A stretch of 38,725 nucleotides of DNA, from sequence record PZ502562.2; one strand, written 5' to 3'. How positions within the stretch are numbered: the first letter of the stretch is position 1; each line of letters opens with the position of its first letter. Shown here in pieces: positions 1 through 38,725 of the stretch. Source of the DNA: a phage. The position numbers and the translations under genes are program-made. The notes below the pieces were generated by a model. The model was not told the DNA's origin. It saw nothing but the letters and a program-made list of their open reading frames with translations, and ran no database searches.

Positions 1-160
1 CTCACAGTGTAAGCGCCAAAAGTTCCCCCATAGGGGTCCCCAAAGTCACTCCAAAGGAGTGCCGGACCTTGAGGTGGCCTTGAGGTGGGGCCTGAGGTGG
101 ACCGAGGAGGGTCCTAAGGTTACCGTGGGGAGTGTCTCTTCTTGTCCCTATCTGTTCATC
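1..160. repeat. Left genome end; probable direct terminal repeat region (about 160 bp in T7)
   Basis: Window starts CTCACAGTGTA, the T7-group left-end sequence, and ends ...ATCTGAGTGACTAT, which in T7 immediately precedes the right terminal repeat. The right copy is outside the window, so the length is assumed from T7. Confidence 0.35.
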
Positions 161-162
161 CT

Positions 163-296
163 CCTAAAGTCCCTCCTAAAGTCATTCCTACCGTCTACAG
201 CCTAAAGACTACACCTAAAGACCCACCGAGTCAATCCCTATCTTAAAGACCATCCTAAAGACCATCCTAAAGCTGCCTTGTTGTTACCTATAAAGA
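163..296. repeat. Array of CCTAAAG-type heptamer repeats near the left end
   Basis: CCTAAAG or close variants at 163, 175, 201, 214, 242, 254, 266 and about 288; T7 has an equivalent array next to the terminal repeat. Confidence 0.6.
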
Positions 297-333
297 GATC
301 ACCTTTAATCATTGTCTTCAATCACCATTATTC

Positions 334-356
334 TAATTCGACTCACTATAAGGGGA
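334..356 (+). promoter_or_regulatory. T7-RNAP promoter phiOL-like (A at +1)
   Basis: TAATTCGACTCACTATAAGGGGA; 19/23 match to TAATACGACTCACTATAGGGAGA at the position of T7 phiOL. Confidence 0.55.
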
Positions 357-408
357 TAAGTCCACTTAAAGAGGACCAGAGATTAATCAAAATAATTTAA
401 AAAGAGTA

Positions 409-437
409 TTGACTTAAAGAGTCCTAGGGGTTACTAT
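409..437 (+). promoter_or_regulatory. Host sigma70 early promoter A1-like
   Basis: -35 TTGACT at 409-414, 17-nt spacer, -10 TACTAT at 432-437. Confidence 0.6.
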
Positions 438-535
438 TCATCTCGTCAACGGGACAACGGCCTAAAGCCACTCCCTGAGATACCGGGGTCAACCGGATAA
501 GTAGACAGCCTGATAAGTCATACGAAAAACAGGCA

Positions 536-565
536 TTGACAACACGAAGTAACATGTAGTAAGAT
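536..565 (+). promoter_or_regulatory. Host sigma70 early promoter A2-like
   Basis: -35 TTGACA at 536-541, 18-nt spacer, -10 TAAGAT at 560-565. Confidence 0.6.
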
Positions 566-642
566 GCACAGCGTCAACACGGTAGCACGGTGTCTTCTAG
601 GTGACTTAAGCGCACCACGGCACACAAAGTGAAACAAAACGG

Positions 643-671
643 TTGACAACATGAAATAAACACGGTACGAT
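643..671 (+). promoter_or_regulatory. Host sigma70 early promoter A3-like
   Basis: -35 TTGACA at 643-648, 17-nt spacer, -10 TACGAT at 666-671. Confidence 0.6.
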
Positions 672-759
672 GTACCACATGAAACGACAGTGAGGCGCAA
701 CACTGAAACGCGCTAGGGTCTAACGAAACCTGACCGACATGCTCTTTAACAATCTGGTA

Positions 760-832
760 AACGGCTCTTGAGTGTACACACGTAGCGGATAACTCAAGGG
801 TATCGCAAGGTGCCCTTTATGATATTCACTAC
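760..832 (+). promoter_or_regulatory. Putative RNase III processing hairpin (R0.3-like)
   Basis: Motif AACTCAAGG...CCTTTATGAT upstream of gene 0.3; the same family recurs before genes 0.5, 1.1, 1.3, 4.7, 6.5 and 18.5. Confidence 0.4.
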
Positions 833-857
833 TAACCACACTATGAGGTAACACACA

Positions 858-1127
858 ATGGCTATGTCTAACATGACTTATAACAACGTTTTCGATCACG
901 CTTACGAAATGCTGAAAGAAAACATCCGTTATGATGACATCCGTGACGCTGATGACCTGCACGATGCAGTGCATATGGCGGCTGATGCTGCTGTTCCGCA
1001 CTATTACAGCGACGTTTTCAGTGTAATGGCAAGCGAGGGCATTGACCTTGAGTTTGAGGATTCTGGCCTGATGCCGGACACCAATGACGTAATCCGTATC
1101 TGCAAGCGCGTATCTATGAGCAATTAA
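858..1127 (+). CDS. 0.3: Ocr (DNA mimic, anti-restriction) with a frameshifted, truncated C-terminus: 89 aa against 117 aa in T7
   Basis: ORF-track protein [30 protein letters not shown]... matches T7 Ocr to about residue 80, then ends ICKRVSMSN*. The canonical C-terminus ([20 protein letters not shown]...acidic tail) is intact in the +1 frame (1103-1213). Confidence 0.85.
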
Positions 1128-1212
1128 CGATTGACCTTTGGGAAGACGCTGAGGACTTGCTGAACGAGTATCTTGAGGAAGTCGAGGAGTCAGAAGAGGA
1201 GGAAGAAGAGTA

Positions 1213-1347
1213 ATGGCTAACAACACCACGCAATACGGTCTGACCGCTCAAACTGTGCTGTTCTATAGCGATATGGTGCGCTGTGGCTTTGATTGGTCGC
1301 TCGCAATGGAACATCTTAAAGAACTGTACGAAACAACAAGGCAATAG
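1213..1347 (+). CDS. 0.4: Gene 0.4 protein (44 aa; FtsZ inhibitor in T7)
   Basis: ATG at 1213 overlaps the TAA of the canonical ocr frame; translation MANNTTQYGLTAQTVLFYSDMVRCGFDWSLAMEHLKELYETTRQ. Too short for the ORF track. Confidence 0.75.
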   Translation: MANNTTQYGLTAQTVLFYSDMVRCGFDWSLAMEHLKELYETTRQ

Positions 1348-1365
1348 CCTTGGAGTCCACCCAGT

Positions 1366-1412
1366 GATAAACTCAAGGTCGCTCCTAGCGAGTGGCCTTT
1401 ATGATTATCACT
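1366..1412 (+). promoter_or_regulatory. Putative RNase III site (R0.5-like)
   Basis: GATAAACTCAAGGTCGCTCCTAGCGAGTGGCCTTTATGATTATCAC hairpin motif. Confidence 0.45.
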
Positions 1413-1427
1413 TTACTTACGGGAGTA

Positions 1428-1559
1428 ATGTATATGCTTACTATCGGTCTACTCACCGCTCTGGGGCTAGCTGTAGGTGCATCCTTTGGGAAGTCTTTGG
1501 GTGTAGCTGTAGGCTCTTACTTGGTCGCTTGTATCATCACGGGAGCACTGCGCAAATGA
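1428..1559 (+). CDS. 0.5: Gene 0.5 small hydrophobic protein (43 aa)
   Basis: RBS GGGAG upstream; translation MYMLTIGLLTALGLAVGASFGKSLGVAVGSYLVACIITGALRK. Confidence 0.7.
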   Translation: MYMLTIGLLTALGLAVGASFGKSLGVAVGSYLVACIITGALRK

Positions 1560-1693
1560 TGAAGCACTACGTTATGCCTATCCACACCAAGAACGGTGCT
1601 ACAGTTTGCACACCTGATGGCTTCGCAATGAAACAACGAATCGAACGCCTTAAGCGCGAACTTCGCACCAATCGCAAGCTCAACAACATCTAA
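1556..1693 (+). CDS. 0.6: Gene 0.6 protein (45 aa)
   Basis: C-terminal part of the 1283-1693 ORF-track entry; true start taken as ATG 1556 (MMKHYVMPIHTKNGATVCTPDGFAMKQRIERLKRELRTNRKLNNI), overlapping the 0.5 stop. Confidence 0.7.
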   Translation: MMKHYVMPIHTKNGATVCTPDGFAMKQRIERLKRELRTNRKLNNI

Positions 1694-1719
1694 ATCTAAT
1701 TTCATATTGACACTGGAGA

Positions 1720-2808
1720 ATGCACAAAGTGAACGCTATCGACATCATGAACGCTATCGACGCAATCAAAGCACTGCCAATCTGTGAACTTGATAAGCGC
1801 CAAAATATGTTCATTGATTTGCTGGTCGAGATGGTCAACAGCGAAACGTGTGACGGTGAAATCACCAAGCTGGACAAGCCGCTTGAATACCAAGACTGGT
1901 GGACTACCTTAAGGTGCCTGACCACTGACGCTGGCTTCACGATGCTTGGTAACGGGCACTTCTCCGCTGCCTATAGTCACCCACTGCTGCCTAACAGAGT
2001 GATTAAGGTGGGCTTTAAGAAAGAGGACTCAGGCGCTGCGTATACCGCATTCTGCCGCATGTATCAGGGTCGCGCTGGTATCCCTAACATCTACGACGTT
2101 CAGCGTCATGATGGATGCTATACGGTGGTTCTCGACGCTCTGAATGAATGTGAGCGAGAGGATAACTATGAGCACGACAAATACGCTGAGATTGCAAGAG
2201 ACATCATTGACTACGATTCTGATATGCACGATTGGCGTGGCGGATGGGTTGGGGAGTTCGTCGAAACTTGTAAGCTAATCCGCAAGTTTTTTGAGGGCAT
2301 CGCTTCGTTCGATATGCACAGTGGGAACATCATGTTCGACGATAATGACGTACCGTACATTACCGACCCGGTGTCATTCTCACAGAAGAAAGACGGTGGC
2401 GCTTTCAGCATTGACCCTGAGGAACTCATCAAGGAAGTCGAGGAAGTCGCACGACAGAAAGAAATTGACCGCGCTAAGGAACGTAAAGCACGACATGTAG
2501 CACGCTTAGAGGTGCGCAGAATGAAACGCCGTAACCGTAAGGAACGTAAGGCACACCGCGCTAAGCGTGAAAGGATGCTTGCTGCGTGGCGCATGGCTGA
2601 GCGTCAAGAACGTCGTAACCATGAGGTAGCTGTAGATGTACTAGGAAGAACCAATAACGCTATGCTCTGGGCGCACATGTTCGCTATGGACTTTAAGGCG
2701 CTTGAGGAACGAATCGCAGCGCACTGGTTCCAAGCTGACCGGATGGCTATCGCTAATGGTCTTCCGCTTAACATCGACAAGCAACTTGACGCAATGCTAA
2801 TGGGATGA
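1720..2808 (+). CDS. 0.7: Ser/Thr protein kinase and host transcription shut-off protein (gp0.7)
   Basis: 362 aa, collinear with T7 gp0.7 ([10 protein letters not shown]..., [41 protein letters not shown], basic C-terminal region). Confidence 0.95.
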
Positions 2809-2878
2809 TAGTCTTATCTTACAGGTCATCTGCGGGTGGCCTGAAATAGATACGATTTCTGACCGAAAGAGGTACAAA

Positions 2879-5530
2879 ATGAGCATGATTAACATCGCTA
2901 AGAACGATTTCTCTGACATCGAACTAGCTACTATCCCGTTCAACACTCTGGCCGATCACTACGGTGAGCGTCTAGCTCGCGAGCAGTTGGCCCTTGAGCA
3001 TGAGTCTTATGAAATGGGAGAAGCACGTTTCCGCAAGATGTTTGAGCGTCAACTTAAGGCCGGTGAGGTTGCAGACAATGCAGCTGCTAAACCTCTGATC
3101 ACTACTCTACTGCCCAAGATGGTTGCACGCATCAACGACTGGTTTGAGGAAGTGAAAGCTAAGCGTGGCAAACGTCCAACCGCTTTCCAGTTCCTGCAAG
3201 AAATCAAGCCGGAATCTGTAGCGTATATCACCATTAAGACTACCCTTGCTTGCCTAACGAGCGTGGACAATACAACCGTTCAGGCTGTAGCAAGCGCCAT
3301 CGGACGGGCTATCGAGGAAGAAGCTCGCTTCGGTCGAATCCGTGACCTAGAAGCTAAGCACTTCAAGAAAAACGTTGAGGAACAGCTAAACAAGCGCGTA
3401 GGGCATGTCTACAAGAAAGCATTCATGCAAGTAGTCGAGGCCGATATGCTCTCTAAGGGTCTACTCGGTGGCGAGGCGTGGTCTTCATGGCACAAGGAAG
3501 ACTCCATTCACGTAGGTGTGCGCTGCATTGAGATGCTCATCGAGTCCACCGGAATGGTTAGCTTGCACCGCCAAAATGCTGGCGTAGTGGGCCAAGACTC
3601 TGAGACTATCGAACTCGCACCGGAATACGCTGAGGCTATCGCAACACGGGCTGGGGCACTGGCTGGTATCTCTCCGATGTATCAGCCTTGCATAGTACCT
3701 CCTAAACCTTGGACTGGTGTAACTGGTGGTGGATACTGGGCTAATGGTCGCCGTCCGCTGGTACTGGTGCGCACCCACAGCAAGAAGGCACTGATGCGCT
3801 ACGAAGATGTTTACATGCCTGAGGTATACAAGGCGATCAACATTGCGCAAAACACCGCTTGGAAAATCAACAAGAAAGTTCTGGCGGTCGCCAACGTGAT
3901 AACCAAGTGGAAGCACTGCCCTGTAGAAGACATTCCTTCGATTGAGCGTGAAGAACTCCCGATGAAACCGGAAGACATCGACACGAATCCAGAGGCGCTG
4001 ACCGCTTGGAAACGTGCAGCTGCCGCTGTGTACCGTAAGGACAAGGCCCGTAAGTCTCGCCGTATTAGTCTGGAGTTCATGCTTGAGCAAGCCAATAAGT
4101 TTGCTAACCGTAAGGCCATCTGGTTCCCTTACAACATGGACTGGCGTGGTCGTGTATACGCTGTGTCAATGTTTAACCCGCAAGGTAACGACATGACAAA
4201 GGGTCTGCTGACACTGGCTAAAGGTAAACCAATCGGCAAGGAAGGATTTTACTGGCTGAAAATTCACGGTGCGAACTGCGCGGGAGTTGATAAGGTTCCA
4301 TTCCCTGAGCGCATCAAGTTCATTGAGGATAACCATGAGAACATCCTAGCGTGCGCTAAGTCCCCACTGGAGAACACTTGGTGGGCTGAGCAGGACTCAC
4401 CATTCTGCTTCCTCGCGTTCTGCTTTGAGTACGCTTGGGTACAGCACCACGGCCTGCGTTACAACTGCTCGCTGCCATTGGCGTTCGATGGGTCTTGCTC
4501 CGGTATCCAGCACTTCTCCGCGATGCTCCGCGATGAGGTGGGTGGTCGTGCTGTTAACCTGCTACCTAGCGAAACCGTTCAGGACATCTACGGGATTGTT
4601 GCCAAGAAAGTCAACGAGATTCTGCAAGCTGATGCAATCAACGGGACCGATAACGAAGTAGTTACCGTGACCGATGAGAACACTGGGGAAATCTCTGAGA
4701 AAATCAAGCTGGGTACTAAAGCACTAGCTGGTCAATGGCTTGCTTACGGTGTAACTCGTAGCGTCACTAAACGTTCAGTCATGACGCTGGCCTATGGCTC
4801 CAAAGAGTTCGGCTTCCGCCAGCAAGTCCTTGAGGACACCATACAGCCAGCTATCGATTCAGGCAAAGGTCTGATGTTCACCCAACCTAATCAGGCTGCT
4901 GGATATATGGCTAAGCTGATTTGGGAGTCAGTGAGCGTTACCGTAGTGGCTGCTGTAGAGGCTATGAACTGGCTTAAGTCTGCTGCGAAGCTGCTGGCTG
5001 CTGAGGTCAAAGACAAGAAGACTGGTGAGATTCTCCGTAAACGCTGTGCGGTGTATTGGGTAACTCCTGATGGCTTCCCTGTGTGGCAAGAATACAAGAA
5101 GCCAATTCAGACTCGCTTGAACTTGATGTTCCTCGGTCAGTTCCGCTTACAGCCGACTATCAACACCAACAAGGACAGCGAGATTGATGCCCATAAGCAG
5201 GAATCTGGTATATCCCCTAACTTTGTACACAGCCAAGACGGTAGCCACCTACGTAAGACTGTAGTGTGGGCATATGAGAAGTACGGAATCGAATCTTTTG
5301 CACTGATTCATGACTCCTTCGGGACCATTCCGGCTGACGCTGCCAACCTATTCAAGGCTGTTCGTGAGACTATGGTTGACACCTACGAGTCCTGCGATGT
5401 ACTTGCAGACTTCTACAACCAGTTCGCTGATCAGTTACATGAGTCACAATTGGATAAAATGCCAGCACTTCCGGCTAAAGGTAACTTGAATTTACGAGAC
5501 ATCTTAGAGTCAGACTTCGCGTTTGCGTAA
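2879..5530 (+). CDS. 1: T7-type single-subunit DNA-dependent RNA polymerase
   Basis: 883 aa, near-identical to T7 RNAP throughout; consistent with the T7-consensus promoters across the window. Confidence 0.99.
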   Translation: MSMINIAKNDFSDIELATIPFNTLADHYGERLAREQLALEHESYEMGEARFRKMFERQLKAGEVADNAAAKPLITTLLPKMVARINDWFEEVKAKRGKRPTAFQFLQEIKPESVAYITIKTTLACLTSVDNTTVQAVASAIGRAIEEEARFGRIRDLEAKHFKKNVEEQLNKRVGHVYKKAFMQVVEADMLSKGLLGGEAWSSWHKEDSIHVGVRCIEMLIESTGMVSLHRQNAGVVGQDSETIELAPEYAEAIATRAGALAGISPMYQPCIVPPKPWTGVTGGGYWANGRRPLVLVRTHSKKALMRYEDVYMPEVYKAINIAQNTAWKINKKVLAVANVITKWKHCPVEDIPSIEREELPMKPEDIDTNPEALTAWKRAAAAVYRKDKARKSRRISLEFMLEQANKFANRKAIWFPYNMDWRGRVYAVSMFNPQGNDMTKGLLTLAKGKPIGKEGFYWLKIHGANCAGVDKVPFPERIKFIEDNHENILACAKSPLENTWWAEQDSPFCFLAFCFEYAWVQHHGLRYNCSLPLAFDGSCSGIQHFSAMLRDEVGGRAVNLLPSETVQDIYGIVAKKVNEILQADAINGTDNEVVTVTDENTGEISEKIKLGTKALAGQWLAYGVTRSVTKRSVMTLAYGSKEFGFRQQVLEDTIQPAIDSGKGLMFTQPNQAAGYMAKLIWESVSVTVVAAVEAMNWLKSAAKLLAAEVKDKKTGEILRKRCAVYWVTPDGFPVWQEYKKPIQTRLNLMFLGQFRLQPTINTNKDSEIDAHKQESGISPNFVHSQDGSHLRKTVVWAYEKYGIESFALIHDSFGTIPADAANLFKAVRETMVDTYESCDVLADFYNQFADQLHESQLDKMPALPAKGNLNLRDILESDFAFA

Positions 5531-5538
5531 CGTCAAAT

Positions 5539-5561
5539 TAATACGACTCACTATAGAGGGA
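5539..5561 (+). promoter_or_regulatory. T7-RNAP promoter phi1.1A
   Basis: TAATACGACTCACTATAGAGGGA, +1 G at 5556. Confidence 0.85.
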
Positions 5562-5608
5562 CAAACTCAAGGTCACTTAAACGAGTGGCCTTTATGATTG
5601 ACCTTCTT
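5562..5608 (+). promoter_or_regulatory. Putative RNase III site (R1.1-like)
   Basis: CAAACTCAAGGTCACTTAAACGAGTGGCCTTTATGATTGACC hairpin motif. Confidence 0.45.
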
Positions 5609-5613
5609 CTGGT

Positions 5614-5636
5614 TAATACGACTCACTATAGGGAAG
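5614..5636 (+). promoter_or_regulatory. T7-RNAP promoter phi1.1B
   Basis: TAATACGACTCACTATAGGGAAG, +1 G at 5631. Confidence 0.85.
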
Positions 5637-5637
5637 A

Positions 5638-5712
5638 CCTTAAGGTTTAACTTTAAGACCATTAAGTGTTAATTAAAGATTTAAATTAAAGACTACTAAT
5701 AGAGGACTTTAA
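5638..5712 (+). other. AT-rich region downstream of phi1.1A/B; probable primary origin of DNA replication
   Basis: TAAGGTTTAACTTTAAGACCATTAAGTGTTAATTAAAGATTTAAATTAAAGACTACTAATAG lies just after the paired promoters, where the T7 primary origin maps. Confidence 0.5.
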
Positions 5713-5714
5713 GT

Positions 5715-5843
5715 ATGCGTAACTTCGAAAAGATGATCAAACGTTCTAAACATAACGCTCATGACTTCGAGGCAACCAAGGGTCGCAAGTTGAATAAGAC
5801 TAAGCGCGACAGTTCGCATAAGCGTAGCTGGGAGGGTCAGTAA
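5715..5843 (+). CDS. 1.1: Gene 1.1 protein (42 aa, basic)
   Basis: MRNFEKMIKRSKHNAHDFEATKGRKLNKTKRDSSHKRSWEGQ; stop is 1 nt before the gene 1.2 ATG. Confidence 0.8.
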   Translation: MRNFEKMIKRSKHNAHDFEATKGRKLNKTKRDSSHKRSWEGQ

Positions 5844-5844
5844 G

Positions 5845-6117
5845 ATGGGACGTTTATACAGTGGCAACTTAATAGCATACAAAGACGCTATCGAGAGACT
5901 TAAAGAAGACTATGATGCAAATGTGGTCGTTGAAACTTATCGCTATGAGGACTTCGAACAGCGACGGATGGTTGCCGGTGAGACACTTCGAGTGATATTG
6001 CGGGATGGCTTAATGCTGACCGCTAAGTGTTTCGAGCAGTCAGATGAAGACGTTCGCTGTAATGCACAGACCGAATGGCTCCGTAAGGTACACAGTGACC
6101 TACAGCACTGGAAGTAA
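5845..6117 (+). CDS. 1.2: Gp1.2-like protein (host dGTPase inhibitor in T7); divergent central region
   Basis: 90 aa; N-terminus MGRLYSGNL and C-terminus ...DEDV...W...DLQHWK match T7 gp1.2, the middle does not. Confidence 0.8.
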   Translation: MGRLYSGNLIAYKDAIERLKEDYDANVVVETYRYEDFEQRRMVAGETLRVILRDGLMLTAKCFEQSDEDVRCNAQTEWLRKVHSDLQHWK

Positions 6118-6137
6118 TACGACTCACTAAAGGGACA
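6115..6137 (+). promoter_or_regulatory. T7-RNAP promoter phi1.3
   Basis: TAATACGACTCACTAAAGGGACA, +1 G at 6132. Confidence 0.85.
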
Positions 6138-6170
6138 ATGCTTAAGGTCGCTCATTGAGTGGCCTTAGTC
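6136..6170 (+). promoter_or_regulatory. Putative RNase III site (R1.3-like)
   Basis: CTTAAGGTCGCTCATTGAGTGGCCTTAGTC hairpin. Confidence 0.4.
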
Positions 6171-6195
6171 ATTTAACCGATAGGAGATAAACATT

Positions 6196-7218
6196 ATGAT
6201 GAACATTAAGACCAACCCATTTAAAGCCGTGTCTTTCGTAGAGTCTTCCATTAAGAAAGCTCTGGATAACGCTGGGTATCTTATCGCTGACATCAAGTAC
6301 GATGGTGTACGTGGGAACATCTGCGTAGACAATACCGCTAACAGTTGCTGGCTCTCTCGTGTATCTAAAACGATTCCGGCACTGGAGCACCTAAACGGAT
6401 TCGATGCACGCTGGAAGCGTCTTCTGAATGATGACCGTTGCTTCTACAAAGATGGCTTTATGCTGGATGGGGAACTAATGGTCAAGGGAGTAGACTTCAA
6501 CACTGGGTCTGGCCTACTGCGCACCAAATGGACCGACACTAAGAACCAAGAGTTCCACGAAGAGTTATTCGTTGAGCCAGTACGTAAGAAAGACAAGGTT
6601 CCCTTTAAGTTACACACTGGACATCTGTGCGTCAAACTGTATGCAATCCTCCCGCTTCACGTTGTAGAGTCTGGAGAAGACTGTGACATCATGACGCTAC
6701 TCATGCAGGAACACGTTAAGAACATGCTGCCTCTGCTACAGGAATACTTCCCTGAAATCGAATGGCAAGCGGCTGAATCTTACGAGGTCTACGACATGGT
6801 AGAACTACAGCAACTGTATGAGAAGAAGCGTGAAGAAGGTCATGAGGGTCTCATTGTAAAAGACCCAATGGGAATCTATAAGCGAGGCAAGAAGTCCGGC
6901 TGGTTCAAAATGAAGCCAGAGAACGAGGCTGACGGCATTATCCAAGGTCTGGTATGGGGTACAGAGGGTCTGGCTAACGAAGGCAAAGTGATTGGCTTTG
7001 AGGTGCTTCTTGAGAGTGGTCGTGTAGTAAACGCCACAAACATCTCTCGCGCCTTAATGGACGAGTTCACCAATACCGTAAACATTGAAGGCCGTGACTT
7101 CTACAATGGACACGCTTGCCAGATTAGCTACATGGAGGAAACACCAGACGGCTCTCTGCGTCACCCATCGTTCGTAATGTTCCGTGGCACAGAGGACAAC
7201 CCTCAAGAGAAAATTTAA
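6196..7218 (+). CDS. 1.3: ATP-dependent DNA ligase
   Basis: 340 aa; adenylation motif KYDGVRG; collinear with T7 ligase apart from a roughly 19-aa internal deletion near the C-terminus. Confidence 0.95.
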   Translation: MMNIKTNPFKAVSFVESSIKKALDNAGYLIADIKYDGVRGNICVDNTANSCWLSRVSKTIPALEHLNGFDARWKRLLNDDRCFYKDGFMLDGELMVKGVDFNTGSGLLRTKWTDTKNQEFHEELFVEPVRKKDKVPFKLHTGHLCVKLYAILPLHVVESGEDCDIMTLLMQEHVKNMLPLLQEYFPEIEWQAAESYEVYDMVELQQLYEKKREEGHEGLIVKDPMGIYKRGKKSGWFKMKPENEADGIIQGLVWGTEGLANEGKVIGFEVLLESGRVVNATNISRALMDEFTNTVNIEGRDFYNGHACQISYMEETPDGSLRHPSFVMFRGTEDNPQEKI

Positions 7219-7225
7219 GCACACT

Positions 7226-7256
7226 GGCTCACCTTAGGGTGGGCCTTTCTGCGTTT
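7226..7256 (+). terminator. Rho-independent terminator for host RNAP (TE-like)
   Basis: GGCTCACC-TTAG-GGTGGGCC stem-loop (8 bp, one G-U) followed by TTTCTGCGTTT, directly after gene 1.3. Confidence 0.8.
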
Positions 7257-7278
7257 AATACGACTCACTATAGGAGAT
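7256..7278 (+). promoter_or_regulatory. T7-RNAP promoter phi1.5
   Basis: TAATACGACTCACTATAGGAGAT, +1 G at 7273. Confidence 0.85.
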
Positions 7279-7285
7279 ACACACA

Positions 7286-7378
7286 ATGATGTACCTACTT
7301 CCATTACTCATTATTATCATTGGATGTCTTGCGCTTCATTTTAAGGATGACAACGACATGCCAGATGGTCACGCTTAA
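7286..7378 (+). CDS. 1.5: Gene 1.5 small hydrophobic protein (30 aa)
   Basis: MMYLLPLLIIIIGCLALHFKDDNDMPDGHA; between phi1.5 and phi1.6 as in T7. Confidence 0.7.
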   Translation: MMYLLPLLIIIIGCLALHFKDDNDMPDGHA

Positions 7379-7398
7379 TACGACTCACTAAAGGAGAC
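7376..7398 (+). promoter_or_regulatory. T7-RNAP promoter phi1.6
   Basis: TAATACGACTCACTAAAGGAGAC, +1 G at 7393. Confidence 0.85.
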
Positions 7399-7403
7399 AC
7401 TAT

Positions 7404-7664
7404 ATGTTTCGACTTCATTTCAACAAAAGCATTAAGAATTTCACAGTTCGCCGTGCTGACCGTTCAATCGTATGTGCGAGCGAGCGCCGAGCTAAGTTAC
7501 CTCCTATTGGTGACACAGTCCCCTTGGCACCGAGCGTCCACATCATTATCACTCGTGGTGACTTCGAGAAAGCAATAGACAAGAAACGTCCGGTTCTTAG
7601 CGTGGCAGTGACCCGCTTCCCGTTCGTCCGTCTGTTACTCAAACGAATCAAGGAGGTGTTCTGA
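7404..7664 (+). CDS. 1.6: Gene 1.6 protein
   Basis: 86 aa, [33 protein letters not shown]..., near-identical to T7 gp1.6. Confidence 0.9.
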
Positions 7665-8198
7665 TGATTGTTGTACTTAATGGCCCCGCTGGTTGCGGAA
7701 AGGATACAATAGCTAACCGTATTCTTGAGGTATCCAGTGTATTCAAGAAGGCCGAGATGAAAGCTCCTATGTGGGAAATAGCTAATGCGACTTTGGGTAG
7801 TAACTTCGAGAAGTTCGTAGAGCTATACAACGACAGGGCTACCAAAGAGAAACCTTGCGATATGTTGGGTGGACTTTCACCACGCAACTTCTTTATTCAT
7901 ATCTCTGAGAAGTGGTGTAAGCCTCTATTCGGAGACACTTACTTTGGAGAGCGTATGCTGCAAACAGCCATCTCCAACAAACATCACGAAACCATTCTGT
8001 CAGATGGTGGTTTCTCTGTGGAACTGATGCCAGCACTTGCCGCTGGGGAGACAATTATGTTGGTTCGTTTACATCGTGAGGGTTATACGTTCGATGGAGA
8101 TAGTCGGTCGTACATACACATCGAGCACAAGAACTGCTGGCCTCTGGATGTGAAACTAGAAGATGGTAAAATTGACGAAGCCGTTGAGGGGATTTTAG

Positions 8199-8526
<328 letters not shown>

Positions 8527-8529
<3 letters not shown>

Positions 8530-8549
8530 TACGACTCACTATAGGGAAG
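8527..8549 (+). promoter_or_regulatory. T7-RNAP promoter phi2.5
   Basis: TAATACGACTCACTATAGGGAAG, +1 G at 8544. Confidence 0.85.
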
Positions 8550-8593
8550 ACTCCCTCTGAGAAACTAAACGAAACCTAAAGGAGATTAACATT

Positions 8594-9295
8594 ATGGCTA
8601 AGAAGATTTTCACCTCTGCACTGGGTACTGCCGAACCTTACGCGTACATCGCTAAGCCAGACTACGGTAACGAAGAGCGTGGCTTTGGGAACCCTCGTGG
8701 TATCTTTAAAGTTGACCTGACCATTCCCAACAAAGACCCGCGTTGTCAACGTATGGTCGATGAAATCGTGAAGTGTCACGAAGAGGCTTATGCTGCTGCC
8801 GTTGAGGAATATGAGGCCAACCCACCGGTAGTAGCTCGTGGTAAGAAGAAACCTATTGAACCTTATGAGGGAGACATGCCGTTCATTGATAACGGTGACG
8901 GTACGACTACCTTCAAGTTCAAGTGCTACGCTTCCTTCCAAGACAAGAAGACCAAAGAGACAAAGCACATCAATCTGGTTGTGGTTGACTCCAAAGGTAA
9001 GAAGATGGAAGACGTGCCGATCATTGGTGGCGGCTCCAAGCTGAAAGTCAAGTATTCGCTGGTCCCGTACAAGTGGAACAACGCTGTAGGTGCGAGCGTT
9101 AAGCTGCAATTGGAATCCGTTATGTTGGTCGAACTGGCTACCTTTGGTGGCGGTGAAGACGATTGGGCTGACGAAGTTGAAGAGAACGGCTATGTTGCCT
9201 CTGGTTCTGCCAAAGCGAGCAAACCACGCGACGAAGAAAGCTGGGACGAAGATGACGAAGAGTCCTACGAAGAAGACGAAGACGGAGACTTCTAA
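8594..9295 (+). CDS. 2.5: Single-stranded DNA-binding protein with acidic C-terminal tail
   Basis: 233 aa, near-identical to T7 gp2.5, ending ...DEESWDEDDEESYEEDEDGDF. Confidence 0.97.
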   Translation: MAKKIFTSALGTAEPYAYIAKPDYGNEERGFGNPRGIFKVDLTIPNKDPRCQRMVDEIVKCHEEAYAAAVEEYEANPPVVARGKKKPIEPYEGDMPFIDNGDGTTTFKFKCYASFQDKKTKETKHINLVVVDSKGKKMEDVPIIGGGSKLKVKYSLVPYKWNNAVGASVKLQLESVMLVELATFGGGEDDWADEVEENGYVASGSAKASKPRDEESWDEDDEESYEEDEDGDF

Positions 9296-9751
9296 GTGGC
9301 TGGCGCATACGCTGCGCGTGGTATCCGAAAGGTCGGGACATTCCGTTCCGGCCTAGAAGATAAGGTCTCTAAGCAGCTAGAGGGTAAGGGCATTAAGTTC
9401 GACTATGAACTGTGGAAAATCCCTTACGTTGTCCCTGCGAGCAACCATGTGTATACTCCAGACTTCCTGCTGCCTAACGGAATCTTTATTGAAACCAAAG
9501 GTTTATGGGAGAGTGACGACCGAAAGAAACACTTATTGATTCGCGAACAGTTTCCCGAACTGGACATCCGTCTGGTATTTTCAAGCTCACGTACCAAGCT
9601 GTATAAAGGGTCTCCGACCAGTTACGGCGAATGGTGTGAGAAGCACGGTATTCTGTTTGCTGACAAATTAATTCCTGTAGAATGGCTCAAAGAACCTAAA
9701 AAGGAGGTGCCATTTGACAAGTTAAAGCAATCTAAGGGAGGAAAGAAATAA
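9296..9751 (+). CDS. 3: Endonuclease I (Holliday-junction resolvase)
   Basis: 151 aa, collinear with T7 gp3; GTG start directly after the gene 2.5 stop. Confidence 0.92.
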   Translation: MAGAYAARGIRKVGTFRSGLEDKVSKQLEGKGIKFDYELWKIPYVVPASNHVYTPDFLLPNGIFIETKGLWESDDRKKHLLIREQFPELDIRLVFSSSRTKLYKGSPTSYGEWCEKHGILFADKLIPVEWLKEPKKEVPFDKLKQSKGGKK

Positions 9752-10206
9752 TGGCTCGTGTACAGTTTAAACCGCGTGAATCTACTGACGCAATCTTTGT
9801 CCACTGCTCGGCTACCAAACCAAGCCAGAATGTAGGTGTCCGTGAGATTCGTCAGTGGCATAAAGAGCAAGGTTGGCTTGATGTGGGGTATCACTTTATC
9901 ATCAAGCGCGATGGGACCGTGGAGGAAGGCCGAGATGAGATGGCTGTAGGCTCTCACGTTAAGGGCCACAATCACAACTCTATTGGTGTCTGCCTTGTAG
10001 GCGGTATCGACGATAAAGGTAAGTTCGAAGCTAACTTTACGCCAGCCCAAATGCAATCCCTTCGCTCACTTCTTGTCACACTGCTGGCTAAGTACGAAGG
10101 CGCTGTACTTCGAGCGCATCACGATGTGGCACCTAAGGCTTGCCCTTCGTTCGACCTTAAGCGTTGGTGGGAGAAGAACGAACTGGTCACTTCTGACCGT
10201 GGATAA
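9751..10206 (+). CDS. 3.5: T7 lysozyme (N-acetylmuramoyl-L-alanine amidase; RNAP inhibitor)
   Basis: 151 aa, near-identical to T7 gp3.5. Confidence 0.97.
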   Translation: MARVQFKPRESTDAIFVHCSATKPSQNVGVREIRQWHKEQGWLDVGYHFIIKRDGTVEEGRDEMAVGSHVKGHNHNSIGVCLVGGIDDKGKFEANFTPAQMQSLRSLLVTLLAKYEGAVLRAHHDVAPKACPSFDLKRWWEKNELVTSDRG

Positions 10207-10207
10207 T

Positions 10208-10230
10208 TAATTGAACTCACTAAAGGGAGA
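10208..10230 (+). promoter_or_regulatory. T7-RNAP promoter phi3.8-like
   Basis: TAATTGAACTCACTAAAGGGAGA, the divergent promoter found upstream of gene 3.8 in T7; here it is followed directly by gene 4. Confidence 0.75.
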
Positions 10231-10262
10231 CCACAACGGTTTCCCTTTGTTCGCATTGTTGA

Positions 10263-11981
<1,719 letters not shown>

Positions 11982-12045
11982 TGTGAACCCATATGGACAC
12001 AGACCGGACGATTCGTGTCTGTGCTCCTATTGTGTATTCAGAAAT

Positions 12046-12068
12046 CAATATAACTCACTAAAAGGAGA
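12046..12068 (+). promoter_or_regulatory. T7-RNAP promoter phi4.3-like
   Basis: CAATATAACTCACTAAAAGGAGA, 18/23 match to consensus, 7 nt upstream of the gene 4.3 ATG. Confidence 0.5.
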
Positions 12069-12074
12069 CACATC

Positions 12075-12287
12075 ATGTTCAAACTGATTAAGAAATTAGG
12101 CCAACTGCTGGTCCGTATGTACAACATGGAAGCCAAGCGTCTGAACGATGAGGCTCGTAAAGAGTCCACTCAGTCACGCGCTCTGGCTATTCGAGCCAAC
12201 GAACTGGCTGACAGTGCATCCAATAAGGTTACAGAAGCTGCCCGTGTAGCCAACCAAGCCCAGCAACTTTCCAAATTCTTTGAGTAA
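12075..12287 (+). CDS. 4.3: Gene 4.3 protein
   Basis: 70 aa, MFKLIKKLGQLLVRMYNMEAKRLNDEARKE..., collinear with T7 gp4.3. Confidence 0.9.
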   Translation: MFKLIKKLGQLLVRMYNMEAKRLNDEARKESTQSRALAIRANELADSASNKVTEAARVANQAQQLSKFFE

Positions 12288-12306
12288 TCAAATAGGAGAA
12301 ACCATT

Positions 12307-12576
12307 ATGTCAAACGTAGCTGAAACTATCCGTCTATCCGATACCGCTGACCAGTGGAACCGTCGAGTCCACATCAACGTTCGAAACGGTAAGGCGACTA
12401 TGGTTTACCGCTGGAAGGACTCTAAGTCCTCTAAGAATCACACTCAGCGTATGACGTTGACAGACGAGCAAGCACTGCGTCTGGTCAATGCGCTTACCAA
12501 AGCTGCCGTGACAGCAATACATGAAGCTGGTCGCGTCAATGAAGCTATGGCTATCCTCGACAAGATTGATAGCTAA
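12307..12576 (+). CDS. 4.5: Gene 4.5 protein
   Basis: 89 aa from ATG 12307 (MSNVAETIRLSDTADQWNRRVHINVRNGKATMVYRWK...) with RBS AGGAGA; the ORF track extends to a TTG at 12280. Confidence 0.9.
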   Translation: MSNVAETIRLSDTADQWNRRVHINVRNGKATMVYRWKDSKSSKNHTQRMTLTDEQALRLVNALTKAAVTAIHEAGRVNEAMAILDKIDS

Positions 12577-12581
12577 GAGTG

Positions 12582-12620
12582 GTATACTCAAGGTCGCCCA
12601 AGTGGTGGCCTTCATGAATA
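12582..12620 (+). promoter_or_regulatory. Putative RNase III site (R4.7-like)
   Basis: GTATACTCAAGGTCGCCCAAGTGGTGGCCTTCATGAATAC hairpin. Confidence 0.45.
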
Positions 12621-12643
12621 CTATTCGACTCACTATAGGAGAT
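12621..12643 (+). promoter_or_regulatory. T7-RNAP promoter phi4.7
   Basis: CTATTCGACTCACTATAGGAGAT, +1 G at 12638. Confidence 0.75.
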
Positions 12644-12649
12644 ATTATC

Positions 12650-13057
12650 ATGCGTGACCCTAAAGTTATCCAAGCAGAAATCGCTAAACTGGAAGCTGAA
12701 CTCGAAGACGTTAAGTACCATGAGGCCAAGACTCGCTCAGCCGTTCACATTTTGAAGAACTTAGGGTGGACTTGGACACGTCAGACTGGATGGAAGAAAC
12801 CAGAAGTTTCCAAGCTGAGCCATAAGGTGTTCGATAAGGACACCATGACCCACATCAAGGCTAGTGATTGGGTTAAGGTTGACATGGGAGTTGTTGGTGG
12901 GTATGGCTACGTCCGCTCAGTGAGTGGTAAATATGCACAAGTGTCATACATCACAGGCGTTACTCCACGAGGAGCAATCGTTGCCGATAAGACCCACACG
13001 ATTCACACAGGCTTCTTGACAGTTGTCTCGTATGAAGAGATTGCTAAGTCACGATAA
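12650..13057 (+). CDS. 4.7: Gene 4.7 protein
   Basis: 135 aa from ATG 12650 (MRDPKVIQAEIAKLEAELEDVKYHEAK...); the ORF track extends upstream to 12521. Confidence 0.9.
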   Translation: MRDPKVIQAEIAKLEAELEDVKYHEAKTRSAVHILKNLGWTWTRQTGWKKPEVSKLSHKVFDKDTMTHIKASDWVKVDMGVVGGYGYVRSVSGKYAQVSYITGVTPRGAIVADKTHTIHTGFLTVVSYEEIAKSR

Positions 13058-13075
13058 TCAATAGGAGAAATCAAT

Positions 13076-15190
13076 ATGATCGTTTCTGACATCGAAGCTA
13101 ACGCCCTCTTAGAGAGCGTCACTAAGTTCCACTGCGGGGTTATCTACGACTACTCCACCGCTGAGTACGTAAGCTACCGTCCGAGTGACTTCGGTGCGTA
13201 TCTGGATGCGCTGGAAGCCGAGGTTGCACGAGGCGGTCTTATTGTGTTCCACAACGGTCACAAGTATGACGTTCCTGCATTGACCAAACTGGCAAAGCTA
13301 CAGTTGAACCGAGAGTTCCACCTACCTCGTGAGAACTGTATTGACACACTTGTATTGTCACGCTTGATTCACTCTAACCTTAAGGACACCGATATGGGTC
13401 TTCTGCGTTCCGGTAAGTTGCCTGGGAAACGCTTTGGGTCTCACGCTCTGGAGGCGTGGGGTTATCGCTTAGGCGAGATGAAGGGTGAATACAAGGAAGA
13501 CTTTAAGCGTATGCTTGAAGAGCAAGGTGAAGAATACGTTGACGGAATGGAATGGTGGAACTTCAACGAAGAGATGATGGCCTATAACGTTCAGGACGTT
13601 GTGGTCACTAAGGCTCTCCTTGAGAAGCTACTCTCTGACAAACATTACTTCCCTCCTGAGATTGACTTTACGGACGTAGGGTACACTACGTTCTGGTCAG
13701 AATCCCTTGAGGCCGTTGACGTTGAACATCGTGCTGCATGGCTACTCGCTAAGCAGGAACGAAATGGGTTCCCATTTGACACCAAGGCAATCGAAGAGTT
13801 GTACGTAGAGTTAGCTGCTCGTCGCTCAGAGTTGTTGCGTAAGCTGACCGAAACGTTCGGCTCGTGGTATCAACCTAAAGGTGGCACCGAAATGTTCTGC
13901 CATCCGAGGACTGGTAAGCCACTGCCTAAATACCCTCGCATTAAGACACCTAAAGTTGGTGGTATCTTTAAGAAGCCTAAGAACAAGGCACAGCGAGAAG
14001 GCCGAGAGCCTTGTGAACTGGATACCCGTGAGTACGTTGCTGGTGCCCCATATACTCCGGTAGAGCACGTAGTGTTTAACCCTTCGTCCCGTGACCACAT
14101 TCAGAAGAAACTTCAAGAGGCTGGATGGGTCCCCACGAAGTACACCGATAAGGGTGCTCCTGTGGTGGACGATGAGGTACTCGAAGGAGTACGTGTAGAT
14201 GACCCTGAGAAGCAAGCCGCTATCGACCTCATTAAAGAATACTTGATGATTCAGAAGCGAATCGGACAGTCTGCTGAGGGAGACAAGGCGTGGCTTCGTT
14301 ACGTTGCTGAGGATGGTAAAATTCATGGTTCTGTTAATCCCAACGGCGCTGTTACTGGGCGCGCTACTCACGCTTTCCCTAACCTCGCACAGGTACCCGG
14401 TGTCCGTTCTCCTTATGGTGATAAGTGCCGCTCTGCTTTTGGCGCTGAACATCACCTAGACGGTGTTACTGGTAAGCCTTGGGTTCAGGCAGGTATCGAC
14501 GCCTCCGGTCTGGAGCTACGCTGCTTGGCTCACTTTATGGCTCGCTTTGATAACGGTGAGTATGTTCGCGAGATTCTTCATGGCGACATCCACACTAAGA
14601 ACCAGATTGCTGCCGAATTACCTACCCGTGACAATGCTAAGACGTTCATCTATGGATTCCTCTATGGTGCTGGTGATGAGAAGATTGGGCAGATTGTTGG
14701 TGCTGGTAAAGAGCGCGGTAAGGAACTCAAGAAGAAATTCCTTGAGAATACACCTGCGATTGCAGCACTCCGCGAGTCTATCCAACAGAAACTTGTCGAG
14801 TCCTCTCAGTGGGTAGCTGGTGAACAGCAAGTCAAGTGGAAACGTCGCTGGATTAAAGGTCTGGATGGTCGTAAGGTACACGTCCGTAGTCCTCACGCTG
14901 CCCTGAATACCCTACTGCAATCCGCTGGTGCTCTCATCTGCAAACTGTGGATTATCAAGACCGAAGAGATGCTCGTAGAGAAAGGCTTGAAGCATGGTTG
15001 GGATGGGGACTTTGCGTACATGGCATGGGTACATGACGAAATCCAAGTAGGTTGCCGTACCGAAGAGATTGCTCAGGTGGTCATTGAGACTGCACAGGAA
15101 GCGATGCGCTGGGTAGGAGACCACTGGAACTTCCGGTGTCTTCTAGATACCGAAGGTAAGATTGGTCCTAATTGGGCCGTATGTCACTGA
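13076..15190 (+). CDS. 5: DNA polymerase (family A) with 3'-5' exonuclease and thioredoxin-binding region
   Basis: 704 aa, near-identical to T7 gp5. Confidence 0.99.
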
Positions 15191-15209
15191 TTCTATAGGA
15201 GAAATTATT

Positions 15210-15509
15210 ATGGCTATGACCAAGAAATTTAAAGTGTCCTTCGACGTTACCGCTAAGATGACATCTGACGTTCAGGCAATCTTAGAGAAAGATATACTGC
15301 ACCTGTGTAAGCAGGTTGGCTCCGGTGCTATTGTTCCTAACGGCAAGCAGAAAGAGATGATTGTTCAGTTCCTGACCCATGGTATGGAAGGAGTGATGGC
15401 CTTAATTGTGCGCACAGCTTTCCGCGAGGCTATCAAAGATATGCACGAAGAGTATGCCGATAAGGACTCATTCAAGCTATCTCCAGCCACTGTACGGGAG
15501 GTGTTCTAA
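15210..15509 (+). CDS. 5.5: Gene 5.5 protein (H-NS-binding in T7)
   Basis: 99 aa from ATG 15210 (MAMTKKFKVSFDVTAKMTSDVQAILEKD...); it follows gene 5 directly. Confidence 0.9.
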   Translation: MAMTKKFKVSFDVTAKMTSDVQAILEKDILHLCKQVGSGAIVPNGKQKEMIVQFLTHGMEGVMALIVRTAFREAIKDMHEEYADKDSFKLSPATVREVF

Positions 15510-15718
15510 TGTCCGACTATCTGAAAGTGCTGCAAGCAATCAAAAGTTGCCCTAAGACTTTCCAGTCCAACTATGTACGGAACAATGCGAGCCTAGTAGC
15601 TGAGGCCGCTTCCCGTGGTCACATCTCATGTCTGACTACAAGCGGACGAAACGGTGGTGCTTGGGAAATCACTGCTTCTGGTACTCGCTTTCTGAAACGA
15701 ATGGGAGGGTGTGTCTGA
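15509..15718 (+). CDS. 5.7: Gene 5.7 protein
   Basis: 69 aa, MSDYLKVLQAIKSCPKTFQSNYVRNNASLVAEAASRGH...; start overlaps the 5.5 stop. Confidence 0.9.
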   Translation: MSDYLKVLQAIKSCPKTFQSNYVRNNASLVAEAASRGHISCLTTSGRNGGAWEITASGTRFLKRMGGCV

Positions 15719-15876
15719 TGGTACGTGACACTGTAACAATTCCTCGTGATGCGTGGAACGATATGCAGGGTTATATTGATTCTCTGGAACGTGAGAACGA
15801 TAGCCTTAAGAACCAACTTATGGAAGCTGACGAATACGTGGCTGAGCTAGAGGAGAAACTTAATGGCGCTTCTTGA
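15718..15876 (+). CDS. 5.9: Gene 5.9 protein (RecBCD inhibitor in T7)
   Basis: 52 aa from ATG 15718 (MVRDTVTIPRDAWNDMQGYIDSLERENDSLKNQLMEADEYVAELEEKLNGAS); ATG overlaps the 5.7 stop. Confidence 0.85.
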   Translation: MVRDTVTIPRDAWNDMQGYIDSLERENDSLKNQLMEADEYVAELEEKLNGAS

Positions 15877-16765
15877 CCTTAAACAATTCTATGAGTTACG
15901 CGAAGGCTGTGACGACAAAGGTATCCTTGTGATGGATGGTGACTGGCTGGTCTTCCAAGCTATGAGTGCTGCTGAGTTTGACGCCTCATGGGAAGAAGAG
16001 ATTTGGCACCGCTGCTGTGACCATGCCAATGCCCGTCAGATTCTGGAGGATTCCATCAAGTCCTATGAGACCCGTAAGAAGGCTTGGGTAGGTGCTCCGA
16101 TTGTCCTTGCGTTCACAGATAGCGTTAACTGGCGTAAAGAACTGGTTGACCCGAACTACAAGGCTAACCGTAAGGCAACTAAGAAACCTGTAGGTTACTT
16201 TGAGTTCCTTGATGCTCTCTTTGAGCGCGAAGAGTTCTATTGCATCCGTGAGCCTATGCTTGAGGGTGATGACGTTATGGGAGTTATTGCTTCCAACCCG
16301 TCTGCATTCGGTGCGCGTAAGGCTGTAATCATCTCGTGCGATAAGGACTTTAAGACCATCCCTAACTGCGACTTCCTGTGGTGTACAACTGGTAACATCC
16401 TGACTCAGACCGAAGAGTCCGCTGATTGGTGGCACCTCTTCCAGACCATCAAAGGTGACATTACCGATGGTTACTCAGGGATTGCCGGATGGGGCGATAC
16501 AGCCGAGGACTTCTTGAATAACCCGTTCATAACCGAGCCTAAAACGTCTGTGCTTAAGTCTGGAAAGAACAAAGGACAAGAGGTCACCAAGTGGGTTAAG
16601 CGCGCCCCTGAGCCTCATGAGACGCTTTGGGACTGCATTAAGTCCATCGGTGCGAAGGCAGGTATGACCGAAGAGGATGTTATCAAGCAGGCACAGATGG
16701 CTCGCATCCTGCGGTTCAATGAGTACAACTTTATTGACAAGGAGATTTACCTGTGGAGACCGTAG
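15863..16765 (+). CDS. 6: 5'-3' exonuclease
   Basis: 300 aa, near-identical to T7 gp6. Confidence 0.98.
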   Translation: MALLDLKQFYELREGCDDKGILVMDGDWLVFQAMSAAEFDASWEEEIWHRCCDHANARQILEDSIKSYETRKKAWVGAPIVLAFTDSVNWRKELVDPNYKANRKATKKPVGYFEFLDALFEREEFYCIREPMLEGDDVMGVIASNPSAFGARKAVIISCDKDFKTIPNCDFLWCTTGNILTQTEESADWWHLFQTIKGDITDGYSGIAGWGDTAEDFLNNPFITEPKTSVLKSGKNKGQEVTKWVKRAPEPHETLWDCIKSIGAKAGMTEEDVIKQAQMARILRFNEYNFIDKEIYLWRP

Positions 16766-16866
16766 CATATATCGGCATTGGTATTTGTGCCCTCGGAATG
16801 GGCCTCATTGCGTGGGGCCTCTGGGATTTAGCCAGAATAATCAAGGCGTTACAAGACTCTAAGTGA
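16753..16866 (+). CDS. 6.3: Gene 6.3 small membrane protein (37 aa), GTG start
   Basis: Frame overlapping the gene 6 stop: (M)ETVAYIGIGICALGMGLIAWGLWDLARIIKALQDSK. Confidence 0.55.
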   Translation: METVAYIGIGICALGMGLIAWGLWDLARIIKALQDSK

Positions 16867-16886
16867 TAAACTCAAGGTCCCTAAAT
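16862..16886 (+). promoter_or_regulatory. Putative RNase III site (R6.5-like), 5' half
   Basis: AAGTGATAAACTCAAGGTCCC motif; the hairpin partner GGGGCCTTTATGATTATT lies just after the phi6.5 promoter. Confidence 0.4.
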
Positions 16887-16909
16887 TAATACGACTCACT
16901 ATAGGGAGA
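16887..16909 (+). promoter_or_regulatory. T7-RNAP promoter phi6.5
   Basis: TAATACGACTCACTATAGGGAGA, exact consensus, +1 G at 16904. Confidence 0.9.
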
Positions 16910-16963
16910 TAGGGGCCTTTATGATTATTACTTTAAGATTTAACTATAAGAGGAATCGTTATT

Positions 16964-17218
16964 ATGTTAACACCTATTAGCCAATTACTTAAGAACCCTA
17001 ACGATATTCCAGACGTGCCTCGTGCAACCGCTGAGTATCTACAGGTTCGATTCAACCACGCGTATCTCGAAGCGTCTGGTCATATAGGATTTATGCGTGC
17101 TAGTGGTTGTAGTGAAGCCCACATCTTGGGTTTCATTCAGGGCCTACAGTATGCCTCTAACATCATTGACGAGATTGAGATGCGCAAGGAACAACTAAGA
17201 GAAGATGGGGAGGATTGA
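16964..17218 (+). CDS. 6.5: Gene 6.5 protein
   Basis: 84 aa, [40 protein letters not shown]..., collinear with T7 gp6.5. Confidence 0.9.
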
Positions 17219-17222
17219 CCTT

Positions 17223-17489
17223 ATGTGTTTCTCACCGAAAGTTAAAGTTCCGAAGATGGATACTAATCAGGTTCGAGCCGTTGAGCCAGCACCTCTGACC
17301 CAAGAAGTCTCAGGTGTGGAGTTCGGTGGGTCTTCTGATGAGACGGATACCGAGGGCACCGAAGTGTCTGGACGCAAAGACCTCAAGGTCGAACGCGATG
17401 ACTCCGTAGCGAAGTCTAAAGCCGCTGGTTCTGGCTCCGCTCGTATGAAATCTTCAATCCGTAAGTCTGCATTCGGAGGTAAGAAGTAA
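17223..17489 (+). CDS. 6.7: Gene 6.7 virion protein
   Basis: 88 aa from ATG 17223 (MCFSPKVKVPKMDTNQVRAVEPAPLTQEV...); the ORF track extends to 17205. Confidence 0.9.
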   Translation: MCFSPKVKVPKMDTNQVRAVEPAPLTQEVSGVEFGGSSDETDTEGTEVSGRKDLKVERDDSVAKSKAAGSGSARMKSSIRKSAFGGKK

Positions 17490-17890
17490 TGTCTGAGTTC
17501 ATATGTGTGGAAGCCAAAAGTCGATTCCGTGCAATCCAGTGGACTGTAGAGCACCTTGGGTTGCCTAAGGGATTCGAAGGACACTTTATTGGCTACAGCC
17601 TCTACGTTGACGAAGTTATGGACATGTCTGGTTGCCGTGAAGAGTACATTCTGGACTCTACTGGAAAACATGTAGCGTACTTAGCGTGGTGCGTAAGCTG
17701 TGACATTCACCATAAAGGTGACATTCTGGATATAACGTCCGTTGTCATTAATCCTGAGGCAGACTCTAAGGGCTTACAGCGATTCCTTGCGAAACGCTTT
17801 AAGTGCCTTGCAGAACTCAACGATTGCTACTGGGTGTCTCGTTGTAAGCATGAAGGCGATACAATGCGTGTATACTTTAAGGAGATATAA
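17489..17890 (+). CDS. 7: Gene 7 protein (host-range/virion protein)
   Basis: 133 aa, MSEFICVEAKSRFRAIQWTVEHLGLPKGFEGHF..., collinear with T7 gp7. Confidence 0.9.
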   Translation: MSEFICVEAKSRFRAIQWTVEHLGLPKGFEGHFIGYSLYVDEVMDMSGCREEYILDSTGKHVAYLAWCVSCDIHHKGDILDITSVVINPEADSKGLQRFLAKRFKCLAELNDCYWVSRCKHEGDTMRVYFKEI

Positions 17891-17893
17891 GTT

Positions 17894-18205
17894 ATGGGTA
17901 AGAAAATTAAGAAGGCCGTGAAGAAAGTCACTAAGTCCGTTAAGAAAGTCGTTAAAGAAGTGGCTCGTCCGGTTAAACAGGTTGCTGGTGGCATTGCCGG
18001 TCTTGCTGGTGGTGCTGGTGAAGCACAGGTAGTGGAAGTGCCACAAGCTGCTGCAACTCCAGCTGCACAGATTGTTGACGTACCTGAGAAAGAGGTTTCC
18101 ACTGAGGATGAAGCACAGACCGAAAGCGGACGTAAGAAAGCCCGTGCTGGTGGTAAGAAGTCCTTGAGCGTGGCTCGCAGCTCCGGTGGCGGCATCAACA
18201 TTTAA
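17894..18205 (+). CDS. 7.3: Gene 7.3 tail-associated protein
   Basis: 103 aa, Lys-rich N-terminus MGKKIKKAVKKVTKSVKKVVKEVARPVKQ..., collinear with T7 gp7.3. Confidence 0.9.
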   Translation: MGKKIKKAVKKVTKSVKKVVKEVARPVKQVAGGIAGLAGGAGEAQVVEVPQAAATPAAQIVDVPEKEVSTEDEAQTESGRKKARAGGKKSLSVARSSGGGINI

Positions 18206-18219
18206 GCAGGAGGTGACAC

Positions 18220-19830
18220 ATGGCTGAGAAGCGTACAGGTCTAGCCGAGGAAGGAGCAAAGTCGGTCTATGAGCGATTGAAGAACGACCGTGCACCCTAT
18301 GAGACTCGCGCCCAAAACTGCGCTCAGTACACCATTCCGTCCCTCTTCCCTAAGGATTCCGATAACTCATCCACAGACTACACAACTCCGTGGCAAGCTG
18401 TTGGTGCTCGCGGTCTCAATAACTTGGCCTCTAAGCTCATGCTGGCTCTCTTCCCGATGCAAACGTGGATGAAACTGACCATCTCTGAATATGAGGCCAA
18501 ACAGTTACTGAACGACCCCGATGGACTCGCTAAGGTCGATGAGGGTCTCTCGATGGTAGAGCGTATCATCATGAACTACATTGAGTCTAACAGCTACCGA
18601 GTGACACTCTTTGAGGCGCTCAAGCAGTTAGTCGTAGCTGGGAACGTCCTACTGTACCTACCGGAACCAGAAGGGTCGAACTATAACCCCATGAAGCTGT
18701 ACCGATTGTCTTCTTATGTGGTCCAAAGAGACGCATTCGGCAACGTTCTGCAAATGGTGACTCGTGACCAGATAGCTTTTGGTGCTCTCCCTGAGGACAT
18801 CCGTAAGGCTGTAGAAGGTCAAGGCGGTGAGAAGAAACCTGATGAGACCATCGACGTGTACACTCACATCTATCTGGATGAGGACAAAGGTGAATACCTC
18901 CGGTACGAAGAGGTTGAAGGTATGGAGGTACAAGGCTCCGATGGGTCTTACCCTAAAGAGGCTTGCCCGTACATCCCGATTCGGATGGTTCGACTGGACG
19001 GCGAATCCTATGGTCGTTCGTACATTGAGGAATACTTAGGTGACTTACGGTCCCTTGAGAATCTCCAAGAGGCCATCGTTAAGATGTCAATGATTAGCTC
19101 TAAGGTTATCGGCTTAGTGAACCCTGCTGGCATCACCCAGCCACGCCGACTGACCAAAGCTCAGACTGGTGACTTCGTTACTGGTCGTCCAGAAGACATC
19201 TCGTTCCTCCAACTGGAGAAGCAAGCAGACTTTACCGTAGCCAAGGCTGTCAGTGACGCTATTGAGGCTCGCCTTTCGTTTGCCTTTATGTTGAACTCTG
19301 CGGTTCAGCGCACAGGTGAACGTGTGACCGCCGAAGAGATTCGGTACGTAGCTTCTGAACTTGAAGATACTTTAGGTGGTGTCTACTCCATCCTTTCTCA
19401 AGAATTACAATTGCCTCTGGTACGAGTGCTCTTGAAGCAACTACAAGCCACGCAACAGATTCCTGAGTTACCTAAGGAAGCCGTAGAGCCAACCATTAGT
19501 ACAGGTCTGGAAGCAATCGGTCGAGGACAAGACCTTGATAAGCTGGAGCGGTGTGTCACTGCGTGGGCTGCACTGGCGCCTATGCGCGATGACCCTGACA
19601 TCAACCTTGCAATTATTAAGTTGCGCATTGCGAACGCTATCGGTATTGACACTTCTGGTATTCTTCTCACCGAAGAACAGAAGCAACAGAAGATGGCTCA
19701 ACAGGCTATGCAAATGGGTATGGATAATGGTGCTGCGGCGCTAGGTCAAGGTATGGCTGCACAGGCTACAGCTTCACCTGAGGCTATGGCTGCTGCCGCT
19801 GATTCCGTAGGTTTACAGCCGGGCATTTAA
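18220..19830 (+). CDS. 8: Portal (head-to-tail connector) protein
   Basis: 536 aa, near-identical to T7 gp8. Confidence 0.98.
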   Translation: MAEKRTGLAEEGAKSVYERLKNDRAPYETRAQNCAQYTIPSLFPKDSDNSSTDYTTPWQAVGARGLNNLASKLMLALFPMQTWMKLTISEYEAKQLLNDPDGLAKVDEGLSMVERIIMNYIESNSYRVTLFEALKQLVVAGNVLLYLPEPEGSNYNPMKLYRLSSYVVQRDAFGNVLQMVTRDQIAFGALPEDIRKAVEGQGGEKKPDETIDVYTHIYLDEDKGEYLRYEEVEGMEVQGSDGSYPKEACPYIPIRMVRLDGESYGRSYIEEYLGDLRSLENLQEAIVKMSMISSKVIGLVNPAGITQPRRLTKAQTGDFVTGRPEDISFLQLEKQADFTVAKAVSDAIEARLSFAFMLNSAVQRTGERVTAEEIRYVASELEDTLGGVYSILSQELQLPLVRVLLKQLQATQQIPELPKEAVEPTISTGLEAIGRGQDLDKLERCVTAWAALAPMRDDPDINLAIIKLRIANAIGIDTSGILLTEEQKQQKMAQQAMQMGMDNGAAALGQGMAAQATASPEAMAAAADSVGLQPGI

Positions 19831-19850
19831 TACGACTCACTATAGGGAGA
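19828..19850 (+). promoter_or_regulatory. T7-RNAP class III promoter phi9
   Basis: TAATACGACTCACTATAGGGAGA, exact consensus, overlapping the gene 8 stop. Confidence 0.9.
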
Positions 19851-19929
19851 CCTCATCTTTGAAATGAGCGATGACAAGAGGTTGGAGTCCTCGGTCTTCC
19901 TATAGTTTAACTTTAAGGAGACAATAATA

Positions 19930-20853
19930 ATGGCTGAATCTAATGCAGACGTATATGCATCTTTTGGCGTGAACTCCGCTGTGATGTCTGGTGGTTCCGT
20001 TGAGGAACATGAGCAGAATATGCTGGCTCTTGATGTTGCTGCCCGTGATGGCGATGATGCAATCGAGTTAGCGTCCGAAGAAGTGGAAACTGAGCGTGAC
20101 CTGTATGACAACTCTGACCCATTCGGTCAAGAGGACGATGAGGGGCGCATTCAGGTTCGTATTGGTGATGGCTCTGAGCCGACCGATGTGGACGCTGGAG
20201 AAGCAGACTTTGAGGGCACCGAAGGTTCCGAAGAGTTTACCCCGCTGGGTGAGACTCCAGAAGAACTGGTAGCTGCCTCTGAGCAACTTGGTGAGCACGA
20301 AGAAGGCTTCCAAGAGATGATTAACATTGCTGCCGAGCGTGGCATGAGTGCTGAGACAATTGAGGCTATCCAGCGTGAGTACGAGGAGAACGAAGAGTTG
20401 TCCGCTGAGTCCTACGCTAAGCTGGCTGAAATTGGCTACACGAAGGCTTTCATCGACTCGTACATCCGTGGTCAAGAAGCTCTGGTGGAGCAGTACGTAA
20501 ACAGTGTCATTGAGTACGCTGGTGGTCGTGAACGCTTTGACGCACTGTACAATCACCTTGAGACGCACAACCCTGAGGCTGCACAGTCGCTGGACAATGC
20601 GTTGACCAATCGTGACTTAGCGACCGTTAAGTCTATCATCAACTTGGCTGGTGAGTCTCGCGCTAAGGCGTTTGGTCGTAAGCCAACTCGTAGTGTGACT
20701 AGTCGAGCTATTCCGGCTAAACCTCAGGCTACCAAGCGTGAAGGCTTTGCGGACCGTAGCGAGATGATTAAAGCTATGAGCGACCCTCGGTATCGTACAG
20801 ATGCCAACTACCGTCGTCAAGTCGAACAGAAAGTAATCGATTCAAACTTCTGA
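19930..20853 (+). CDS. 9: Capsid assembly (scaffolding) protein
   Basis: 307 aa, acidic, near-identical to T7 gp9. Confidence 0.97.
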   Translation: MAESNADVYASFGVNSAVMSGGSVEEHEQNMLALDVAARDGDDAIELASEEVETERDLYDNSDPFGQEDDEGRIQVRIGDGSEPTDVDAGEADFEGTEGSEEFTPLGETPEELVAASEQLGEHEEGFQEMINIAAERGMSAETIEAIQREYEENEELSAESYAKLAEIGYTKAFIDSYIRGQEALVEQYVNSVIEYAGGRERFDALYNHLETHNPEAAQSLDNALTNRDLATVKSIINLAGESRAKAFGRKPTRSVTSRAIPAKPQATKREGFADRSEMIKAMSDPRYRTDANYRRQVEQKVIDSNF

Positions 20854-20865
20854 TAGACGCTAAAT

Positions 20866-20888
20866 TAATACGACTCACTATAGGGAGA
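20866..20888 (+). promoter_or_regulatory. T7-RNAP class III promoter phi10
   Basis: TAATACGACTCACTATAGGGAGA followed by the strong RBS leader TTTAACTTTAAGAAGGAGA. Confidence 0.92.
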
Positions 20889-20946
20889 CCACAACGGTTT
20901 CCCTCTAGAAATCATTCTTGTTTAACTTTAAGAAGGAGACATACAT

Positions 20947-21978
20947 ATGGCTAACATGACTGGTGGACAGCAACTGGGTACTAACCAAGGTAAAGGTGCG
21001 AGCGGTTCCGACAAACTGGCGCTGTTCCTGAAAGTATTCGGTGGTGAAGTCCTGACTGCATTCGCCCGCACCTCCGTGACTACCTCTCGTCACATGGTCC
21101 GCTCCATCTCCAGCGGCAAATCTGCTCAGTTCCCTGTTCTGGGTCGCACTCAGGCAGCGTATCTGGCTCCTGGTGAGAACCTAGACGATAAACGCAAAGA
21201 CATCAAGCACACCGAAAAGGTAATCACCATTGATGGTCTCCTGACGGCTGACGTTCTGATTTACGACATTGAGGACGCGATGAATCACTACGACGTTCGC
21301 TCTGAGTATACCTCTCAGTTGGGTGAATCTCTAGCGATGGCTGCTGATGGTGCAGTTCTGGCTGAGATTGCTGGTCTGTGTAACGTGGAAAGCCAATATG
21401 ATGAGAACATTGCAGGTCTGGGCACTGCCACTGTGATTGAGACCACTCAGAACAAGGCTACACTTACCGACCAAGTTGCGCTTGGTAAGGAGATTATTGC
21501 GGCTCTGACTAAGGCTCGTGCGGCTCTGACTAAGAACTATGTTCCGGCTTCTGACCGTGTGTTCTACTGTGACCCAGATAGCTACTCTGCGATTCTGGCA
21601 GCACTGATGCCGAACGCGGCAAACTACGCTGCTCTGATTGACCCTGAGAAGGGTTCTATCCGCAACGTTATGGGCTTTGAGGTTGTAGAGGTTCCACACC
21701 TGACAGCTGGTGGTGCGGGTACTGCCCGTGATGGTGTAACCGGTCAGAAGCACGCCTTCCCTGCCTCTAAGAGTGGTAACTACAAGGTGGCTAAAGACAA
21801 CGTTATCGGCCTGTTCATGCATCGTTCTGCGGTTGGTACTGTGAAGCTGCGTGACTTGGCTCTGGAACGCGCTCGTCGAGCTAACTTCCAAGCTGACCAA
21901 ATCATCGCTAAGTACGCAATGGGTCACGGTGGTCTGCGCCCAGAAGCTGCTGGTGCAGTGGTTTTCAAGGTGGAGTAA
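20947..21978 (+). CDS. 10A: Major capsid protein 10A
   Basis: 343 aa, collinear with T7 gp10A, with small differences near residues 18-24 and 255-270. Confidence 0.98.
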   Translation: MANMTGGQQLGTNQGKGASGSDKLALFLKVFGGEVLTAFARTSVTTSRHMVRSISSGKSAQFPVLGRTQAAYLAPGENLDDKRKDIKHTEKVITIDGLLTADVLIYDIEDAMNHYDVRSEYTSQLGESLAMAADGAVLAEIAGLCNVESQYDENIAGLGTATVIETTQNKATLTDQVALGKEIIAALTKARAALTKNYVPASDRVFYCDPDSYSAILAALMPNAANYAALIDPEKGSIRNVMGFEVVEVPHLTAGGAGTARDGVTGQKHAFPASKSGNYKVAKDNVIGLFMHRSAVGTVKLRDLALERARRANFQADQIIAKYAMGHGGLRPEAAGAVVFKVE

Positions 21979-22130
21979 TGCAGGAAGTGACCTCAACGGT
22001 CGCTGCTAGTCCCGAAGAGGTGAGCATTACTGCCGAAGAGAGTCTAACGCCAGCACAGAAAGCTGCCCGTACACGCGCTGCTAACAAAGCCCGAAAGGAA
22101 GCTGAATTGGCTGCTGGTACTGACGAGTAA
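20947..22130 (+). CDS. 10B: Minor capsid protein 10B (by -1 ribosomal frameshift near the end of 10A)
   Basis: Slippery stretch GGTTTTCAAGG at 21960-21970; the -1 frame continues ...QEVTSTVAASPEEVSITAEESLTPAQKAARTRAANKARKEAELAAGTDE to TAA 22128-22130. Confidence 0.65.
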
Positions 22131-22178
22131 CTAGCATAACCCCTTGGGGCCTCTAAACGGGTCTTGAGGGGTTTTTTG
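22131..22178 (+). terminator. Tphi late transcription terminator
   Basis: CTAGCATAACCCCTTGGGGCCTCTAAACGGGTCTTGAGGGGTTTTTTG: GC-rich hairpin plus U-run. Confidence 0.92.
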
Positions 22179-22195
22179 CTTAAAGGAGGAACTAT

Positions 22196-22786
22196 ATGCG
22201 CTCATACGATATGAACGTTGAGACCGCTGCTGAGTTATCCGCTGTTAATGACATTCTGGCATCTATCGGTGAACCTCCGGTATCAACGCTGGAAGGTGAC
22301 GCTAACGCGGATGTAGCGAACGCTCGGCGTATTCTCAACAAGATTAACAGGCAGATTCAGTCGCGTGGCTGGACGTTCAACATTGAGGAAGGTATTACGC
22401 TTCTGCCAGATGTTTACTCCAACCTGATTGTATATAGCGATGACTACCTGTCACTAATGGCTACTTCCGGTCAATCCATCTACGTGAACCGAGGTGGCTA
22501 CGTCTATGACCGAACAAGTCAATCAGACCGCTTTGAGTCCGGTATTACCGTGAACATTATTCGTCTCCGAGACTACGATGAGATGCCTGAGTGCTTCCGT
22601 TACTGGATTGTCACTAAGGCTTCCCGTCAGTTCAACAACCGATTCTTTGGGGCACCAGAAGTAGAGGGTGTACTCCAAGAAGAGGAAGATGAGGCTAGAC
22701 GTCTCTGTATGGAGTACGAAGTGGATTACGGCGGTTACAACATGCTGGATGGTGATGCGTTCACTTCTGGTCTACTGACTCGCTAA
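22196..22786 (+). CDS. 11: Tail tubular protein A
   Basis: 196 aa, near-identical to T7 gp11. Confidence 0.97.
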
Positions 22787-22806
22787 TAATCAATAAGGAG
22801 GCTCTA

Positions 22807-25191
22807 ATGGCACTCATTAGCCAATCAATCAAGAACTTGAAGGGTGGTATCAGTCAACAGCCTGACATCCTTCGTTATCCAGACCAAGGGTCACGCCAAG
22901 TTAACGGTTGGTCTTCGGAGACCGAGGGCCTCCAAAAGCGTCCACCTCTGGTCTTCTTAAAGACCCTTGGAGACAGCGGTGCGTTAGGCCAAGCTCCGTA
23001 CATCCACCTGATTAACCGTGATGAGAACGAACAGTATTACGCTGTGTTCACTGGTAGTGGAATCAGAGTGTTCGACCTTGCTGGTAACGAGAAGCAAGTT
23101 AGGTATCCTAACGGTTCCAACTACATCAAGACAGCTCAGCCACGTAACGACCTGCGGATGGTTACTGTAGCAGACTATACGTTCATCGTTAACCGTAACG
23201 TTGTTGTACAGAAGAACCAAAATTCTGTCAACTTACCGAATTACAACCCTAAGCAAGACGGATTGATTAACGTTCGTGGTGGTCAGTATGGTAGGGAACT
23301 AATTGTACACATTAACGGTAAAGACGTTGCGAAGTATAAAATCCCAGATGGTAGTCAACCTGCACACGTAAATAATACGGATGCCCAATGGTTAGCCGAA
23401 GAGTTAGCCAAGCAGATGCGCACTAACTTATCTGGTTGGACTGTAAGTGTAGGGCAAGGGTTCATCCATGTAACCGCACCAAGCGGTCAACAGATTAACT
23501 CCTTCACGACTAAAGATGGCTACGCAGACCAGTTGATTAACCCTGTTACCCACTACGCTCAGTCGTTCTCTAAGTTACCACCTAATGCTCCTAACGGCTA
23601 CATGGTTAAAATCGTAGGGGACGCCTCTAAGTCTGCCGACCAGTATTACGTTAAGTATGACGCTGAGCGGAAAGTTTGGGCTGAGACTTTAGGTTGGAAC
23701 ACTGAGAACCAAGTTCTATGGGAAACCATGCCACACGCTCTTGTGCGAGCCGCTGACGGGAATTTCGACTTCAAGTGGCTTGAGTGGTCTCCTAAGTCTT
23801 GTGGTGACGTTGACACTAACCCTTGGCCTTCTTTTGTTGGCTCAAGTATCAACGATGTGTTCTTCTTCCGTAACCGCTTAGGATTACTTAGTGGGGAGAA
23901 CATCATATTGAGTCGTACAGCCAAATACTTCAACTTCTACCCTGCGTCCATTGCTAACCTTAGTGATGACGATCCTATAGACGTAGCTGTGAGTACCAAC
24001 CGAATAGCAATCCTTAAGTACGCCGTTCCGTTCTCAGAAGAGTTACTCATCTGGTCCGATGAAGCACAATTCGTACTGACTGCTTCTGGAACTCTCACGG
24101 CTAGGTCGGTTGAGTTGAACCTAACGACTCAGTTTGATGTGCAGGACCAAGCGAGACCTTATGGGATTGGGCGTAACGTCTACTTTGCCAGTCCGAGGTC
24201 CAGCTACACGTCCATCCACAGATACTACGCCGTGCAGGATGTCAGTTCCGTTAAGAACGCTGAGGACATTACAGCACATGTTCCTAACTACATCCCTAAT
24301 GGTGTGTTCAGCATTTGCGGTAGTGGCACTGAAAACTTCTGTTCGGTACTATCTCATGGGGACCCAAGCAAAATCTTCATGTACAAATTCCTGTACCTGA
24401 ATGAAGAGTTACGACAACAGTCGTGGTCACATTGGGACTTTGGGGAAAACGTGCAGGTTCTAGCTTGTCAGAGTATAAGCTCCGATATGTATGTGATTCT
24501 TCGCAATGAGTTCAATACGTTCCTAGCTAGAATCTCTTTCACTAAGAACGCCATTGACTTACAAGGTGAGCCTTATCGTGCCTTTATGGACATGAAGATT
24601 CGCTACACGATTCCTAGTGGAACATACAACGATGATATATTCACTACCGCTATCCATATTCCTACTATTTATGGTGCAAACTTCGGTAGGGGCAAAATCA
24701 CTGTATTGGAGCCTGACGGTAAGATAACAGTATTCGAGCAACCTACGGCTGGATGGCAAAGTGACCCTTGGCTGAGACTCAACGGTAACTTAGAGGGACG
24801 CATGGTGTACATTGGGTTCAACATTAACTTCGTCTATGAGTTCTCTAAGTTTCTCATCAAGCAGACTGCCGACGATGGGTCAACCTCAACGGAAGACATT
24901 GGTCGCTTGCAGTTACGCCGAGCGTGGGTTAACTATGAGGAGTCTGGTACGTTTGACATTTATGTTGAGAACCAATCATCCAACTGGAAGTATACGATGG
25001 CTGGTGCTCGCTTAGGCTCTAACACTCTGAGGGCTGGGCGATTGAACTTAGGGACAGGACAATACCGATTCCCTGTGGTTGGTAACGCCAAGTTCAATAC
25101 AGTGTCTATCTTGTCAGATGAGACTACCCCGCTGAACATCATTGGTTGTGGCTGGGAAGGTAACTACTTACGGAGAAGTTCCGGTATTTAA
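22807..25191 (+). CDS. 12: Tail tubular protein B
   Basis: 794 aa, near-identical to T7 gp12. Confidence 0.98.
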   Translation: MALISQSIKNLKGGISQQPDILRYPDQGSRQVNGWSSETEGLQKRPPLVFLKTLGDSGALGQAPYIHLINRDENEQYYAVFTGSGIRVFDLAGNEKQVRYPNGSNYIKTAQPRNDLRMVTVADYTFIVNRNVVVQKNQNSVNLPNYNPKQDGLINVRGGQYGRELIVHINGKDVAKYKIPDGSQPAHVNNTDAQWLAEELAKQMRTNLSGWTVSVGQGFIHVTAPSGQQINSFTTKDGYADQLINPVTHYAQSFSKLPPNAPNGYMVKIVGDASKSADQYYVKYDAERKVWAETLGWNTENQVLWETMPHALVRAADGNFDFKWLEWSPKSCGDVDTNPWPSFVGSSINDVFFFRNRLGLLSGENIILSRTAKYFNFYPASIANLSDDDPIDVAVSTNRIAILKYAVPFSEELLIWSDEAQFVLTASGTLTARSVELNLTTQFDVQDQARPYGIGRNVYFASPRSSYTSIHRYYAVQDVSSVKNAEDITAHVPNYIPNGVFSICGSGTENFCSVLSHGDPSKIFMYKFLYLNEELRQQSWSHWDFGENVQVLACQSISSDMYVILRNEFNTFLARISFTKNAIDLQGEPYRAFMDMKIRYTIPSGTYNDDIFTTAIHIPTIYGANFGRGKITVLEPDGKITVFEQPTAGWQSDPWLRLNGNLEGRMVYIGFNINFVYEFSKFLIKQTADDGSTSTEDIGRLQLRRAWVNYEESGTFDIYVENQSSNWKYTMAGARLGSNTLRAGRLNLGTGQYRFPVVGNAKFNTVSILSDETTPLNIIGCGWEGNYLRRSSGI

Positions 25192-25221
25192 TTAAACGTT
25201 CTCCCTGTGGTGGCTCGAAAT

Positions 25222-25244
25222 TAATACGACTCACTATAGGGAGA
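25222..25244 (+). promoter_or_regulatory. T7-RNAP class III promoter phi13
   Basis: TAATACGACTCACTATAGGGAGA, +1 G at 25239. Confidence 0.9.
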
Positions 25245-25271
25245 ACAATACGACTACGGGAGGGTTTTCTT

Positions 25272-25688
25272 ATGATGATTATAAGACCTACTAAAAGTAC
25301 AGACTTTGAGGTATTCACTCCGGCTCACCATGACATTCTTGAAGCTAAGGCTGCTGGTATTGAGCCGAGTTTCCCTGATGCTTCCGAGTGTGTCACGTTG
25401 AGCCTCTATGGGTTCCCTCTAGCTATCGGTGGTAACTGTGGGGACCAGTGCTGGTTCGTTACGAGTGACCAAGTGTGGCGACTTAGTGGAAAAGCTAAGC
25501 GAGAGTTCCGTAAGTTAATCATGGAGTATCGCGATAAGATGCTTGAGAAGTATGATACGCTTTGGAATTACGTATGGGTAGGCAATACGTCCCACATTCG
25601 TTTCCTCAAGACTATCGGTGCGGTATTCCATGAAGAGTACACACGAGATGGTCAATTTCAATTATTTACAATAACGAAAGGAGGATAA
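25272..25688 (+). CDS. 13: Internal virion protein gp13
   Basis: 138 aa, collinear with T7 gp13. Confidence 0.95.
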   Translation: MMIIRPTKSTDFEVFTPAHHDILEAKAAGIEPSFPDASECVTLSLYGFPLAIGGNCGDQCWFVTSDQVWRLSGKAKREFRKLIMEYRDKMLEKYDTLWNYVWVGNTSHIRFLKTIGAVFHEEYTRDGQFQLFTITKGG

Positions 25689-25692
25689 CCAT

Positions 25693-26283
25693 ATGTGTTG
25701 GGCAGCCGCAATTCCTATCGCTATAGCTGGCGCTCAGGCTATCAGTGGTCAGAACGCTCAGGCCAAAATGATTGCCGCTCAGACCGCTGCTGGTCGTCGT
25801 CAAGCTATGGAAATCATGAAGCAGACGAACATTCAGAATGCTGACCTATCGTTGCAAGCTCGAAGTAAACTTGAGGAAGCGTCCGCTGAGTTGACCTCGC
25901 AGAACATGCAGAAGGTCCAAGCTATGGGGTCTATCCGAGCGGCTATCGGAGAAAGTATGCTTGAAGGTTCCTCAATGGACCGAATTAAGCGAGTCACAGA
26001 AGGGCAGTTCATTCGGGAAGCAAATATGGTAACTGAGAACTACCGCCGTGACTACCAAGCTATCTTCGCACAGCAACTTGGTGGCACTCAGAGTTCTGCA
26101 AGCCAGATTGACGAAATCTATAAGGGCGAACAGAAACAGAAGAGTAAGCTACAGATGGTTCTGGACCCACTGGCTATCATGGGGTCTTCCGCTGCGAGTG
26201 CTTACGCATCCGGTGCGTTCGACTCCAAGCCCACAACTAAGGCACCTATTGTTGCCGCTAAAGGAACCAAGACGGGGAGGTAA
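25693..26283 (+). CDS. 14: Internal core protein gp14
   Basis: 196 aa, near-identical to T7 gp14. Confidence 0.96.
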   Translation: MCWAAAIPIAIAGAQAISGQNAQAKMIAAQTAAGRRQAMEIMKQTNIQNADLSLQARSKLEEASAELTSQNMQKVQAMGSIRAAIGESMLEGSSMDRIKRVTEGQFIREANMVTENYRRDYQAIFAQQLGGTQSSASQIDEIYKGEQKQKSKLQMVLDPLAIMGSSAASAYASGAFDSKPTTKAPIVAAKGTKTGR

Positions 26284-26289
26284 TGAACT

Positions 26290-28551
26290 ATGAGTAAGAT
26301 TGAATCTGCCCTCCAAGCGGTACAACCGGGACTCTCTCGGTTACGTGGTGGGACTGGTGGTATGGGCTATCGTGCAGCAACCACTCAGGCTGAGCAACCA
26401 AAGTCAAGTCTATTGGACACCATTGGTCGGTTCGCTAAGGCTGGTGCTGATATGTACGCCGCTAAGGAGCAACGAGCACGAGACCTAGCCGATGAGCGCT
26501 CAAACGAGATTATCCGTAAGCTGACTCCTGAGCAACGCCGAGAGGCTCTCAACAAAGGAACACTTCTGTATCAGGATGACCCATACGCTATGGAAGCACT
26601 GCGAGTCAAGACTGGTCGTAACGCCGCGTACCTTGTGGACGATGACGTTATGCAGAAGATTAAAGAGGGTAAATTCCGTACTCGTGAAGCGATGGAAGAG
26701 TATCGTCATAGTCGTCTTCAAGAGGGCGCTAAGTCATACGCTGAGCAGTTCGGTATCGACCCTGATGACGTTGACTATCAGCGTGGTTTCAATGGGGATA
26801 TTACTGAGCGTAACATCTCACTGTATGGGGCACATGATAGCTTCTTGAGCCAGCAAGCTCAGAAGGGTGCAATCATGAACAGCCGAGTGGAACTCAACGG
26901 TGTCCTTCAAGACCCTGACATGCTTCGCCGCCCAGACTCTGCTGACTTCTTTGAGAAGTACATCGACAATGGTCTGGTCACTGGGGCAATCCCATCTGAC
27001 GCTCAAGCCACACAGCTTATAAGCCAAGCGTTCAGTGACGCTTCTAGCCGTGCTGGTGGTGCTGACTTCCTGATGCGGGTTGGTGACAAGAAGGTAACAC
27101 TTAACGGTGCCACTACTACCTATAAGGAACTTATGGGCGAAGAGCAGTGGAATGCCCTTATGGTGACAGCCCAGAGAGCACAATACGACAACGATGCGAA
27201 ACTGAACGAGAAGTTTCAACTAGATGTCAACTCTGCGTTGTTCGTAGACGACCCTCGTGTTGGTTGGGAGAAGCTCCAAGGAATCAAGGCTGAGCTAGAT
27301 AAATACCAGCCGGGAGAGCAGATGACCCCTCAACGCGCCACGCTTATAGAGGCCCAGAAGCAACTAAGAGCCAAGATGGTAGAGTGGGCCAAGAACGAGG
27401 CCAAAGCACTTGATGAGGCTCAGAAGGCCGATAATAAGTTTAGGGTTATTGACGCTCAGTATCAGAAGCGAATCAACGGAGAGTGGGTCTCTACGGACTT
27501 TAAGGACATGCCTACAAACGATAACACTGGGGAGTTCAAGCATAGCGACATTGTAAACTACGCTAACAAGAAGCTGGCAGACATAGACGCTATGGACATC
27601 CCAGATGGAGCAAAAGATAGACTCAAACTACAGTACCTGCAATCAGACTCTAAGGACGGGCCTTTCAGGACTGCCATAGGAACGATGGTTCAAGATGCGG
27701 CTCAGGAGTGGTCTTCTTCTGTGATGAACGGTAAGTTAGCAGATAAGACTCCAGCGATGGATGCCTTACGTAGAATCCGTAACGCAGACCCATACCTAAT
27801 AGCGGCACTGTACCCTGAGCAGGCTGAGCTATTCTTGACGATGGACTTAGCTGACCGACAGGGTGTTGATGTGCAGGAGTTGATTGATGCTGAACGTCAG
27901 ATTGCTACACGTTCTAAGGAGCAACGATTCGAAGATGATATAGCCTTTGAGAAATCACTTAATGACTCTAAAGTTCCAGAGATAGCTAATATGCCGACAG
28001 AACTACGGGGGCTTGCTCGTAAGATTTATGACTCGGTTAAGTACCGCACCAACAACGTTGACATGGCTATGACCGAGATGCAGAAGCTCCTTAAGGAGTC
28101 CACTACTACCTTTAACGATGATAGCCCAGACAACGAGGGAGTCATTGGGGTAATTCCGAGGAACTATCTACAGGTAAACGATGACCCTAAATCTTGGAAG
28201 CAAGGTAAGGATATTATCGACGCTGCCCTTAAAGGAATCATAGCGGCTAACCCAAGTATGGCCTCTGATAAGATGACCGTATCGGTAATCGGGAAGTCTA
28301 TCTACATCATGCCAACTACGGGGACTGGTCCACGGGTTCGTTACGACAAGGAGATGTTGTCCAAGGTCTGGAAGGAAACACAAGAGCGTCTCGCAACGGA
28401 AGCCGTTGAGAAGGCCCGTGATAAAGCTATGGCTGATGCCAACAAGCGAGCACCTATAGTCGCCGCTAAGAAAGCTCGTGAGGCTGGCGCTAAACGAGTC
28501 CGAGATAAACGTAAACAGACTCCGAAGTTCATCTATGGACGCAAGGAGTAA
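26290..28551 (+). CDS. 15: Internal core protein gp15
   Basis: 753 aa; N- and C-terminal thirds match T7 gp15 closely, the centre is more divergent. Confidence 0.96.
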   Translation: MSKIESALQAVQPGLSRLRGGTGGMGYRAATTQAEQPKSSLLDTIGRFAKAGADMYAAKEQRARDLADERSNEIIRKLTPEQRREALNKGTLLYQDDPYAMEALRVKTGRNAAYLVDDDVMQKIKEGKFRTREAMEEYRHSRLQEGAKSYAEQFGIDPDDVDYQRGFNGDITERNISLYGAHDSFLSQQAQKGAIMNSRVELNGVLQDPDMLRRPDSADFFEKYIDNGLVTGAIPSDAQATQLISQAFSDASSRAGGADFLMRVGDKKVTLNGATTTYKELMGEEQWNALMVTAQRAQYDNDAKLNEKFQLDVNSALFVDDPRVGWEKLQGIKAELDKYQPGEQMTPQRATLIEAQKQLRAKMVEWAKNEAKALDEAQKADNKFRVIDAQYQKRINGEWVSTDFKDMPTNDNTGEFKHSDIVNYANKKLADIDAMDIPDGAKDRLKLQYLQSDSKDGPFRTAIGTMVQDAAQEWSSSVMNGKLADKTPAMDALRRIRNADPYLIAALYPEQAELFLTMDLADRQGVDVQELIDAERQIATRSKEQRFEDDIAFEKSLNDSKVPEIANMPTELRGLARKIYDSVKYRTNNVDMAMTEMQKLLKESTTTFNDDSPDNEGVIGVIPRNYLQVNDDPKSWKQGKDIIDAALKGIIAANPSMASDKMTVSVIGKSIYIMPTTGTGPRVRYDKEMLSKVWKETQERLATEAVEKARDKAMADANKRAPIVAAKKAREAGAKRVRDKRKQTPKFIYGRKE

Positions 28552-28577
28552 CTAAAGGCTACATAAGGAGGCCCTAA

Positions 28578-31500
28578 ATGGATAAGTACGATAAGAACGT
28601 ACCAAGTGAGTATGATGGTCTGTTCCAGAAGGCGGCTGATGCCAACGGGGTCTCTTATGACCTTTTACGTAAAGTCGCTTGGACAGAATCACGGTTTCAA
28701 CCCACAGCCAAGTCCAAGACTGGACCATTAGGCATGATGCAGTTCACCAAGGCAACAGCTAAGGCTATGGGACTTAATGTAACCGATGGGCCTGATGATG
28801 ACCGACTGGTTCCAGAGTTGTCTATCAACGCTGCTGCCAGACATCTTGCTGAGTTGGTGAATAAATTCGACGGAGATGAACTTAAGGCTGCACTTGCATA
28901 TAACCAAGGTGAGGGGAGACTAGGCGCTCCCCAGCTTGAGGCATACTCTAAGGGTGACTTCTCAGCTATCTCCGACGAGGGTCGCAACTACATGCGAAAC
29001 CTCATGGATGTGGCTAAGTCTCCAATGGCTGGACAGTTGGAAGCGTTCGGAGGCATTACCCCAAAGGGTAAAGGCATCCCTTCTGATGTTGGTTTAGGAG
29101 ACATTAAGGTCGAAGGGAAGCGTAAAGTAACAGATGCTATCCCAGAGTCAACTGGATTGGACATTAAAGGTATCGAACAGGAGGCTCCGGCGAAATCATT
29201 CGCTACGGACTTTTGGGACCATCATAAACAGAAACCATCTGAGTATGACGACCGCTCAACATTCTTCGGATTCAAAGATGCTGCAAGTGCCGAAATTGAC
29301 AACTCAGTCCTCGGCATGGCCTTCCGTGCTGGTCGCCTCGATAATAGTTTTGATGTGTTTAAGGATGTTATCACGCCTACGCGTTGGAACTCTACTATCT
29401 GGACTCCTGAGGAACTAGAGAGGATTCGAACAGAAGTTAAGAACCCAGCGTATCTAAATGTTGTTACAGGCGGTTCCCCTGAGAACCTTGACGACCTAAT
29501 TAGATTAGCCAACGAGAACTATGAGAATGACCTAAAGAAAGCTGACGCAGGTATCGGGGCACAGCTTTCCGCTGGCATTGTTGGTGCGGCATTCGACCCA
29601 CTATCGTATGTTCCGTTGGTTGGTGTGACAGGTAAGGGCTTTAAGTTAATCAATAAGGCTCTTGTGGTAGGTGCTGAGAGTGCAGCCATTAACATGGCCT
29701 CAGAAGGGTTGCGAACGTCTATAGTTGGTGGAGACGCTAATTATACTGGCGCGGTACTAGGTGGTCTTGTGTTTGGGGCAGGAATGTCTGCAATCAGTGA
29801 CGCTATAACCGCTGGGTTGAGACGTAGCAAACCTGAGGCTGAGTTCAACAACGAGTTCGTCGGGCCGTTGATGCGTATGGAAGCTCGCGAGACTGCCTTT
29901 AACGCTAACTCTGAGGACTTGTCTAAGATGAGCACAGGCAGCATCAACTTCGACAGAGAGTACGGTGGGGTTAACTACGCACCATTGGATACCGAGCCGG
30001 GTGCAGTTGTCCTCCCTCAAGGTCAAATCCTCAGCGACACTAACCCACTGAACCCTCAGACCCTCAGTGAGTTTGAGGCGATAAATCCTGAACGTGCAGC
30101 AAGAGGTATCTCCTTAGGTGGGTTCACTGAGATTGGCCTTAAGACACTGCGCTCTGAGAACACGGGAGTTCGCTCCATTGCTCGTGACCTAGTGCGCTCT
30201 CCAACTGGTATGGAATCGGGGTCTAACGGTAAGTTCGGCTCGACCGCTGATGATATTCATAGTCGGCTATCATCCAACGATAACCGCGATTGGAACCTAT
30301 ACTATGATAAGATGCGGGAAGTCATGAAAGACCCTGAGTTCACAACAGGTGCGCCTAAGATGAGCAAAGCAGAGGCCGTTGAGTCCATCGACCGCAAAAT
30401 TGCGCTGGCAATAGAGCACCCTGAGTTACAGGTAAACTTGTCTCCCAAAGAGATGGACCTGATGCGCCACGTTAAGGGTCACTACGACCTCAAGCGTGAA
30501 CTTATGGAAAACCCTGCTGTGTTCGGCAATCCAAAGGCGGTTAGCATCTTCCCCGGCAGTCGCAACAAAGGCACATACATTCCGAGAGTATATGACACCC
30601 AATCGAAGAATTTATATATTCAACGTTTGGGGAGCCGAGAGGCTTTACAGGAGGCTATCGCTGAAAGTTCGCTTGCGTCATACTACCTGCGTCCAGAAGT
30701 TAAGGCGCGTATTGATGAGCACCTGATGGAAGTCAATGGACTCAAGTCAACTAAAGAAGTAACACATGAAATGGTTCGAAAGTATGCGATGGATAAGGCT
30801 TACGGTATATCCCATACAGACCAATTCTCGTCGTCTTCTATTGTTGATGAGAACATCACGGGGCTTGTCGGCATCGAGAACAATAACTTTCTGGAAGCAC
30901 GTAACCTCTTTGACACCGATGTGCCAACCACGTTACCGGATGGCTCTACGTTTTCAGTAGATGACATTCGCGTGTTCAGCCAGCGCATCCTTATGCCAGC
31001 ATATGACCGTCGTGTAAATGGTGATATTGCTATCATTGGTAGCTCTGGTAAAACTACCAAGGAACTCAAGGATGAGATTATGGTACTGAGTAAGCAGGCC
31101 GAAGGTAACGGGAAGTTGAAGGGAGAAGTAGAAGCTCTCAAGGATACCGTGAAGATTCTAACTGGTCGCGCCCGTCGCAGCCCAGAAGGTGCTTTAGGGA
31201 CAGCTTTACGCTCTCTGAACGACATGACGTTCTTTGCTAAGAACTTCTATATGCCTCTCCAGAACTTCACGGAGATTGCCGGTATGCTAGTCAAAGGTAA
31301 TGTCTCTGCTGTGACTCACGGAATCCCTGTGATTAACGATTGGGTTAACCGAAGTAAACCAATGCGAGCCTCTGAGATTAAAGAACTCCACAGTATGGTG
31401 TTCGGTAAGGAACTTGACCAGCTAATCCGTCCGAGTCGCGAAGACCACATTAGCAGACTTAGGGAGTCTACAGACACCAACGCTGTGTTGGCTAATGTAG

Positions 31501-32552
31501 TTGGTACTCTTCGTTTCGGTACTCAGGAGTTAGCGGCTCGTTCCCCGTGGACGGTTATGCTAAATGGCACCACTAACTACATCATTGACGCTGCCCGTCA
31601 AGGTGTCCTTGGTGATATTGCAAGTGCGGTATTATCAGGGACTGGTGCTAAGTTTGGTAAGGCAAATTATCTTAAGTCTGCATCAATAAGTCCTGAGCAG
31701 TGGAATGGTATCAAGCAACTATTTCGAGACCACGCCACTCGTGATTCTGGAGGTAAGTTCACAATCAGGGACAAAAGAGCGTTCACCTATGACCCTCGCA
31801 CAATGGACCTGTGGAGACTTGCTGACAAAGTTGCAGGTGAGACAATCATGCGACCGCACAAGATTTCCTCACAGGACTCAGTTGCGTATGGGGCAGGCGT
31901 TAAGATGGTGATGCAGTTTAAGAACTTCGTCATTAAGTCTCTTAACGCCAGATTCGTGCGTAGCTTCTATGAGGCCACAAAGAACAACCGTGCGTTAGAC
32001 CAAGCGTTAACACACATTGTTGCCTGTGGACTAGCTGGTGGCTACTACGTTGGGCAGGCGCATCTAAAGGCCGCTTCCTTACAGGATGACAAACGTAAGG
32101 AGTACCTAAAGATGGCACTAGACCCGAAGATGATTGCCCATGCATCCATCTCTCGTAGCTCACATTTAGGTTCGCCACTTAGCATCTACGATATGATCGC
32201 TGGGGTGTTTGGTGATGACACCTATAAGTACACACGCTCCACGGTACTACCGAAGCAACCAGAAGAACGCGATCGCACAAAAGCGGTCACAGGTCGTCAG
32301 GTTACTGGTATGATTAGTGGTGCTTTAGGCGAGCAGATTCCTGCTTTAGGGTTCGCAGGGCAGGTTGGAGGTACGGCACTTAATGCTGTATCACTACTGA
32401 AAGCGCCCAACAAGGCTACCGAGATGGAGTTCCGTACAGGGATGTTTAATACAATGCGTGAGATTGTTCCGAACGACCCTATCACGCAGCAACTCATTAT
32501 GAAAATTTATGAGGCCAATGGTATCCACATCAAGGAGACACCTAGGAAATAA
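28578..32552 (+). CDS. 16: Internal core protein gp16 with N-terminal lytic transglycosylase domain
   Basis: 1324 aa; N-terminal SLT motif ...VAWTESRFQPTAKSKTGPLGMMQFT...; collinear with T7 gp16. Confidence 0.98.
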   Translation: MDKYDKNVPSEYDGLFQKAADANGVSYDLLRKVAWTESRFQPTAKSKTGPLGMMQFTKATAKAMGLNVTDGPDDDRLVPELSINAAARHLAELVNKFDGDELKAALAYNQGEGRLGAPQLEAYSKGDFSAISDEGRNYMRNLMDVAKSPMAGQLEAFGGITPKGKGIPSDVGLGDIKVEGKRKVTDAIPESTGLDIKGIEQEAPAKSFATDFWDHHKQKPSEYDDRSTFFGFKDAASAEIDNSVLGMAFRAGRLDNSFDVFKDVITPTRWNSTIWTPEELERIRTEVKNPAYLNVVTGGSPENLDDLIRLANENYENDLKKADAGIGAQLSAGIVGAAFDPLSYVPLVGVTGKGFKLINKALVVGAESAAINMASEGLRTSIVGGDANYTGAVLGGLVFGAGMSAISDAITAGLRRSKPEAEFNNEFVGPLMRMEARETAFNANSEDLSKMSTGSINFDREYGGVNYAPLDTEPGAVVLPQGQILSDTNPLNPQTLSEFEAINPERAARGISLGGFTEIGLKTLRSENTGVRSIARDLVRSPTGMESGSNGKFGSTADDIHSRLSSNDNRDWNLYYDKMREVMKDPEFTTGAPKMSKAEAVESIDRKIALAIEHPELQVNLSPKEMDLMRHVKGHYDLKRELMENPAVFGNPKAVSIFPGSRNKGTYIPRVYDTQSKNLYIQRLGSREALQEAIAESSLASYYLRPEVKARIDEHLMEVNGLKSTKEVTHEMVRKYAMDKAYGISHTDQFSSSSIVDENITGLVGIENNNFLEARNLFDTDVPTTLPDGSTFSVDDIRVFSQRILMPAYDRRVNGDIAIIGSSGKTTKELKDEIMVLSKQAEGNGKLKGEVEALKDTVKILTGRARRSPEGALGTALRSLNDMTFFAKNFYMPLQNFTEIAGMLVKGNVSAVTHGIPVINDWVNRSKPMRASEIKELHSMVFGKELDQLIRPSREDHISRLRESTDTNAVLANVVGTLRFGTQELAARSPWTVMLNGTTNYIIDAARQGVLGDIASAVLSGTGAKFGKANYLKSASISPEQWNGIKQLFRDHATRDSGGKFTIRDKRAFTYDPRTMDLWRLADKVAGETIMRPHKISSQDSVAYGAGVKMVMQFKNFVIKSLNARFVRSFYEATKNNRALDQALTHIVACGLAGGYYVGQAHLKAASLQDDKRKEYLKMALDPKMIAHASISRSSHLGSPLSIYDMIAGVFGDDTYKYTRSTVLPKQPEERDRTKAVTGRQVTGMISGALGEQIPALGFAGQVGGTALNAVSLLKAPNKATEMEFRTGMFNTMREIVPNDPITQQLIMKIYEANGIHIKETPRK

Positions 32553-32572
32553 TACGACTCACTATAGGGAGA
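32550..32572 (+). promoter_or_regulatory. T7-RNAP class III promoter phi17
   Basis: TAATACGACTCACTATAGGGAGA, overlapping the gene 16 stop. Confidence 0.9.
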
Positions 32573-32624
32573 GGTGAAAGAATCTTCTCACTGTAGTCTC
32601 TTAGATTTACTTTAAGGAGGTCAA

Positions 32625-34466
32625 ATGGCTAACGTAATTAAAACCGTTTTGACTTACCAGTTAGATGGCTCCACTCATGATTTTAATATCCCGTTTGAGT
32701 ATCTAGCCCGTAAGTTCGTAGTGGTGACTCTTATTGGTGTAGACCGTAAGGTCCTTACGCTTAATACAGACTATCGCTTTGCTACACGTACTACCATCTC
32801 ACTGACTAAGGCTTGGGGTCCATCCGATGGCTACACGACCATCGAGTTACGCCGAGTAACCTCCACGACCGACCGCTTGGTTGACTTTACGGACGGCTCA
32901 ATCCTCCGTGCGTATGACCTTAACGTTGCTCAGATTCAAACGATGCACGTAGCGGAGGAGGCGCGCGACCTGACTGCTGATACAATCGGTGTCAATAATG
33001 ACGGTCACTTGGATGCCCGTGGTCGGCGTGTAGTGAACGTTGGTAATGCGGTAGACCGCGGGGATGCGGTTAACTTGGGGATGCTTCAAGATTGGGACAA
33101 CTCCGCCCTGAATCAAGCAGACCGTTCGGAGAAGGAGGCTGATAGGGCAGAGGCCGCTGCGTCCCAAGCTGACAGTAGCGCTGCTAAGGCTCTTTCTTCT
33201 GAGAAAAGTGCTTCCACAAGTGCTACTAACGCACTCGCTTCGGAGAATGCAGCAAAGGCATCACAAGTGGCTGCGGCTGGTAGCGCAAGTTCGTCAGAAC
33301 AATCTAAGAACGAGGCAAATGCCTACAAAGAGGCCGCGCAAACTGCCGCGGACACCGCGTCCAACCATGAGGATAAAGCCAAGGAGTACATGGAGAGGGC
33401 CGAGGCTGTCGCCTGCTCCAAGGAGAATCCGGTATCTGAGATAACGTTCACTACTGGTGGGTCATTAGGTTCTGAAAGGGCCAAGGTCCGGGACACAGTT
33501 ACCAACCGCATCTACTACTGGATTGGGACCTTCCCCAAGGTAATACCTGAAAACTCCGTAGGAGAAGACCTTATAAAGGCAGATGGTGACCTGTGGGATT
33601 CTCTGCAAAACCCTAACGGTAAGTGGGTAGACGCGGGTAACAGCGTCCCTGCACTAAGAACCACATTAGGAGAAGGAGTACCCTTCAAGTACGAGACGTA
33701 CCCGAAGGATAACCTCAACGCCATTACTGAGCGTCAATCCAATAGGGTGCGTGTGGCTACGTGGAACATTTGGGGAGCAGGTGCTCAAGGTAACTTTGGT
33801 TCACTGGGTTCTGCCGATAGGATAAAGGCCCTACAGGAGCGATGGCTCAACCAAAAGCTAGACTACGTAGGTCTACAGGAGTGCTATTTCAACGACACAT
33901 TCTACCCATTCTCCATGTATACAATAGGTTCTCTCCACACTGCATTCGTACAGACGTGCGAACCTTATGAGTCTGGAATAACCATCCTGGATTTCGACTA
34001 CGGTACGGGATGTGTAAGCAGTGGCGCTGACGTGAAGATGTCTGGAGGAATCTATAAGGACAGCATCGGAAGCTCAGTGGATAAGGAGCGCCGAGCGTGG
34101 ACTCGCACAGAGACTACCATTAGGGGCCGTAAGTACGTAATATACAATACACATCTCAGCTATGATAGGGCGCGATTCACTCAGCAGCAGTCAGAGTTGA
34201 ACAACCTCCTATTAGCAGAGACTAACCCACAAGTAATCGTAATGGGAGATTTCAACCACGACGACATCACGTTGTTTCAGCCATTACTTGATGCCGGATG
34301 GTCTATGGGCCAGAACAAAGAGTTTAATACTAACAACACCGGCGGAAAATGGCACATTGATAATATACTGTACAAAGGGTTCTCTAAGAGAGTTGATAGA
34401 GGAACTCAGGACGCACCAAGTTCTCTATCTGACCATAAATTATTCTATGTGGAACTGGAGGTATAA
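32625..34466 (+). CDS. 17: Chimeric tail fibre: T7-like tail-attachment N-terminus, Ala/Ser-rich shaft, C-terminal EEP (endonuclease/exonuclease/phosphatase)-fold domain
   Basis: 613 aa. Residues 1 to about 150 match T7 gp17; the rest is unrelated to the T7 shaft and tip. C-terminal motifs in EEP order: VATWNIWG, DYVGLQECY, VIYNTHLSYD, VIVMGDFNHDD, SDHKLFYVE. Confidence 0.9.
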   Translation: MANVIKTVLTYQLDGSTHDFNIPFEYLARKFVVVTLIGVDRKVLTLNTDYRFATRTTISLTKAWGPSDGYTTIELRRVTSTTDRLVDFTDGSILRAYDLNVAQIQTMHVAEEARDLTADTIGVNNDGHLDARGRRVVNVGNAVDRGDAVNLGMLQDWDNSALNQADRSEKEADRAEAAASQADSSAAKALSSEKSASTSATNALASENAAKASQVAAAGSASSSEQSKNEANAYKEAAQTAADTASNHEDKAKEYMERAEAVACSKENPVSEITFTTGGSLGSERAKVRDTVTNRIYYWIGTFPKVIPENSVGEDLIKADGDLWDSLQNPNGKWVDAGNSVPALRTTLGEGVPFKYETYPKDNLNAITERQSNRVRVATWNIWGAGAQGNFGSLGSADRIKALQERWLNQKLDYVGLQECYFNDTFYPFSMYTIGSLHTAFVQTCEPYESGITILDFDYGTGCVSSGADVKMSGGIYKDSIGSSVDKERRAWTRTETTIRGRKYVIYNTHLSYDRARFTQQQSELNNLLLAETNPQVIVMGDFNHDDITLFQPLLDAGWSMGQNKEFNTNNTGGKWHIDNILYKGFSKRVDRGTQDAPSSLSDHKLFYVELEV

Positions 34467-34467
34467 C

Positions 34468-35277
34468 ATGACCAACAAACTACTAGTAAACACTGAGGTA
34501 GCTCTCGCGGATGGGGACGCTCTATCCCTAGAGATGGTTCGTATGCGAAACGAACTGACAATCGCTAAGGCGGTTCAGGGTGAGACCCATTTCTACAAGA
34601 GTGTTAAGGATATGGGCATTACCGGGAAGGTTACGCTACTCTCCATTGCGAAGAGGATGCGCCGACGCTCTGTCCTCATCGTGAGTGTGTACGGAGGGAC
34701 CAGTGATGGTCCTGACCTTCCGCTCCCTTACTTCAACTCAGGGACTCCTGTTTATATGTCCGGCATACTTTGGGCGTACAAGATGGAGGATGAGAAAAAA
34801 GTCTATTTCGAGTGGCGTAACGAGAACATGACTGCCCGGTGTAACTATAACGCACACGTTGAGGACAAGGTTACTCCGTGGGTGTTCGATATGCTACCTA
34901 AGATGAATGCTACGGCTGGTCCGGGATACTGGCAGAACAGGATGTCAAATATTTGGGTTCCGGGGACGTATTACTTCACTAGAGACCAGATGAACGGCTT
35001 CACCGATAGACCTGTACTTGGAGGGGGCTACTTGGAGGTAATGAATGCAGGTAACTCACCTACTTCTGACAGAAACTATGTATTCACCTTAAACACTTCG
35101 GACCAACACAAGTGGTCCCGTCAAAATGATGGGGATTGGAGAATCATCCCTGTGTGCTTCACCGCAGCCGTACATGACAGCCAGATGCGCGTGGGTGATA
35201 TGAAAGTGGCAAGCAATGGTATGCTCCATATCAGAGTAAGCTCCAGTAAAGTGGGCCAGATTGCCACCGTTGGATAA
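34468..35277 (+). CDS. Hypothetical 269-aa protein downstream of the tail fibre; no counterpart in T7
   Basis: ATG 34468 lies 1 nt after the gene 17 TAA, with RBS GGAGG at 34457-34461. The ORF track shows a longer version from 34288 overlapping gene 17. Aromatic/Asn/Gly-rich, no signal peptide, no recognisable catalytic motif. Confidence 0.75.
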   Translation: MTNKLLVNTEVALADGDALSLEMVRMRNELTIAKAVQGETHFYKSVKDMGITGKVTLLSIAKRMRRRSVLIVSVYGGTSDGPDLPLPYFNSGTPVYMSGILWAYKMEDEKKVYFEWRNENMTARCNYNAHVEDKVTPWVFDMLPKMNATAGPGYWQNRMSNIWVPGTYYFTRDQMNGFTDRPVLGGGYLEVMNAGNSPTSDRNYVFTLNTSDQHKWSRQNDGDWRIIPVCFTAAVHDSQMRVGDMKVASNGMLHIRVSSSKVGQIATVG

Positions 35278-35290
35278 ATCAGGAGGTATC

Positions 35291-35494
35291 ATGTTATCCT
35301 TGGATTTTAATAATGAAGTCATCAAGGCTGCCCCCATTGCGGGGGCCGTTGGTGCTGACGCCACGTCTAGACTCATTTGGGGACTCTCCCTGAACGAGTG
35401 GTTCTACATTGCCGCTATCGCCTACACAGTGGTTCAGATTGGTGCCAAGGTAGTCGATAAGATGATTGACTGGAAGAAAGCCAATAAGGAGTAA
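35291..35494 (+). CDS. 17.5: Class II holin
   Basis: 67 aa from ATG 35291 with RBS AGGAGG (MLSLDFNNEVIKAAPIAGAVGADATSRLIWGLSLNEWFYIAAIAYTVVQIGAKVVDKMIDWKKANKE); one hydrophobic segment. Confidence 0.92.
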   Translation: MLSLDFNNEVIKAAPIAGAVGADATSRLIWGLSLNEWFYIAAIAYTVVQIGAKVVDKMIDWKKANKE

Positions 35495-35497
35495 TAT

Positions 35498-35767
35498 ATG
35501 GAAAAAGATAAGAGCCTCATTACGTTCTTAGAGATGTTGGACACTGCGATGGCTCAGCGTATGCTTGCGGACCTTTCGGACCCTGAGCGCCGTTCTCCGC
35601 AACTATACAACGCCATCAACAAACTGTTAGACCGCCACAAGTTCCAGATTGGTAAGTTGCAGCCGGATGTTCACATCTTGGGTGGCCTTGCTGGTGCTCT
35701 TGAAGAGTACAAAGAGAAAGTCGGAGATAACGGTCTTACTGATGACGATATTTACACTTTACAGTGA
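35498..35767 (+). CDS. 18: Terminase small subunit (DNA maturation protein A)
   Basis: 89 aa, collinear with T7 gp18. Confidence 0.95.
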   Translation: MEKDKSLITFLEMLDTAMAQRMLADLSDPERRSPQLYNAINKLLDRHKFQIGKLQPDVHILGGLAGALEEYKEKVGDNGLTDDDIYTLQ

Positions 35768-35812
35768 TATACTCAAGGCCACTACATATAGTGGTCTTTA
35801 TGGATGTCATTG
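35766..35812 (+). promoter_or_regulatory. Putative RNase III site (R18.5-like)
   Basis: GATATACTCAAGGCCACTACATATAGTGGTCTTTATGGATG hairpin. Confidence 0.45.
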
Positions 35813-35861
35813 TCTACACGAGATGCTCCTACGTGAAATCTGAAAGTTAACGGGAGGCATT

Positions 35862-36305
35862 ATGCTGGAATTTTTACGTAAGCTGGTACCTTGGGTTCTC
35901 GCTGGGATGCTATTCGGATGGGGATGGCAACTTGGGGCGGACTCAATGGACGCCAAGTGGAAACAGGAGGTACAGAATGAGTACGTTAAGAGAGTTGAGG
36001 CTACAGCGAGCACTCAAAGAGCACTCAATGAAATATCGGCTAAGTATCAAGAAGACCTTGCCGCGCTGGAAGGGAGCACTGATAGGATTATTTCTGATTT
36101 GCGTAGCGACAATAAGCGGCTGCACGTCAGAGTCAAAACTACCGGAACCTCCGATGGTAAGTGTGGATTCGAGCCTGATGGTAGAGCCGAACTTGACGAG
36201 CGAGATGCTAAAAGTATTCTCGCAGTGACCCAAAGAGGTGACGCGTGGATTCGCGCTCTACAGGATACCATACGCGAGCTACAGCATAAGCAGGAGGTTA
36301 AGTAA
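35862..36305 (+). CDS. 18.5: i-spanin (Rz-like)
   Basis: 147 aa, N-terminal TM segment [15 protein letters not shown], collinear with T7 gp18.5. Confidence 0.93.
35977..36228 (+). CDS. 18.7: o-spanin (Rz1-like lipoprotein) embedded in the +1 frame of gene 18.5
   Basis: 83 aa from ATG 35977 ([71 protein letters not shown]...); lipobox [10 protein letters not shown]. Confidence 0.85.
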   Translation: MSTLRELRLQRALKEHSMKYRLSIKKTLPRWKGALIGLFLICVATISGCTSESKLPEPPMVSVDSSLMVEPNLTSEMLKVFSQ

Positions 36306-38077
36306 TGAGTAAAGGTACATCCGCTCAGTCCAATCGTAATGCGCTCGTTGTGGCGCAACTAAAGGGTGACTTCGTGGCGTTCCTGTTCGTCTTATGGAAG
36401 GCGTTAAACCTACCAGTGCCCACTAAGTGTCAAATTGATATGGCTAAGGTACTGGCGAATGGGGACAACAAGAAGTTCATCTTACAGGCTTTCCGTGGTA
36501 TCGGTAAGTCGTTCATCACTTGTGCGTTCGTTGTGTGGTCCTTATGGAGAGACCCTCAGTTGAAGATACTTATCGTATCGGCCTCTAAGGAACGTGCAGA
36601 CGCTAACTCCATCTTCATCAAGAACATCATTGACCTGCTGCCGTTTCTCAGTGAGTTGAAGCCGAGACCCGGACAGCGTGACTCTGTGATTAGCTTTGAT
36701 GTTGGTCCTGCTAGTCCTGACCACTCTCCTAGTGTGAAGTCAGTGGGTATCACTGGTCAGTTAACAGGTAGCCGTGCTGACATTATCATTGCGGATGACG
36801 TTGAGATTCCGTCTAACAGTGCGACTATGGGTGCCCGTGAGAAGCTATGGACTCTCGTTCAGGAGTTCGCTGCGTTGCTTAAACCACTACCAACTTCTCG
36901 TGTTATCTACCTTGGTACACCACAAACTGAGATGACTCTCTATAAGGAACTTGAAGATAACCGTGGGTACACCACTATCATCTGGCCTGCTCTGTACCCA
37001 AGGACACACGAAGAGAACCTTTACTACTCTCAGCGTCTGGCACCAATGCTCCGTGCGGAGTACGAGGAGAATCCTGAGGCACTCGCTGGGACTCCAACAG
37101 ACCCTGTGCGATTCGACCGTGATGACCTCCGTGAACGTGAGTTGGAATACGGCAAGGCGGGCTTTACGCTACAGTTCATGCTTAACCCGAACCTTAGTGA
37201 TGCCGAGAAGTACCCTCTGAGGCTCCGTGACGCTATCGTAGCGGCCTTAGACTTAGAGAAGGCACCAATGCATTACCAGTGGCTTCCGAACCGTCAGAAC
37301 ACCATTGAGGACCTTCCTAACGTGGGTCTTAAGGGTGATGACCTGCACACATACCATGAGTGCTCGAATAACTCTGGTCAGTATCAACAGAAGATTCTGG
37401 TCATTGACCCAAGTGGTCGCGGTAAGGATGAAACAGGTTACGCGGTACTGTACACTCTAAACGGTTACATCTACCTAATGGAAGCTGGTGGTTTCCGTGA
37501 TGGCTACTCAGATAAGACCCTTGAGTTGCTCGCTAAGAAAGCTAAGCAATGGGGAGTCCAGACGGTTGTCTACGAGAGTAACTTCGGTGACGGTATGTTT
37601 GGTAAGGTGTTCAGCCCTATCCTTCTTAAACACCACAACTGCGCTATGGAAGAGATTCGTGCTCGTGGTATGAAGGAGATGCGTATTTGTGATACCCTTG
37701 AGCCAGTCATGCAGACTCACCGCCTTGTCATTCGAGATGAGGTCATTAGGGCCGACTATCAGTCAGCTCGCGACATAGACGGTAAGCATGACGTTAAGTA
37801 TTCACTGTTCTATCAGATGACTCGTATCACTCGTGAGAAAGGCGCTCTGGCACACGATGACCGATTGGATGCCCTTGCGTTAGGCGTTGAGTATCTCCGT
37901 GAGTCCATGCAGTTGGATTCCGTTAAGGTAGAGGGTGAGGTACTTTCAGACTTCCTTGAGGAACACATGATGCGTCCTACGGTGGCTGCAACACACATCA
38001 TTGAGATGTCCGTTGGCGGTATTGATGTGTACTCTGAGGACGATGAGGGATACGGTACGTCTTTCATTGAGTGGTGA
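36305..38077 (+). CDS. 19: Terminase large subunit (DNA maturation protein B)
   Basis: 590 aa; Walker A-like FRGIGKSF; collinear with T7 gp19. Confidence 0.98.
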
Positions 38078-38158
38078 TTTATGCAGTAAGATTGCATAGG
38101 GATGCACTATAGACCACGGATGGTCAGTTCACTAAGTTACTGAAAAGACACGATAAAT

Positions 38159-38181
38159 TAATACGACTCACTATAGGGAGA
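38159..38181 (+). promoter_or_regulatory. T7-RNAP promoter phiOR
   Basis: TAATACGACTCACTATAGGGAGA, exact consensus, +1 G at 38176. Confidence 0.9.
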
Positions 38182-38335
38182 GGAGGGACGAAAGGTTACT
38201 ATATAGATACTGAATGAATACTTATAGAGTGCATAAAGTATGCATAGTAGTGTACCTAAAGTGACCTCTAAGAATGGTGATTATATTGTATTAATATCAC
38301 CTTAACTTAAAGTCCAACATAAAGGGAGGAGACTC

Positions 38336-38485
38336 ATGTTCCGCTTATTGTTGAACCTACTGCGGCATAGAGTCACCTATCGCTTTCTTGTGGTACTTTG
38401 TGCTGCCCTTGGGTACGCATCGCTTAACGGAGACCTCAGTTCACTGGAGTCTGCCGTTTGCTCTTTACTCACTTGTAGTGATTAA
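38336..38485 (+). CDS. 19.5: Gene 19.5 protein
   Basis: 49 aa, MFRLLLNLLRHRVTYRFLVVLCAALGYASLNGDLSSLESAVCSLLTCSD, RBS AGGGAGGAG upstream. Too short for the ORF track. Confidence 0.8.
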   Translation: MFRLLLNLLRHRVTYRFLVVLCAALGYASLNGDLSSLESAVCSLLTCSD

Positions 38486-38567
38486 GGTCTTCCTGACCGA
38501 CTGACGGCTCACCGAGGGATTCAGCGGTATGATTGCATCACACCACTTCATCCCTATAGAGTCAAGT

Positions 38568-38676
38568 CCTAAGGTATACCCGTAAAGAGCCTCTAATGGT
38601 CTATCCTAAGGTCTATACCTAAAGATAGGCCATCCTATCAGTGTCACCTAAAGAGTTGCTTATAGAGGGCCTAAGG
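38568..38676. repeat. Right-end array of CCTAAAG/CCTAAGG heptamer repeats
   Basis: CCTAAGG or CCTAAAG at 38568, 38605, 38618, 38647 and 38670; mirrors the left-end array at 163-296. Confidence 0.55.
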
Positions 38677-38725
38677 AGTCCCTAGAGGGTCCTTTAAAAT
38701 ATACCATAAAAATCTGAGTGACTAT

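Follow-up and report, generated by a model that had tools for sequence, protein, structure and literature searches.

A six-unit short-repeat array in the terminal repeat of a T7-like phage and its possible part in DNA packaging

Short, evenly spaced repeats in the genome-end repeats of T7-like phages have been known in kind since T7 was sequenced. The locus considered here raises the question of whether an exact tandem 11-mer in such a terminal repeat (TR) has a function of its own, or whether it is a by-product of the events that make and delete repeat units. The stretch of DNA that was analysed, hereafter called the window, comprises 38,725 nucleotides. It is around 92% identical at the nucleotide level to Shigella phage ESh6 and coliphage CICC 80001 across 96% of its first 25 kb, and T7 shares approximately 91% nucleotide identity with it across 94%, again with the first 25 kb compared. 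Judged by these identities, the window is that of a T7-like phage belonging to Teseptimavirus.

The terminal repeat and the array within it

The window ends with ...GAGTGACTAT and starts with CTCACAGTGTA, and in T7, ESh6 and AH67C600_Q5 (Q5 in the following) the sequence across the junction reads ...GACTATCTCACAGTGTA; the window assembly therefore carries one copy of the TR, which was opened at TR base 2. TRs were extracted as the sequence from TCTCACAG through ...TGTCCCT. For the annotated phages T7 and 13a, this rule yields 160 bp and 170 bp, respectively, which equal the annotated TR lengths, and for the window it yields 150 bp, namely base 38725 plus positions 1-149. The left terminus TCTCACAGTGTA, made up of base 38725 and positions 1-11, matches that of T7, 13a, ESh6 and others, and the right boundary TGTCCCT is found at positions 143-149, where ATCTGTT follows directly at 150-156. 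The initial annotation had placed the repeats inside a presumed TR, and this placement is borne out by homology, since the extraction rule reproduces the TRs of T7 and 13a. Both the location of the 11-mers within the TR and a TR length of 150 bp are thus supported by comparison with annotated relatives, and the virion genome should be longer than the assembly by about 150 bp, that is, around 38,875 bp. Such a comparison of TRs also helps to fix the TR boundaries in an assembly that contains a single copy.

Two tandem 11-mers at 67-77 and 78-88 and a related unit at 91-100 had been reported in the initial annotation, which is confirmed by direct reading and by Tandem Repeats Finder. The latter describes positions 67-100 as a repeat with a period of 11, 3.0 copies, 83% matches and a score of 45; a separate repeat search recovered the same three copies with identities of 100, 100 and 82%. 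Units 2 and 3 are separated by GG at positions 89-90. Besides the pair at 67-88, the 38,725 bases contain no other exact tandem 11-mer pair, and when the window was simulated 300 times with a first-order Markov model, just 1% of the simulations produced any exact pair of this kind, which argues that the tandem did not arise by chance. For units of 11 or 12 bases, exact tandem repetition is confined in the whole window to the 11-mer at position 67 and 12-mers at positions 160 and 244-249, all of which are located within the first 280 bases.

The tandem 11-mers are the opening units of an array of approximately 66 bp, which consists of six units with a period of about 11.4 bp (Table 1). Within the region 63-135, self-similarity shows peaks at lags 11, 12 and 23 (z 2.8, 2.2 and 3.3, respectively). 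The units, which belong to the CCTTGAGG type, are rich in G on the top strand. Together they take up the right-hand portion of the TR, bounded by the palindrome at 47-61 on one side and by the conserved stretch with TR end and pause site (133-156) on the other; the last base of the array is found 17 bp before the TR end and the concatemer junction (CJ).

Table 1. Positions of the terminal repeat, the array units and the neighbouring elements in the window.
Feature	Positions	Strand	Remarks
First base of the TR (T)	38725	+	Assembly closed on itself, starts at TR base 2
Remainder of the direct TR	1-149	+	150 bp in total, by homology; left TCTCACAGTGTA and right TGTCCCT conserved
Palindrome CCCCCATAGGGG	25-36		Conserved in T7-type and window-type TRs
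Perfect palindrome CACTCC-AAA-GGAGTG	47-61		5 nt upstream of unit 1
Unit 1, CCTTGAGGTGG	67-77	+	Most conserved unit
Unit 2, CCTTGAGGTGG	78-88	+	Exact copy of unit 1
Unit 3, CCTGAGGTGG	91-100	+	Equals CCTTGAGGTGG minus one T
Unit 4, ACCGAGGAGG	101-110	+	Degenerate
Unit 5, (G)TCCTAAGGTT	112-121	+	Degenerate
Unit 6, ACCGTGGGGAG	122-132	+	Degenerate
Conserved TR end, TGTCTCTTCTTGTCCCT	133-149	+	133-156 96% identical to T7 and 13a; array 66-76%
ATCTGTT, CJ pause signal for phage RNA polymerase	150-156	+	Directly after the TR; invariant in the alignment
SRL-type array, C-rich CCTAAAG units	160-275	+	Orientation of the array, spacing 12-14 bp; homologous SRL annotated in T7.1 at 175-338
Consensus T7 promoter at the phiOR position, TAATACGACTCACTATAGGGAGA	38159-38181	+	Direct reading
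SRR-type CCTAAGG/CCTAAAG units	38553-38700	+	Upstream of the TR in the concatemer

Related terminal repeats and the turnover of units

The comparison comprised 38 distinct TRs of the Studiervirinae, which were taken from IMG/VR and GenBank phage records; WX1 and WX2 were added later. Four groups of TRs were distinguished. The window-type group contains the window, ESh6, AH67C600_Q5, HZP2 and EG1 as well as WX1 and WX2, and these are the only six other deposited phages in which a TR of this type was found. The T7-type group consists of 8 TRs, the Klebsiella K11/przondovirus-type group of 21 and the T3/Berlin-type group of 4. Comparison of the TRs of related phages, which had been proposed as a check on the repeat, revealed a short-repeat array in all four groups: self-similarity within the right part of the TR peaks at lags 11-12 and 22-24 in each of them, across the 38 distinct TRs. 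De novo motif discovery by expectation maximisation, performed group by group, returned the related units GcCtTgAgGTGG (window-type), ccCCTTgGGg, nACctTAgGT and aCcTaaaGTga. Per TR, three groups average 2.2-2.8 occurrences of the pattern CCT[TA]{1,2}[AG]{1,2}GG and the T3/Berlin group 0.5, compared to 0.02-0.04 in shuffled sequences. A homologous array likewise occupies this position of the TR in 13a and in Klebsiella K11-type and T3-type phages. The initial annotation knew of no such repeats in the TR of T7. This holds for the exact tandem, which is absent from T7, but not for the array as such: an alignment of 13 TRs, read together with the T7 sequence, places a degenerate array, CCTTGAGGGTT, CCCTAAGGGTT ... 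CCCTTGGGTTTG, TCTTTGGGTGTTA, CCTTGAGTG, at the homologous position of the T7 TR.

When the motif starts are counted from the TR end, they fall onto a lattice of 11.4-11.6 bp, which has the same phase in the window-type (R 0.84) and the K11-type TRs (R 0.91). Positions of about -36, -59, -70, -82 and -93 are common to these two groups, whose TRs do not align with each other. T7-type TRs fit less well (R 0.44), and those of the T3/Berlin group show no such lattice. Because the members of a group are related to one another and the motif was picked after inspection of the data, phasing relative to the cut site is suggestive only. In K11-type TRs, the stretch from the CCTT..GG units to the TR end contains a second repeat, GATACTATATGTTG, in two copies spaced by around 34 bp (for instance, in L049 at TR positions of approximately 110-165); this repeat is absent from the window.

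The core of unit 1, CCTTGAGG (67-74), is invariant in all seven window-type TRs, and its counterparts are ACCTTGAGGGTT in T7 and ACCTTAGGTGG in K11-type TRs. The exact 22-mer formed by units 1 and 2 is common to the window, ESh6, WX1 and WX2. Unit 2 reads CCTTAAAGTGG in Q5, ACTTAAAGTGG in HZP2 and CCTTGAGGATGG in EG1, and unit 3 is found in five of the seven window-type TRs; in WX1 and WX2, the alignment has a gap of 11 columns, roughly one unit, in its place. Similar differences can be found among the T7-type TRs, where L018 carries an exact tandem 13-mer, of which L028 has a single copy, and where 13a exceeds T7 by one unit. Owing to such unit-sized gaps, the TRs of a single genus measure between 144 and 174 bp. 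Identity to T7 amounts to 85% over the first 46 bases of the TR, drops to its lowest values of 66-71% in the array and reaches 96% in the TR end plus CJ. Since whole units come and go among close relatives, replication slippage that duplicates or homogenises units offers the best explanation for units 1 and 2 being exactly alike. The alignments thus indicate that units turn over by slippage-like gain, loss and homogenisation, and that the motif core, the orientation and the period persist.

Searches of IMG/VR with the 22-mer of the exact tandem returned no match, and the invariant 19-mer, which spans palindrome and unit 1 sequence, was found there only in HZP2 and EG1. All nine metagenome matches are unrelated sequences of high GC content and were dismissed as due to chance.

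The surroundings of the concatemer junction

The SRL-type and SRR-type repeats, which lie on either side of the TR in the concatemer, resemble the array in orientation and spacing. Within 550 bp around the junction, the motif CCT[AT][AG][AG]G is enriched by a factor of 23; the top strand has 15 matches and the bottom strand four, and CCTAAAG is found eight times on the top strand of this region and never on the bottom strand. The spacings of the junction short repeats are 11, 13, 12, 12, 14, 13 and 12. The array is the lineage-specific form of a field of short CCTNNNG repeats in one orientation, which comprises SRR, TR and SRL around the concatemer junction of the T7 group, and we place high confidence in the anatomy of the array and in its assignment to the T7-group short-repeat family. 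The TR units and the SRL/SRR CCTAAAG repeats of T7, of which TR and SRL are annotated in T7.1, occupy the same place and share the orientation, the spacing of 11-14 bp and the CCTNNNG core; however, the window units are G-rich (CCTTGAGGTGG instead of CCTAAAG or CCTTGAGGGTT), and two of them are exact tandem copies. The repeat is an ordinary, partly homogenised, lineage-specific case of a long-known short-repeat architecture and no new kind of element.

The SRL-type array of the window itself contains exact tandem 12-mers, CCTCCTAAAGTC at 160-183 (2 copies) and ATCCTAAAGACC at 240-272 (2.8 copies). At the equivalent place, Q5 has at least five copies of CATACCTAAAGAC, and copy number therefore varies in the SRL-type array, too. 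In the deposited records of ESh6 (L001, 420-1142) and WX2 (L137, 423-545), coding sequences for 'hypothetical proteins' and one 'receptor binding protein kinase' have been annotated over the non-coding SRR/TR/SRL region; these are probably artefacts of gene calling.

The motif ATCTGTT, which follows the TR, carries the annotation CJ in the records of 13a and Yersinia phage Y, and the latter record describes it as a lysozyme-dependent RNA polymerase signal involved in DNA packaging. Compared with this class II pause/termination signal of T7, which is a separate 7-bp element directly downstream of the array, the repeats lie outside the signal and are far less conserved. Transcripts that start at the promoter in the phiOR position would be expected, from the biology of T7, to run through the TR to the pause site (PMC3276506). 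The promoter at the phiOR position (38159-38181) matches the T7 consensus exactly; that at the phiOL position (334-356) is a variant, TAATTCGACTCACTATAAGGGGA.

The palindrome that precedes the array is likewise a recurring element. At the position equivalent to 47-61, 34 of 39 TRs have a stem of 5 bp or more that encloses a loop of 3 nt, and in these 34 TRs the stem is perfectly paired and always located just before unit 1. The stem sequences vary by group and include CACTCC, GTCAACC, TAAACC, CACCC and CCACC. This pattern suggests that the palindrome is a selected hairpin or cruciform, in which the loop flips as a result of template switching. The loop reads AAA in the window and is exactly inverted, to TTT, in all six relatives that carry a window-type TR, and the loops of T7-type and K11-type TRs also occur in both orientations, as ..CC-TTC-GG.. 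or ..CC-GAA-GG... The C-run of the other palindrome, at 25-36, varies between 5 and 11 C among relatives, with the maximum of 11 in L015.

Packaging, drift and other accounts of the array

Packaging of the concatemer is expected to start at the right end and to run from right to left. The packaging sequences of T7 and T3 were reportedly mapped by Hashimoto and Fujisawa in 1992 and by Chung and Hinkle in 1990. An involvement of the array in this process could be reflected in the terminase proteins; however, co-variation between repeats and terminase was not found, and gp18 and gp19 are near-identical whatever the TR type. The gp18 protein of the window (35498-35767) is 94-100% and gp19 (36305-38077) 96-98.5% identical to Teseptimavirus homologues of either TR type. 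In L018, the bearer of a T7-type array, gp18 is even 100% identical to that of the window, and gp19 is 98% identical to its homologues in phages with T7-type arrays. As near-identical terminases are thus combined with different arrays, the exact 11-mer does not determine packaging specificity. The sequence turns over fast, units are gained and lost, and the terminase does not vary along with them, which shows that the exact sequence of the 11-mer is not critical. A role of some kind is nevertheless favoured, as the array lies close to the cut and the pause site, has all units in one orientation, is conserved in its phasing and retains its motif from genus to genus.

The most likely function, proposed tentatively, is that of an architectural packaging pad of low specificity. 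The array would then provide a repeated, helically phased surface on which the packaging complex lands or around which the DNA is wrapped: gp18 and gp19 would assemble on it together with the RNA polymerase paused at ATCTGTT, and this assembly would adjoin the cut that makes the right end of the genome. In such an arrangement, the motif core, the orientation and the phasing of the units would count, and the exact 11-mer would not. That gp18 is the DNA-interacting component of the terminase has been described (PMC2366019). A packaging role is further supported by the fact that the array abuts the annotated CJ packaging signal; against it stands that, in comparison to T7, no part of the TR is less conserved than the array and that nothing co-evolves with it. 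The combined account of anatomy, origin by slippage and architectural function is the best explanation overall, although as a whole it falls a little short of being probable.

Known packaging systems offer a partial parallel. In the cosB site of phage lambda, the R sites bound by gpNu1 lie next to cosN, and pacL and pacR of SPP1 contain sites for the small terminase; there, short motifs are repeated beside the terminase cut on the DNA that is packaged first, and the array of the window would be a loose analogue, above all of cosB. In contrast to cosB and pac, the units of the window are candidate sites only, change quickly and show no co-variation with gp18 or gp19. Maturation in the T7 group additionally depends on TR duplication and on a paused RNA polymerase, both of which cos and pac systems do without, and its mechanism has been called less understood (PMC13595956). 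It is rather unlikely, but worth considering, that the conserved module of palindrome, phased CCTT..GG array in one orientation, TR end and ATCTGTT is the long-sought site which the packaging complex of the T7 group recognises and on which it assembles, and that this module is read through motif core and helical phase instead of the exact sequence. If this were true, it would explain how near-identical terminases can serve divergent TRs. Irrespective of its function, comparison among relatives turns a lone tandem repeat into a defined module found throughout the Studiervirinae, which consists of palindrome, phased array, TR end and pause site and could be of use when minimal packaging signals of T7 are designed for phagemids.

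Nearly as likely as a packaging pad is a neutral origin of the array. For concatemers to be formed and resolved, the TR needs to be identical at both genome ends, and if only its extreme ends and the pause site are constrained, slippage could make and delete units in between, leaving the 11-mers without a function of their own. Drift would account for the array evolving faster than any other part of the TR, for the recurrence of unit-sized indels and new exact duplications, for the variable TR length within one genus and for the same terminase in phages with different arrays. Slippage-generated minisatellites (VNTRs) likewise show gain and loss of whole units between close relatives as well as fresh exact duplications; compared to these, however, the copy number of the array is small, with two to three exact or near-exact units, and it would be unusual for a neutral repeat that the motif core and phasing are kept across genera. 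Drift does not predict that core, orientation and a period of 11-12 bp are retained in genera whose TRs cannot be aligned, that unit 1 directly follows the palindrome everywhere, or that two groups have the same lattice phase relative to the TR end. It has also been considered that the array acts during transcription: the G-rich non-template strand could stabilise an R-loop or slow down T7 RNA polymerase coming from the promoter at the phiOR position, thereby helping the pause or exposing a strand for the nick and strand-displacement synthesis by which the TR is duplicated. GC skew on the RNA-like strand amounts to +0.44 in the array (67-132) and changes its sign on both sides, to -0.19 in the left 60 bases of the TR and -0.52 in SRL; all units have one orientation, and a consensus phage promoter upstream and a pause site directly downstream are in place. 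However, T7-type arrays are mainly T-rich and have a weak skew of G versus C (+0.04 to +0.15), and the class II pause needs only its own short signal. A transcription-coupled role is therefore regarded as possible but weak, and its probability as low.

The idea that the repeat encodes something is effectively refuted, whether this be a small protein, a G-quadruplex or a structured element of RNA or single-stranded DNA. Units 1 and 2 could pair in RNA through G-U pairs, but a search against Rfam gave no match at E values of up to 1, and folding of either strand was no better than that of shuffled sequences (z 0.0, +0.8 and -1.4); a structured element was rejected on these grounds. Despite the many GG runs, a G-quadruplex motif, defined as four runs of at least three G with loops of up to 7 nt (or up to 12 nt), is absent from the window, and it was detected in one of 38 TRs with loops of up to 7 nt and in five of 38 with loops of up to 12 nt. 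The motif is hence not conserved, and this candidate was discarded as well. The sole open reading frame is a mechanical one of 48 amino acids with a GTG start, which covers positions 59-205; its frame is broken by the 11-nt unit and, among relatives, by indels that are not multiples of three, which rules out coding.

Several known signals were compared with the repeat by eye and rejected. GAGGTGG differs from the Chi-like sequence GCTGGTGG at three positions, and T7-type units do not contain GGTGG. The primase site GGGTC is found once on the top strand, and neither strand nor position is conserved. GAGGTGG also resembles a Shine-Dalgarno sequence, but no start codon is suitably spaced and the region is non-coding.

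The large protein of the terminase pair in the window, gp19, differs slightly in length from most of its homologues. It consists of 590 amino acids and carries a 4-residue extension at its N-terminus, and BLAST matches to T7 and most other loci span 586 of the 590 residues, while matches over the full length of 590 residues were obtained for HZ2R8, EG1 and L018.

Follow-up and report, generated by a model that had tools for sequence, protein, structure and literature searches.

The window analysed here is the whole of sequence record PZ502562.2, 38,725 nt in length, near the left end of which lies the early gene ocr (gene 0.3), broken by a single-base frameshift and followed by gene 0.4. All features of the two genes described below are carried by the plus strand. 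The ocr Shine-Dalgarno sequence, GAGGT (845-849), is identical in the five relatives of our first alignment (alignment A1: HZ2R8, PGX1, EG1, IME390 and T7), and because it is intact, the open reading frame downstream should still be translated. This frame (858-1127) specifies 89 aa and is composed of native Ocr codons 1 to 81 (858-1100, delimited by tblastn and by Pfam PF08684, with the ending DTNDVIRI), then of eight out-of-frame codons for CKRVSMSN with a premature TAA at 1125-1127 (1101-1127 together). The original prediction, made from the letters of this DNA, described a match to Ocr up to about residue 80 and a stop at 1127, and both points are borne out.

DNA alignments place the lesion at 1100-1101, where exactly one base fewer than in the relatives is found between T1099/C1100 and T1101, PZ502562.2 reading ATC-TG against ATC-CTG or ATT-CTG. 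The extra base is present in all six relatives aligned, as ATCCTG in five and as ATTCTG in PGX1; the sixth is a contig from the Logan resource (alignment A3). A deletion of one base in a CC run around position 1100 had been proposed. The deletion stands, but the CC run is that of the relatives, a single C being left at position 1100 here, and the CC found at 1094-1095 is unrelated to it.

Beyond the break, the 3' part of ocr persists as an untranslated remnant (1103-1213, codons 83 to 118) that holds the remainder of helix 4 together with the acidic tail. Its translation, QARIYEQ...EEEEEE up to the TAA at 1211-1213, is an intact Ocr C-terminus out of frame. The earlier reading had correctly placed this C-terminus and its stop, and erred as to the frame, which is -1 (equivalent to +2) and not +1. 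The TAA of the remnant overlaps the ATG of gene 0.4, and the resulting TAATG (1211-1215) is kept in the remnant frame.

The gene can be recognized with ease on both sides of the break. Residues 1 to 83 of T7 gp0.3 and IME390 gp01 align with 858-1106 in tblastn at 90 to 94% identity, and the 89-aa product matches the Pfam ocr family PF08684 with an E-value of 7.9e-47 over profile positions 1-81 of 101. Once the missing base is restored, the product is 118 aa long, matches the same family over positions 1-101 of 101 (E = 2.8e-61), aligns with T7 Ocr (PDB 1S7Z) over residues 1-117 (E = 4e-68) and is 98.3% identical to the Ocr of PGX1. These matches of the restored product, together with the alignments, confirm that a single-base frameshift truncates the DNA mimic. 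Judged by sequence, the resemblance to Ocr is homology rather than chance. Moreover, the gene is the first early gene and shares a stop/start overlap with gene 0.4, as does T7 ocr.

Three further observations concern the ocr region. First, the acidic tail has undergone an in-frame loss of 6 nt at approximately 1198/1199 relative to the five relatives, which carry TACGAG or TACGAA (Tyr-Glu) there; the length of the Ocr tail is naturally variable, with a family range of 108 to 123 aa. Second, the motif CGTATCT occurs twice, 14 nt apart (1095-1101 and 1109-1115), and it is the deletion that makes the first copy of this quasi-repeat match the second. This identity is probably a coincidence; it could also hint at a templated or slippage origin of the deletion. 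Finally, the ocr DNA of HZ2R8 (L001; GenBank MG832642.1, 319-681) is intact and has no CDS annotation in its record.

Genomic context

PZ502562.2 is a complete T7-like phage genome (genus Teseptimavirus), colinear with T7 over genes 0.3 to 19.5 according to tblastn, and about 92% identical to the closest GenBank phages over the first 25 kb of the genome. The gene order 0.3-0.4-0.5-0.6-0.7-1 is that of T7. The T7 promoter consensus is matched 11 times with at most three mismatches, six of these 11 matches being exact. The left terminus is a T7-type left end (CTCACAGTGTA...), and at its other terminus the sequence stops just short of the second, right-hand copy of this repeat at the ends of the genome. 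When the proteomes of T7 and IME390 were compared with the genome by tblastn, around 45 other conserved genes were found at full length in one frame, genes 0.3 and 0.4 being the only broken ones.

No match was obtained by tblastn in the whole genome for T7 genes 1.4, 1.5, 1.7, 2.8, 3.8, 5.3 and 7.7, which belong to the usual variable set, homing-endonuclease genes among them. Gene 1.2, which encodes a dGTPase inhibitor and is the target of F exclusion, lies at 5845-6114 and is only about 35% identical to its T7 and IME390 versions, compared with 76 to 97% for the flanking genes; it still matches the Pfam family T7-like_gp12.

The tail-fibre gene 17 (32625-34466, 613 aa) combines the N-terminal T7 adaptor domain PF03906 (residues 1-155) with a C-terminal domain of the endonuclease/exonuclease/phosphatase family PF03372 (residues 378-604, E = 2.9e-12), which may be an enzymatic receptor-binding domain. 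The closest relatives of this protein are the tail fibres of the Citrobacter rodentium phages CR44b, CR8 and CrRp3, to which the C-terminal domain is only 41 to 48% identical. Given this resemblance, at so low an identity, the host may not be E. coli, and the relevance of EcoKI and PARIS to this phage is therefore assumed. An extra gene of about 270 aa (approximately 34465-35277, MTNKLLVNTEV...) separates gene 17 from the holin gene 17.5, and its start overlaps the stop of gene 17. It has no Pfam match, and T7 and IME390 carry no gene between 17 and 17.5. The overlapping reading frames of this region (32625-34466 and 34288-35277) were considered as a candidate third frameshift, and this candidate was rejected: they are two genes, the second of which begins with an ATG (at about 34465) that overlaps the stop of gene 17.

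Consequences of the truncation for Ocr

Ocr of T7 is a DNA-mimic inhibitor of type I restriction-modification (R-M) systems and of BREX. A 94%-identical homologue modelled with AF2 (mean pLDDT 89.4) shows helices over residues 8-25, 31-45, 50-57 and 78-120. Residues 78-81 are all that stays in frame of the fourth helix, the longest of them, in PZ502562.2. The loss of the acidic tail had been foreseen together with that of a part of the last helix; the former is indeed gone, and for the latter the damage is greater than proposed, as nearly all of the helix is removed. By direct count, 17 of the 35 acidic residues (Asp and Glu) lie downstream of the break. Across 44 homologues the lost segment includes the invariant R85, and L82, Q83, A84, I86, Y87, E88, L90 and D93 are each at least 90% conserved.

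L82 belongs to the Ocr dimer interface and to the surface that docks on AriA, and the T7 substitutions L82R and F54V escape PARIS (PMC10802264). In the truncated product F54 is kept, L82 is replaced by Cys, and all residues downstream are gone. Translation stops after 89 codons, short of the roughly 108 to 123 aa that an intact frame covering the four helices would have. Among the 120 Ocr clusters listed, 115 fall in the range of 108 to 123 aa, four are short and one reaches 140 aa; counted as protein clusters, 4 of 122 are truncated. The gene is thus ocr by homology and by position, yet it is devoid of two features of functional members, namely an intact reading frame of about 110 to 120 aa and L82.

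The extent of a tolerable C-terminal loss has been explored in T7. Ocr lacking residues 99-116 (Ocr99) is still active, and C-terminal deletion with concomitant structural destabilisation has been reported to abolish its activity (PMC3439906). The 89-aa peptide of PZ502562.2 would likely be unstable and would not fold into the DNA mimic, and the allele is therefore likely null, both for anti-restriction and for the triggering of PARIS. BREX is also inhibited by Ocr (PMC7261183). Since the genome contains two EcoKI and four EcoBI sites, the loss of Ocr should matter on hosts equipped with these systems.

A second one-base deletion in gene 0.4

Gene 0.4 (1213-1347), whose product inhibits FtsZ, encodes 44 aa here against 51 aa in the relatives (alignment A2). 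It lacks one base in an A-run now at 1331-1333, where GAAAAC of the relatives has become GAAAC. The new stop, TAG at 1345-1347, precedes the original TGA at 1365-1367, and the C-terminus reads LYETTRQ* (44 aa) in place of LYENNKAIALESAE* (51 aa). Coverage in tblastn is accordingly confined to residues 1-43 of 51. At this site, AAAA is found in 12 of 12 IMG/VR contigs with matching flanks. Just past the frameshift, at 1356-1364, four private substitutions are clustered in 9 nt (TCCACCCAG against TCTGCTGAG in all five relatives); drift subsequent to the frameshift could account for this cluster, as could a lack of constraint on the tail.

The CapRelEbc defence is triggered by Gp0.4 together with FtsZ, and among the T7 mutants that escape it is one in which gene 0.4 is frameshifted by the deletion of one base (PMC13423816). 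The text of that paper does not state where this deletion falls relative to the A-run affected here. Residues at Gp0.4 positions 12-39 matter for binding to FtsZ or to CapRelEbc (PMC13423816). The 44-aa protein keeps A12, T14, V15, L16, S19, V22, R23, W28, M32, L35 and Y39, and since all mapped binding residues are retained, it may still be active and sensed.

Precedents among T7-like phages

Compared with T7 Ocr (gp0.3, PDB 1S7Z, PF08684), the gene of PZ502562.2 occupies the same position (first of the class I genes, upstream of 0.4), and residues 1-81 are 90% identical. It differs in that the frame is broken at codon 82, that helix 4 and the acidic tail are untranslated, and that the tail is 6 nt shorter.

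Lesions of this kind are well documented in the laboratory. When T7 was challenged with PARIS on EcoKI-less DH10B, 15 of 16 escapers carried frameshifts or nonsense mutations in ocr, and the reported alleles are dT35, dG209, 247C>T and 265C>T (PMC9122126). From the codon numbering, 247C>T corresponds to Q83* and 265C>T to Q89*. Of these mutants, ocr(dT35) shows poor plating on EcoKI+ MG1655 as long as EcoKI has not been knocked down (PMC9122126). The PZ502562.2 lesion falls into this category, being a single-base frameshift that leads to a premature stop, and its cut is almost identical to that of Q83*, with native residues 1-81 here and 1-82 in the latter. Unlike the laboratory escapers, it occurs in a divergent, wild-type-like Teseptimavirus genome and adds eight foreign residues.

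A second precedent was found in Logan, where a T7-like contig of 39,750 bp (SRR23581759 and SRR23581751; L018, 3001-3365, and L019) carries an ocr with two lesions, namely the loss of one base from a T4 run (codon 53/54) and the replacement of GAG by TAG at the codon aligned with E107. Like PZ502562.2, this lineage presents an independent one-base break of ocr in an otherwise complete T7-like genome. The sites differ, and the Logan allele is found in two read sets, whereas the PZ502562.2 allele was seen once.

Origin of the frameshifts

We consider that a real and recent null mutation of ocr is a better explanation than a sequencing error, with a probability of about 0.65. Raw reads alone can rule out a sequencing error, and for this reason the real mutation stays a leaning.

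The competing view is that PZ502562.2 truly encodes an Ocr of 118 aa and a Gp0.4 of 51 aa, and that the consensus dropped one base at each of the two sites. We regard it as the less probable of the two, though it accounts for several observations. The remnant is flawless: its 29 helix residues are all as in the relatives, and codons 82-111 differ from each of the five relatives by three to eight synonymous and no non-synonymous changes. A remnant with synonymous changes only leaves two readings, a very recent lesion or an artefact. The allele is also unique among all related sequences found. An exact 36-mer spanning the deletion was not found in IMG/VR, and patterns allowing zero or one base at the site retrieved nine IMG/VR contigs and one metagenome contig, in each of which the extra base is present, and none from the GTDB genomes. 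Across IMG/VR, the JGI metagenomes and the GTDB genomes, the allele thus occurs in no second genome, and the 89-aa product is absent from the gene-position index. Exact-product searches with the 44-aa Gp0.4, the kinase and the RNA polymerase were equally negative, and PZ502562.2 itself has no entry in the phage, IMG/VR, metagenome and gene-position collections consulted. Furthermore, the site of the second deletion, 235 nt away from the first, is an A4 homopolymer, a typical context for errors, and one poor stretch of sequence could explain both.

Against a faulty consensus stands the quality of the rest of the genome. In 33,028 nt of other conserved coding sequence, free of frameshifts, 146 homopolymer runs of at least 4 bases were counted (138 of 4, seven of 5 and one of 6), none of them broken. 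The base missing from ocr was lost from a former 2-base run, a CC to C miscall that would be atypical of homopolymer-type errors. Unbroken runs of 4 or more bases combined with a lesion in a 2-base run are not the signature of a homopolymer-prone platform. Sequencing errors fall regardless of gene essentiality, and both frameshifts lie in adjacent, dispensable early genes. From gene lengths, we estimate at about 3% the chance that two random errors in approximately 34 kb of coding sequence would both hit dispensable genes, and at about 1.4% the chance that they would fall within 235 nt of each other. As the T7-type left end is precisely where the assembly begins, the site does not lie at the ragged end of a contig. 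Finally, real ocr frameshifts are on record, both in the laboratory (PMC9122126) and in the Logan lineage. The suggestion that a sequencing error was equally possible consequently does not hold, considering the 2-base run, the 146 longer runs left unbroken and the confinement of the damage to dispensable genes.

Under a real mutation, the likeliest course of events would be the following. Very recently in evolution, ocr, the first early gene, would have lost one base at codon 81/82. Ribosomes would initiate normally, read 81 native and eight wrong residues and stop at the UAA (1125-1127), releasing an 89-aa product without nearly all of helix 4, against which the other three helices are predicted to pack. 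With it would go L82, with its roles in the dimer interface and in AriA docking, the conserved block Q83-D93 and almost half of the acidic charge counted above. The predicted phenotype is that type I R-M and BREX would no longer be blocked and that PARIS would no longer be triggered. Such a mutation would most likely have been tolerated or mildly favoured on a host without active type I R-M or BREX, for instance an isolation or propagation strain, and the one-base deletion in gene 0.4 would be another lesion of this type.

A more specific proposal is that the deletion became fixed because Ocr triggers abortive infection, by PARIS for example, in the host. It is a sub-case of the real mutation that bears on its cause only, and we deem it improbable. 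By analogy with the escapers of PMC9122126, the idea of an escape mutation put forward in the original prediction is possible: PARIS is triggered by Ocr, the escape alleles on record include a truncation at Q83 (PMC9122126), and AriA is contacted through L82 (PMC10802264). The CapRelEbc system, to which Gp0.4 and FtsZ act as the trigger and from which T7 has escaped by a gene 0.4 frameshift (PMC13423816), suggests a further step, in which a sensor of the CapRel type might have been evaded in parallel through the lesion in gene 0.4; that both adjacent trigger genes are lesioned here is suggestive in this respect. Nevertheless, the 44-aa Gp0.4 with its full set of mapped residues may still be sensed, and selection is indistinguishable from neutral loss in the sequence. 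Neutral loss on an R-M-free host, such as a propagation strain, fits the data equally well. It is more doubtful still that a T7-like phage has, in nature, disposed of two neighbouring alarm proteins (Ocr, sensed by PARIS, and Gp0.4 with FtsZ, sensed by CapRelEbc), at the cost of one base each, thereby trading anti-restriction and cell-division control for invisibility.

The last alternative, that a -1 frameshift or transcriptional slippage within 1088-1127 would yield a full-length Ocr, takes its inspiration from gene 10A/10B of T7, the annotation of which has a joined gene 10 product for the minor capsid protein gp10B (-1 frameshifting) and also lists the 'possible' genes 0.6B and 5.5-5.7. 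Both ocr frames do overlap over 40 nt, but neither an X XXY YYZ heptamer nor a homopolymer of at least 3 bases occurs in this overlap (1088-1127), and the downstream 87 nt of RNA show no extra structure (minimum free energy of -17.7 kcal/mol; the shuffles average -18.5, z = +0.26). Apart from the Logan contigs L018 and L019, with their different lesion at codon 53/54, every relative examined has Ocr in one frame, which means that there is no conserved recoding device. Without a slippery heptamer, without RNA structure and without conservation of the two-frame layout, programmed frameshifting was rejected as extremely improbable.

Concluding remarks

The class of lesion described here is already known and nothing about it is mechanistically new; a probable pseudogenised ocr is a useful point of annotation. 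No new question is opened, since good descriptions exist for the gene, for its structure and targets, and for mutations of this class. Should the frameshift turn out to be an artefact, the outcome would be an annotation fix and nothing more. If, as we favour, the mutation is real, PZ502562.2 would be a natural ocr-null Teseptimavirus, restricted by hosts with type I R-M and BREX and invisible to PARIS. This would matter for host-range prediction, for screens of defence systems and for the use of such phages in therapy, and the genome would provide a field example for the laboratory finding that counter-defence genes vanish fast once they become liabilities.

Follow-up and report, generated by a model that had tools for sequence, protein, structure and literature searches.

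The window analysed here, the whole stretch of phage DNA in sequence record PZ502562.2 (38,725 nucleotides), is a T7-like podovirus genome of the genus Teseptimavirus in which nearly the entire gene 1.2 has been exchanged, as a cassette, for a homologous allele of the Berlinvirus type. A preliminary description of this gene, made from the letters of the sequence, had recognized a gp1.2 with a ‘replaced central segment’. The middle of the protein has indeed diverged from T7, but the exchanged part comprises codons ~10–87, which belong to a homologous Berlinvirus-type allele with the same fold and contain no foreign insert. The account that best explains the observations as a whole, and to which we give a probability of about 0.75, is that a Berlinvirus-type allele was gained by recombination, that inhibition of the host dGTPase (Dgt) was kept, and that the body of the protein shapes the response of host defences. 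Over 94% of its first 25 kb the window has ~91% nucleotide identity to T7; identity to the window of 95% or more was reached by no record in the phage collection. The features of the gene 1.2 region are listed below.

5539..5561, + strand: T7-type promoter reading TAATACGACTCACTATAGAGGGA, with 2 mismatches against the T7 consensus; equivalent by position to phi1.1A, the equivalence being taken from the T7 annotation
5614..5636, + strand: T7-type promoter 5' of genes 1.1 and 1.2, equivalent by position to phi1.1B, in a flank ~90–95% identical to T7 at the nucleotide level
5715..5843, + strand: gene 1.1, 42 aa, T7-like (Pfam PF08200, E = 1.9e-15; ~90% nucleotide identity to T7)
5835..6152, + strand: run of perfect identity to phage PHB19, 318 nt, within a 3.2-kb alignment; holds the cassette with both junctions
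5845..6117, + strand: gene 1.2, 90 aa, from ATG to TAA; Berlinvirus-type allele, predicted Dgt (dGTPase) inhibitor
5845..5871, + strand: codons 1–9 (MGRLYSGNL), encoding the N-terminal ‘warhead’, with the left junction inside; protein identical to T7
5872..6105, + strand: Berlinvirus-derived gene body, codons ~10–87, encoding the rest of helix 1, three beta strands and helix 2
6106..6137, + strand: right junction, comprising the last codons (H-W-K), the stop codon and the phi1.3 promoter; CACTGGAAGTAATACGACTCACTA is common to Teseptimavirus and Berlinvirus
6115..6137, + strand: phi1.3 promoter, reading TAATACGACTCACTAAAGGGACA, inside the right junction and overlapping the gene 1.2 stop codon
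6196..7218: ATP-dependent ligase gene (gene 1.3), 340 aa, 3' of gene 1.2

Gene 1.2 occupies the genomic slot expected for gp1.2, between gene 1.1 and the ligase gene 1.3 and 3' of the phi1.1 promoters, with the stop of gene 1.1 lying 1 nt ahead of its start codon. ORFs on the minus strand across the region (e.g., 5943..6155, 70 aa) were set aside as mechanical, given that the genome is transcribed wholly on the + strand and that the + strand ORF is strongly homologous. A search for an RNA element behind the conservation pattern gave no Rfam match on either strand of 5400–6400.

The encoded protein starts with MGRLYSGNL and finishes with ...SDEDVRCNAQTEWLRKVHSDLQHWK, and it is a member of the gp1.2 family by every computational criterion tested. 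Pfam PF10922 matches it at full length (E = 8.7e-12; 45.6 bits against a cut-off of 22; profile positions 1–85 of 85), PHROG 2949 matches with E = 7.8e-35, and the sequence of PDB 2MDP/7U65_G is matched over residues 1–90 with E = 2e-9; these results bear out the earlier assignment of ORF 5845–6117 to gp1.2. Aligned with T7 gp1.2 (reference from NC_001604), 12/15 positions are identical in residues 1–15, 8/47 (17%) in residues 16–62, where there are two insertions (+3 and +2 aa), and 12/28 (43%) in residues 63–90. The T7-like termini and the unlike middle of ~50 residues noticed in the preliminary description are thus both confirmed, and the alignment with gp1.2 homologues shows no full-length high identity to T7 (overall, 36–38%). 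Homology to T7 gp1.2, whose PDB entries are 2MDP and 7U65–7U67, extends over the full length of the protein and is well above chance.

Conserved ends and a variable middle are the signature of the whole gp1.2 family. Columns conserved family-wide are M-G-R-x-Y-S-G-N, A15, G55, F63, D67-x-D69-V, N73, T76, W78-L79, L86 and W89, and positions ~16–62 are variable throughout. The C-terminal likeness to T7 (D-E-D-V, N, T, W-L, L, W-K) is seen at the protein level and not as retained T7 DNA. The family is small: 18 clusters were found at E ≤ 1e-3 among 1.84 billion representatives, the real ones being 83–91 aa long (family size is from this exhaustive search; a word-indexed protein search gave only relatives of ≥60% identity). 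By tblastn, gp1.2 is present in 476 phage records, ~60 of which carry the 90-aa allele class at ≥60% identity. A 1419-aa HEAT-repeat protein (P0079; 8 stretches, E = 5e-10) was rejected as a repeat/composition artefact, with D-x-D-V-R-x-A-A-x-x-A-L-x-x-I repeats in its sequence. The gp1.2 of Edwardsiella phage PVN09 (P0077) has 48 aa, of which the first 34 are of the window type and the rest is unrelated sequence; it is probably a frameshifted, inactivated copy.

An AlphaFold2 model of window gp1.2, built on 36 family sequences (mean pLDDT 84.7), shows a helix, three strands and a helix (H6–23, E25–36, E41–52, E57–63, H68–89). In a Foldseek search of the PDB its best match is 7u66_G, T7 Gp1.2 in the Dgt complex (TM 0.83/0.89, rmsd 2.0 Å), followed by 7u65_G and the NMR structure 2MDP; beyond these T7 Gp1.2 entries there was no significant match, the next, unrelated, having E = 0.017. 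On this model, window gp1.2 is predicted to have the alpha-beta3-alpha fold of T7 Gp1.2, and the fold match implies that its middle is the same beta-sheet as in T7, somewhat longer.

The cryo-EM work of Klemm et al. (2022; PMC9478638) established inhibition of Dgt by T7 Gp1.2 and showed how it is achieved: the N-terminus of Gp1.2 enters the Dgt active site and traps (d)GTP in a non-catalytic pose in the active site of this host dGTP triphosphohydrolase. The amino group of G2 and R3 bind the (d)GTP phosphates and stack on the base, and the carbonyl of L4 holds the catalytic H126; Y5, S6, G7, A10 and V65 pack against Dgt monomer A, F12, K13 and Y28 touch R436 and F437 of monomer E, and the remainder of the protein has weak density and ‘hangs’ in solvent (PMC9478638). 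In window gp1.2, G2, R3, L4, Y5, S6, G7, K13 and V65 (window V70) are identical to T7. The peripheral contacts A10 and F12 are changed to I and Y, respectively, and T7 Y28 aligns to T31 or V29 of the window depending on the sequence aligner. Contact residues are identical to T7 at 8/11 positions, against 24/79 of the other aligned positions (one-sided Fisher p = 0.009). The functional interface is formed by the conserved ends of the protein, and its divergent middle serves as scaffold.

Retention of the N-terminal residues G2-R3-L4-Y5-S6-G7 in a full-length homologue with the same fold leads us to predict that Dgt inhibition is retained. From sequence and model, window gp1.2 most likely inhibits enterobacterial Dgt by the T7 mechanism, and its role would be to protect the dGTP pool for phage DNA replication. 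T3 gene 1.2 is anti-dGTPase by genetic evidence, being needed on Dgt-overproducing E. coli optA1 (PMC2696425). The beta-sheet/helix body, largely solvent-exposed in the T7 complex, would be free to differ between allele classes while remaining under purifying selection within its own class. Measured against the window, dN/dS within the Berlin-type class is 0.08–0.18, which indicates that the body is constrained within its class and is not decaying.

At the DNA level, the divergent block spans ~nt 5872 (codon 10) to ~nt 6105 (codon 87) and is wider than the central ~50 codons. The window is 90–97% identical to T7 in both flanks and 35–55% identical inside ~5860–6095, whereas identity to the Berlinviruses BP12A and 285P is 35–55% upstream, 93–95% inside (the gene body, which shares 35–55% with T7) and 20–55% between gene 1.2 and the ligase gene. 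These reciprocal profiles, together with the positions of the junctions, argue for exchange of the whole gene rather than substitution of its middle. In a tile scan with the complete T7 and BP12A genomes, gene 1.2 is the sole segment of the window that is ≥80% identical to BP12A and unlike T7.

Both junctions can be placed. On the left, codons 1–3 read ATGGGACGT as in T7, and the DNA is Berlin-like from ~codon 9–10. On the right, the junction falls within CACTGGAAG-TAA-TACGACTCACTA, i.e., the last codons and the phi1.3 promoter core, which are common to both genera; the promoter reads ...CAGTATAGGGACA in T7, ...CACTATTGCGAAA in BP12A and TAATACGACTCACTAAAGGGACA in the window. We propose that a T7-like (Teseptimavirus) genome exchanged its gene 1.2 for a Berlinvirus-type allele through homologous recombination, and that the crossovers would have occurred in two short stretches common to all these phages, the first ~9 codons (MGRLYSGNL) and the last codons with the phi1.3 promoter. 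Selection need not have driven the swap. Elsewhere in the 3.2-kb alignment of the window with PHB19, ~11% of the columns differ, a rate at which the probability of finding no difference in 318 nt is ~2e-16; perfect identity over this length, in otherwise ~11% divergent DNA, points to a common origin of both junctions and to recent spread.

The window differs from T7 at other places as well. A short block in the 3' part of the ligase gene (7045–7110) and a segment past that gene (7253–7400) differ from T7, the second being ~90% identical to PHB19. The ligase has 340 aa in the window and 359 in T7, and the counterpart of T7 gene 1.4 is apparently missing or replaced. Tile identity to T7 falls below 60%, with no likeness to BP12A, in 7651–8400, in patches of 27226–32550 and in 33001–35475, positions that correspond to the gene 1.7 region, the genes for internal virion proteins and that for the tail fibre, respectively; these are further mosaic modules of other origin.

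A relic of a comparable event is found in Teseptimavirus EG1 (MG488277), which has two tandem copies of gene 1.2 (935–1201 and 1201–1473). Copy 1 is of the IME390 type (88 aa) and ends in ...DWKEAL, a WKEAL that derives from the terminal part of Berlinvirus gene 1.1. Copy 2 belongs to the Berlin type, with 98% identity to the window; the copies meet at TGGAAGGAGGCACTCTAATGGG, which matches the Berlinvirus gene 1.1/1.2 junction exactly. EG1 shows a Berlinvirus segment entering a Teseptimavirus by way of the phi1.3 promoter and a brief match of W-K codons, and its tandem looks like a preserved recombination intermediate. The left junction in the window and PHB19 is unlike that of EG1 in lying inside the common N-terminal codons, and could have arisen either by direct replacement or by deletion between the repeated 5' ends of a tandem. 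Derivation of the window from EG1 itself through such a simple deletion is unsupported, the 3' half of window gene 1.1 being closer to T7 than to EG1 or PHB19; descent from a related tandem ancestor is possible. In AnnaIndermaur (Bas104), the annotation places an endonuclease gene (1248–1661) between gene 1.2 and the ligase gene, and a mobile nuclease in this position could favour co-conversion of gene 1.2.

Published work ties gene 1.2 to the sensing of phages by host defences. T7 gene 1.2 is one cause of exclusion by PifA, an abortive infection system of the F plasmid. For growth on F+ hosts T3 gene 1.2 is necessary, and it dominates over the T7 gene; T7 recombinants carrying the T3 gene offer one route by which phage can grow on an F+ selective host (PMC11011186). 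Among the Teseptimaviruses of the BASEL collection, the PifA-sensitive ones are only those with T7-type gp1.2 alleles; JeanTinguely (Bas64), a Teseptimavirus with a Berlinvirus-like allele, is PifA-resistant, and the PifA-resistant phages form one Gp1.2 clade (PMC8594841, PMC11990801). As an exception, one Kayfunavirus with a different allele is PifA-sensitive, and gp10 also contributes (PMC11990801). In addition, T7 gp1.2 appears to trigger ApeA (PMC11482910).

The link between gp1.2 allele and PifA is a correlation: escape from PifA exclusion goes with the Berlin/T3-type allele, and triggering of PifA with the T7 type. By analogy with T3 and JeanTinguely, the window allele may be expected to bring PifA resistance, and the body of gp1.2 would set the response of Gp1.2-sensing defence systems. 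We infer that the swap most likely changes how defence sensors see Gp1.2, with Dgt inhibition kept. Window gp10 is 96% identical to T7 gp10 across its alignable part (323 of 345 residues), which leaves gp10 as a route by which PifA could still act.

The preliminary description had offered another explanation, namely that the divergence may reflect adaptation to a different host target, and for this we found no support. We aligned E. coli K-12 dgt with 80 full-length Enterobacteriaceae orthologues and compared the positions that contact Gp1.2 (F193, in the numbering of the paper, was left out; the K-12 translation has V at 193). For the diverged body to adapt the inhibitor to another host dNTPase, whether the Dgt orthologue of another genus or a different dNTPase, would be in keeping with the broad host spectrum of the Berlinviruses, which infect many genera, and with variation between host genera at Dgt R137, H182, H227, R436 and F437, residues whose exact partners in gp1.2 (A10, F12, Y28) are those that differ from T7. 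Positions 137/182/227/436/437 read S-W-(S/N)-S-L in Klebsiella and K-H-(S/N)-R-(L/I) in Enterobacter, but the pattern R-H-x-R-F is found alike in Escherichia, Shigella, Salmonella and most Citrobacter, which thus have R137, H182, R436 and F437 in common. Moreover, the active-site residues Q53, H126, Y272, D276 and F391 and the partners of the Gp1.2 N-terminus (A130, N133, K232, P233) are effectively invariant across the 80 Enterobacteriaceae sequences, and on the phage side 6/6 of the residues that enter the active site and 8/11 of all contacts are identical to T7. Host range argues the same way: the Berlin-type class occurs in phages isolated on E. coli K-12, the host of T7 (EG1, JeanTinguely, CarlSpitteler, ErnstBeyeler), so that both T7-type and Berlin-type alleles are found in phages from this strain, and T3 gene 1.2, an allele 53% identical to that of the window, is effective against E. 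coli Dgt (PMC2696425). The literature in turn links allele type to PifA sensitivity (PMC8594841, PMC11990801). We therefore consider a shift to another dNTPase improbable, and defence sensing (PifA) is a more plausible context for the divergent body than a new target is. As a separate matter, the peripheral Gp1.2-contact positions of Dgt differ systematically in Klebsiella/Raoultella and in Enterobacter, and this genus-specific periphery could bear on the gp1.2 alleles of Klebsiella phages; host-driven tuning of the Dgt-contacting periphery is conceivable in general.

It is harder still to credit that window gp1.2 has lost Dgt inhibition altogether and keeps only another role, as a decoy or an anti-PifA factor. 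The positive, dominant role of T3 gene 1.2 on F+ hosts (PMC11011186) and the apparent triggering of ApeA by T7 gp1.2 (PMC11482910) would agree with such a role, but warhead residues 2–7 and V70 (T7 V65) are identical to T7, and the family-wide D-x-D-V motif and the fold are both retained. A further, unlikely explanation is neutral mosaicism, by which old allele classes drifted in an unconstrained scaffold and were shuffled at conserved flanks without any phenotypic difference. The middle of gp1.2 is variable across the whole family, the body makes no contacts and ‘hangs’ in solvent in the T7 complex, T7-like genomes are mosaic at many sites, and at least three allele classes exist side by side within Teseptimavirus (T7/ESh6, IME390/EG1 copy 1 and Berlin-type), all of which neutral shuffling would accommodate. 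It accords poorly with the strong purifying selection within the class (dN/dS 0.08–0.18), with the recent spread indicated by a 318-nt cassette identical to PHB19 amid ~11% divergence, and with the published difference in F+ host phenotype between the T3 and T7 alleles (PMC11011186). Recombinational gain of a Berlinvirus-type allele, with inhibition kept and defence response altered, is thus the reading that we prefer. A bolder version of it, which we put forward tentatively as one possibility, is that gene 1.2 might be a two-part, hot-swappable anti-defence cassette, with an invariant anti-Dgt N-terminal warhead and an exchangeable body. The surface of the body would decide whether PifA (possibly also ApeA) fires, or would actively block the sensors as T3 gp1.2 dominantly does; recombination would take hold at the conserved first ~9 codons and at the phi1.3 promoter, with tandems such as that of EG1 as intermediates. 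If this were true, the window allele would give PifA resistance to an otherwise T7-like phage with a T7-like gp10.

The protein identical to window gp1.2 is already in GenBank (from PHB19), where it is annotated as a dGTPase inhibitor, and there are published descriptions of Teseptimaviruses whose gp1.2 allele is Berlinvirus-like, with a link to PifA resistance; the finding is in this sense already known, and it matters little beyond annotation. The window does provide an unusually clean example of the swap, with ~235 nt at 93–95% nucleotide identity to Berlinvirus, both junctions mappable and a tandem relic in EG1, and this favours the idea that gene 1.2 is an anti-defence module exchanged by recombination. 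Since the backbone and gp10 are T7-like and gene 1.2 alone is Berlin-type, the phage would also be a convenient natural test case for separating gp1.2 from gp10 in PifA exclusion.

Among known systems, the closest are two phages with a T7-like backbone that carry the allele in the same slot, between genes 1.1 and 1.3: Escherichia phage vB_EcoP_PHB19, with a gp1.2 (QHI00774.1) of 100% amino acid identity to that of the window, and EG1, with 98% for its second copy (ATW57719.1). The flanks of both differ from the window by ~5–10%, and EG1 has the extra IME390-type gene 1.2 upstream. Nine ICTV species of Berlinvirus (BP12A, PZJ0206, A7, RN5i1, P483, P694, pO103, 285P, PC127) have gp1.2 proteins 90–96% identical to that of the window, with the same 90-aa length and indels, and window gp1.2 clusters with these by sequence; the Berlinvirus genome differs in that gene 1.05 is present, gene 1.1 is longer and the flanks share just 35–55% identity with the window. 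JeanTinguely (Bas64), Bas103 and Bas104 carry a separate sub-lineage of the allele, at 74–79% amino acid identity (JeanTinguely, 78%). The gp1.2 of T3 (Teetrevirus, with other promoters) is 53% identical to that of the window and has the same long form (90–92 aa), with very similar DNA in the 3' third of the gene. T7 gp1.2, at 36–38% identity, lacks the 5 extra residues by which the window protein lengthens the beta1-beta2 hairpin region.

Follow-up and report, generated by a model that had tools for sequence, protein, structure and literature searches.

How did a phage otherwise so close to T7 come by a gene 15 whose C-terminal domain looks as though it belongs to a different phage? This is the question posed by the window, by which we mean the whole 38,725-nucleotide stretch of phage DNA analyzed here (sequence record PZ502562.2). 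With a backbone ~91 to 92% identical to that of T7, the window is, on sequence, a Teseptimavirus. The features that bear on the question are collected in Table 1.

Table 1. Features of the gene 14 to gene 16 region of the window.
Feature	Coordinates	Strand	Description
Gene 14	25693..26283	+	ORF; synteny with T7 gene 14; gp14, ejectosome outer-membrane pore
Gene 15	26290..28551	+	Intact ORF, 753 aa; gp15, internal virion protein C, periplasmic tunnel protein
Gene 15, codons 1–275	26290..27114	+	Bulk of the N-terminal part (which extends to T7 residue 303); common to both allele classes
Gene 15, codons 276–717	27115..28440	+	Divergent block, B-type gp15 C-terminal domain; limits from maximum chi-square scan and site-by-site alignment
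Conserved island	28441..28697	+	Last 37 codons of gene 15 (basic C-terminal tail), 26-nt spacer, first 40 codons of gene 16
Gene 16	28578..32552	+	ORF, 1324 aa; gp16, internal virion protein D, N-terminal lytic transglycosylase domain
T7-divergent part of gene 16	28698..32552	+	Codon 41 to stop; limits from alignment
gp16 "molecular tape" segment	29046..29267 (approximate)	+	T7 gp16 residues 157–228

That the gene is a true gene 15 follows from comparison with T7. All 753 residues of its product match residues 1 to 747 of T7 gp15 (phmmer against the PDB: 7EYB, 7K5C, and 6YSZ; E = 0, 1300 bits), the full length of the T7 protein, and a global alignment of the two has six inserted residues without a frameshift. 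A Pfam search gave no family match for gp15 (0 hits), so its membership relies on the PDB sequence homology. The gene order 14-15-16 is syntenic with T7, and gene 15 is flanked by gene 14 and by a gene 16 with an SLT domain (PF01464, residues 15–127 of gp16, E = 4.8e-29; T7 gp16 has 1318 residues). Gene 14 is mostly 90 to 98% identical in nucleotide sequence to T7 and 10 other relatives, with some alignment windows down to 85%; it is conserved in all relatives and lies outside the swapped module described below. By homology, gp15 and gp16 are expected to serve as a periplasmic DNA tunnel as they do in T7. In the T7 proteins, residues 304 to 704 of gp15 swing about a hinge at residues 305 to 306 and are stabilized by gp16 (PMC8954989). 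It is the tape, residues 157 to 228 of gp16, that binds the gp15 C-terminal domain and "cements" gp15 interfaces (PMC8954989; bioRxiv 10.1101/2021.01.04.424714), and when gp16 is missing the gp15 C-terminal half is disordered (bioRxiv 10.1101/2021.01.04.424714). The same two-part architecture, a hinge and a gp16-dependent C-terminal domain, is predicted for the window's gp15 from its collinear homology with T7.

The first-pass annotation had suspected that the center of gp15 (27100–28400) was more divergent than its ends. It was right. A two-breakpoint maximum chi-square scan of nucleotide differences from T7 delimits a block in which 417 of 1308 nucleotides differ (31.9%), against 72 of 933 (7.7%) in the rest of the gene; the chi-square value is 186.4, and the maximum reached in 100 site shuffles is 17.8. 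Third codon positions alone put the block at 27117..28425, and sliding-window identity against T7 and relatives, run for each record, is likewise not uniform along gp15. At the protein level, identity to T7 is ~96% over residues 1 to 295, 67.6% over residues 296 to 715, and 89.5% over the last 38 residues. The block corresponds to the T7 gp15 C-terminal domain, although it fits the domain boundary only approximately, the DNA breakpoint at codon 276 being ~28 codons upstream of the hinge.

Synonymous sites tell us how old this difference is. Codons 1 to 250 are 92.3% identical to T7 in nucleotides and 96% in amino acids (pS 0.27), and are about as close to Bas102-type phages as to T7. Codons 296 to 715 are 68.1% identical to T7 in nucleotides, with pS saturated at 0.73, and 94.8% identical to Bas102; over codons 716 to 753, pS against T7 returns to 0.32. 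Throughout the gene, dN/dS against T7 stays at 0.07 to 0.11. A jump in pS from 0.27 to 0.73 with dN/dS near 0.1 means that the ancestry of the block is much older and that constraint on it is not relaxed. This indicates different ancestry for the block, not accelerated protein evolution.

The block belongs to a small and sharply bounded class. Among 50,697 phage records searched with tblastn, 13 carry a gp15 C-terminal domain (gp15-C) at least 90% identical to that of the window, and the next best match is 68.3%; two truncated HZP2 records also match. IMG/VR has the same gap. Neither intermediates (68–90%) nor a donor lineage for gp15-C appeared in the 50,697 phage records, IMG/VR, or metagenome contigs, and the scan of the metagenome contigs found T7-type loci only, at 67 to 68%. 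We call the T7-type domain, present in ~180 records, A-type and that of the 13 records B-type. Between the two types of gp15, identity is ~95% for the N part and 68% for the C domain. Accordingly, a tree of the N part leaves the classes unseparated (94–97% identity between them), whereas the C-domain tree splits them deeply. Residues 1 to 303 are 94 to 97% identical among most of the Teseptimaviruses tested (Yep9, ~90%), and all B-type phages switch at nearly one place, 27117–27150. The window's gene 15 block is 91 to 95% identical in nucleotides to those of the Teseptimaviruses Bas102, Bas104, Yanou, vB_Yep_15, WW2, and EG1; for the same six phages and WX1, identity over the divergent block is mostly 88 to 100%, with lower subsegments in some. 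As an aside, Yersinia enterocolitica was the isolation host for 5 of the 11 distinct B-type phages, a hint of a host link that tests nothing.

Divergence does not end with gene 15. It pauses at the island spanning the gene 15/16 junction, which is 86 to 96% identical to T7 and all relatives, then resumes at 28698 and runs to the stop codon of gene 16, an extension absent from the first-pass annotation. The whole divergent region, 27115–32552, thus covers 5.4 kb: gp15-C and all but the start of gp16, interrupted by the island, which is a plausible crossover site. In every 50-codon bin of gene 16 from codon 51 on, pS against T7 is 0.5 to 0.9 and amino acid identity 42 to 90%; TMH II of gp16 is ~51% identical to that of T7. 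Against Bas102-type phages, most of the gene 16 part is 85 to 100% identical in nucleotides, with some of these phages falling to 44 to 82% at 28700–29500. Each of the divergent subsegments of gene 16 shows a separate affiliation.

One segment of gp16 keeps company with gp15-C. The window's tape is 63.5% identical in amino acids to T7, 100% to Bas102, and 86.5% to C5, and a tblastn search with 29028–29297 found it at 83% identity or more in exactly the 13 records with B-type gp15-C (next best, 68.9%). C5 combines a B-type gp15-C (89.7%) and B-type tape with a gp16 C-terminal part nearer to T7 (79% to T7, 60% to the window). In Bas102, Bas104, and Yanou, a T7-type transglycosylase segment (28698–28940) lies between B-type gp15-C and B-type tape. 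Hence gp15-C and the tape cosegregate, although both the transglycosylase segment between them and the C-terminal part of gp16 reassort on their own. The sample is small, 11 distinct phages and the window, and relatedness among these phages means that the counts do not represent independent events. Taking cosegregation together with the T7 structures, the best reading is that gp15-C and the gp16 tape form a coadapted module.

Codon usage adds a little. The center of gp15 had been noted as richer in AGA, AGG, and ATA codons, and so it is, modestly: 14 of 441 codons in the block against 2 of 312 in the flanks (Fisher p = 0.019), or 31.7 per 1000 against a genome background of 13.4 (binomial p = 0.003). 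The T7 equivalent of the block has 4 in 435 (9.2 per 1000), and most of the block's rare codons are also present in relatives with the same allele. GC content does not shift in the gene 15 block, and gene 16 is not enriched in the three codons (15.9 per 1000). The bias is real yet a poor independent sign of foreign origin.

What, then, is the history of the region? We think it very probable that the window is a T7-like backbone carrying a minority, B-type allele of a two-protein ejectosome module, made up of gp15-C and of gp16 from codon 41 on, and that this allele spread by homologous recombination, the resulting chimeras being viable. The recombinant patch in the injection apparatus proposed by the first-pass annotation therefore survives in substance, through the jump in pS, the discrete classes, and the conflict of affiliations, but not in extent, which goes beyond gene 15. 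That conflict is clearest in the center of gene 12, where the window is 92 to 97% identical to T7 and EG1 and only 10 to 80% identical to the Bas102 group and ESh6; among 12 genomes, all four combinations of gene 12 center and gp15-C are found. The B-type allele would have moved in mixed infections, with crossovers where the two classes share conserved sequence. The left crossover would lie at about codon 276 of gene 15, immediately 3′ of a stretch that is almost the same in every phage; the right one may lie in the junction island or where gene 16 ends. The N-terminal part of gp15, for which contact with the conserved gp14 pore has been proposed in the literature, would stay put, and the C-terminal domain would travel with the gp16 segment it must fit. 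Chimeras would survive because the left boundary falls just upstream of the gp15 hinge. Repeated exchange is one possibility; a single ancient event, with vertical descent and homogenization of the flanks thereafter, is equally likely.

Could the C-terminal domain simply evolve faster, through weaker constraint or diversifying selection and with no recombination at all? The block is, after all, the flexible, refolding half of gp15, and rapid divergence of gp15-like proteins has been reported (PMC8954989). We regard this as very improbable. Synonymous sites are saturated in the block while dN/dS is equal across the gene, which rules out relaxed constraint, and in comparisons across genera the C domain is at least as well conserved as the N part (63–67% and 62–69% identity, respectively, for T7 against other genera). 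A fast clock also fits poorly with a block 95% identical to Bas102 when the backbones of the window and Bas102 are each at least as close to T7 as to one another, with a bimodal distribution of identities that is empty between 68% and 90%, or with the conflicting affiliations of gene 12 and gp15-C. Still less credible, to the point of being negligible, is an assembly chimera of two cocultured T7-like phages. Such phages often cross-contaminate, and mixed lysates can give a chimeric consensus. Yet the same junction architecture (gp15 of 753 residues, gp16 of 1324, and the shared switch point) recurs in at least 11 independent isolates from Switzerland, Latvia, and China, as well as in one IMG/VR contig, and both ORFs are intact. 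The window also differs by 4 to 10% from every relative across the block and so was not copied from a known contaminant.

More deserving of thought, though still improbable, is the reverse history, in which B-type gp15-C/gp16 is ancestral to the backbone and it was the T7 lineage and most Teseptimaviruses that acquired the A-type. Since the searches turned up no donor lineage, the transfer may have been into the T7 lineage. In its C domain, the A-type is nearer to other genera (63–67%) than is the B-type, which is 56 to 58% identical to the Berlinvirus, Przondovirus, and Teetrevirus versions, as would fit exchange between genera. Moreover, T3, a Teetrevirus, has an A-type C domain 97.5% identical to that of T7, so the A-type is demonstrably mobile. 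Against this stand the large majority held by the A-type (~180 records to 13), which is not decisive, and the codon shift seen in the B-type and not in the T7 A-type, which mildly favors B as the foreign allele but is not decisive either. Somewhat less doubtful, but unlikely all the same, is that A and B are two anciently diverged types of ejectosome, roughly a genus apart, both kept by selection within one genus. The selective cause might be adaptation to cell envelopes that differ, or escape from blocks that the host or a prophage imposes on ejection proteins. Were this so, gp15-C and the gp16 tape would be an obligate, coinherited unit.

Movement of the B-type allele between related phages by recombination, our preferred reading, is ordinary phage mosaicism, and exchange of ejectosome genes is already documented in T3. 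It does mean that T7-like phages are mosaic in their injection proteins as well as in their tail fibers, and that whole-genome identity masks this mosaicism. A recombination unit that starts near a structural boundary and keeps gp15-C with the tape amounts to a natural-variation test of the published model of ejectosome assembly. For those engineering a T7 chassis or swapping its structural genes, gp15-C and gp16 should probably be moved together. Finally, a rare B-type module without a known source implies that an unsampled Studiervirinae lineage probably exists.

The closest precedent is T3, for which a recombinant origin was reportedly proposed by Pajunen et al. in 2002. T3 acquired Teseptimavirus-type gp15 and gp16 by recombination (Sxt1 paper, PMC11680406), an instance of Studiervirinae lineages trading ejectosome genes 15-16(-17). 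There, as here, genes for internal virion proteins have been homologously replaced, trees of gp15 and gp16 conflict with that of the genome, and one crossover falls within gene 15, near codon 50 in T3 and at codon 276 in the window. The window differs in that its left crossover spares the N-terminal part of gp15, in that the exchange is between allele classes of one genus, with no donor found in the databases searched, and in its finer structure, gp15-C and tape staying together through reassortment of the transglycosylase segment and of the C-terminal part of gp16. Set beside the gp15:gp16 tunnel of T7 (7K5C, 6YSZ/6YT5, and 7EYB), the window shares full-length gp15 homology, an SLT domain in gp16, and gene order, but its C-terminal domain is ~67% identical and six residues longer, and its allele class is known from sequence. 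The last comparison lies within the same genome. The first-pass annotation had likened the center of gp15 to the distal part of gene 17, and the two do share a sharp boundary after a conserved N-terminal part and a similar enrichment in AGA, AGG, and ATA (38.9 per 1000 codons in distal gene 17). The likeness ends there: distal gene 17 is a nonhomologous replacement, with an Exo_endo_phos domain and no nucleotide match in 11 relatives, whereas the patch in gp15 is another allele of one domain, homologous and collinear.

The genome is that of a T7-like phage. Its first 25 kb are 90–92% identical to T7, ESh6, CICC 80001, and many further Teseptimaviruses, genes 13–17 are collinear with those of T7, and its gp15 is a full-length match to Protein Data Bank chains of T7 gp15 (7EYB, 7K5C, and 6YSZ; E = 0). 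The first-pass annotation had suspected that the center of gp15, at 27100–28400, diverges from T7 more than the ends do and could be a recombinant patch in the injection apparatus. It was right about the divergence and essentially right about the coordinates. In the protein alignment, identity to T7 is ~96% over residues 1–295, 67.6% over residues 296–715 (with three small insertions), and 89.5% over the final 38 residues. A two-breakpoint maximum chi-square scan of the nucleotides against T7 places the block at 27115..28440 (chi2 = 186; the highest value among 100 site shuffles was 17.8), with 31.9% differences within the block versus 7.7% in the rest of gene 15; restricted to third codon positions, the scan returns 27117..28425. 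The DNA switches at codon 276, slightly upstream of the first amino acid divergence at residue 296–300, which lies close to the boundary between the N part of gp15 and its C-terminal domain (gp15-C, T7 residues 304–704).

Genes and domains of the ejection and tail-fiber region, with amino acid identity between the window and T7
Feature	Position	Strand	Length or product	Identity to T7
Gene 15	26290..28551	+	753 aa (T7 gp15, 747 aa)	
gp15 95–303	T7 residues 95–303			94.7%
gp15 304–704	T7 residues 304–704			67.1%
Gene 16	28578..32552		1324 aa; SLT transglycosylase domain at N terminus	
gp16 transglycosylase domain	T7 residues 1–156			89.7%
gp16 tape	T7 residues 157–228			63.5%
gp16 TMH I	T7 residues 243–410			83.3%
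gp16-C	T7 residues 411–1118			63.3%
gp16 TMH II	T7 residues 1119–1290			51.2%
Gene 17	32625–34466		Tail fiber gp17, 613 aa	
Extra ORF, between gene 17 and holin gene	34468–35277		269 aa	

The patch reaches beyond gene 15, into gene 16. We computed identity along the genome in 200-nt windows, record by record, against T7, ESh6, and other relatives. Gene 15 is far from uniform in this profile: identity to T7 and ESh6 is ~92–94% up to roughly 27000 versus 18–76% at ~27000–28400. It stands at 86–95% across 28400–28700 (the 3' end of gene 15 and the 5' end of gene 16), is mostly 0–82% over the remainder of gene 16, and is back to 90–97% in the 5' part of gene 17. In the alignment, dense differences from T7 restart at 28698 and run to the gene 16 stop at 32552, and pS against T7 is 0.5–0.9 in each 50-codon bin of gene 16 from codon 51 on. 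Elsewhere, 5701–6200, 7501–8400, 11801–12200, and 18101–18400 are <80% identical to all five of T7, ESh6, Bas102, Yanou, and EG1; variable small genes or indels probably account for these.

That the gp15 block is a recombinant patch is supported by a jump in synonymous divergence, by the class structure of gp15-C, and by incongruence between gp15-C and gene 12. Against T7, pS in gene 15 is 0.27 over codons 1–250, 0.73 (saturated) over codons 296–715, and 0.32 over codons 716–753, and dN/dS is 0.07–0.11 in every segment; the block therefore split from its T7 counterpart much earlier than the flanks split from theirs, and it is under equal purifying selection. An intrinsically faster C domain is ruled out by comparison with other genera (Berlinvirus BA14, a Przondovirus, and Teetrevirus AP5), to which T7 is 62–69% identical in the N part and 63–67% in the C domain; to the window, it is 95% and 68% identical, respectively. 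Nor is the block an assembly chimera, the same architecture being shared by one IMG/VR contig and at least 11 phages from separate isolations. Within the block, the window is 91–95% identical in nucleotides to Bas102, Bas104, Yanou, vB_Yep_15, WW2, and EG1 and 89% to WX1. Among 12 genomes, gene 12 type and gp15-C type are found in all four possible pairings. Gene 12, also structural, has an allelic patch of its own in its center (23000–23900), where the window is 90–97% identical to T7 and EG1 but only 10–80% to ESh6, Bas102, Bas104, Yanou, vB_Yep_15, WW2, C5, and vB_Yep_9, a grouping opposite to that at gp15-C. Just upstream of the main breakpoint, at 26868–27090 in the N-terminal part of gene 15, lies a small mosaic segment: a distinctive set of clustered substitutions unites EG1, C5, and vB_Yep_9; the majority of them are probably synonymous, and neither the window nor T7 nor the Bas102 group has them.

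gp15-C exists as two discrete allele classes, the T7-type (A-type) and the rarer class of the window (B-type). A tblastn search of phage records with gp15-C returned 13 at 90.5–97% identity, plus two truncated HZP2 records; the next best was 68.3%, followed by ~180 T7-type records at 60–68%. IMG/VR matches showed the same gap (98, 95, 95, and 91%, then 68%), and a scan of metagenome contigs for B-type gp15-C found none, only T7-type loci. Compared with its counterparts in other genera, the B-type C domain reaches 56–58% identity, so none of them can be singled out as the donor. Codon usage mildly marks the domain as foreign: the enrichment in AGA/AGG/ATA codons reported earlier for the center of gp15 is weakly borne out (14/441 codons in the block versus 2/312 in the flanks, Fisher p = 0.019; against a genome background of 13.4 per 1000, binomial p = 0.003). 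The T7 counterpart of the block has 4/435, most of the block's such codons are common to relatives with the same allele, and its GC content is that of its surroundings.

The likeness that had been drawn to the distal part of gene 17 is superficial only, that region being a non-homologous replacement with an Exo_endo_phos domain. Residues 1–155 of gp17 are the T7 N-terminal domain (PF03906), and residues 378–604 an Endonuclease/Exonuclease/phosphatase (EEP) domain (PF03372; E = 2.9e-12, 47 bits, cutoff 24.5). From ~33000 on, gene 17 has no nucleotide match among 11 Teseptimavirus relatives, and an enzymatic EEP tip looks unusual for a T7-type fiber. The extra ORF that follows matches neither any Pfam family nor, at the nucleotide level, the relatives examined; it may be a fiber accessory or assembly protein that goes with the novel gp17 tip.

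In T7, gp15 residues 95–303 are rigid and residues 304–704 rotate about a hinge at 305–306, stabilized by gp16 (PMC8954989), in whose absence gp15 is disordered over its C-terminal half (bioRxiv 10.1101/2021.01.04.424714). The gp16 tape, the segment that binds gp15-C, follows its class: in tblastn, tape identity is at least 83% in exactly the 13 B-type gp15-C records, and the next best is 68.9%. C5 has a B-type gp15-C (89.7%) and a B-type tape (86.5%), and the C-terminal part of its gp16 is nearer T7 (79% to T7 versus 60% to the window). In Bas102, Bas104, and Yanou, the transglycosylase segment (28698–28940) is T7-type, although the gp15-C before it and the tape after it are B-type. Because these parts of gp16 reassort, the linkage is more than physical proximity. 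Such co-segregation, in few and related phages, is what co-adaptation of contacting segments would predict. The transglycosylase segment itself has two subtypes, differing mostly at synonymous sites, and the window has that of vB_Yep_15, WW2, WX1, and EG1. At 29101–29400, the window is 98–100% identical to Bas102, versus ~94% in the surrounding sequence, and just 44–85% to the EG1/Yep15 group, which suggests recent fine-scale exchange within gene 16 among B-type phages.

We infer that the patch arose by homologous recombination during mixed infections, with crossovers in sequence common to both classes. Candidate sites would be the nearly invariant stretch just before 27115, the conserved island at 28441–28697, and the region beyond the end of gene 16. 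On the left, B-type phages switch at slightly different points (27117 in the window, about 27150 in Bas102), which suggests more than one crossover near that site. Chimeras would stay viable because the N part of gp15, for which contact with the conserved gp14 has been proposed in the literature, remains with the backbone, the C domain presumably traveling together with gp16.

The patch is a further instance of the published exchange of ejectosome genes in Studiervirinae. We did not find its near-domain-boundary breakpoint or the linkage of gp15-C to the tape stated in the literature on ejection proteins and this exchange. The ejection proteins have been termed "mosaically conserved" in a review (PMC8954989), and according to the Sxt1 study, a Teseptimavirus was the source of the gp15 and gp16 that T3 carries (PMC11680406). 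The C domain of T3 is A-type, with 97.5% identity to that of T7, the A-type being demonstrably the class exchanged between genera. The first ~50 codons of T3 gene 15 resemble AP5 (92–93% in nucleotides) and later codons T7 (88–99%), so that its junction, at ~codon 50, also falls inside the gene but at a different site from that in the window.

Follow-up and report, generated by a model that had tools for sequence, protein, structure and literature searches.

Gene 17 of the phage studied here encodes a chimeric tail fibre in which a T7-type anchor, a presumed coiled-coil shaft and a putative tailspike-type neck are followed by a C-terminal domain with the predicted fold of endonuclease/exonuclease/phosphatase (EEP) enzymes, and a gene for a receptor-binding-protein-like partner starts directly after it. 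We propose, with a confidence that we put at about an even chance, that gene 17 and this partner make up an enzymatic receptor-binding module of two proteins, which cleaves phosphodiester bridges of a host surface glycan. The window, that is the whole stretch of DNA that was analysed, comprises 38,725 nucleotides (record PZ502562.2) and is a Teseptimavirus-like genome with exact T7 promoters.

Architecture and expression of gene 17

Gene 17 (32625..34466, plus strand) encodes 613 amino acids, and a protein of the same length that is 99% identical to gp17 is present in the public protein library. Upstream of the gene, at the phi17 position (32550..32572, plus strand), we found the exact consensus of the T7 class III promoter, TAATACGACTCACTATAGGGAGA, with 0 mismatches; the number of such matches expected by chance is 0. 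The next T7-type promoter on the plus strand is located at 38159, and no terminator-like site was found on this strand from 32400 to 35600. One late transcript starting at the phi17-position promoter is predicted to cover both gene 17 and the partner gene.

The first 155 residues of gp17 (32625..33089) correspond to the tail-attachment domain of T7 gp17 (Pfam PF03906, Phage_T7_tail, E 6.2e-66), as had been proposed in the first-pass annotation of this DNA. At the nucleotide level, the first 400–420 nt or so of the gene are 93–99% identical to T7, IME390 and PHB20. By homology, gp17 is attached to the tail via this T7-type N-terminus. The following region (aa 156–267, 33090..33425), whose composition in the translation is rich in Ala, Ser and Glu, is presumably a trimeric coiled coil forming the shaft of the fibre. 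PHROG tail-fibre families match gp17 over aa 1–261/267 and no further. A putative neck resembling the N-terminal domain of TSP1/Gp66 tailspikes, with the motif YYWIGTFPKVIPENS, is located at aa 270–311 (33432..33557), where the match to Pfam PF18668 (Tail_spike_N) has an E of 0.0019 and is below the cut-off. Of 45 homologues, 12 have an unmistakable Tail_spike_N domain, BEK2 (7e-15) and Se-J (1.4e-24) also match it, and a tblastn search with the gp17 neck stretch gave matches in other phage fibres. The C-terminal pyramid and tip of the T7 gp17 type are absent from this gp17, the EEP domain being found in their place. Searches of NCBIfam returned no match for gp17 or for the partner, and PHROGs describe the two proteins only as 'tail fiber protein' or 'unknown function'.

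When the genome was compared with IME390 by blastn, homology stopped at 33025 and restarted at 35290, with the holin gene 17.5. The segment in between (33026..35289, plus strand) contains the shaft, the neck, the EEP domain and the partner, and is bordered on both sides by conserved T7-like flanks. As read from this alignment, a 2.26 kb cassette took the place of a T7-type shaft and tip as a single unit. The DNA of this cassette has no near-identical sequence in 50,697 phage records and no match in 5,426 complete E. coli genomes.

Predicted fold and catalytic residues of the C-terminal domain

Pfam, a predicted model, Foldseek and residue invariance all point to an EEP-fold phosphoesterase domain at aa 378–613 of gp17 (33756..34463, plus strand). 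The PF03372 (Exo_endo_phos) profile is matched over its full length (model positions 1–225 of 225) by aa 378–604, with an E of 2.9e-12 and a score of 47.3 bits, the curated gathering cut-off being 24.5 bits; the same profile matches 44 of the 45 relatives. The AlphaFold2 model computed for aa 372–613 (codon 372 of gene 17 is at position 33738) has a pTM of 0.80 and a mean pLDDT of 72.9, and includes a disordered, low-confidence loop of 36 residues at about aa 423–458. Foldseek retrieved 178 PDB chains at E<=1e-3 with this model, and the matches listed are all EEP enzymes, with TMq of 0.58–0.69. The best match is human neutral sphingomyelinase (8j2f, 3.9e-12), and the others include TDP2, Bacteroides EEP proteins and CNOT6L. 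Matches in BFVD were EEP proteins throughout. The modelled C-terminal fold of gp17 is the EEP four-layer alpha/beta-sandwich, in agreement with the superfamily given in the first-pass annotation. No beta-helix or pectate-lyase match to gp17 was found in Pfam, and the model is likewise an EEP sandwich.

A phmmer search of PDB sequences with the EEP domain alone gave no match. The profile built with full-length homologues was dominated by N-terminal tailspike anchors, and a trimmed alignment and a fold search were therefore used. Against solved structures, the EEP family profile matched only beta-hemolysin and sphingomyelinase C, partially and with E of 4e-4 to 0.014. These nearest neighbours in sequence and fold (sphingomyelinases, TDP2, nucleases) give no pointer to a glycan substrate.

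The five motifs previously quoted for this domain are all present in the gp17 translation and make up an ordered catalytic set: VATWNIWG (N381), DYVGLQECY (E419), VIYNTHLSYD (H510), VIVMGDFNHDD (D542, N544) and SDHKLFYVE (D603, H604). A sixth motif, IDNILY (D579), fills out the canonical EEP set. Seven of these residues, namely E419, H510, D542, N544, D579, D603 and H604, do not vary among 45 relatives at 22–45% identity, whose alignment has a mean column identity of 14%, and at least 90% of these relatives retain N381. The catalytic residues are also invariant or near-invariant in a set of 11 relatives, and all eight are intact in Se-J, in CR8, and in metagenomic and prophage copies. Chance or artefact as the source of the EEP signal was ruled out by profile, fold and conservation. 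Because the catalytic residues are invariant or near-invariant in 45 divergent relatives, catalytic activity of the EEP domain is probable; the earlier hesitation between an enzyme and an inert scaffold now leans to the enzyme.

A partner gene coupled to gene 17

The partner gene (34468..35277, plus strand), equivalent to gene 17.01 of CR8/CR44b, starts one base after gene 17 and encodes 269 amino acids. Its ribosome-binding site, read from the sequence as GGAGG (34457..34461, plus strand), sits within the final codons of gene 17, 6 nt 5' of the ATG at 34468. Judging from this layout, the partner is translationally coupled to gene 17. The longest open reading frame at this place, of 329 aa, starts at a TTG (34288) and overlaps gene 17; it was rejected in favour of the ATG at 34468, which has the GGAGG and fits the starts of the homologues.

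The predicted model of the partner, in which the N-terminal 37 residues are missing, is similar to the receptor-binding proteins of phages and to the fibre tips of pyocins. Long versions of the protein, in BEK2 and W22, carry a trimer-folding S74 chaperone domain, and the homologue in CR8/CR44b is annotated in GenBank as a virion protein detected by mass spectrometry. An HMM of the partner found a match within about 30 nt past the EEP stop in 19 of 19 loci (about 13 of them distinct), including a Proteus prophage where the relationship was established by hhalign (99.1%). Identities of the EEP domain and of the partner run in parallel (for example, 77/74, 57/56 and 48/49%). The partner is probably a receptor-binding-protein-like virion protein, paired with the EEP gene at every locus examined. 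A profile scan of genome collections for the partner found no relative. The first-pass annotation had placed the EEP domain at the tip of the fibre; it is probably not the tip, because it is followed by a coupled, syntenic partner of 269 aa modelled as a receptor-binding protein.

Distribution and relatives of the module

The EEP domain and its partner were found together in the Citrobacter phages CR8, CR44b and CrRp3, Cronobacter phage vB_CtuP_B1, Proteus phage PM116, the Escherichia phages BEK2/BEK3 and W22, Salmonella phage Se-J, and Proteus/Morganella prophages. The carriers belong to six phage groups, namely three Autographiviridae subfamilies together with Drexlerviridae, Stephanstirmvirinae and Ackermannviridae, and the identified hosts are Enterobacterales throughout. 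The three phages of Citrobacter rodentium that have the module represent two subfamilies, and both they and their host are laboratory systems. BEK2 is propagated on a rough K-12 derivative, and its growth there was counted against an O-antigen substrate. A scan of IMG/VR for the module added four loci, and species-representative genomes scanned for the EEP domain yielded only distant Firmicutes EEPs, without partner. By these comparisons, the EEP fibre arrangement that had been called unusual is rare, though not unique, the same module being present in other phages and prophages. None of the close homologues proved to be characterised: the relatives carry only automatic EEP-domain or tail-fibre labels. 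Our literature search turned up no publication that deals with a phage fibre or spike of the EEP type, and the EEP domain is not discussed in the genome papers of CR8/CR44b and CrRp3. A receptor study of the C. rodentium phage Eifel2 was set aside as not relevant, Eifel2 being a Felixounavirus without the module.

The same two-gene module is formed by gene 17 and gene 17.01 in CR8/CR44b (Kayfunavirus) and by cds10 and cds9 in CrRp3 (Vectrevirus), with identities to this phage of 44–48% for the EEP domain and 43–49% for the partner, and with genes that abut or overlap. In CR8/CR44b, as here, the EEP domain follows a T7-type N-terminus in one polypeptide; the fibre of this phage has 613 aa with an extended coiled-coil shaft, compared with 485–487 aa in CR8/CR44b. 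The EEP protein of CrRp3, in contrast, is a stand-alone protein of 289 aa in the tailspike slot. Among the 45 EEP homologues, 12 have a TSP1/Gp66 anchor and three others a P22 Head_binding domain, the EEP domain being fused straight onto these anchors, in the slot usually taken by a beta-helix. In the Proteus prophage, the EEP/partner pair adjoins a gtrABC-type O-antigen glucosylation operon. More distant cellular relatives of the EEP domain are parts of very large secreted proteins that also contain carbohydrate-binding modules and a PL8 polysaccharide lyase, which was counted in favour of a glycan substrate. Some cellular relatives show FIVAR and metallophosphoesterase architectures typical of surface nucleases, an observation that was counted against a glycan substrate.

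Discussion

If gene 17 and its partner form an enzymatic receptor-binding module, every chain of the trimeric fibre would bear an active metal-dependent phosphodiesterase, and the partner would form the true distal tip by docking on the EEP domain via its conserved N-terminal 75 aa or so. Synteny suggests this mode of docking, because the EEP domain is the sole part common to all carrier proteins. The enzyme would cleave phosphodiester bridges in the host surface glycan. Its likeliest substrate would be an O-antigen that contains links of the sugar-1-phosphate-sugar or alditol-phosphate kind, for instance the O152-type GlcNAc-1-P-6-Glc. Cleavage would open the O-antigen layer to the phage, as beta-helix tailspike depolymerases do by cutting glycosidic bonds. 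The O-antigen of C. rodentium is O152-like (PMC12501221) and the O152 unit includes alpha-GlcNAc-(1-P-6)-alpha-Glc (PMC3989065), and sugar-P-sugar links of this type occur in just 6 of the 182 serogroups of E. coli (PMC9912281). In tests on 32 other strains, 27 of them E. coli, the host range of CrRp3 was limited to C. rodentium and, within E. coli, to rough K-12 (PMC7412075), which fits the pattern expected for an O-antigen-specific enzyme. This correlation between host and substrate is suggestive, and stands on one well-documented host, C. rodentium. A homologue of the partner is encoded on a 39.5 kb contig of a Salmonella Newport assembly. To our knowledge, the O-antigen of Salmonella Newport contains no phosphodiester, which may count against the O-antigen reading.

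We consider it unlikely that the target of the EEP domain is a phospho-lipid or part of the LPS core, and not the O-antigen backbone; the domain would then work as a sphingomyelinase, phospholipase C or phosphatase that exposes or creates the receptor of the partner. Candidate targets would be the phosphodiester anchor of enterobacterial common antigen (ECA-PG), phosphoethanolamine or phosphate of the core/lipid A, and outer-membrane phospholipids. Human neutral sphingomyelinase does head the Foldseek list, and beta-hemolysin and sphingomyelinase C are the only sequence matches with solved structures (E ~4e-4), but the sphingomyelinase likeness is weak, and TDP2 and uncharacterised EEPs score as high. 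ECA-PG is phosphodiester-linked (PMC10743462), which counts in favour of such a target, as does the fact that ECA and a phosphorylated core are common to all the identified hosts; moreover, rough K-12 supports the growth of both CrRp3 (PMC7412075) and BEK2. However, the EEP domain and the partner diverge at the pace of specificity determinants, with 31–57% identity between hosts, which would be unexpected if the target were conserved across Enterobacterales, and the module is found in the tailspike slot and beside seroconversion genes. A nuclease would be in keeping with the frequency of such enzymes in the EEP superfamily (DNase I, ExoIII, TDP2) and with the FIVAR, metallophosphoesterase and EEP relatives, which resemble cell-wall-anchored nucleases. 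That the domain digests biofilm-matrix or capsule-associated DNA outside the cell, easing access to it, is nevertheless quite improbable: generic DNA leaves unexplained the fast co-divergence with a receptor-binding partner, the serotype-specific tailspike slot and the fusions to carbohydrate-binding modules and polysaccharide lyase, and a virion nuclease near the DNA exit channel would endanger the phage's own genome.

Two further alternatives assign the roles of the two proteins differently. The EEP domain could be a non-catalytic scaffold or lectin-like platform, the partner alone setting the binding and the residues being kept for structure or ligand. The obligate linkage to a receptor-binding-protein-like partner would suit such a platform, and a binding use of the EEP fold is conceivable, but pseudo-enzymes as a rule lose part of the catalytic set, whereas here none of the 45 sequences departs from the set at seven positions, the metal-binding Glu and the general-base His among them; we regard this explanation as decidedly unlikely. 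Conversely, the partner could be merely an assembly chaperone of the lambda Tfa or T4 gp38 type, with the EEP domain as the real tip. We find this highly improbable, although a chaperone gene is frequent 3' of fibre genes and would be consistent with the tight translational coupling. The model of the partner matches receptor-binding domains and no known chaperone, the BEK2 and W22 partners have an S74 intramolecular chaperone of their own, the mark of a structural trimeric fibre, and, according to its annotation, the homologue of CR8/CR44b was seen in virions by mass spectrometry.

A broader form of the enzymatic module is advanced more tentatively, as a possibility with a less than even chance: an undescribed class of receptor-destroying enzyme, in which an EEP glycosyl-phosphodiesterase would depolymerise phosphodiester-bridged O-antigens in obligate complex with a docked trimeric partner, as an anchor-swapping cassette. 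Its substrates would be O152-type GlcNAc-1-P-6-Glc and teichoic-acid-like O-chains, and the separately encoded trimeric receptor-binding protein would dock straight on the enzyme domain. As a unit of two genes, the cassette would travel among podo-, sipho- and myoviruses, exchanging only the N-terminal anchor. The phage enzymes reviewed as acting against the surface glycans of Gram-negative bacteria fall into three types, glycoside hydrolases, lyases and O-acetyl esterases (PMC10743462), to which a phosphodiesterase-fold module, if confirmed, would add a fourth chemistry. We found no description in the literature of phosphodiesterase breaching of the bacterial coat by phages of Gram-negative bacteria. 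Such a module would account for phage entry past the minority of O-antigens and capsules with phosphate-bridged backbones. In E. coli this minority comprises 6 of 182 serogroups; in Proteus, several O-antigens that contain ribitol belong to it, and one or more of these resemble teichoic acid. The obligate pair of enzyme and binder would be a compact, portable specificity cassette, of possible use in the engineering of T7-type phages and as a source of enzymes stripping phosphodiester-linked glycans.

The predicted arrangement of an anchor and a putative neck followed by an enzyme domain recalls that of the P22/Sf6 endorhamnosidases, the K1F/K1-5 endosialidase, CBA120 TSP1-4 and the G7C gp63.1 esterase. 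These enzymatic tailspikes modify or cleave a serotype-specific surface glycan, and EEP homologues use identical anchors (P22 Head_binding, TSP1/Gp66). They are trimeric parallel beta-helices or SGNH esterases, whereas gp17 is predicted to end in a globular EEP alpha/beta sandwich; its predicted chemistry is phosphodiester hydrolysis, as against glycoside hydrolysis, lyase action or deacetylation, and its binding role has apparently been handed to a separate polypeptide. A second receptor-binding protein encoded by a neighbouring gene is also known from G7C gp63.1-gp66, the CBA120 TSP complex, DT57C LtfA-LtfB and T2/T6-type gp37-gp38. In these branched systems the second protein is carried on the first and not on the tail, an organisation that synteny across unrelated tail types suggests here as well. 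They dock through dedicated adaptor domains, for example of the T4 gp10-like or XD type, whereas the only universal carrier element of the gp17 module is the enzyme domain.

Sphingomyelinase C/beta-hemolysin, human neutral sphingomyelinase and TDP2 share with gp17 the fold and the Asn, Glu, His, Asp-x-Asn, Asp and Asp-His residues. Identity to them is only 13–20%, the gp17 domain forms part of a virion fibre, and it shows no sign of a membrane-inserting hairpin or of a DNA-binding grasp. In cytolethal distending toxin, the EEP subunit CdtB is found in a hetero-complex with the lectin-like CdtA/CdtC encoded by adjacent genes. The likeness is one of analogy only, the partners being without homology and CdtB being a nuclease delivered into eukaryotic cells. 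The phi29 gp12 appendages degrade teichoic acid, and staphylococcal phage tail proteins have a GDPD domain. Both resemble the gp17 module as virion-borne enzymes proposed to cut phosphodiester-linked wall polymers at adsorption, but they are built on a beta-helix and a GDPD TIM barrel, respectively, act on Gram-positive teichoic acid and work without a partner protein.

An EEP-fold domain at the C-terminus of gp17

The gp17 tail fibre (613 aa) is encoded at 32625-34466 on the + strand of the window. The first-pass annotation had read it as a T7 tail-attachment N-terminus joined to a C-terminal domain of the endonuclease/exonuclease/phosphatase (EEP) fold, and every one of the five EEP motifs that it quoted was found in the 613-aa translation. 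In Pfam, aa 1-155 match the N-terminal domain of T7 tail fibres (E 6.2e-66) and aa 378-604 match Exo_endo_phos (PF03372; E 2.9e-12), the latter with 47.3 bits against a cut-off of 24.5 bits and over the full length of the model (positions 1-225 of 225). For aa 372-613, an AlphaFold2 model (pTM 0.80, mean pLDDT 72.9, one disordered loop) gave 178 matches to solved structures at E<=1e-3, with EEP enzymes throughout among the matches listed and human neutral sphingomyelinase and TDP2 at the top. Profile and structure searches, the checks proposed with the first reading, both return EEP, and the EEP-fold domain on gp17 is confirmed. A sub-threshold Pfam match to the TSP1/Gp66 tailspike N-domain lies at aa 270-311. 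Residues 156-267 (33090-33425) form a long Ala/Ser/Glu-rich low-complexity shaft, which makes the fibre ~125 aa longer than its CR8 and CR44b versions; its origin could not be traced by BLAST because the low-complexity filter masks this stretch.

Across 11 aligned EEP domains from phages and prophages (31-48% identity), residues N381, E419, H510, D542, N544, D579, D603 and H604 are invariant (11/11). Searched exhaustively with phmmer, a set of 1.84 billion representative proteins yielded 46 clusters at E<=1e-10. In 45 of the best-scoring sequences, which share 22-45% identity (mean column identity 14%), the invariant columns are seven of these eight catalytic residues and no others, N381 being retained in at least 90%. 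All eight are present in the divergent copy of Salmonella phage Se-J, in CR8, and in copies from metagenomes and prophages. Such retention of metal-binding and acid/base residues amid low identity is a signature of purifying selection on catalysis, and the gp17 EEP domain is therefore likely to be an active phosphoesterase.

A partner gene behind the EEP-bearing gene

The first-pass account of the fibre, correct as to the EEP domain, overlooked a 269-aa ORF directly downstream (34468-35277, + strand), whose ATG lies one base past the gene 17 stop and whose GGAGG site (34457-34461, + strand) falls within the final codons of gene 17. A 329-aa alternative from TTG 34288 (34288-35277), with its beginning inside the 3′ part of gene 17, was rejected in favour of ATG 34468, in agreement with the GGAGG site and the N-termini of homologues. 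The product has no match in Pfam or NCBIfam. Gene 17.01 of Citrobacter phages CR8 and CR44b and cds9 of CrRp3, each located directly behind an EEP-bearing gene, encode proteins 43-49% identical to it; the GenBank record of CR44b describes 17.01 as a 'phage virion protein' with 'matches in mass spectrometry analysis'. Inspection extended to every phage with an EEP-fibre homologue, and an abutting, co-oriented gene also follows the EEP gene in Cronobacter vB_CtuP_B1, Salmonella Se-J, Proteus PM116, 'Pseudomonas' PA28 and Escherichia BEK2 and W22; the downstream proteins (nine out of nine) can be aligned across a ~230-aa core.

Two HMMs, one for the partner core and one for the EEP domain, were run against all retrieved loci, which took in CR8, IMG/VR metagenomic contigs and Proteus mirabilis prophages absent from HMM building. 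The partner match begins at most ~30 nt from the EEP stop in 19/19 loci with an EEP match (~13 distinct). Identities of the two proteins fall together (EEP/partner 77/74% for CR44b-CR8, 57/56% for BEK2-W22, 48/49% for window-CrRp3), with a Spearman correlation of 0.42 over 67 non-independent pairs. EEP carriers use different anchors (T7 N-domain, P22 head-binding domain, TSP1/Gp66 N-domain or a short K1-5-type N-peptide) and have in common only the EEP domain and the ~30 residues preceding it, whereas the N-terminal ~75 residues of the partner are conserved across all carrier types. Most parsimoniously, the partner would dock on the EEP domain and form the true distal end of the fibre.

The GenBank note of the BEK2 partner homologue (locus L004, 4228-5433) states that it 'binds to the polymannose O-antigen accelerating adsorption of T5 phage'. 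This wording was probably carried over from T5 pb1, possibly on account of a common C-terminal Peptidase_S74 chaperone domain. The receptor-binding part of the BEK2 protein belongs to the EEP-linked partner family.

Candidate substrates of the EEP domain

Genomic contexts of the homologues point to a serotype-specific surface glycan. Their EEP domain stands straight after a tailspike anchor and neck, the usual place of a beta-helix depolymerase. A Proteus prophage pair adjoins a gtrA/gtrB/gtrC-type O-antigen glucosylation operon, and in Proteus phage PM116 (L006, 1421-4840) a classical pectate-lyase-like spike of 614 aa lies immediately upstream of the EEP protein (290 aa) and partner (214 aa), which suggests a virion with two alternative receptor-binding systems. 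The prophage pair, from P. mirabilis GCA_031872735.1 (L009, 5001-9635), consists of a 412-aa EEP protein (Tail_spike_N plus EEP) and a 222-aa partner. It ends a siphovirus-type tail module (tape measure, DUF1833, NlpC/P60, 822-aa tip protein), and the GtrA, glycosyltransferase-2 and Glucos_trans_II genes follow directly in divergent orientation. Proteus and Morganella are the chief prophage reservoir of the module. Ribitol is present in five Proteus O-antigens (PMC5560731), and that of Proteus O53, at least, is called teichoic-acid-like in the title of a reference cited in PMC3989065.

The strongest lead on substrate chemistry comes from C. rodentium, host of three phages with the module, from two subfamilies. 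Its O-antigen resembles that of E. coli O152 (PMC12501221), whose repeat unit includes alpha-GlcNAc-(1-P-6)-alpha-Glc (PMC3989065); sugar-phosphate-sugar bridges occur in only 6/182 E. coli serogroups (PMC9912281). With 32 other strains tried (27 of them E. coli), CrRp3 plated on C. rodentium and rough E. coli K-12 only (PMC7412075), as expected of a phage for which one particular O-antigen must be removed or O-antigen must be lacking altogether.

More distant cellular relatives of the EEP domain occur as modules, either N-terminal or internal, within giant secreted proteins (Breznakia pachnodae, L022 3848-8704; proteins P0088, P0055, P0086 and P0045). They are combined with F5/8-type-C and CBM4/9 carbohydrate-binding modules, Big_2 repeats and PL8 polysaccharide lyase, with cohesin/dockerin, or with ConA-like lectin, metallophosphoesterase and FIVAR, which suggests that these relatives act outside the cell on glycoconjugates.

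Given these contexts, the C. rodentium lead, the Proteus/Morganella reservoir and the cellular architectures, we propose, at about an even chance, a two-protein enzymatic receptor-binding module. The EEP domain would hydrolyse phosphodiester bridges in a host surface glycan, most probably the O-antigen, and the partner would supply the binding function. A partner homologue (P0014, 44% identity) is found on a 39.5 kb contig of a Salmonella enterica serovar Newport assembly; judging from its size, this contig may represent a T7-like phage genome assembled together with the isolate. We know of no phosphodiester links in the Newport O-antigen, making this homologue a possible counter-example to a phosphodiester substrate.

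A sphingomyelinase-like attack on phosphodiester-anchored enterobacterial common antigen (ECA-PG), core or lipid phosphates appears rather unlikely. That the domain is an inert scaffold is unlikely, the selection on its catalytic residues pointing to activity. FIVAR plus metallophosphoesterase architectures are also typical of surface nucleases and would fit a DNase, but the glycoconjugate-type architectures point elsewhere, and we hold this reading quite improbable. It is very improbable that the partner is a chaperone only.

The PA28 record (OM234793.1, L007) is UNVERIFIED and classified in Novosibovirus. Its EEP domain is nearest to those of PM116 (44%) and metagenomic contig L015 (40%), and Pseudomonas looks doubtful as its host.

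Relation to known systems

By profile, fold and catalytic set the gp17 domain is a member of the EEP superfamily, with activity predicted only. The fibre is homologous to T7 gp17 within its first ~267 residues only and lacks the defining C-terminal tip of T7; it may act like a tailspike, but is no beta-helix depolymerase. As in the branched systems G7C gp63.1-gp66, CBA120 and DT57C LtfA-LtfB, a second receptor-binding protein appears to be carried, whereas here the enzyme domain itself is apparently the platform. Cytolethal distending toxin, an EEP subunit with adjacent lectin-like subunits, offers an analogy only.

The presence of EEP domains in phage fibres is not new: database pipelines already assign such proteins to the 'endonuclease/exonuclease/phosphatase family' or call them 'tail fiber/spike domain-containing', and in the CR8/CR44b records of 2014 the region appears as a feature without a label. 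A full-text literature search found no paper discussing or testing a phage fibre of EEP type, and the activities given in a 2023 review of coliphages that target the O-antigen are depolymerase, lyase and esterase only. New, as far as can be told, are the obligate partner, the structure of the cassette and the link to phosphodiester O-antigens.

Genomic setting of the cassette

Almost an entire T7-like genome is contained in the window, whose first 20 kb are 91-93% identical to Serratia phage Pila, Shigella phage ESh6 and Yersinia phage WW2. Homology to phage IME390 stops at 33025 (gp17 aa ~134) and returns at 35290, at the start of holin gene 17.5, so that shaft, neck, EEP domain and partner form one exchange unit of 2.26 kb. 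Eleven T7-type promoters span 334-38181, six of them exact class III consensus sequences (16887, 19828, 20866, 25222, 32550, 38159). The perfect consensus at 32550-32572 (+ strand) precedes gene 17; from it to the partner gene neither a second promoter nor a + strand terminator was found. The phage RNA polymerase should, judging from these promoters, have T7 specificity, which would make transfer of the cassette into T7 straightforward. Near-identical cassette DNA was found neither in 50,697 phage records nor in 5,426 E. coli genomes; a short contig of sequencing run SRR18693238 encodes copies of both proteins at 99% identity.

Follow-up and report, generated by a model that had tools for sequence, protein, structure and literature searches.

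The site examined here, which lies inside gene 17 of a T7-like phage, is very likely the 5' boundary of a swapped 2.25-kb host-range cassette (approximately positions 33026–35280) in a window of 38,725 nt, i.e., the whole stretch of DNA that was analysed (record PZ502562.2; all features given below are on the + strand). The cassette would replace gene 17 past codon 134, add a second gene ahead of the holin gene, and move between T7-like genomes through homologous recombination in co-infection. On the left, crossing-over would take place in the strongly conserved part of gene 17 that encodes the N-domain; on the right, within the conserved genes 17.5 and 18 or shortly before them. The fibre produced in this way would keep the tail-plugging N-domain and a proximal shaft of T7 length, its distal half would consist of a neck and a predicted phosphoesterase domain of the EEP (endonuclease/exonuclease/phosphatase) fold, and it would be accompanied by a translationally coupled 269-aa partner of the gp17.01 family, whose modelled fold is receptor-binding-protein-like. 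Such a swap is modular fibre exchange, which is already known and ordinary in T7-like phages; the junction represents a textbook change of host range, and the EEP/gp17.01 cargo is the more important part.

Junctions within and behind gene 17

The backbone is T7-like (Teseptimavirus-like); over a length of 24.6 kb, its nucleotide sequence is about 92% identical to Escherichia phage EG1 and to Cedecea phage Yanou. Gene 17 (32625..34466), assigned by ORF call and Pfam matches to a tail fibre protein of 613 aa, is located between genes 16 and 17.5 and is preceded by a T7-type class III promoter (phi17; 32551..32573; TAATACGACTCACTATAGGGAGA, read directly), as in T7, where phi17 has the identical relative position. 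Residues 1–155 of gp17 match Pfam Phage_T7_tail (PF03906, E=6.2e-66). The conserved virion-anchoring part of this N-domain (codons 1–134; 32625..33025), the presumed left recombination arm, is identical to T7 in 129 of 134 amino acids (96%) and to IME390 in 132 of 134, with 98–99% nucleotide identity to the latter.

At the first junction (J1; 33025..33027), nucleotide homology is lost to every close relative, as found both by alignment and by the ends of BLAST matches. The break is at 33025/33026, corresponding to codon 134/135, the last shared base being 33025; in comparison with gene 17 of IME390, identity falls from 99% for codons 76–134 to 49% for codons 135–149, and the drop is completed within 3 nt. 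A near-invariant 23-nt block kept in all relatives (33003–33025) ends exactly there, and the BLAST alignments have their left ends at 33025 (EG1, Yanou, IME390 and SYGE1), 33028 (T3) and 33071 (T7). A reading made previously from the sequence only had placed the junction at 33040–33120, on the view that gp17 tracks T7 up to about residue 150 and was recombined at the hinge near this residue. The similarity to T7 is confirmed through codon 134, but not for residues 135–165 (33027..33119), where only 12 of 31 amino acids are identical to T7 and nucleotide identity is 64% and then 33%. These residues, still within the PF03906 match, are the end of a T7-type N-domain in a diverged donor version, and this is what the range 33040–33120 encodes; the crossover is not at the hinge but inside N-domain coding DNA, at the end of the 23-nt block and 14 nt upstream of that range.

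Downstream, a proximal shaft rich in Ala, Ser, Glu and Lys (residues ~166–262; 33120..33410) is collinear with the T7 shaft and, by analogy with T7, is presumably a coiled coil. In BLASTP, gp17 residues 1–260 align to T7 residues 1–267 and similarity to T7 stops there; PHROG profiles of T7-type fibres likewise cover residues 1–261/267. The ends of these profiles, between residues 261 and 267, define a second junction (J2; approximately 33410..33435, gp17 residues ~262–270, corresponding to T7 residue ~268), at which the T7-type shaft is fused to the neck and EEP module and which is spanned by the CR44b-type profile phrog_31166 (residues 224–613). J2 is an older, domain-level junction distinct from J1.

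On the right side, homology to T7-like relatives resumes at 35275..35290: BLAST matches restart at 35275 (Yanou), 35281 (T7 and T3) and 35290–35291 (EG1, IME390 and SYGE1), in front of the holin gene 17.5 (35291..35494; Pfam Phage_holin_2_2, E=1e-31), which would serve as the right recombination arm. Reading frames are uninterrupted through both cassette junctions. For the engineering of fibres, codon 134/135, residues ~262–270 and the position just upstream of gene 17.5 offer exact splice points that nature has already validated.

Codon usage, origin of the cassette and alternative explanations

The sequence-only reading drew attention to a shift in arginine codons, and this shift is real. 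Codons 1–150 of gp17 contain 13 CGN codons and neither AGA/AGG (AGR) nor ATA codons (11 of 11 Arg codons are CGN in codons 1–134); AGR codons begin with codon 174 (33144), and codons 151–613 contain 11 CGN, 10 AGR and 8 ATA codons (Fisher p=0.005 against codons 1–150). For distal gp17 plus the second gene, ORF2 (33075–35274), the counts are 20 CGN and 17 AGR versus 533 CGN and 72 AGR in the remaining genes (p=9.7e-7), and ATA accounts for 9 of 29 Ile codons versus 50 of 607 elsewhere (p=6e-4). The AGR fraction of the cassette, 0.46, exceeds the background maximum of 0.35 among 732-codon stretches, and the three example strings that the reading had quoted are present at 34119, 34392 and 34978. 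The GC3 comparison that it proposed gave no change between the segments (0.51 vs 0.53–0.57), and GC content likewise does not mark the transfer. Nor does the cassette stand out by whole-gene synonymous-codon deviance, which is modest (G=100 for 709 codons; capsid gene, G=115 for 334 codons) and concentrated in Arg, Ile and Gly. In gp18.5, half of the Arg codons (6/12) are AGR both in this phage and in CR44b. A search of the window for a tRNA gene that could compensate the AGR codons found none.

An N-domain with no AGR codon followed by a distal part with AGR codons is found also in T7 (0/14 and 4/20 of Arg codons, respectively), T3, EG1, IME390, Yanou and SYGE1, the distal proportion being 8/21 in T3, 11/40 in EG1 and 11/36 in IME390; because the contrast is family-wide, it argues only weakly for the acquisition in this phage. 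In CR44b and CR8, the homologous EEP parts are nearly free of AGR codons, and therefore codon usage alone neither dates nor proves the acquisition. AGR/ATA enrichment does set the distal module apart in composition; it is present to a lesser degree in other T7-like distal fibres, and it probably reflects either a separate evolutionary pool of exchangeable modules or weaker codon selection.

Horizontal exchange of the distal-fibre cassette, including the extra ORF as the sequence-only reading had supposed, is supported independently of codon usage by the loss and return of homology, by the lack of nucleotide matches, by protein homologues of the gene pair in unrelated backbones and by a block shared with a sister phage. 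The segment 33075–35277 had no nucleotide match by blastn among 50,697 phage records. The proposed BLAST of the distal part gave protein homologues but no donor; the nearest non-sister relatives are 40–52% identical at the protein level. In tblastn searches for the origin of the shaft, matches covered the first 30 residues only, i.e., the N-domain end. Residues 135–300 had no match, the sister protein included, in a collection of 5.8 billion proteins, probably because this query is compositionally biased, which makes the negative result uninformative. A scan of genome contigs with the EEP alignment gave no prophage donors, and its three weak matches were unrelated EEP proteins (Enterococcus, and metagenome-assembled genomes of Anaerolineales and Phycisphaerae). 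The sister phage is a 39.2-kb contig from a separate run and sample (L016; Logan SRR18693185); its backbone differs by about 10%, and it shares the junction and the ORFs, which are intact there as well. Between 32850 and 36040, 18 of 3191 nt are mismatched with the window (99.4% identity), while the flanks are 91.1% and 90.1% identical; a block of such identity on backbones of about 90% identity indicates that the cassette was recently exchanged by homologous recombination.

We have considered whether the codon shift has its cause in selection regimes that differ between the parts of gene 17, and not in foreign origin, the strongly conserved N-domain being ancient and codon-optimised and the fast-evolving distal fibre, under diversifying selection, tolerating rare AGR and ATA codons; the codons would then call for no recent transfer. 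This account is a serious possibility, though less probable than not: the AGR-free N-domain beside an AGR-containing distal part in six relatives, the uniform GC3, the modest overall deviance and the AGR-rich gp18.5 all speak for it, but it leaves unexplained the abrupt fall from 99% to 49% nucleotide identity, the EEP fold, the extra gene and the 99.4% block on a 90% backbone. As an account of the codons it is compatible with the cassette model and fits alongside it, but does not replace it.

Two other explanations concern the junction itself and are far less probable. Divergence of the distal fibre in place, through rapid mutation without recombination, would agree with the equal length and collinearity of residues 135–260 with the T7 shaft; it is very improbable in view of the drop within 3 nt, and it is already contradicted by domain content, because T7 has neither an EEP domain nor gene 17.01, and because homologues of the EEP domain and gp17.01 are found with P22-type head-binding and TSP1-type N-termini and in Ackermannviridae. 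That the junction is an assembly chimera of two phages is slightly less probable still: the general risk of metagenomic contigs is all that speaks for it, while the frames are open through both junctions and an independent run yielded the same junction with intact ORFs on a different backbone. 

The EEP domain, its partner and their relatives

The distal half-fibre of T7 type (pyramid and tip domains) is absent from gp17, and an EEP domain is present instead. It follows a Tail_spike_N-like beta neck (residues 270–311; 33432..33557), which is a candidate from a weak Pfam match under the cut-off (PF18668, E=0.0019); a domain of this kind is annotated also in homologues (P0002–P0007 and the gp17 proteins of L010/L014). 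The EEP domain (residues 378–604; 33756..34436) matches Exo_endo_phos (PF03372) over all profile positions (1–225 of 225) and scores 47.3 bits, above the cut-off of 24.5. Its AF2 model is a four-layer alpha/beta sandwich with pLDDT block means of mostly ~80–96 (61–68 in three 10-residue blocks), and a Foldseek search with this model retrieved EEP enzymes at E ~1e-13 and TM scores on the target of at most 0.7. N381, E419, H510, D542, N544, D579, D603 and H604 are invariant across 12 homologues; their catalytic roles are assigned on the model of DNase I, APE1 and sphingomyelinase, and on this assignment the set of catalytic and metal-binding residues is complete. The domain may be an active phosphodiesterase acting on a cell-surface phospho-glycan. 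A beta-helix tailspike depolymerase (glycosidase or lyase) was rejected, since the model is an EEP sandwich with no beta-helix matches and only the short N-terminal neck of gp17 resembles tailspike N-termini. The "phosphoesterase" label in SYGE1 was likewise discarded as a fibre, because it belongs to gene 16 of that phage.

ORF2 (34468..35277), the gp17.01 homologue of 269 aa, is predicted to be a small virion protein of the receptor-binding type. Its ATG is 1 nt past the gp17 stop codon and is preceded by GGAGGT; a 329-aa ORF from TTG at 34288 is an ORF-calling artefact, because homologue alignment and the Shine-Dalgarno sequence point to the ATG at 34468. The protein is 43% identical to CR44b gp17.01 (E=8e-73). 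Its model is of moderate confidence (pLDDT 75, pTM 0.57) and has phi11 Gp45, which binds wall teichoic acid, as the closest structural match. ORF2 may be a virion-borne receptor-binding partner of the fibre.

The C-terminal EEP part of gp17 is 41% identical to CR44b gp17 over 319 aa (E=2e-80), homology beginning at residue 297. Protein homologues of the EEP part and ORF2 are encoded side by side in CR8/CR44b, in CrRp3 and in Se-J, a phage of the Ackermannviridae, whose backbones are unrelated, and a gp17.01 homologue stands immediately 3' of the EEP gene in all contexts examined, including SP6/K1-5-like and Ackermannviridae phages. To our knowledge, an EEP fibre tip with a small, obligate partner protein, as occurs in three phage groups, has never been characterised, and our search of the literature for tail fibres with an EEP domain or a phosphodiesterase yielded no relevant paper.

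A speculative proposal, to which we give rather less than even weight and which we regard as doubtful, is that the EEP fibre belongs to a new depolymerase class, a phosphodiesterase cutting sugar-phosphate-sugar bridges of teichoic-acid-like O-antigens, and that its partner gp17.01 binds the glycopolymer. The pair of EEP protein and gp17.01 is present in all three sequenced Citrobacter rodentium podophages compared here (CR8, CR44b and CrRp3, which is unrelated to the other two). C. rodentium has an O152-like O-antigen (PMC12501221), and O152 is among the 6 of 182 E. coli O-serogroups with phosphodiester-bridged repeat units (PMC9912281). The structural similarity of ORF2 to phi11 Gp45, the binder of wall teichoic acid, is a further lead. 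If the proposal is true, the present phage targets a host with a phosphodiester-bridged O-antigen. Against it, BEK2 and BEK3 carry an EEP fibre, yet their isolation host was E. coli K514, a K-12 strain without O-antigen. Should EEP domains cleave phosphodiester-linked surface glycans, this would be a fourth depolymerase chemistry besides glycosidases, lyases and esterases, and O-antigen chemistry would predict host range.

Comparison with known systems

Bacterial sphingomyelinase C/beta-hemolysin and further phosphodiesterases of the EEP type (TDP2 and CNOT6L) have the fold and the Asn-Glu-His-Asp-Asn-Asp-Asp-His constellation in common with the EEP domain of gp17, but identity is 14–20% and the domain is here fused to a phage fibre. 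For ORF2, the similarity to the receptor-binding proteins of the staphylococcal phages phi11 (Gp45) and phi812 and to the R2 pyocin fibre consists of partial matches at 12–15% identity.

The Citrobacter rodentium phages CR8 and CR44b have the same order of gene 17 and gene 17.01 with abutting stop and start codons. Their gp17.01 is a virion protein by mass spectrometry according to the records and has been called a putative tailspike, its predicted fold being PRD1 P2-like (Toribio et al., 2014; PMC4038870). Their gp17 has 485–486 aa, with an N-domain ~35% identical to that of the present phage and a short linker joining it straight to the neck; in contrast, the present gp17 has a full T7-type N-domain and a shaft of ~100 residues (613 aa). 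The same EEP module occurs at 30–48% identity in CrRp3, Se-J and tailspike-like Morganella/Proteus sequences, all with virion-anchoring domains other than that of the present phage; the Morganella/Proteus proteins have Tail_spike_N or P22 Head_binding N-termini, the CrRp3-type protein has 289 aa and no recognisable anchor, and both CrRp3 and Se-J have a gp17.01 homologue behind the EEP gene. In comparison with T7, residues ~268–553 (pyramid and tip) are replaced here by the neck and EEP domain and then the extra gene. The overall arrangement, in which the gp17 N-terminus is conserved, the distal part is exchanged and homology returns at gene 17.5, follows the pattern of modular C-terminal exchange of the T7/T3 fibre among T7-like phages.

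Mosaic structure of gene 17

The backbone of the T7-like genome in the window aligns over 24.6 kb with two members of Teseptimavirus, Escherichia phage EG1 (nucleotide identity about 92%) and Cedecea phage Yanou (about 91%). No tRNA gene was found in the window. Gene 17 (32625-34466), coding for a tail fibre of 613 aa, lies 3' of a perfect copy of the T7 class III promoter, TAATACGACTCACTATAGGGAGA (32551-32573). In its product, Pfam recognises the N-terminal domain of T7 tail fibres over residues 1-155 (E=6e-66), gives a weak Tail_spike_N match for residues 270-311 and detects a full-length endonuclease/exonuclease/phosphatase domain (Exo_endo_phos; EEP) at residues 378-604 (47.3 bits; cut-off 24.5). 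The extra ORF2 (269 aa) has a GGAGGT Shine-Dalgarno sequence and runs from ATG 34468, 1 nt past the gene 17 stop, to 35277; gene 17.5, for the holin, begins at 35291. A listed start of ORF2 at TTG 34288, which would make 34288-34467 overlap with the last part of gene 17, was rejected because homologue alignment and the Shine-Dalgarno sequence establish ATG 34468 as the true start.

The sequence-only reading placed a mosaic junction at 33040-33120. BLAST alignments end at 33025 for EG1, Yanou, IME390 and SYGE1, at 33028 for T3 and at 33071 for T7, and in the multiple alignment 33025 is the last base in common, at the 3' end of a 23-nt block near-invariant in seven of seven phages. Relative to IME390, nucleotide identity falls from 99% in codons 76-134 to 49% in codons 135-149, and amino-acid identity to T7 gp17 is 129/134, then 12/31 (residues 135-165) and at background level beyond. 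Because homology and identity break there, we place the crossover, J1, at codon 134/135, within DNA coding for the N-domain. The mosaic break within gene 17 therefore stands, but its true position is 14 nt upstream of the proposed interval; 33040-33120 codes for the donor's own diverged N-domain end, and therefore the donor fibre was also of T7 type. On the right, homology to all relatives resumes at 35275-35291, from the ORF2 stop to the holin start codon, and the 2.2 kb between the two junctions had no nucleotide match in 50,697 phage records.

Several further features were observed around this cassette. The N-domain arm (32625-33025, codons 1-134) is 98-99% identical to IME390 at the nucleotide level, against about 91% for the backbone, and is itself a recently shared patch. 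The 3' part of gene 16 at 32172-32459 aligns continuously to EG1 and Yanou (about 92%), and the BLAST alignments of T7, T3, IME390 and SYGE1 break off at 32171 and start again at 32460; another mosaic boundary thus lies a short distance before gene 17. The inverted repeat GTCCACGGATGGAC, common to T7 (about 2815-2835 of the T7 sequence L005), T3, EG1, IME390, Yanou and SYGE1 between genes 17 and 17.5, is reduced in the window (35255-35290) to a degenerate CCACCGTTGGA within the final ORF2 codons.

A second junction, J2, older than J1, lies further along the protein. By BLASTP, residues 1-260 are collinear with T7 residues 1-267; the PHROG profiles for T7-type fibres extend over residues 1-261/267, and a CR44b-type profile spans residues 224-613. 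From this collinearity, the Ala/Ser/Glu-rich residues 166-262 are the T7-type proximal shaft with its length conserved, and the same limits indicate that the T7 distal half-fibre was replaced by a neck and EEP module near residues 262-270.

Recent exchange and codon usage

In the sister contig L016 (39.2 kb; separate sequencing run, Logan SRR18693185), gp17 is 99% identical to that of the window, and the backbone is only about 90-91% identical. Over 3.2 kb, 32850-36040 of the window and approximately 10226-13416 of L016 differ by 18 mismatches (99.4% identity). Besides the entire cassette, this block takes in about 175 nt of N-domain sequence, the holin gene, gene 18 and the 5' part of gene 18.5. 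Both ends fall within conserved flanking sequence, as expected if homologous recombination carried the cassette between co-infecting T7-like phages. The shared block shows that the fibre cassette was exchanged recently and that the holin gene, gene 18 and the first part of gene 18.5 moved with it.

A shift in codon choice had also been taken as a sign of acquisition, with AGA/AGG (AGR) and ATA frequent in the distal fibre and extra ORF and N-domain arginines all CGN. The counts bear out the shift itself, and the three example codon strings occur at 34119, 34392 and 34978. Codons 1-150 of gene 17 have 13 CGN, no AGR and no ATA, and codons 151-613 have 11, 10 and 8, respectively (Fisher p=0.005). 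For distal gene 17 plus ORF2, CGN:AGR is 20:17 versus 533:72 in all other genes (p=1e-6) and ATA makes up 9/29 Ile codons versus 50/607 (p=6e-4); GGA is also enriched. The AGR fraction is 0.46 in the cassette and at most 0.35 in any equal-length stretch of the remaining genome. GC3 showed no shift between the two segments, and the cassette does not stand out in overall synonymous-codon deviance.

Other T7-like phages show the contrast as well. The proportion of AGR among Arg codons in the N-domain and distal gp17 is 0/14 and 4/20 in T7, 0/14 and 8/21 in T3, 0/12 and 11/40 in EG1, 0/12 and 11/36 in IME390, and 0/13 and 10/21 in the window, at the top end of the range. AGR codons are nearly absent from the homologous EEP parts of CR44b and CR8, and CrRp3-type genes for gp17.01, the ORF2 homologue, are AGR-rich with low GC3. 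Gene 18.5 (Rz-like spanin, 35862-36305) has AGR at 6/12 Arg codons (50%) in the window, 6/12 in CR44b and 3/7 in CR8, a usage that the Rz1 (o-spanin) frame embedded in the gene probably imposes; AGR richness alone is therefore no sign of foreign origin. The codon shift is therefore genuine but not specific: it marks exchangeable distal fibre modules in general. The horizontally acquired cassette is proven by the homology break and the shared block, with the junction moved, J2 added and the codon evidence weakened to compatibility.

The EEP tip and its partner gene

The cargo of the cassette is the point of most interest. From residue 297 onward, the neck and EEP part shares 41% identity with the gene 17 products of Citrobacter rodentium phages CR44b and CR8. 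Identities of 30-48% were found with proteins from CrRp3, Cronobacter phage B1, Escherichia phages BEK2/3 and W22, Proteus phage PM 116 and Salmonella Ackermannviridae phages; Morganella and Proteus proteins with Tail_spike_N or P22-type Head_binding N-termini show a similar degree of kinship. Across 12 homologues, N381, E419, H510, D542, N544, D579, D603 and H604 are invariant, which we take to be the complete EEP catalytic and metal-binding set, as in DNase I, APE1 and sphingomyelinase. The AF2 model of the domain has pLDDT block means mostly of about 80-96 (61-68 in three 10-residue blocks) and matches EEP enzymes structurally at E of about 1e-13; a profile search of solved structures matched EEP proteins, sphingomyelinase C and beta-hemolysin.

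ORF2 shares 43% identity with CR44b gp17.01, which was matched by virion mass spectrometry according to the CR8 and CR44b records and was named a putative tailspike by their authors (PMC4038870). The family is rare, with nine clusters in a word-indexed search of 5.8 billion proteins and 76 matches in a profile search of 1.84 billion representatives; remote sequence relatives are segments of long fibre proteins with Phage_RBD_prop, Peptidase_S74 or Gp53-like_C domains. In all contexts examined (T7-like contigs, CrRp3-type genomes and Ackermannviridae phage Se-J), the gp17.01 gene is directly 3' of the EEP gene with abutting stop and start codons. In the 160-kb genome of the Salmonella Se-J type (L020, 3602-5681), only 1 nt separates a gene for a 423-aa EEP tailspike-like protein from that for a 268-aa gp17.01 homologue (36% identity) downstream, the layout of the window though in an unrelated myovirus. 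In SP6/K1-5-like genomes (CrRp3, L017 4126-5825; L009, 3135-4834), the EEP protein has only 289 aa, without a recognisable virion-anchoring domain, and the gp17.01 homologue still comes next with a 4-nt overlap. This retention of the pair suggests that the two proteins act as a complex.

Possible role and comparison with known fibres

We found no paper on EEP-domain fibres. All three C. rodentium podophages found (CR8, CR44b and CrRp3) carry the EEP and gp17.01 module. The C. rodentium O-antigen is O152-like (PMC12501221), and only 6 of the 182 E. coli serogroups, O152 among them, join their repeat units by phosphodiester bridges (PMC9912281). From the shared module and this host O-antigen, we propose as a testable hypothesis that the EEP fibre may be a phosphodiesterase-type O-antigen depolymerase. 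BEK2 and BEK3, which have the EEP fibre, were isolated on E. coli K514, a K-12 strain lacking O-antigen, and a strict link to O-antigen is therefore disfavoured.

The search for a donor lineage gave no close donor, the best non-sister relatives being 40-52% identical. Modular tail-fibre exchange in T7-like phages is already well known; here a Teseptimavirus backbone that has a T7-type shaft carries a CR8/CR44b-type EEP and gp17.01 module. Compared with the T7 fibre, the N-domain and the length of the proximal shaft are kept, whereas the distal half-fibre is swapped for the neck and EEP domain.

Follow-up and report, generated by a model that had tools for sequence, protein, structure and literature searches.

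The question raised by this locus is what an additional gene does between the tail fibre gene and the holin gene of a T7-like phage. The window, that is, the whole stretch of phage DNA analysed (38,725 nt, PZ502562.2), is an almost complete T7-like genome with the canonical gene order, in which gene 17 (32625..34466; 613 aa, with its TAA at 34464-34466) is followed by an open reading frame of 269 aa plus stop (34468..35277, TAA at 35275-35277) and then by the holin gene 17.5 (35291..35494; Pfam Phage_holin_2_2, E 1e-31), where the conserved T7-like backbone resumes; these and all the features given below lie on the plus strand. One nucleotide (C, 34467) separates the gene 17 stop from the ATG of the ORF, whose Shine-Dalgarno sequence, GGAGG (34457..34461), is placed 6 nt before this ATG and within the last codons of gene 17 (..L-E-V); the holin gene has ATG 35291 as its start and an AGGAGG of its own. 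These coordinates and the GGAGG confirm the first-pass annotation, made from the sequence alone, which had described a 269-aa frame starting 1 nt past the gene 17 stop with its own ribosome-binding site. It had also set the locus against T7, where gene 17 leads to the holin without any intervening gene, and the same arrangement was found in Escherichia phage EG1, the closest T7-like relative. In Cedecea phage Yanou, the slot between fibre and holin is occupied by a different, unrelated 175-aa 'tail fiber assembly protein', with no BLAST similarity to the ORF. The mechanical list of reading frames places the start of the frame upstream, at TTG 34288 (329 aa); this start was rejected, since every homologue aligns from ATG 34468, which is therefore taken as the real one. 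The richness in Trp, Tyr, Asn and Gly that had been pointed out is mild at most (W 2.6%, Y 4.5%, N 6.7%, G 8.2%), while the reported lack of an adapter domain or catalytic motif held in searches of Pfam and NCBIfam, and no signal peptide was apparent at the N-terminus on inspection by eye.

The ORF is a real gene and not a chance frame, since it matches PHROG 22156 (E 8.6e-88, protein residues 5-269 on positions 4-269 of the 273-position profile), has homologues in 18 loci (22-52% identity), and its CR8 homologue has been detected by mass spectrometry. PHROG 22156 is a rare, uncharacterised family, with no annotated function. A word-indexed search of 5.8 billion proteins yielded 9 clusters of homologues, an exhaustive profile search of 1.84 billion cluster representatives yielded 76 relatives, and IMG/VR contained the family in four phages only, each already in GenBank. 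At the DNA level, no blastn match to the ORF was found among 50,697 phage records, and no Pfam or NCBIfam family was assigned to the ORF or to 28 of its relatives. Moreover, none of the searches indicated an origin in a mobile or selfish gene, the kind of homology that had been named as speaking against a fibre-related role.

The family has been seen before, loosely termed putative tailspike and left without characterisation, and the ORF is a new member, ~45-50% identical. The gp17.01 proteins of CR8 and CR44b ('phage virion protein') are full-length homologues (43-45% identity, E 1e-60 to 1e-63; tblastn coverage in CR8, CR44b and CrRp3, 98-99%) and are likewise encoded between genes 17 and 17.5 of a T7-like phage, behind a gp17 tipped with an EEP domain and across a tight junction. 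The backbones differ, being Teseptimavirus-like in the window and Caroctavirus in CR8 and CR44b, and the long T7-type coiled-coil shaft is kept by the gp17 of the window, whereas it is absent from that of CR8. The GenBank note to CR8 gene 17.01 reads 'no significant sequence database hits but matches in mass spectrometry analysis; structural', and the presence of the family in virions is taken from this record only, the CR8 homologue having been identified in CsCl-purified virions. Toribio et al. (2014) named CR8 gp17.01 a 'putative tailspike', Phyre having given a hint of P2, the adsorption protein of PRD1, and its characterisation stops at this hint and the mass-spectrometry detection (PMC4038870).

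The neighbour of the ORF is an enzyme-tipped fibre. According to Pfam, gp17 begins with the T7 tail-adapter domain (aa 1-155, 32625-33089), behind which an Ala/Ser/Glu-rich shaft follows, gives a weak match to Tail_spike_N (aa 270-311, 33432-33557) and carries a C-terminal EEP domain (aa 378-604, 33756-34436). The seven canonical catalytic residues of the latter (N381, E419, H510, D542, N544, D603 and H604, gp17 numbering) are invariant in ten partners which are only 22-46% identical, and therefore the EEP enzyme is under selection to stay active. The AlphaFold2 model of gp17 is confident over the EEP part, which, in Foldseek, resembles Mg-dependent phosphodiesterases (TDP2, neutral and bacterial sphingomyelinases, uncharacterised bacterial EEPs, CNOT6L and nocturnin); these neighbours (TDP2, sphingomyelinases, nocturnin, CNOT6L) point to no clear subclass as to the substrate. 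In the PDB, a single-sequence search with the EEP domain gave no matches and a family profile was needed to obtain them.

The association of both genes was found wherever the family was examined. In 18 out of 18 distinct loci, a gene ending in an EEP domain (Pfam Exo_endo_phos) lies directly upstream of the family member and on the same strand. The loci examined were those of the window and L010, CR8, CR44b, CrRp3, L011, Cronobacter phage B1, Salmonella Kuttervirus Se-J, the Drexlerviridae phage BEK2, L012/L013, L014, L015, L016, L019, L020, L021, L024, L025 and L026. When the search was run in the reciprocal direction, from the EEP domain, the three new homologues with context examined all precede an ORF without Pfam domains, and these three ORFs are in turn members of the family (E 5e-109, 1e-57 and 2e-40). 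The anchors of the EEP proteins vary by lineage, including the T7 tail domain, P22 Head_binding, Tail_spike_N and short or unknown N-termini; in the locus L015, the pair stands in place of the P22 tailspike, behind gp16 and Mnt/Arc, with the EEP domain placed directly behind the P22 Head_binding domain. Despite these differing anchors, the N-terminus of the ORF family is constant throughout, and therefore the EEP domain together with the ~25 residues preceding it is the only region common to all partners. Moreover, EEP domains and ORFs fall into the same clades and their pairwise identities are correlated (Pearson 0.88, Spearman 0.48, 55 pairs): both co-diverge, and their linkage is obligate.

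The junction between the two genes is also tight, lying between a 4-nt overlap and a 1-nt gap in nine of the 11 loci measured, with geometries of -4, -1, 0, +1, +10 and +11 nt across loci. The Shine-Dalgarno sequence is usually encoded by the terminal L-E-V codons of the EEP protein, and junctions equivalent to that of the window, with this sequence inside the codons, are present in CR8, B1, CrRp3, L012, L016 and L019. A fusion of gp17 and the ORF by programmed frameshift or read-through was also considered and rejected, since the geometry of the junction varies from locus to locus and there is, therefore, no conserved recoding site.

The limits of the exchanged DNA lead to the same partnership. 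The ~92% nucleotide identity of the window to EG1 and Yanou ends at 33025 (gp17 residue ~134) and resumes at 35275-35291, and therefore gp17 residues ~135-613 and the whole ORF have been acquired as one horizontally exchanged host-range cassette (33026..35274), whose 3' edge is the stop codon of the ORF. Cassettes are present in at least seven backbones (T7-like, SP6/K1-5-like, P22-like, lambdoid prophage, Kuttervirus, Rtp-like siphovirus and SU10-portal-type). No blastn match to the gp17 C-terminal region plus the ORF was found in 5,426 E. coli genomes, and the L015-type (P22-like) cassette was absent from complete E. coli genomes, where only its head-binding-domain edges were matched. Altogether, the synteny in 18 of 18 loci and in both search directions, the co-divergence, the tight junction and the joint acquisition strongly support the first-pass suggestion of a partnership between the ORF and the EEP fibre tip.

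As regards the ORF protein, the AlphaFold2 monomer (built on a 10-sequence alignment) was of moderate confidence (pLDDT 74.5, pTM 0.64) and shows two beta-rich regions after residues 1-37. The N-terminal segment (aa 1-37, 34468..34578), a proposed docking element, has a low pLDDT and is unstructured in the monomer, save for a helix at 19-35. It includes a conserved strand-like motif (hydrophobic-G-x-D-hydrophobic-x-hydrophobic, aa 7-13), then a G16/S18 turn and the helix (aa 19-35), which is amphipathic, with a 4-3-4-3 heptad at positions 19, 23, 26, 30 and 33 occupied by large hydrophobics in 83-97% of 30 members. The first beta-rich domain (aa 38-138, 34579..34881) is knob- or tower-like, and copies of its motif (..L..LGL...T...I...P.NS..) are repeated in long fibre proteins. 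The second (aa 139-230, 34882..35157) is, by the family profile, a homologue of tower subdomains and holds the most conserved motif of the family, SNIWVpGtYYF..q...FTD.P. A C-terminal extension with a conserved RVGDMK motif (aa 231-269, 35158..35274) completes the protein; this part is optional, being missing in the short members of 215-228 aa, which are without the last ~40 residues, and swapped in longer ones for different fibre modules (Peptidase_S74, Gp53-like_C).

When the family profile (28 members) was compared with the PDB, ORF residues ~130-222 matched NF5 gp17 (9M7X, E 1.9e-13), the P68 fibre (6IAB/6IAC, 2.6e-7), the phi11 receptor-binding protein (RBP) (5EFV, 0.002) and 80alpha gp61 (6V8I, 0.0047), and in the four RBPs the matches fall in the C-terminal tower subdomains; the matched stretch of the ORF takes in the SNIWVpGtYYF motif. 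Other structural likenesses of the ORF model were to Pa193 gp47 and phage K gp144, and its matches in BFVD were tail fibre proteins. No sequence similarity between the two beta domains was detectable (hhalign probability 0.1%) and an internal duplication is thus unsupported by sequence; therefore the reading as two tower subdomains rests, for domain 1, on the fold. In both fold and sequence profile, the ORF is similar to that part of phi11/P68-type RBPs which comprises helix and tower. The fusions of longer relatives are solely to fibre modules, namely Peptidase_S74, Gp53-like_C, Phage_RBD_prop (the phi11-type propeller platform), Phage_fiber_2, End_tail_spike and Phage_tail_fib. The phi11-type propeller occurs only in distant relatives (P0044-46), and Peptidase_S74, which is not part of the 269-aa ORF, is carried by the BEK2-type relatives QGH76734, P0036, P0038, P0039 and P0041. 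Among the 76 representative relatives there is no natural fusion of EEP and tower, and those fused forms with context examined (two fused to S74, one fused to Gp53-like_C and the Pfam-less 367-aa P0031) also follow an EEP gene.

The conservation profile of the family is fairly even, with no hypervariable tip, which is unusual for an adhesin that determines specificity and would also suit an assembly factor. Between the ORFs of CrRp3 and L011, there are 31 substitutions, of which one lies in residues 1-40 and 11 in residues 231-277; an N-terminus which is the most conserved part and a C-terminus which is the most variable among close relatives would hint, weakly, at docking by a constrained N-terminal end, with more freedom at the distal one.

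On these grounds, we consider it probable that the receptor-binding spike consists of two chains and that the ORF is the second of them, translated separately as a trimeric tower which docks on the three EEP domains of gp17. Gene 17 would provide the tail adapter, the shaft and the three C-terminal EEP domains, the latter in the role that the 'platform' has in phi11/P68-type RBPs, while translational coupling would supply gp17 and ORF chains in roughly equal amounts. Three copies of the short ORF helix would pack between the platform domains as a triple coiled coil along the three-fold axis, and the two all-beta tower subdomains of the ORF would point away from the virion. The tower would thus clamp three EEP domains, which are not known to trimerise by themselves, into a spike, and would probably also contact the cell-surface glycan. 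Docking through the N-terminal strand and helix, the trimeric state, the distal position and the binding of glycan are all predicted features of this arrangement.

The platform and tower of phi11 are joined by a short triple helix, which lies on the three-fold axis (PMC4901313); the function of the tower is unknown both in phi11 and P68, where receptor binding has been assigned to the platform (PMC6795507). Compared with phi11 Gp45 (5EFV), P68 gp17 (6IAB), 80alpha gp61 (6V8I) and NF5 gp17 (9M7X), the tower of the ORF is a separate polypeptide. Furthermore, the platform is here an EEP enzyme, whereas in the phi11/P68-type RBPs it is a five-bladed propeller in one chain with the tower, and the hosts are Gram-negative Enterobacterales instead of Gram-positive bacteria; the trimer and the axial position are those that we infer for the ORF. 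The knob domains of the R2 pyocin PA0620 (6CL6/6CU2) and of Pa193 gp47 have no sequence-level match to the ORF, and pyocin fibres continue after the knobs with an LPS-binding foot of lectin fold, while no such foot is present in the ORF. Phage phi29 gp12 is a virion spike which cleaves a phosphodiester-linked surface polymer, teichoic acid. The analogy with it is functional only and at the level of the module, since gp12 is a beta-helix with an autocleaved C-terminal chaperone instead of an EEP domain with a separate tower chain, and it also differs from the gp17-ORF module in host type and substrate.

The hosts of phages with this pair point to a candidate substrate. Three C. rodentium phages, from two subfamilies, carry it, and in fact the pair is essentially all that CrRp3 shares with CR8, the two having been described there as a 'putative lyase' and a 'minor structural protein' (PMC7412075). 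The O-antigen of C. rodentium is of the E. coli O152 type (bioRxiv 10.1101/2025.03.14.643335), and the O152 backbone contains an alpha-GlcNAc-1-phosphate-6-Glc bridge (PMC10609480). Such sugar-phosphate-sugar bridges occur in only six of 182 E. coli serogroups: O84, O152, O160, O172, O173 and O181 (PMC9912281). Furthermore, the L014-type pair is present in one of 5,426 complete E. coli genomes, that of strain 1919D3, in an argW prophage remnant where it adjoins O-antigen-modification genes of the gtrABS type. The galF-gnd cluster of this strain is annotated with an O173 flippase and polymerase, and also encodes a protein of the Stealth family, which we take to be hexose-1-phosphoryltransferases. 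As host links, these are two data points, and the prophage in 1919D3 is degraded. Further caveats are that one homologue comes from a Salmonella Newport assembly, where it lies on a phage contig, and that BEK2 was isolated on E. coli K514, believed by us to be a rough K-12 derivative.

Since two independent host links (C. rodentium with its O152-type antigen and E. coli O173) lead to the same rare class of O-antigen, the data suggest that the EEP domain, a predicted enzyme, acts as an O-antigen phosphodiesterase which would cleave sugar-phosphate-sugar bridges. As a tentative extension, which we hold to be possible rather than probable, the EEP fibre and the ORF may constitute an unrecognised class of two-chain tailspikes, in which a phosphodiesterase for O-antigen or another surface phosphoglycan takes the place of the usual beta-helix glycosidase or lyase. 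With the same reserve, monomeric EEP domains might need a separately translated trimeric tower in order to be assembled and aimed, and, just as tentatively, the cassette could open hosts with rare sugar-phosphate-sugar O-antigens (E. coli O152/O173 types and C. rodentium). In the literature, no description of EEP or phosphodiesterase tailspikes, or of the gene pair, was found; a 2025 paper on C. rodentium phages deals with unrelated phages, and a survey of E. coli tailspikes and serogroups does not mention the six phosphodiester serogroups.

The first-pass annotation had offered three roles for the partner of the fibre tip, of which a structural component of the tip, of the tower or adhesin type, is favoured, because the CR8 homologue is found in virions, the fold and profile match RBP towers and the relatives are fused to fibre domains; the folding chaperone and the inhibitor of the EEP domain are both disfavoured. 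A structural role could also be that of an independent second RBP in a branched system, as in KP32 (gp37/gp38), G7C (gp63.1/gp66) or CBA120 (TSP1-4), with gp17 serving as a scaffold only, which we consider unlikely, as we do its corollary that the ORF recognises a different receptor and broadens the host range. A virion protein with an RBP-like fold, without its own tail adapter and encoded right behind an anchor-bearing RBP gene, is what second RBPs look like, and gp17 carries Tail_spike_N, typical of branched tailspike systems. In fact, KP32, G7C, CBA120 and DT57C (LtfA/LtfB) likewise have a downstream, adapter-less virion protein carried by an adapter-bearing RBP, with Tail_spike_N in the carrier. 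However, branched RBPs assort independently, each with an enzymatic or binding body of its own, whereas the ORF has neither an enzymatic body nor a hypervariable region and never assorts apart from the EEP domain, with which it constantly co-occurs and co-diverges. Moreover, a T4 gp10-like branching domain is absent from gp17, where Pfam recognises only T7_tail, Tail_spike_N and EEP, and partners without Tail_spike_N (CrRp3, L015, L020, L021 and L024) still have the ORF.

A dedicated assembly chaperone of the Tfa/gp38 type, folding or trimerising gp17 and retained in the virion at most adventitiously, is also quite improbable. The slot just behind the fibre gene is a chaperone position, where Yanou has its 'tail fiber assembly protein', and obligate pairing, co-divergence and even conservation would be expected of a cognate chaperone, some of which remain on the fibre, such as Mu Tfa and T2-type gp38. 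Nevertheless, no similarity of the ORF to the Tfa, gp38, gp57 or S74 families was found in Pfam, NCBIfam or PHROG, nor was the Yanou protein matched by BLAST. The domains of the ORF have homologues that are built into mature RBPs as integral parts, the BEK2-type relatives carry a C-terminal S74 (an intramolecular chaperone) of their own, which marks them as fibres in need of folding and not as chaperones, and the CR8 homologue was found in CsCl-purified virions. The presence in virions and the relatives among fibre domains also bear on the third role, an immunity protein or inhibitor that would silence the EEP phosphodiesterase in the cytoplasm before release, which fits the obligate pairing only and which we regard as very improbable. 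No homology to a known inhibitor family was found, and the resemblance to Ugi is one that RBP tower folds are known to show (PMC4901313). The family is embedded in fibre proteins and, in CR8, present in the virion; the EEP domain stands where tailspikes have their depolymerase body, as behind the P22 head-binding domain, which suggests an extracellular substrate, and the host links to phosphodiester O-antigens also stand against such an inhibitor. To our knowledge, phage depolymerases generally need none.

The preferred reading is, therefore, that of a separate-chain tower docked on the EEP domains of gp17, and the recognition of the ORF as the obligate tower of an EEP-tipped RBP is most likely that of a variant of known RBP architectures and not of a categorically new system. 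As far as we know, the depolymerases with which phages attack the surface glycans of Gram-negative bacteria are glycosidases, lyases and esterases on self-trimerising beta-helix or SGNH scaffolds. If the proposal is true, a portable phosphodiesterase platform with a tower in a separate chain would be a new architecture, and a new enzymatic route would exist through O-antigens with phosphodiester bonds in their backbone. It would also account for the fact that just these two genes are common to three unrelated C. rodentium phages. A simple rule for annotation and engineering would follow, namely to move both genes together when phages are retargeted, and the enzyme might find use as a reagent with serogroup specificity, for O152, O173 and O-antigens related to them. 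Finally, the pair would offer a tractable system in which to study the role of RBP tower domains such as those of phi11 and P68.

The C-terminal EEP domain of the tail fibre protein gp17 (aa 378-604; 33756-34436 in the window) keeps all seven canonical catalytic residues, which a sequence comparison found to be invariant in 10 divergent phage partners. The traceable hosts are C. rodentium (O152-type) and E. coli 1919D3 (O173), the O-antigens of which are rare and phosphodiester-bridged. Taken together, the intact, invariant catalytic residues and the phosphodiester bridges in the O-antigens of these hosts suggest that the domain is a putative O-antigen phosphodiesterase 'depolymerase', a type for which no description was found in the literature.

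The EEP domain is also linked to the 269-aa ORF that follows it (34468-35277, plus strand) at the level of the nucleotide sequence. The Shine-Dalgarno sequence of the ORF lies within the 3' end of gene 17 (34452-34466, CTGGAGGTATAA) and is made up of the codons for the conserved ..(E)LEV C-terminus of the EEP protein, which places this C-terminus and the ribosome-binding site of the downstream gene under joint constraint. The same layout was found in CR8, B1, CrRp3 and two further loci compared, L012 and L019. In a close relative from Teseptimavirus, Cedecea phage Yanou, gene 17 and the holin gene are separated by a different extra gene (L018, 6435-6962). Its product of 175 aa, a 'tail fiber assembly protein', is not related to the ORF. 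This position seems to serve in general as a landing site for genes of fibre partners, which move with exchanged fibre tips.

As regards the ORF family itself, the domain-1 motif (..sL..LGL....T...I..amP.nS..) occurs in 2-5 tandem copies in fibre proteins of 500-1100 aa in the alignment of the long ORF relatives (A5). These proteins carry no Pfam annotation, and the motif seems to mark a widespread repeat domain of fibres that is as yet unmodelled. The homologue of phage BEK2 (QGH76734; L005, 4995-6203) bears a GenBank note on polymannose O-antigen binding and faster T5 phage adsorption, probably derived from the similarity of its C-terminal S74 region to T5 pb1. Since the protein is a member of the ORF family over its N-terminal 220 residues and the gene is preceded by an EEP fibre, the polymannose-binding annotation is probably misleading.

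The EEP+ORF pair is also present in other phage contexts. In the tailspike cluster of the Kuttervirus Salmonella phage Se-J, it is directly followed by gp100, a 1612-aa hypothetical protein (L004, 6783-11621) which may serve as the branched TSP scaffold. In both lambdoid prophage contexts (E. coli 1919D3, L022, 11016-13725; and L026, 4640-7349), the pair directly adjoins a gtrA/gtrB/gtr-specific O-antigen glucosylation operon, linking the spike gene with a seroconversion system that would mask the putative target of the spike. Finally, a P22-like contig (L015, 2802-4813) encodes a 395-aa protein in which the P22 tailspike head-binding domain is joined directly to an EEP domain, this standing where the P22 tailspike has its beta-helix endorhamnosidase body, with an ORF homologue next downstream. 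Such a fusion represents a clean natural domain swap, of possible use in engineering.
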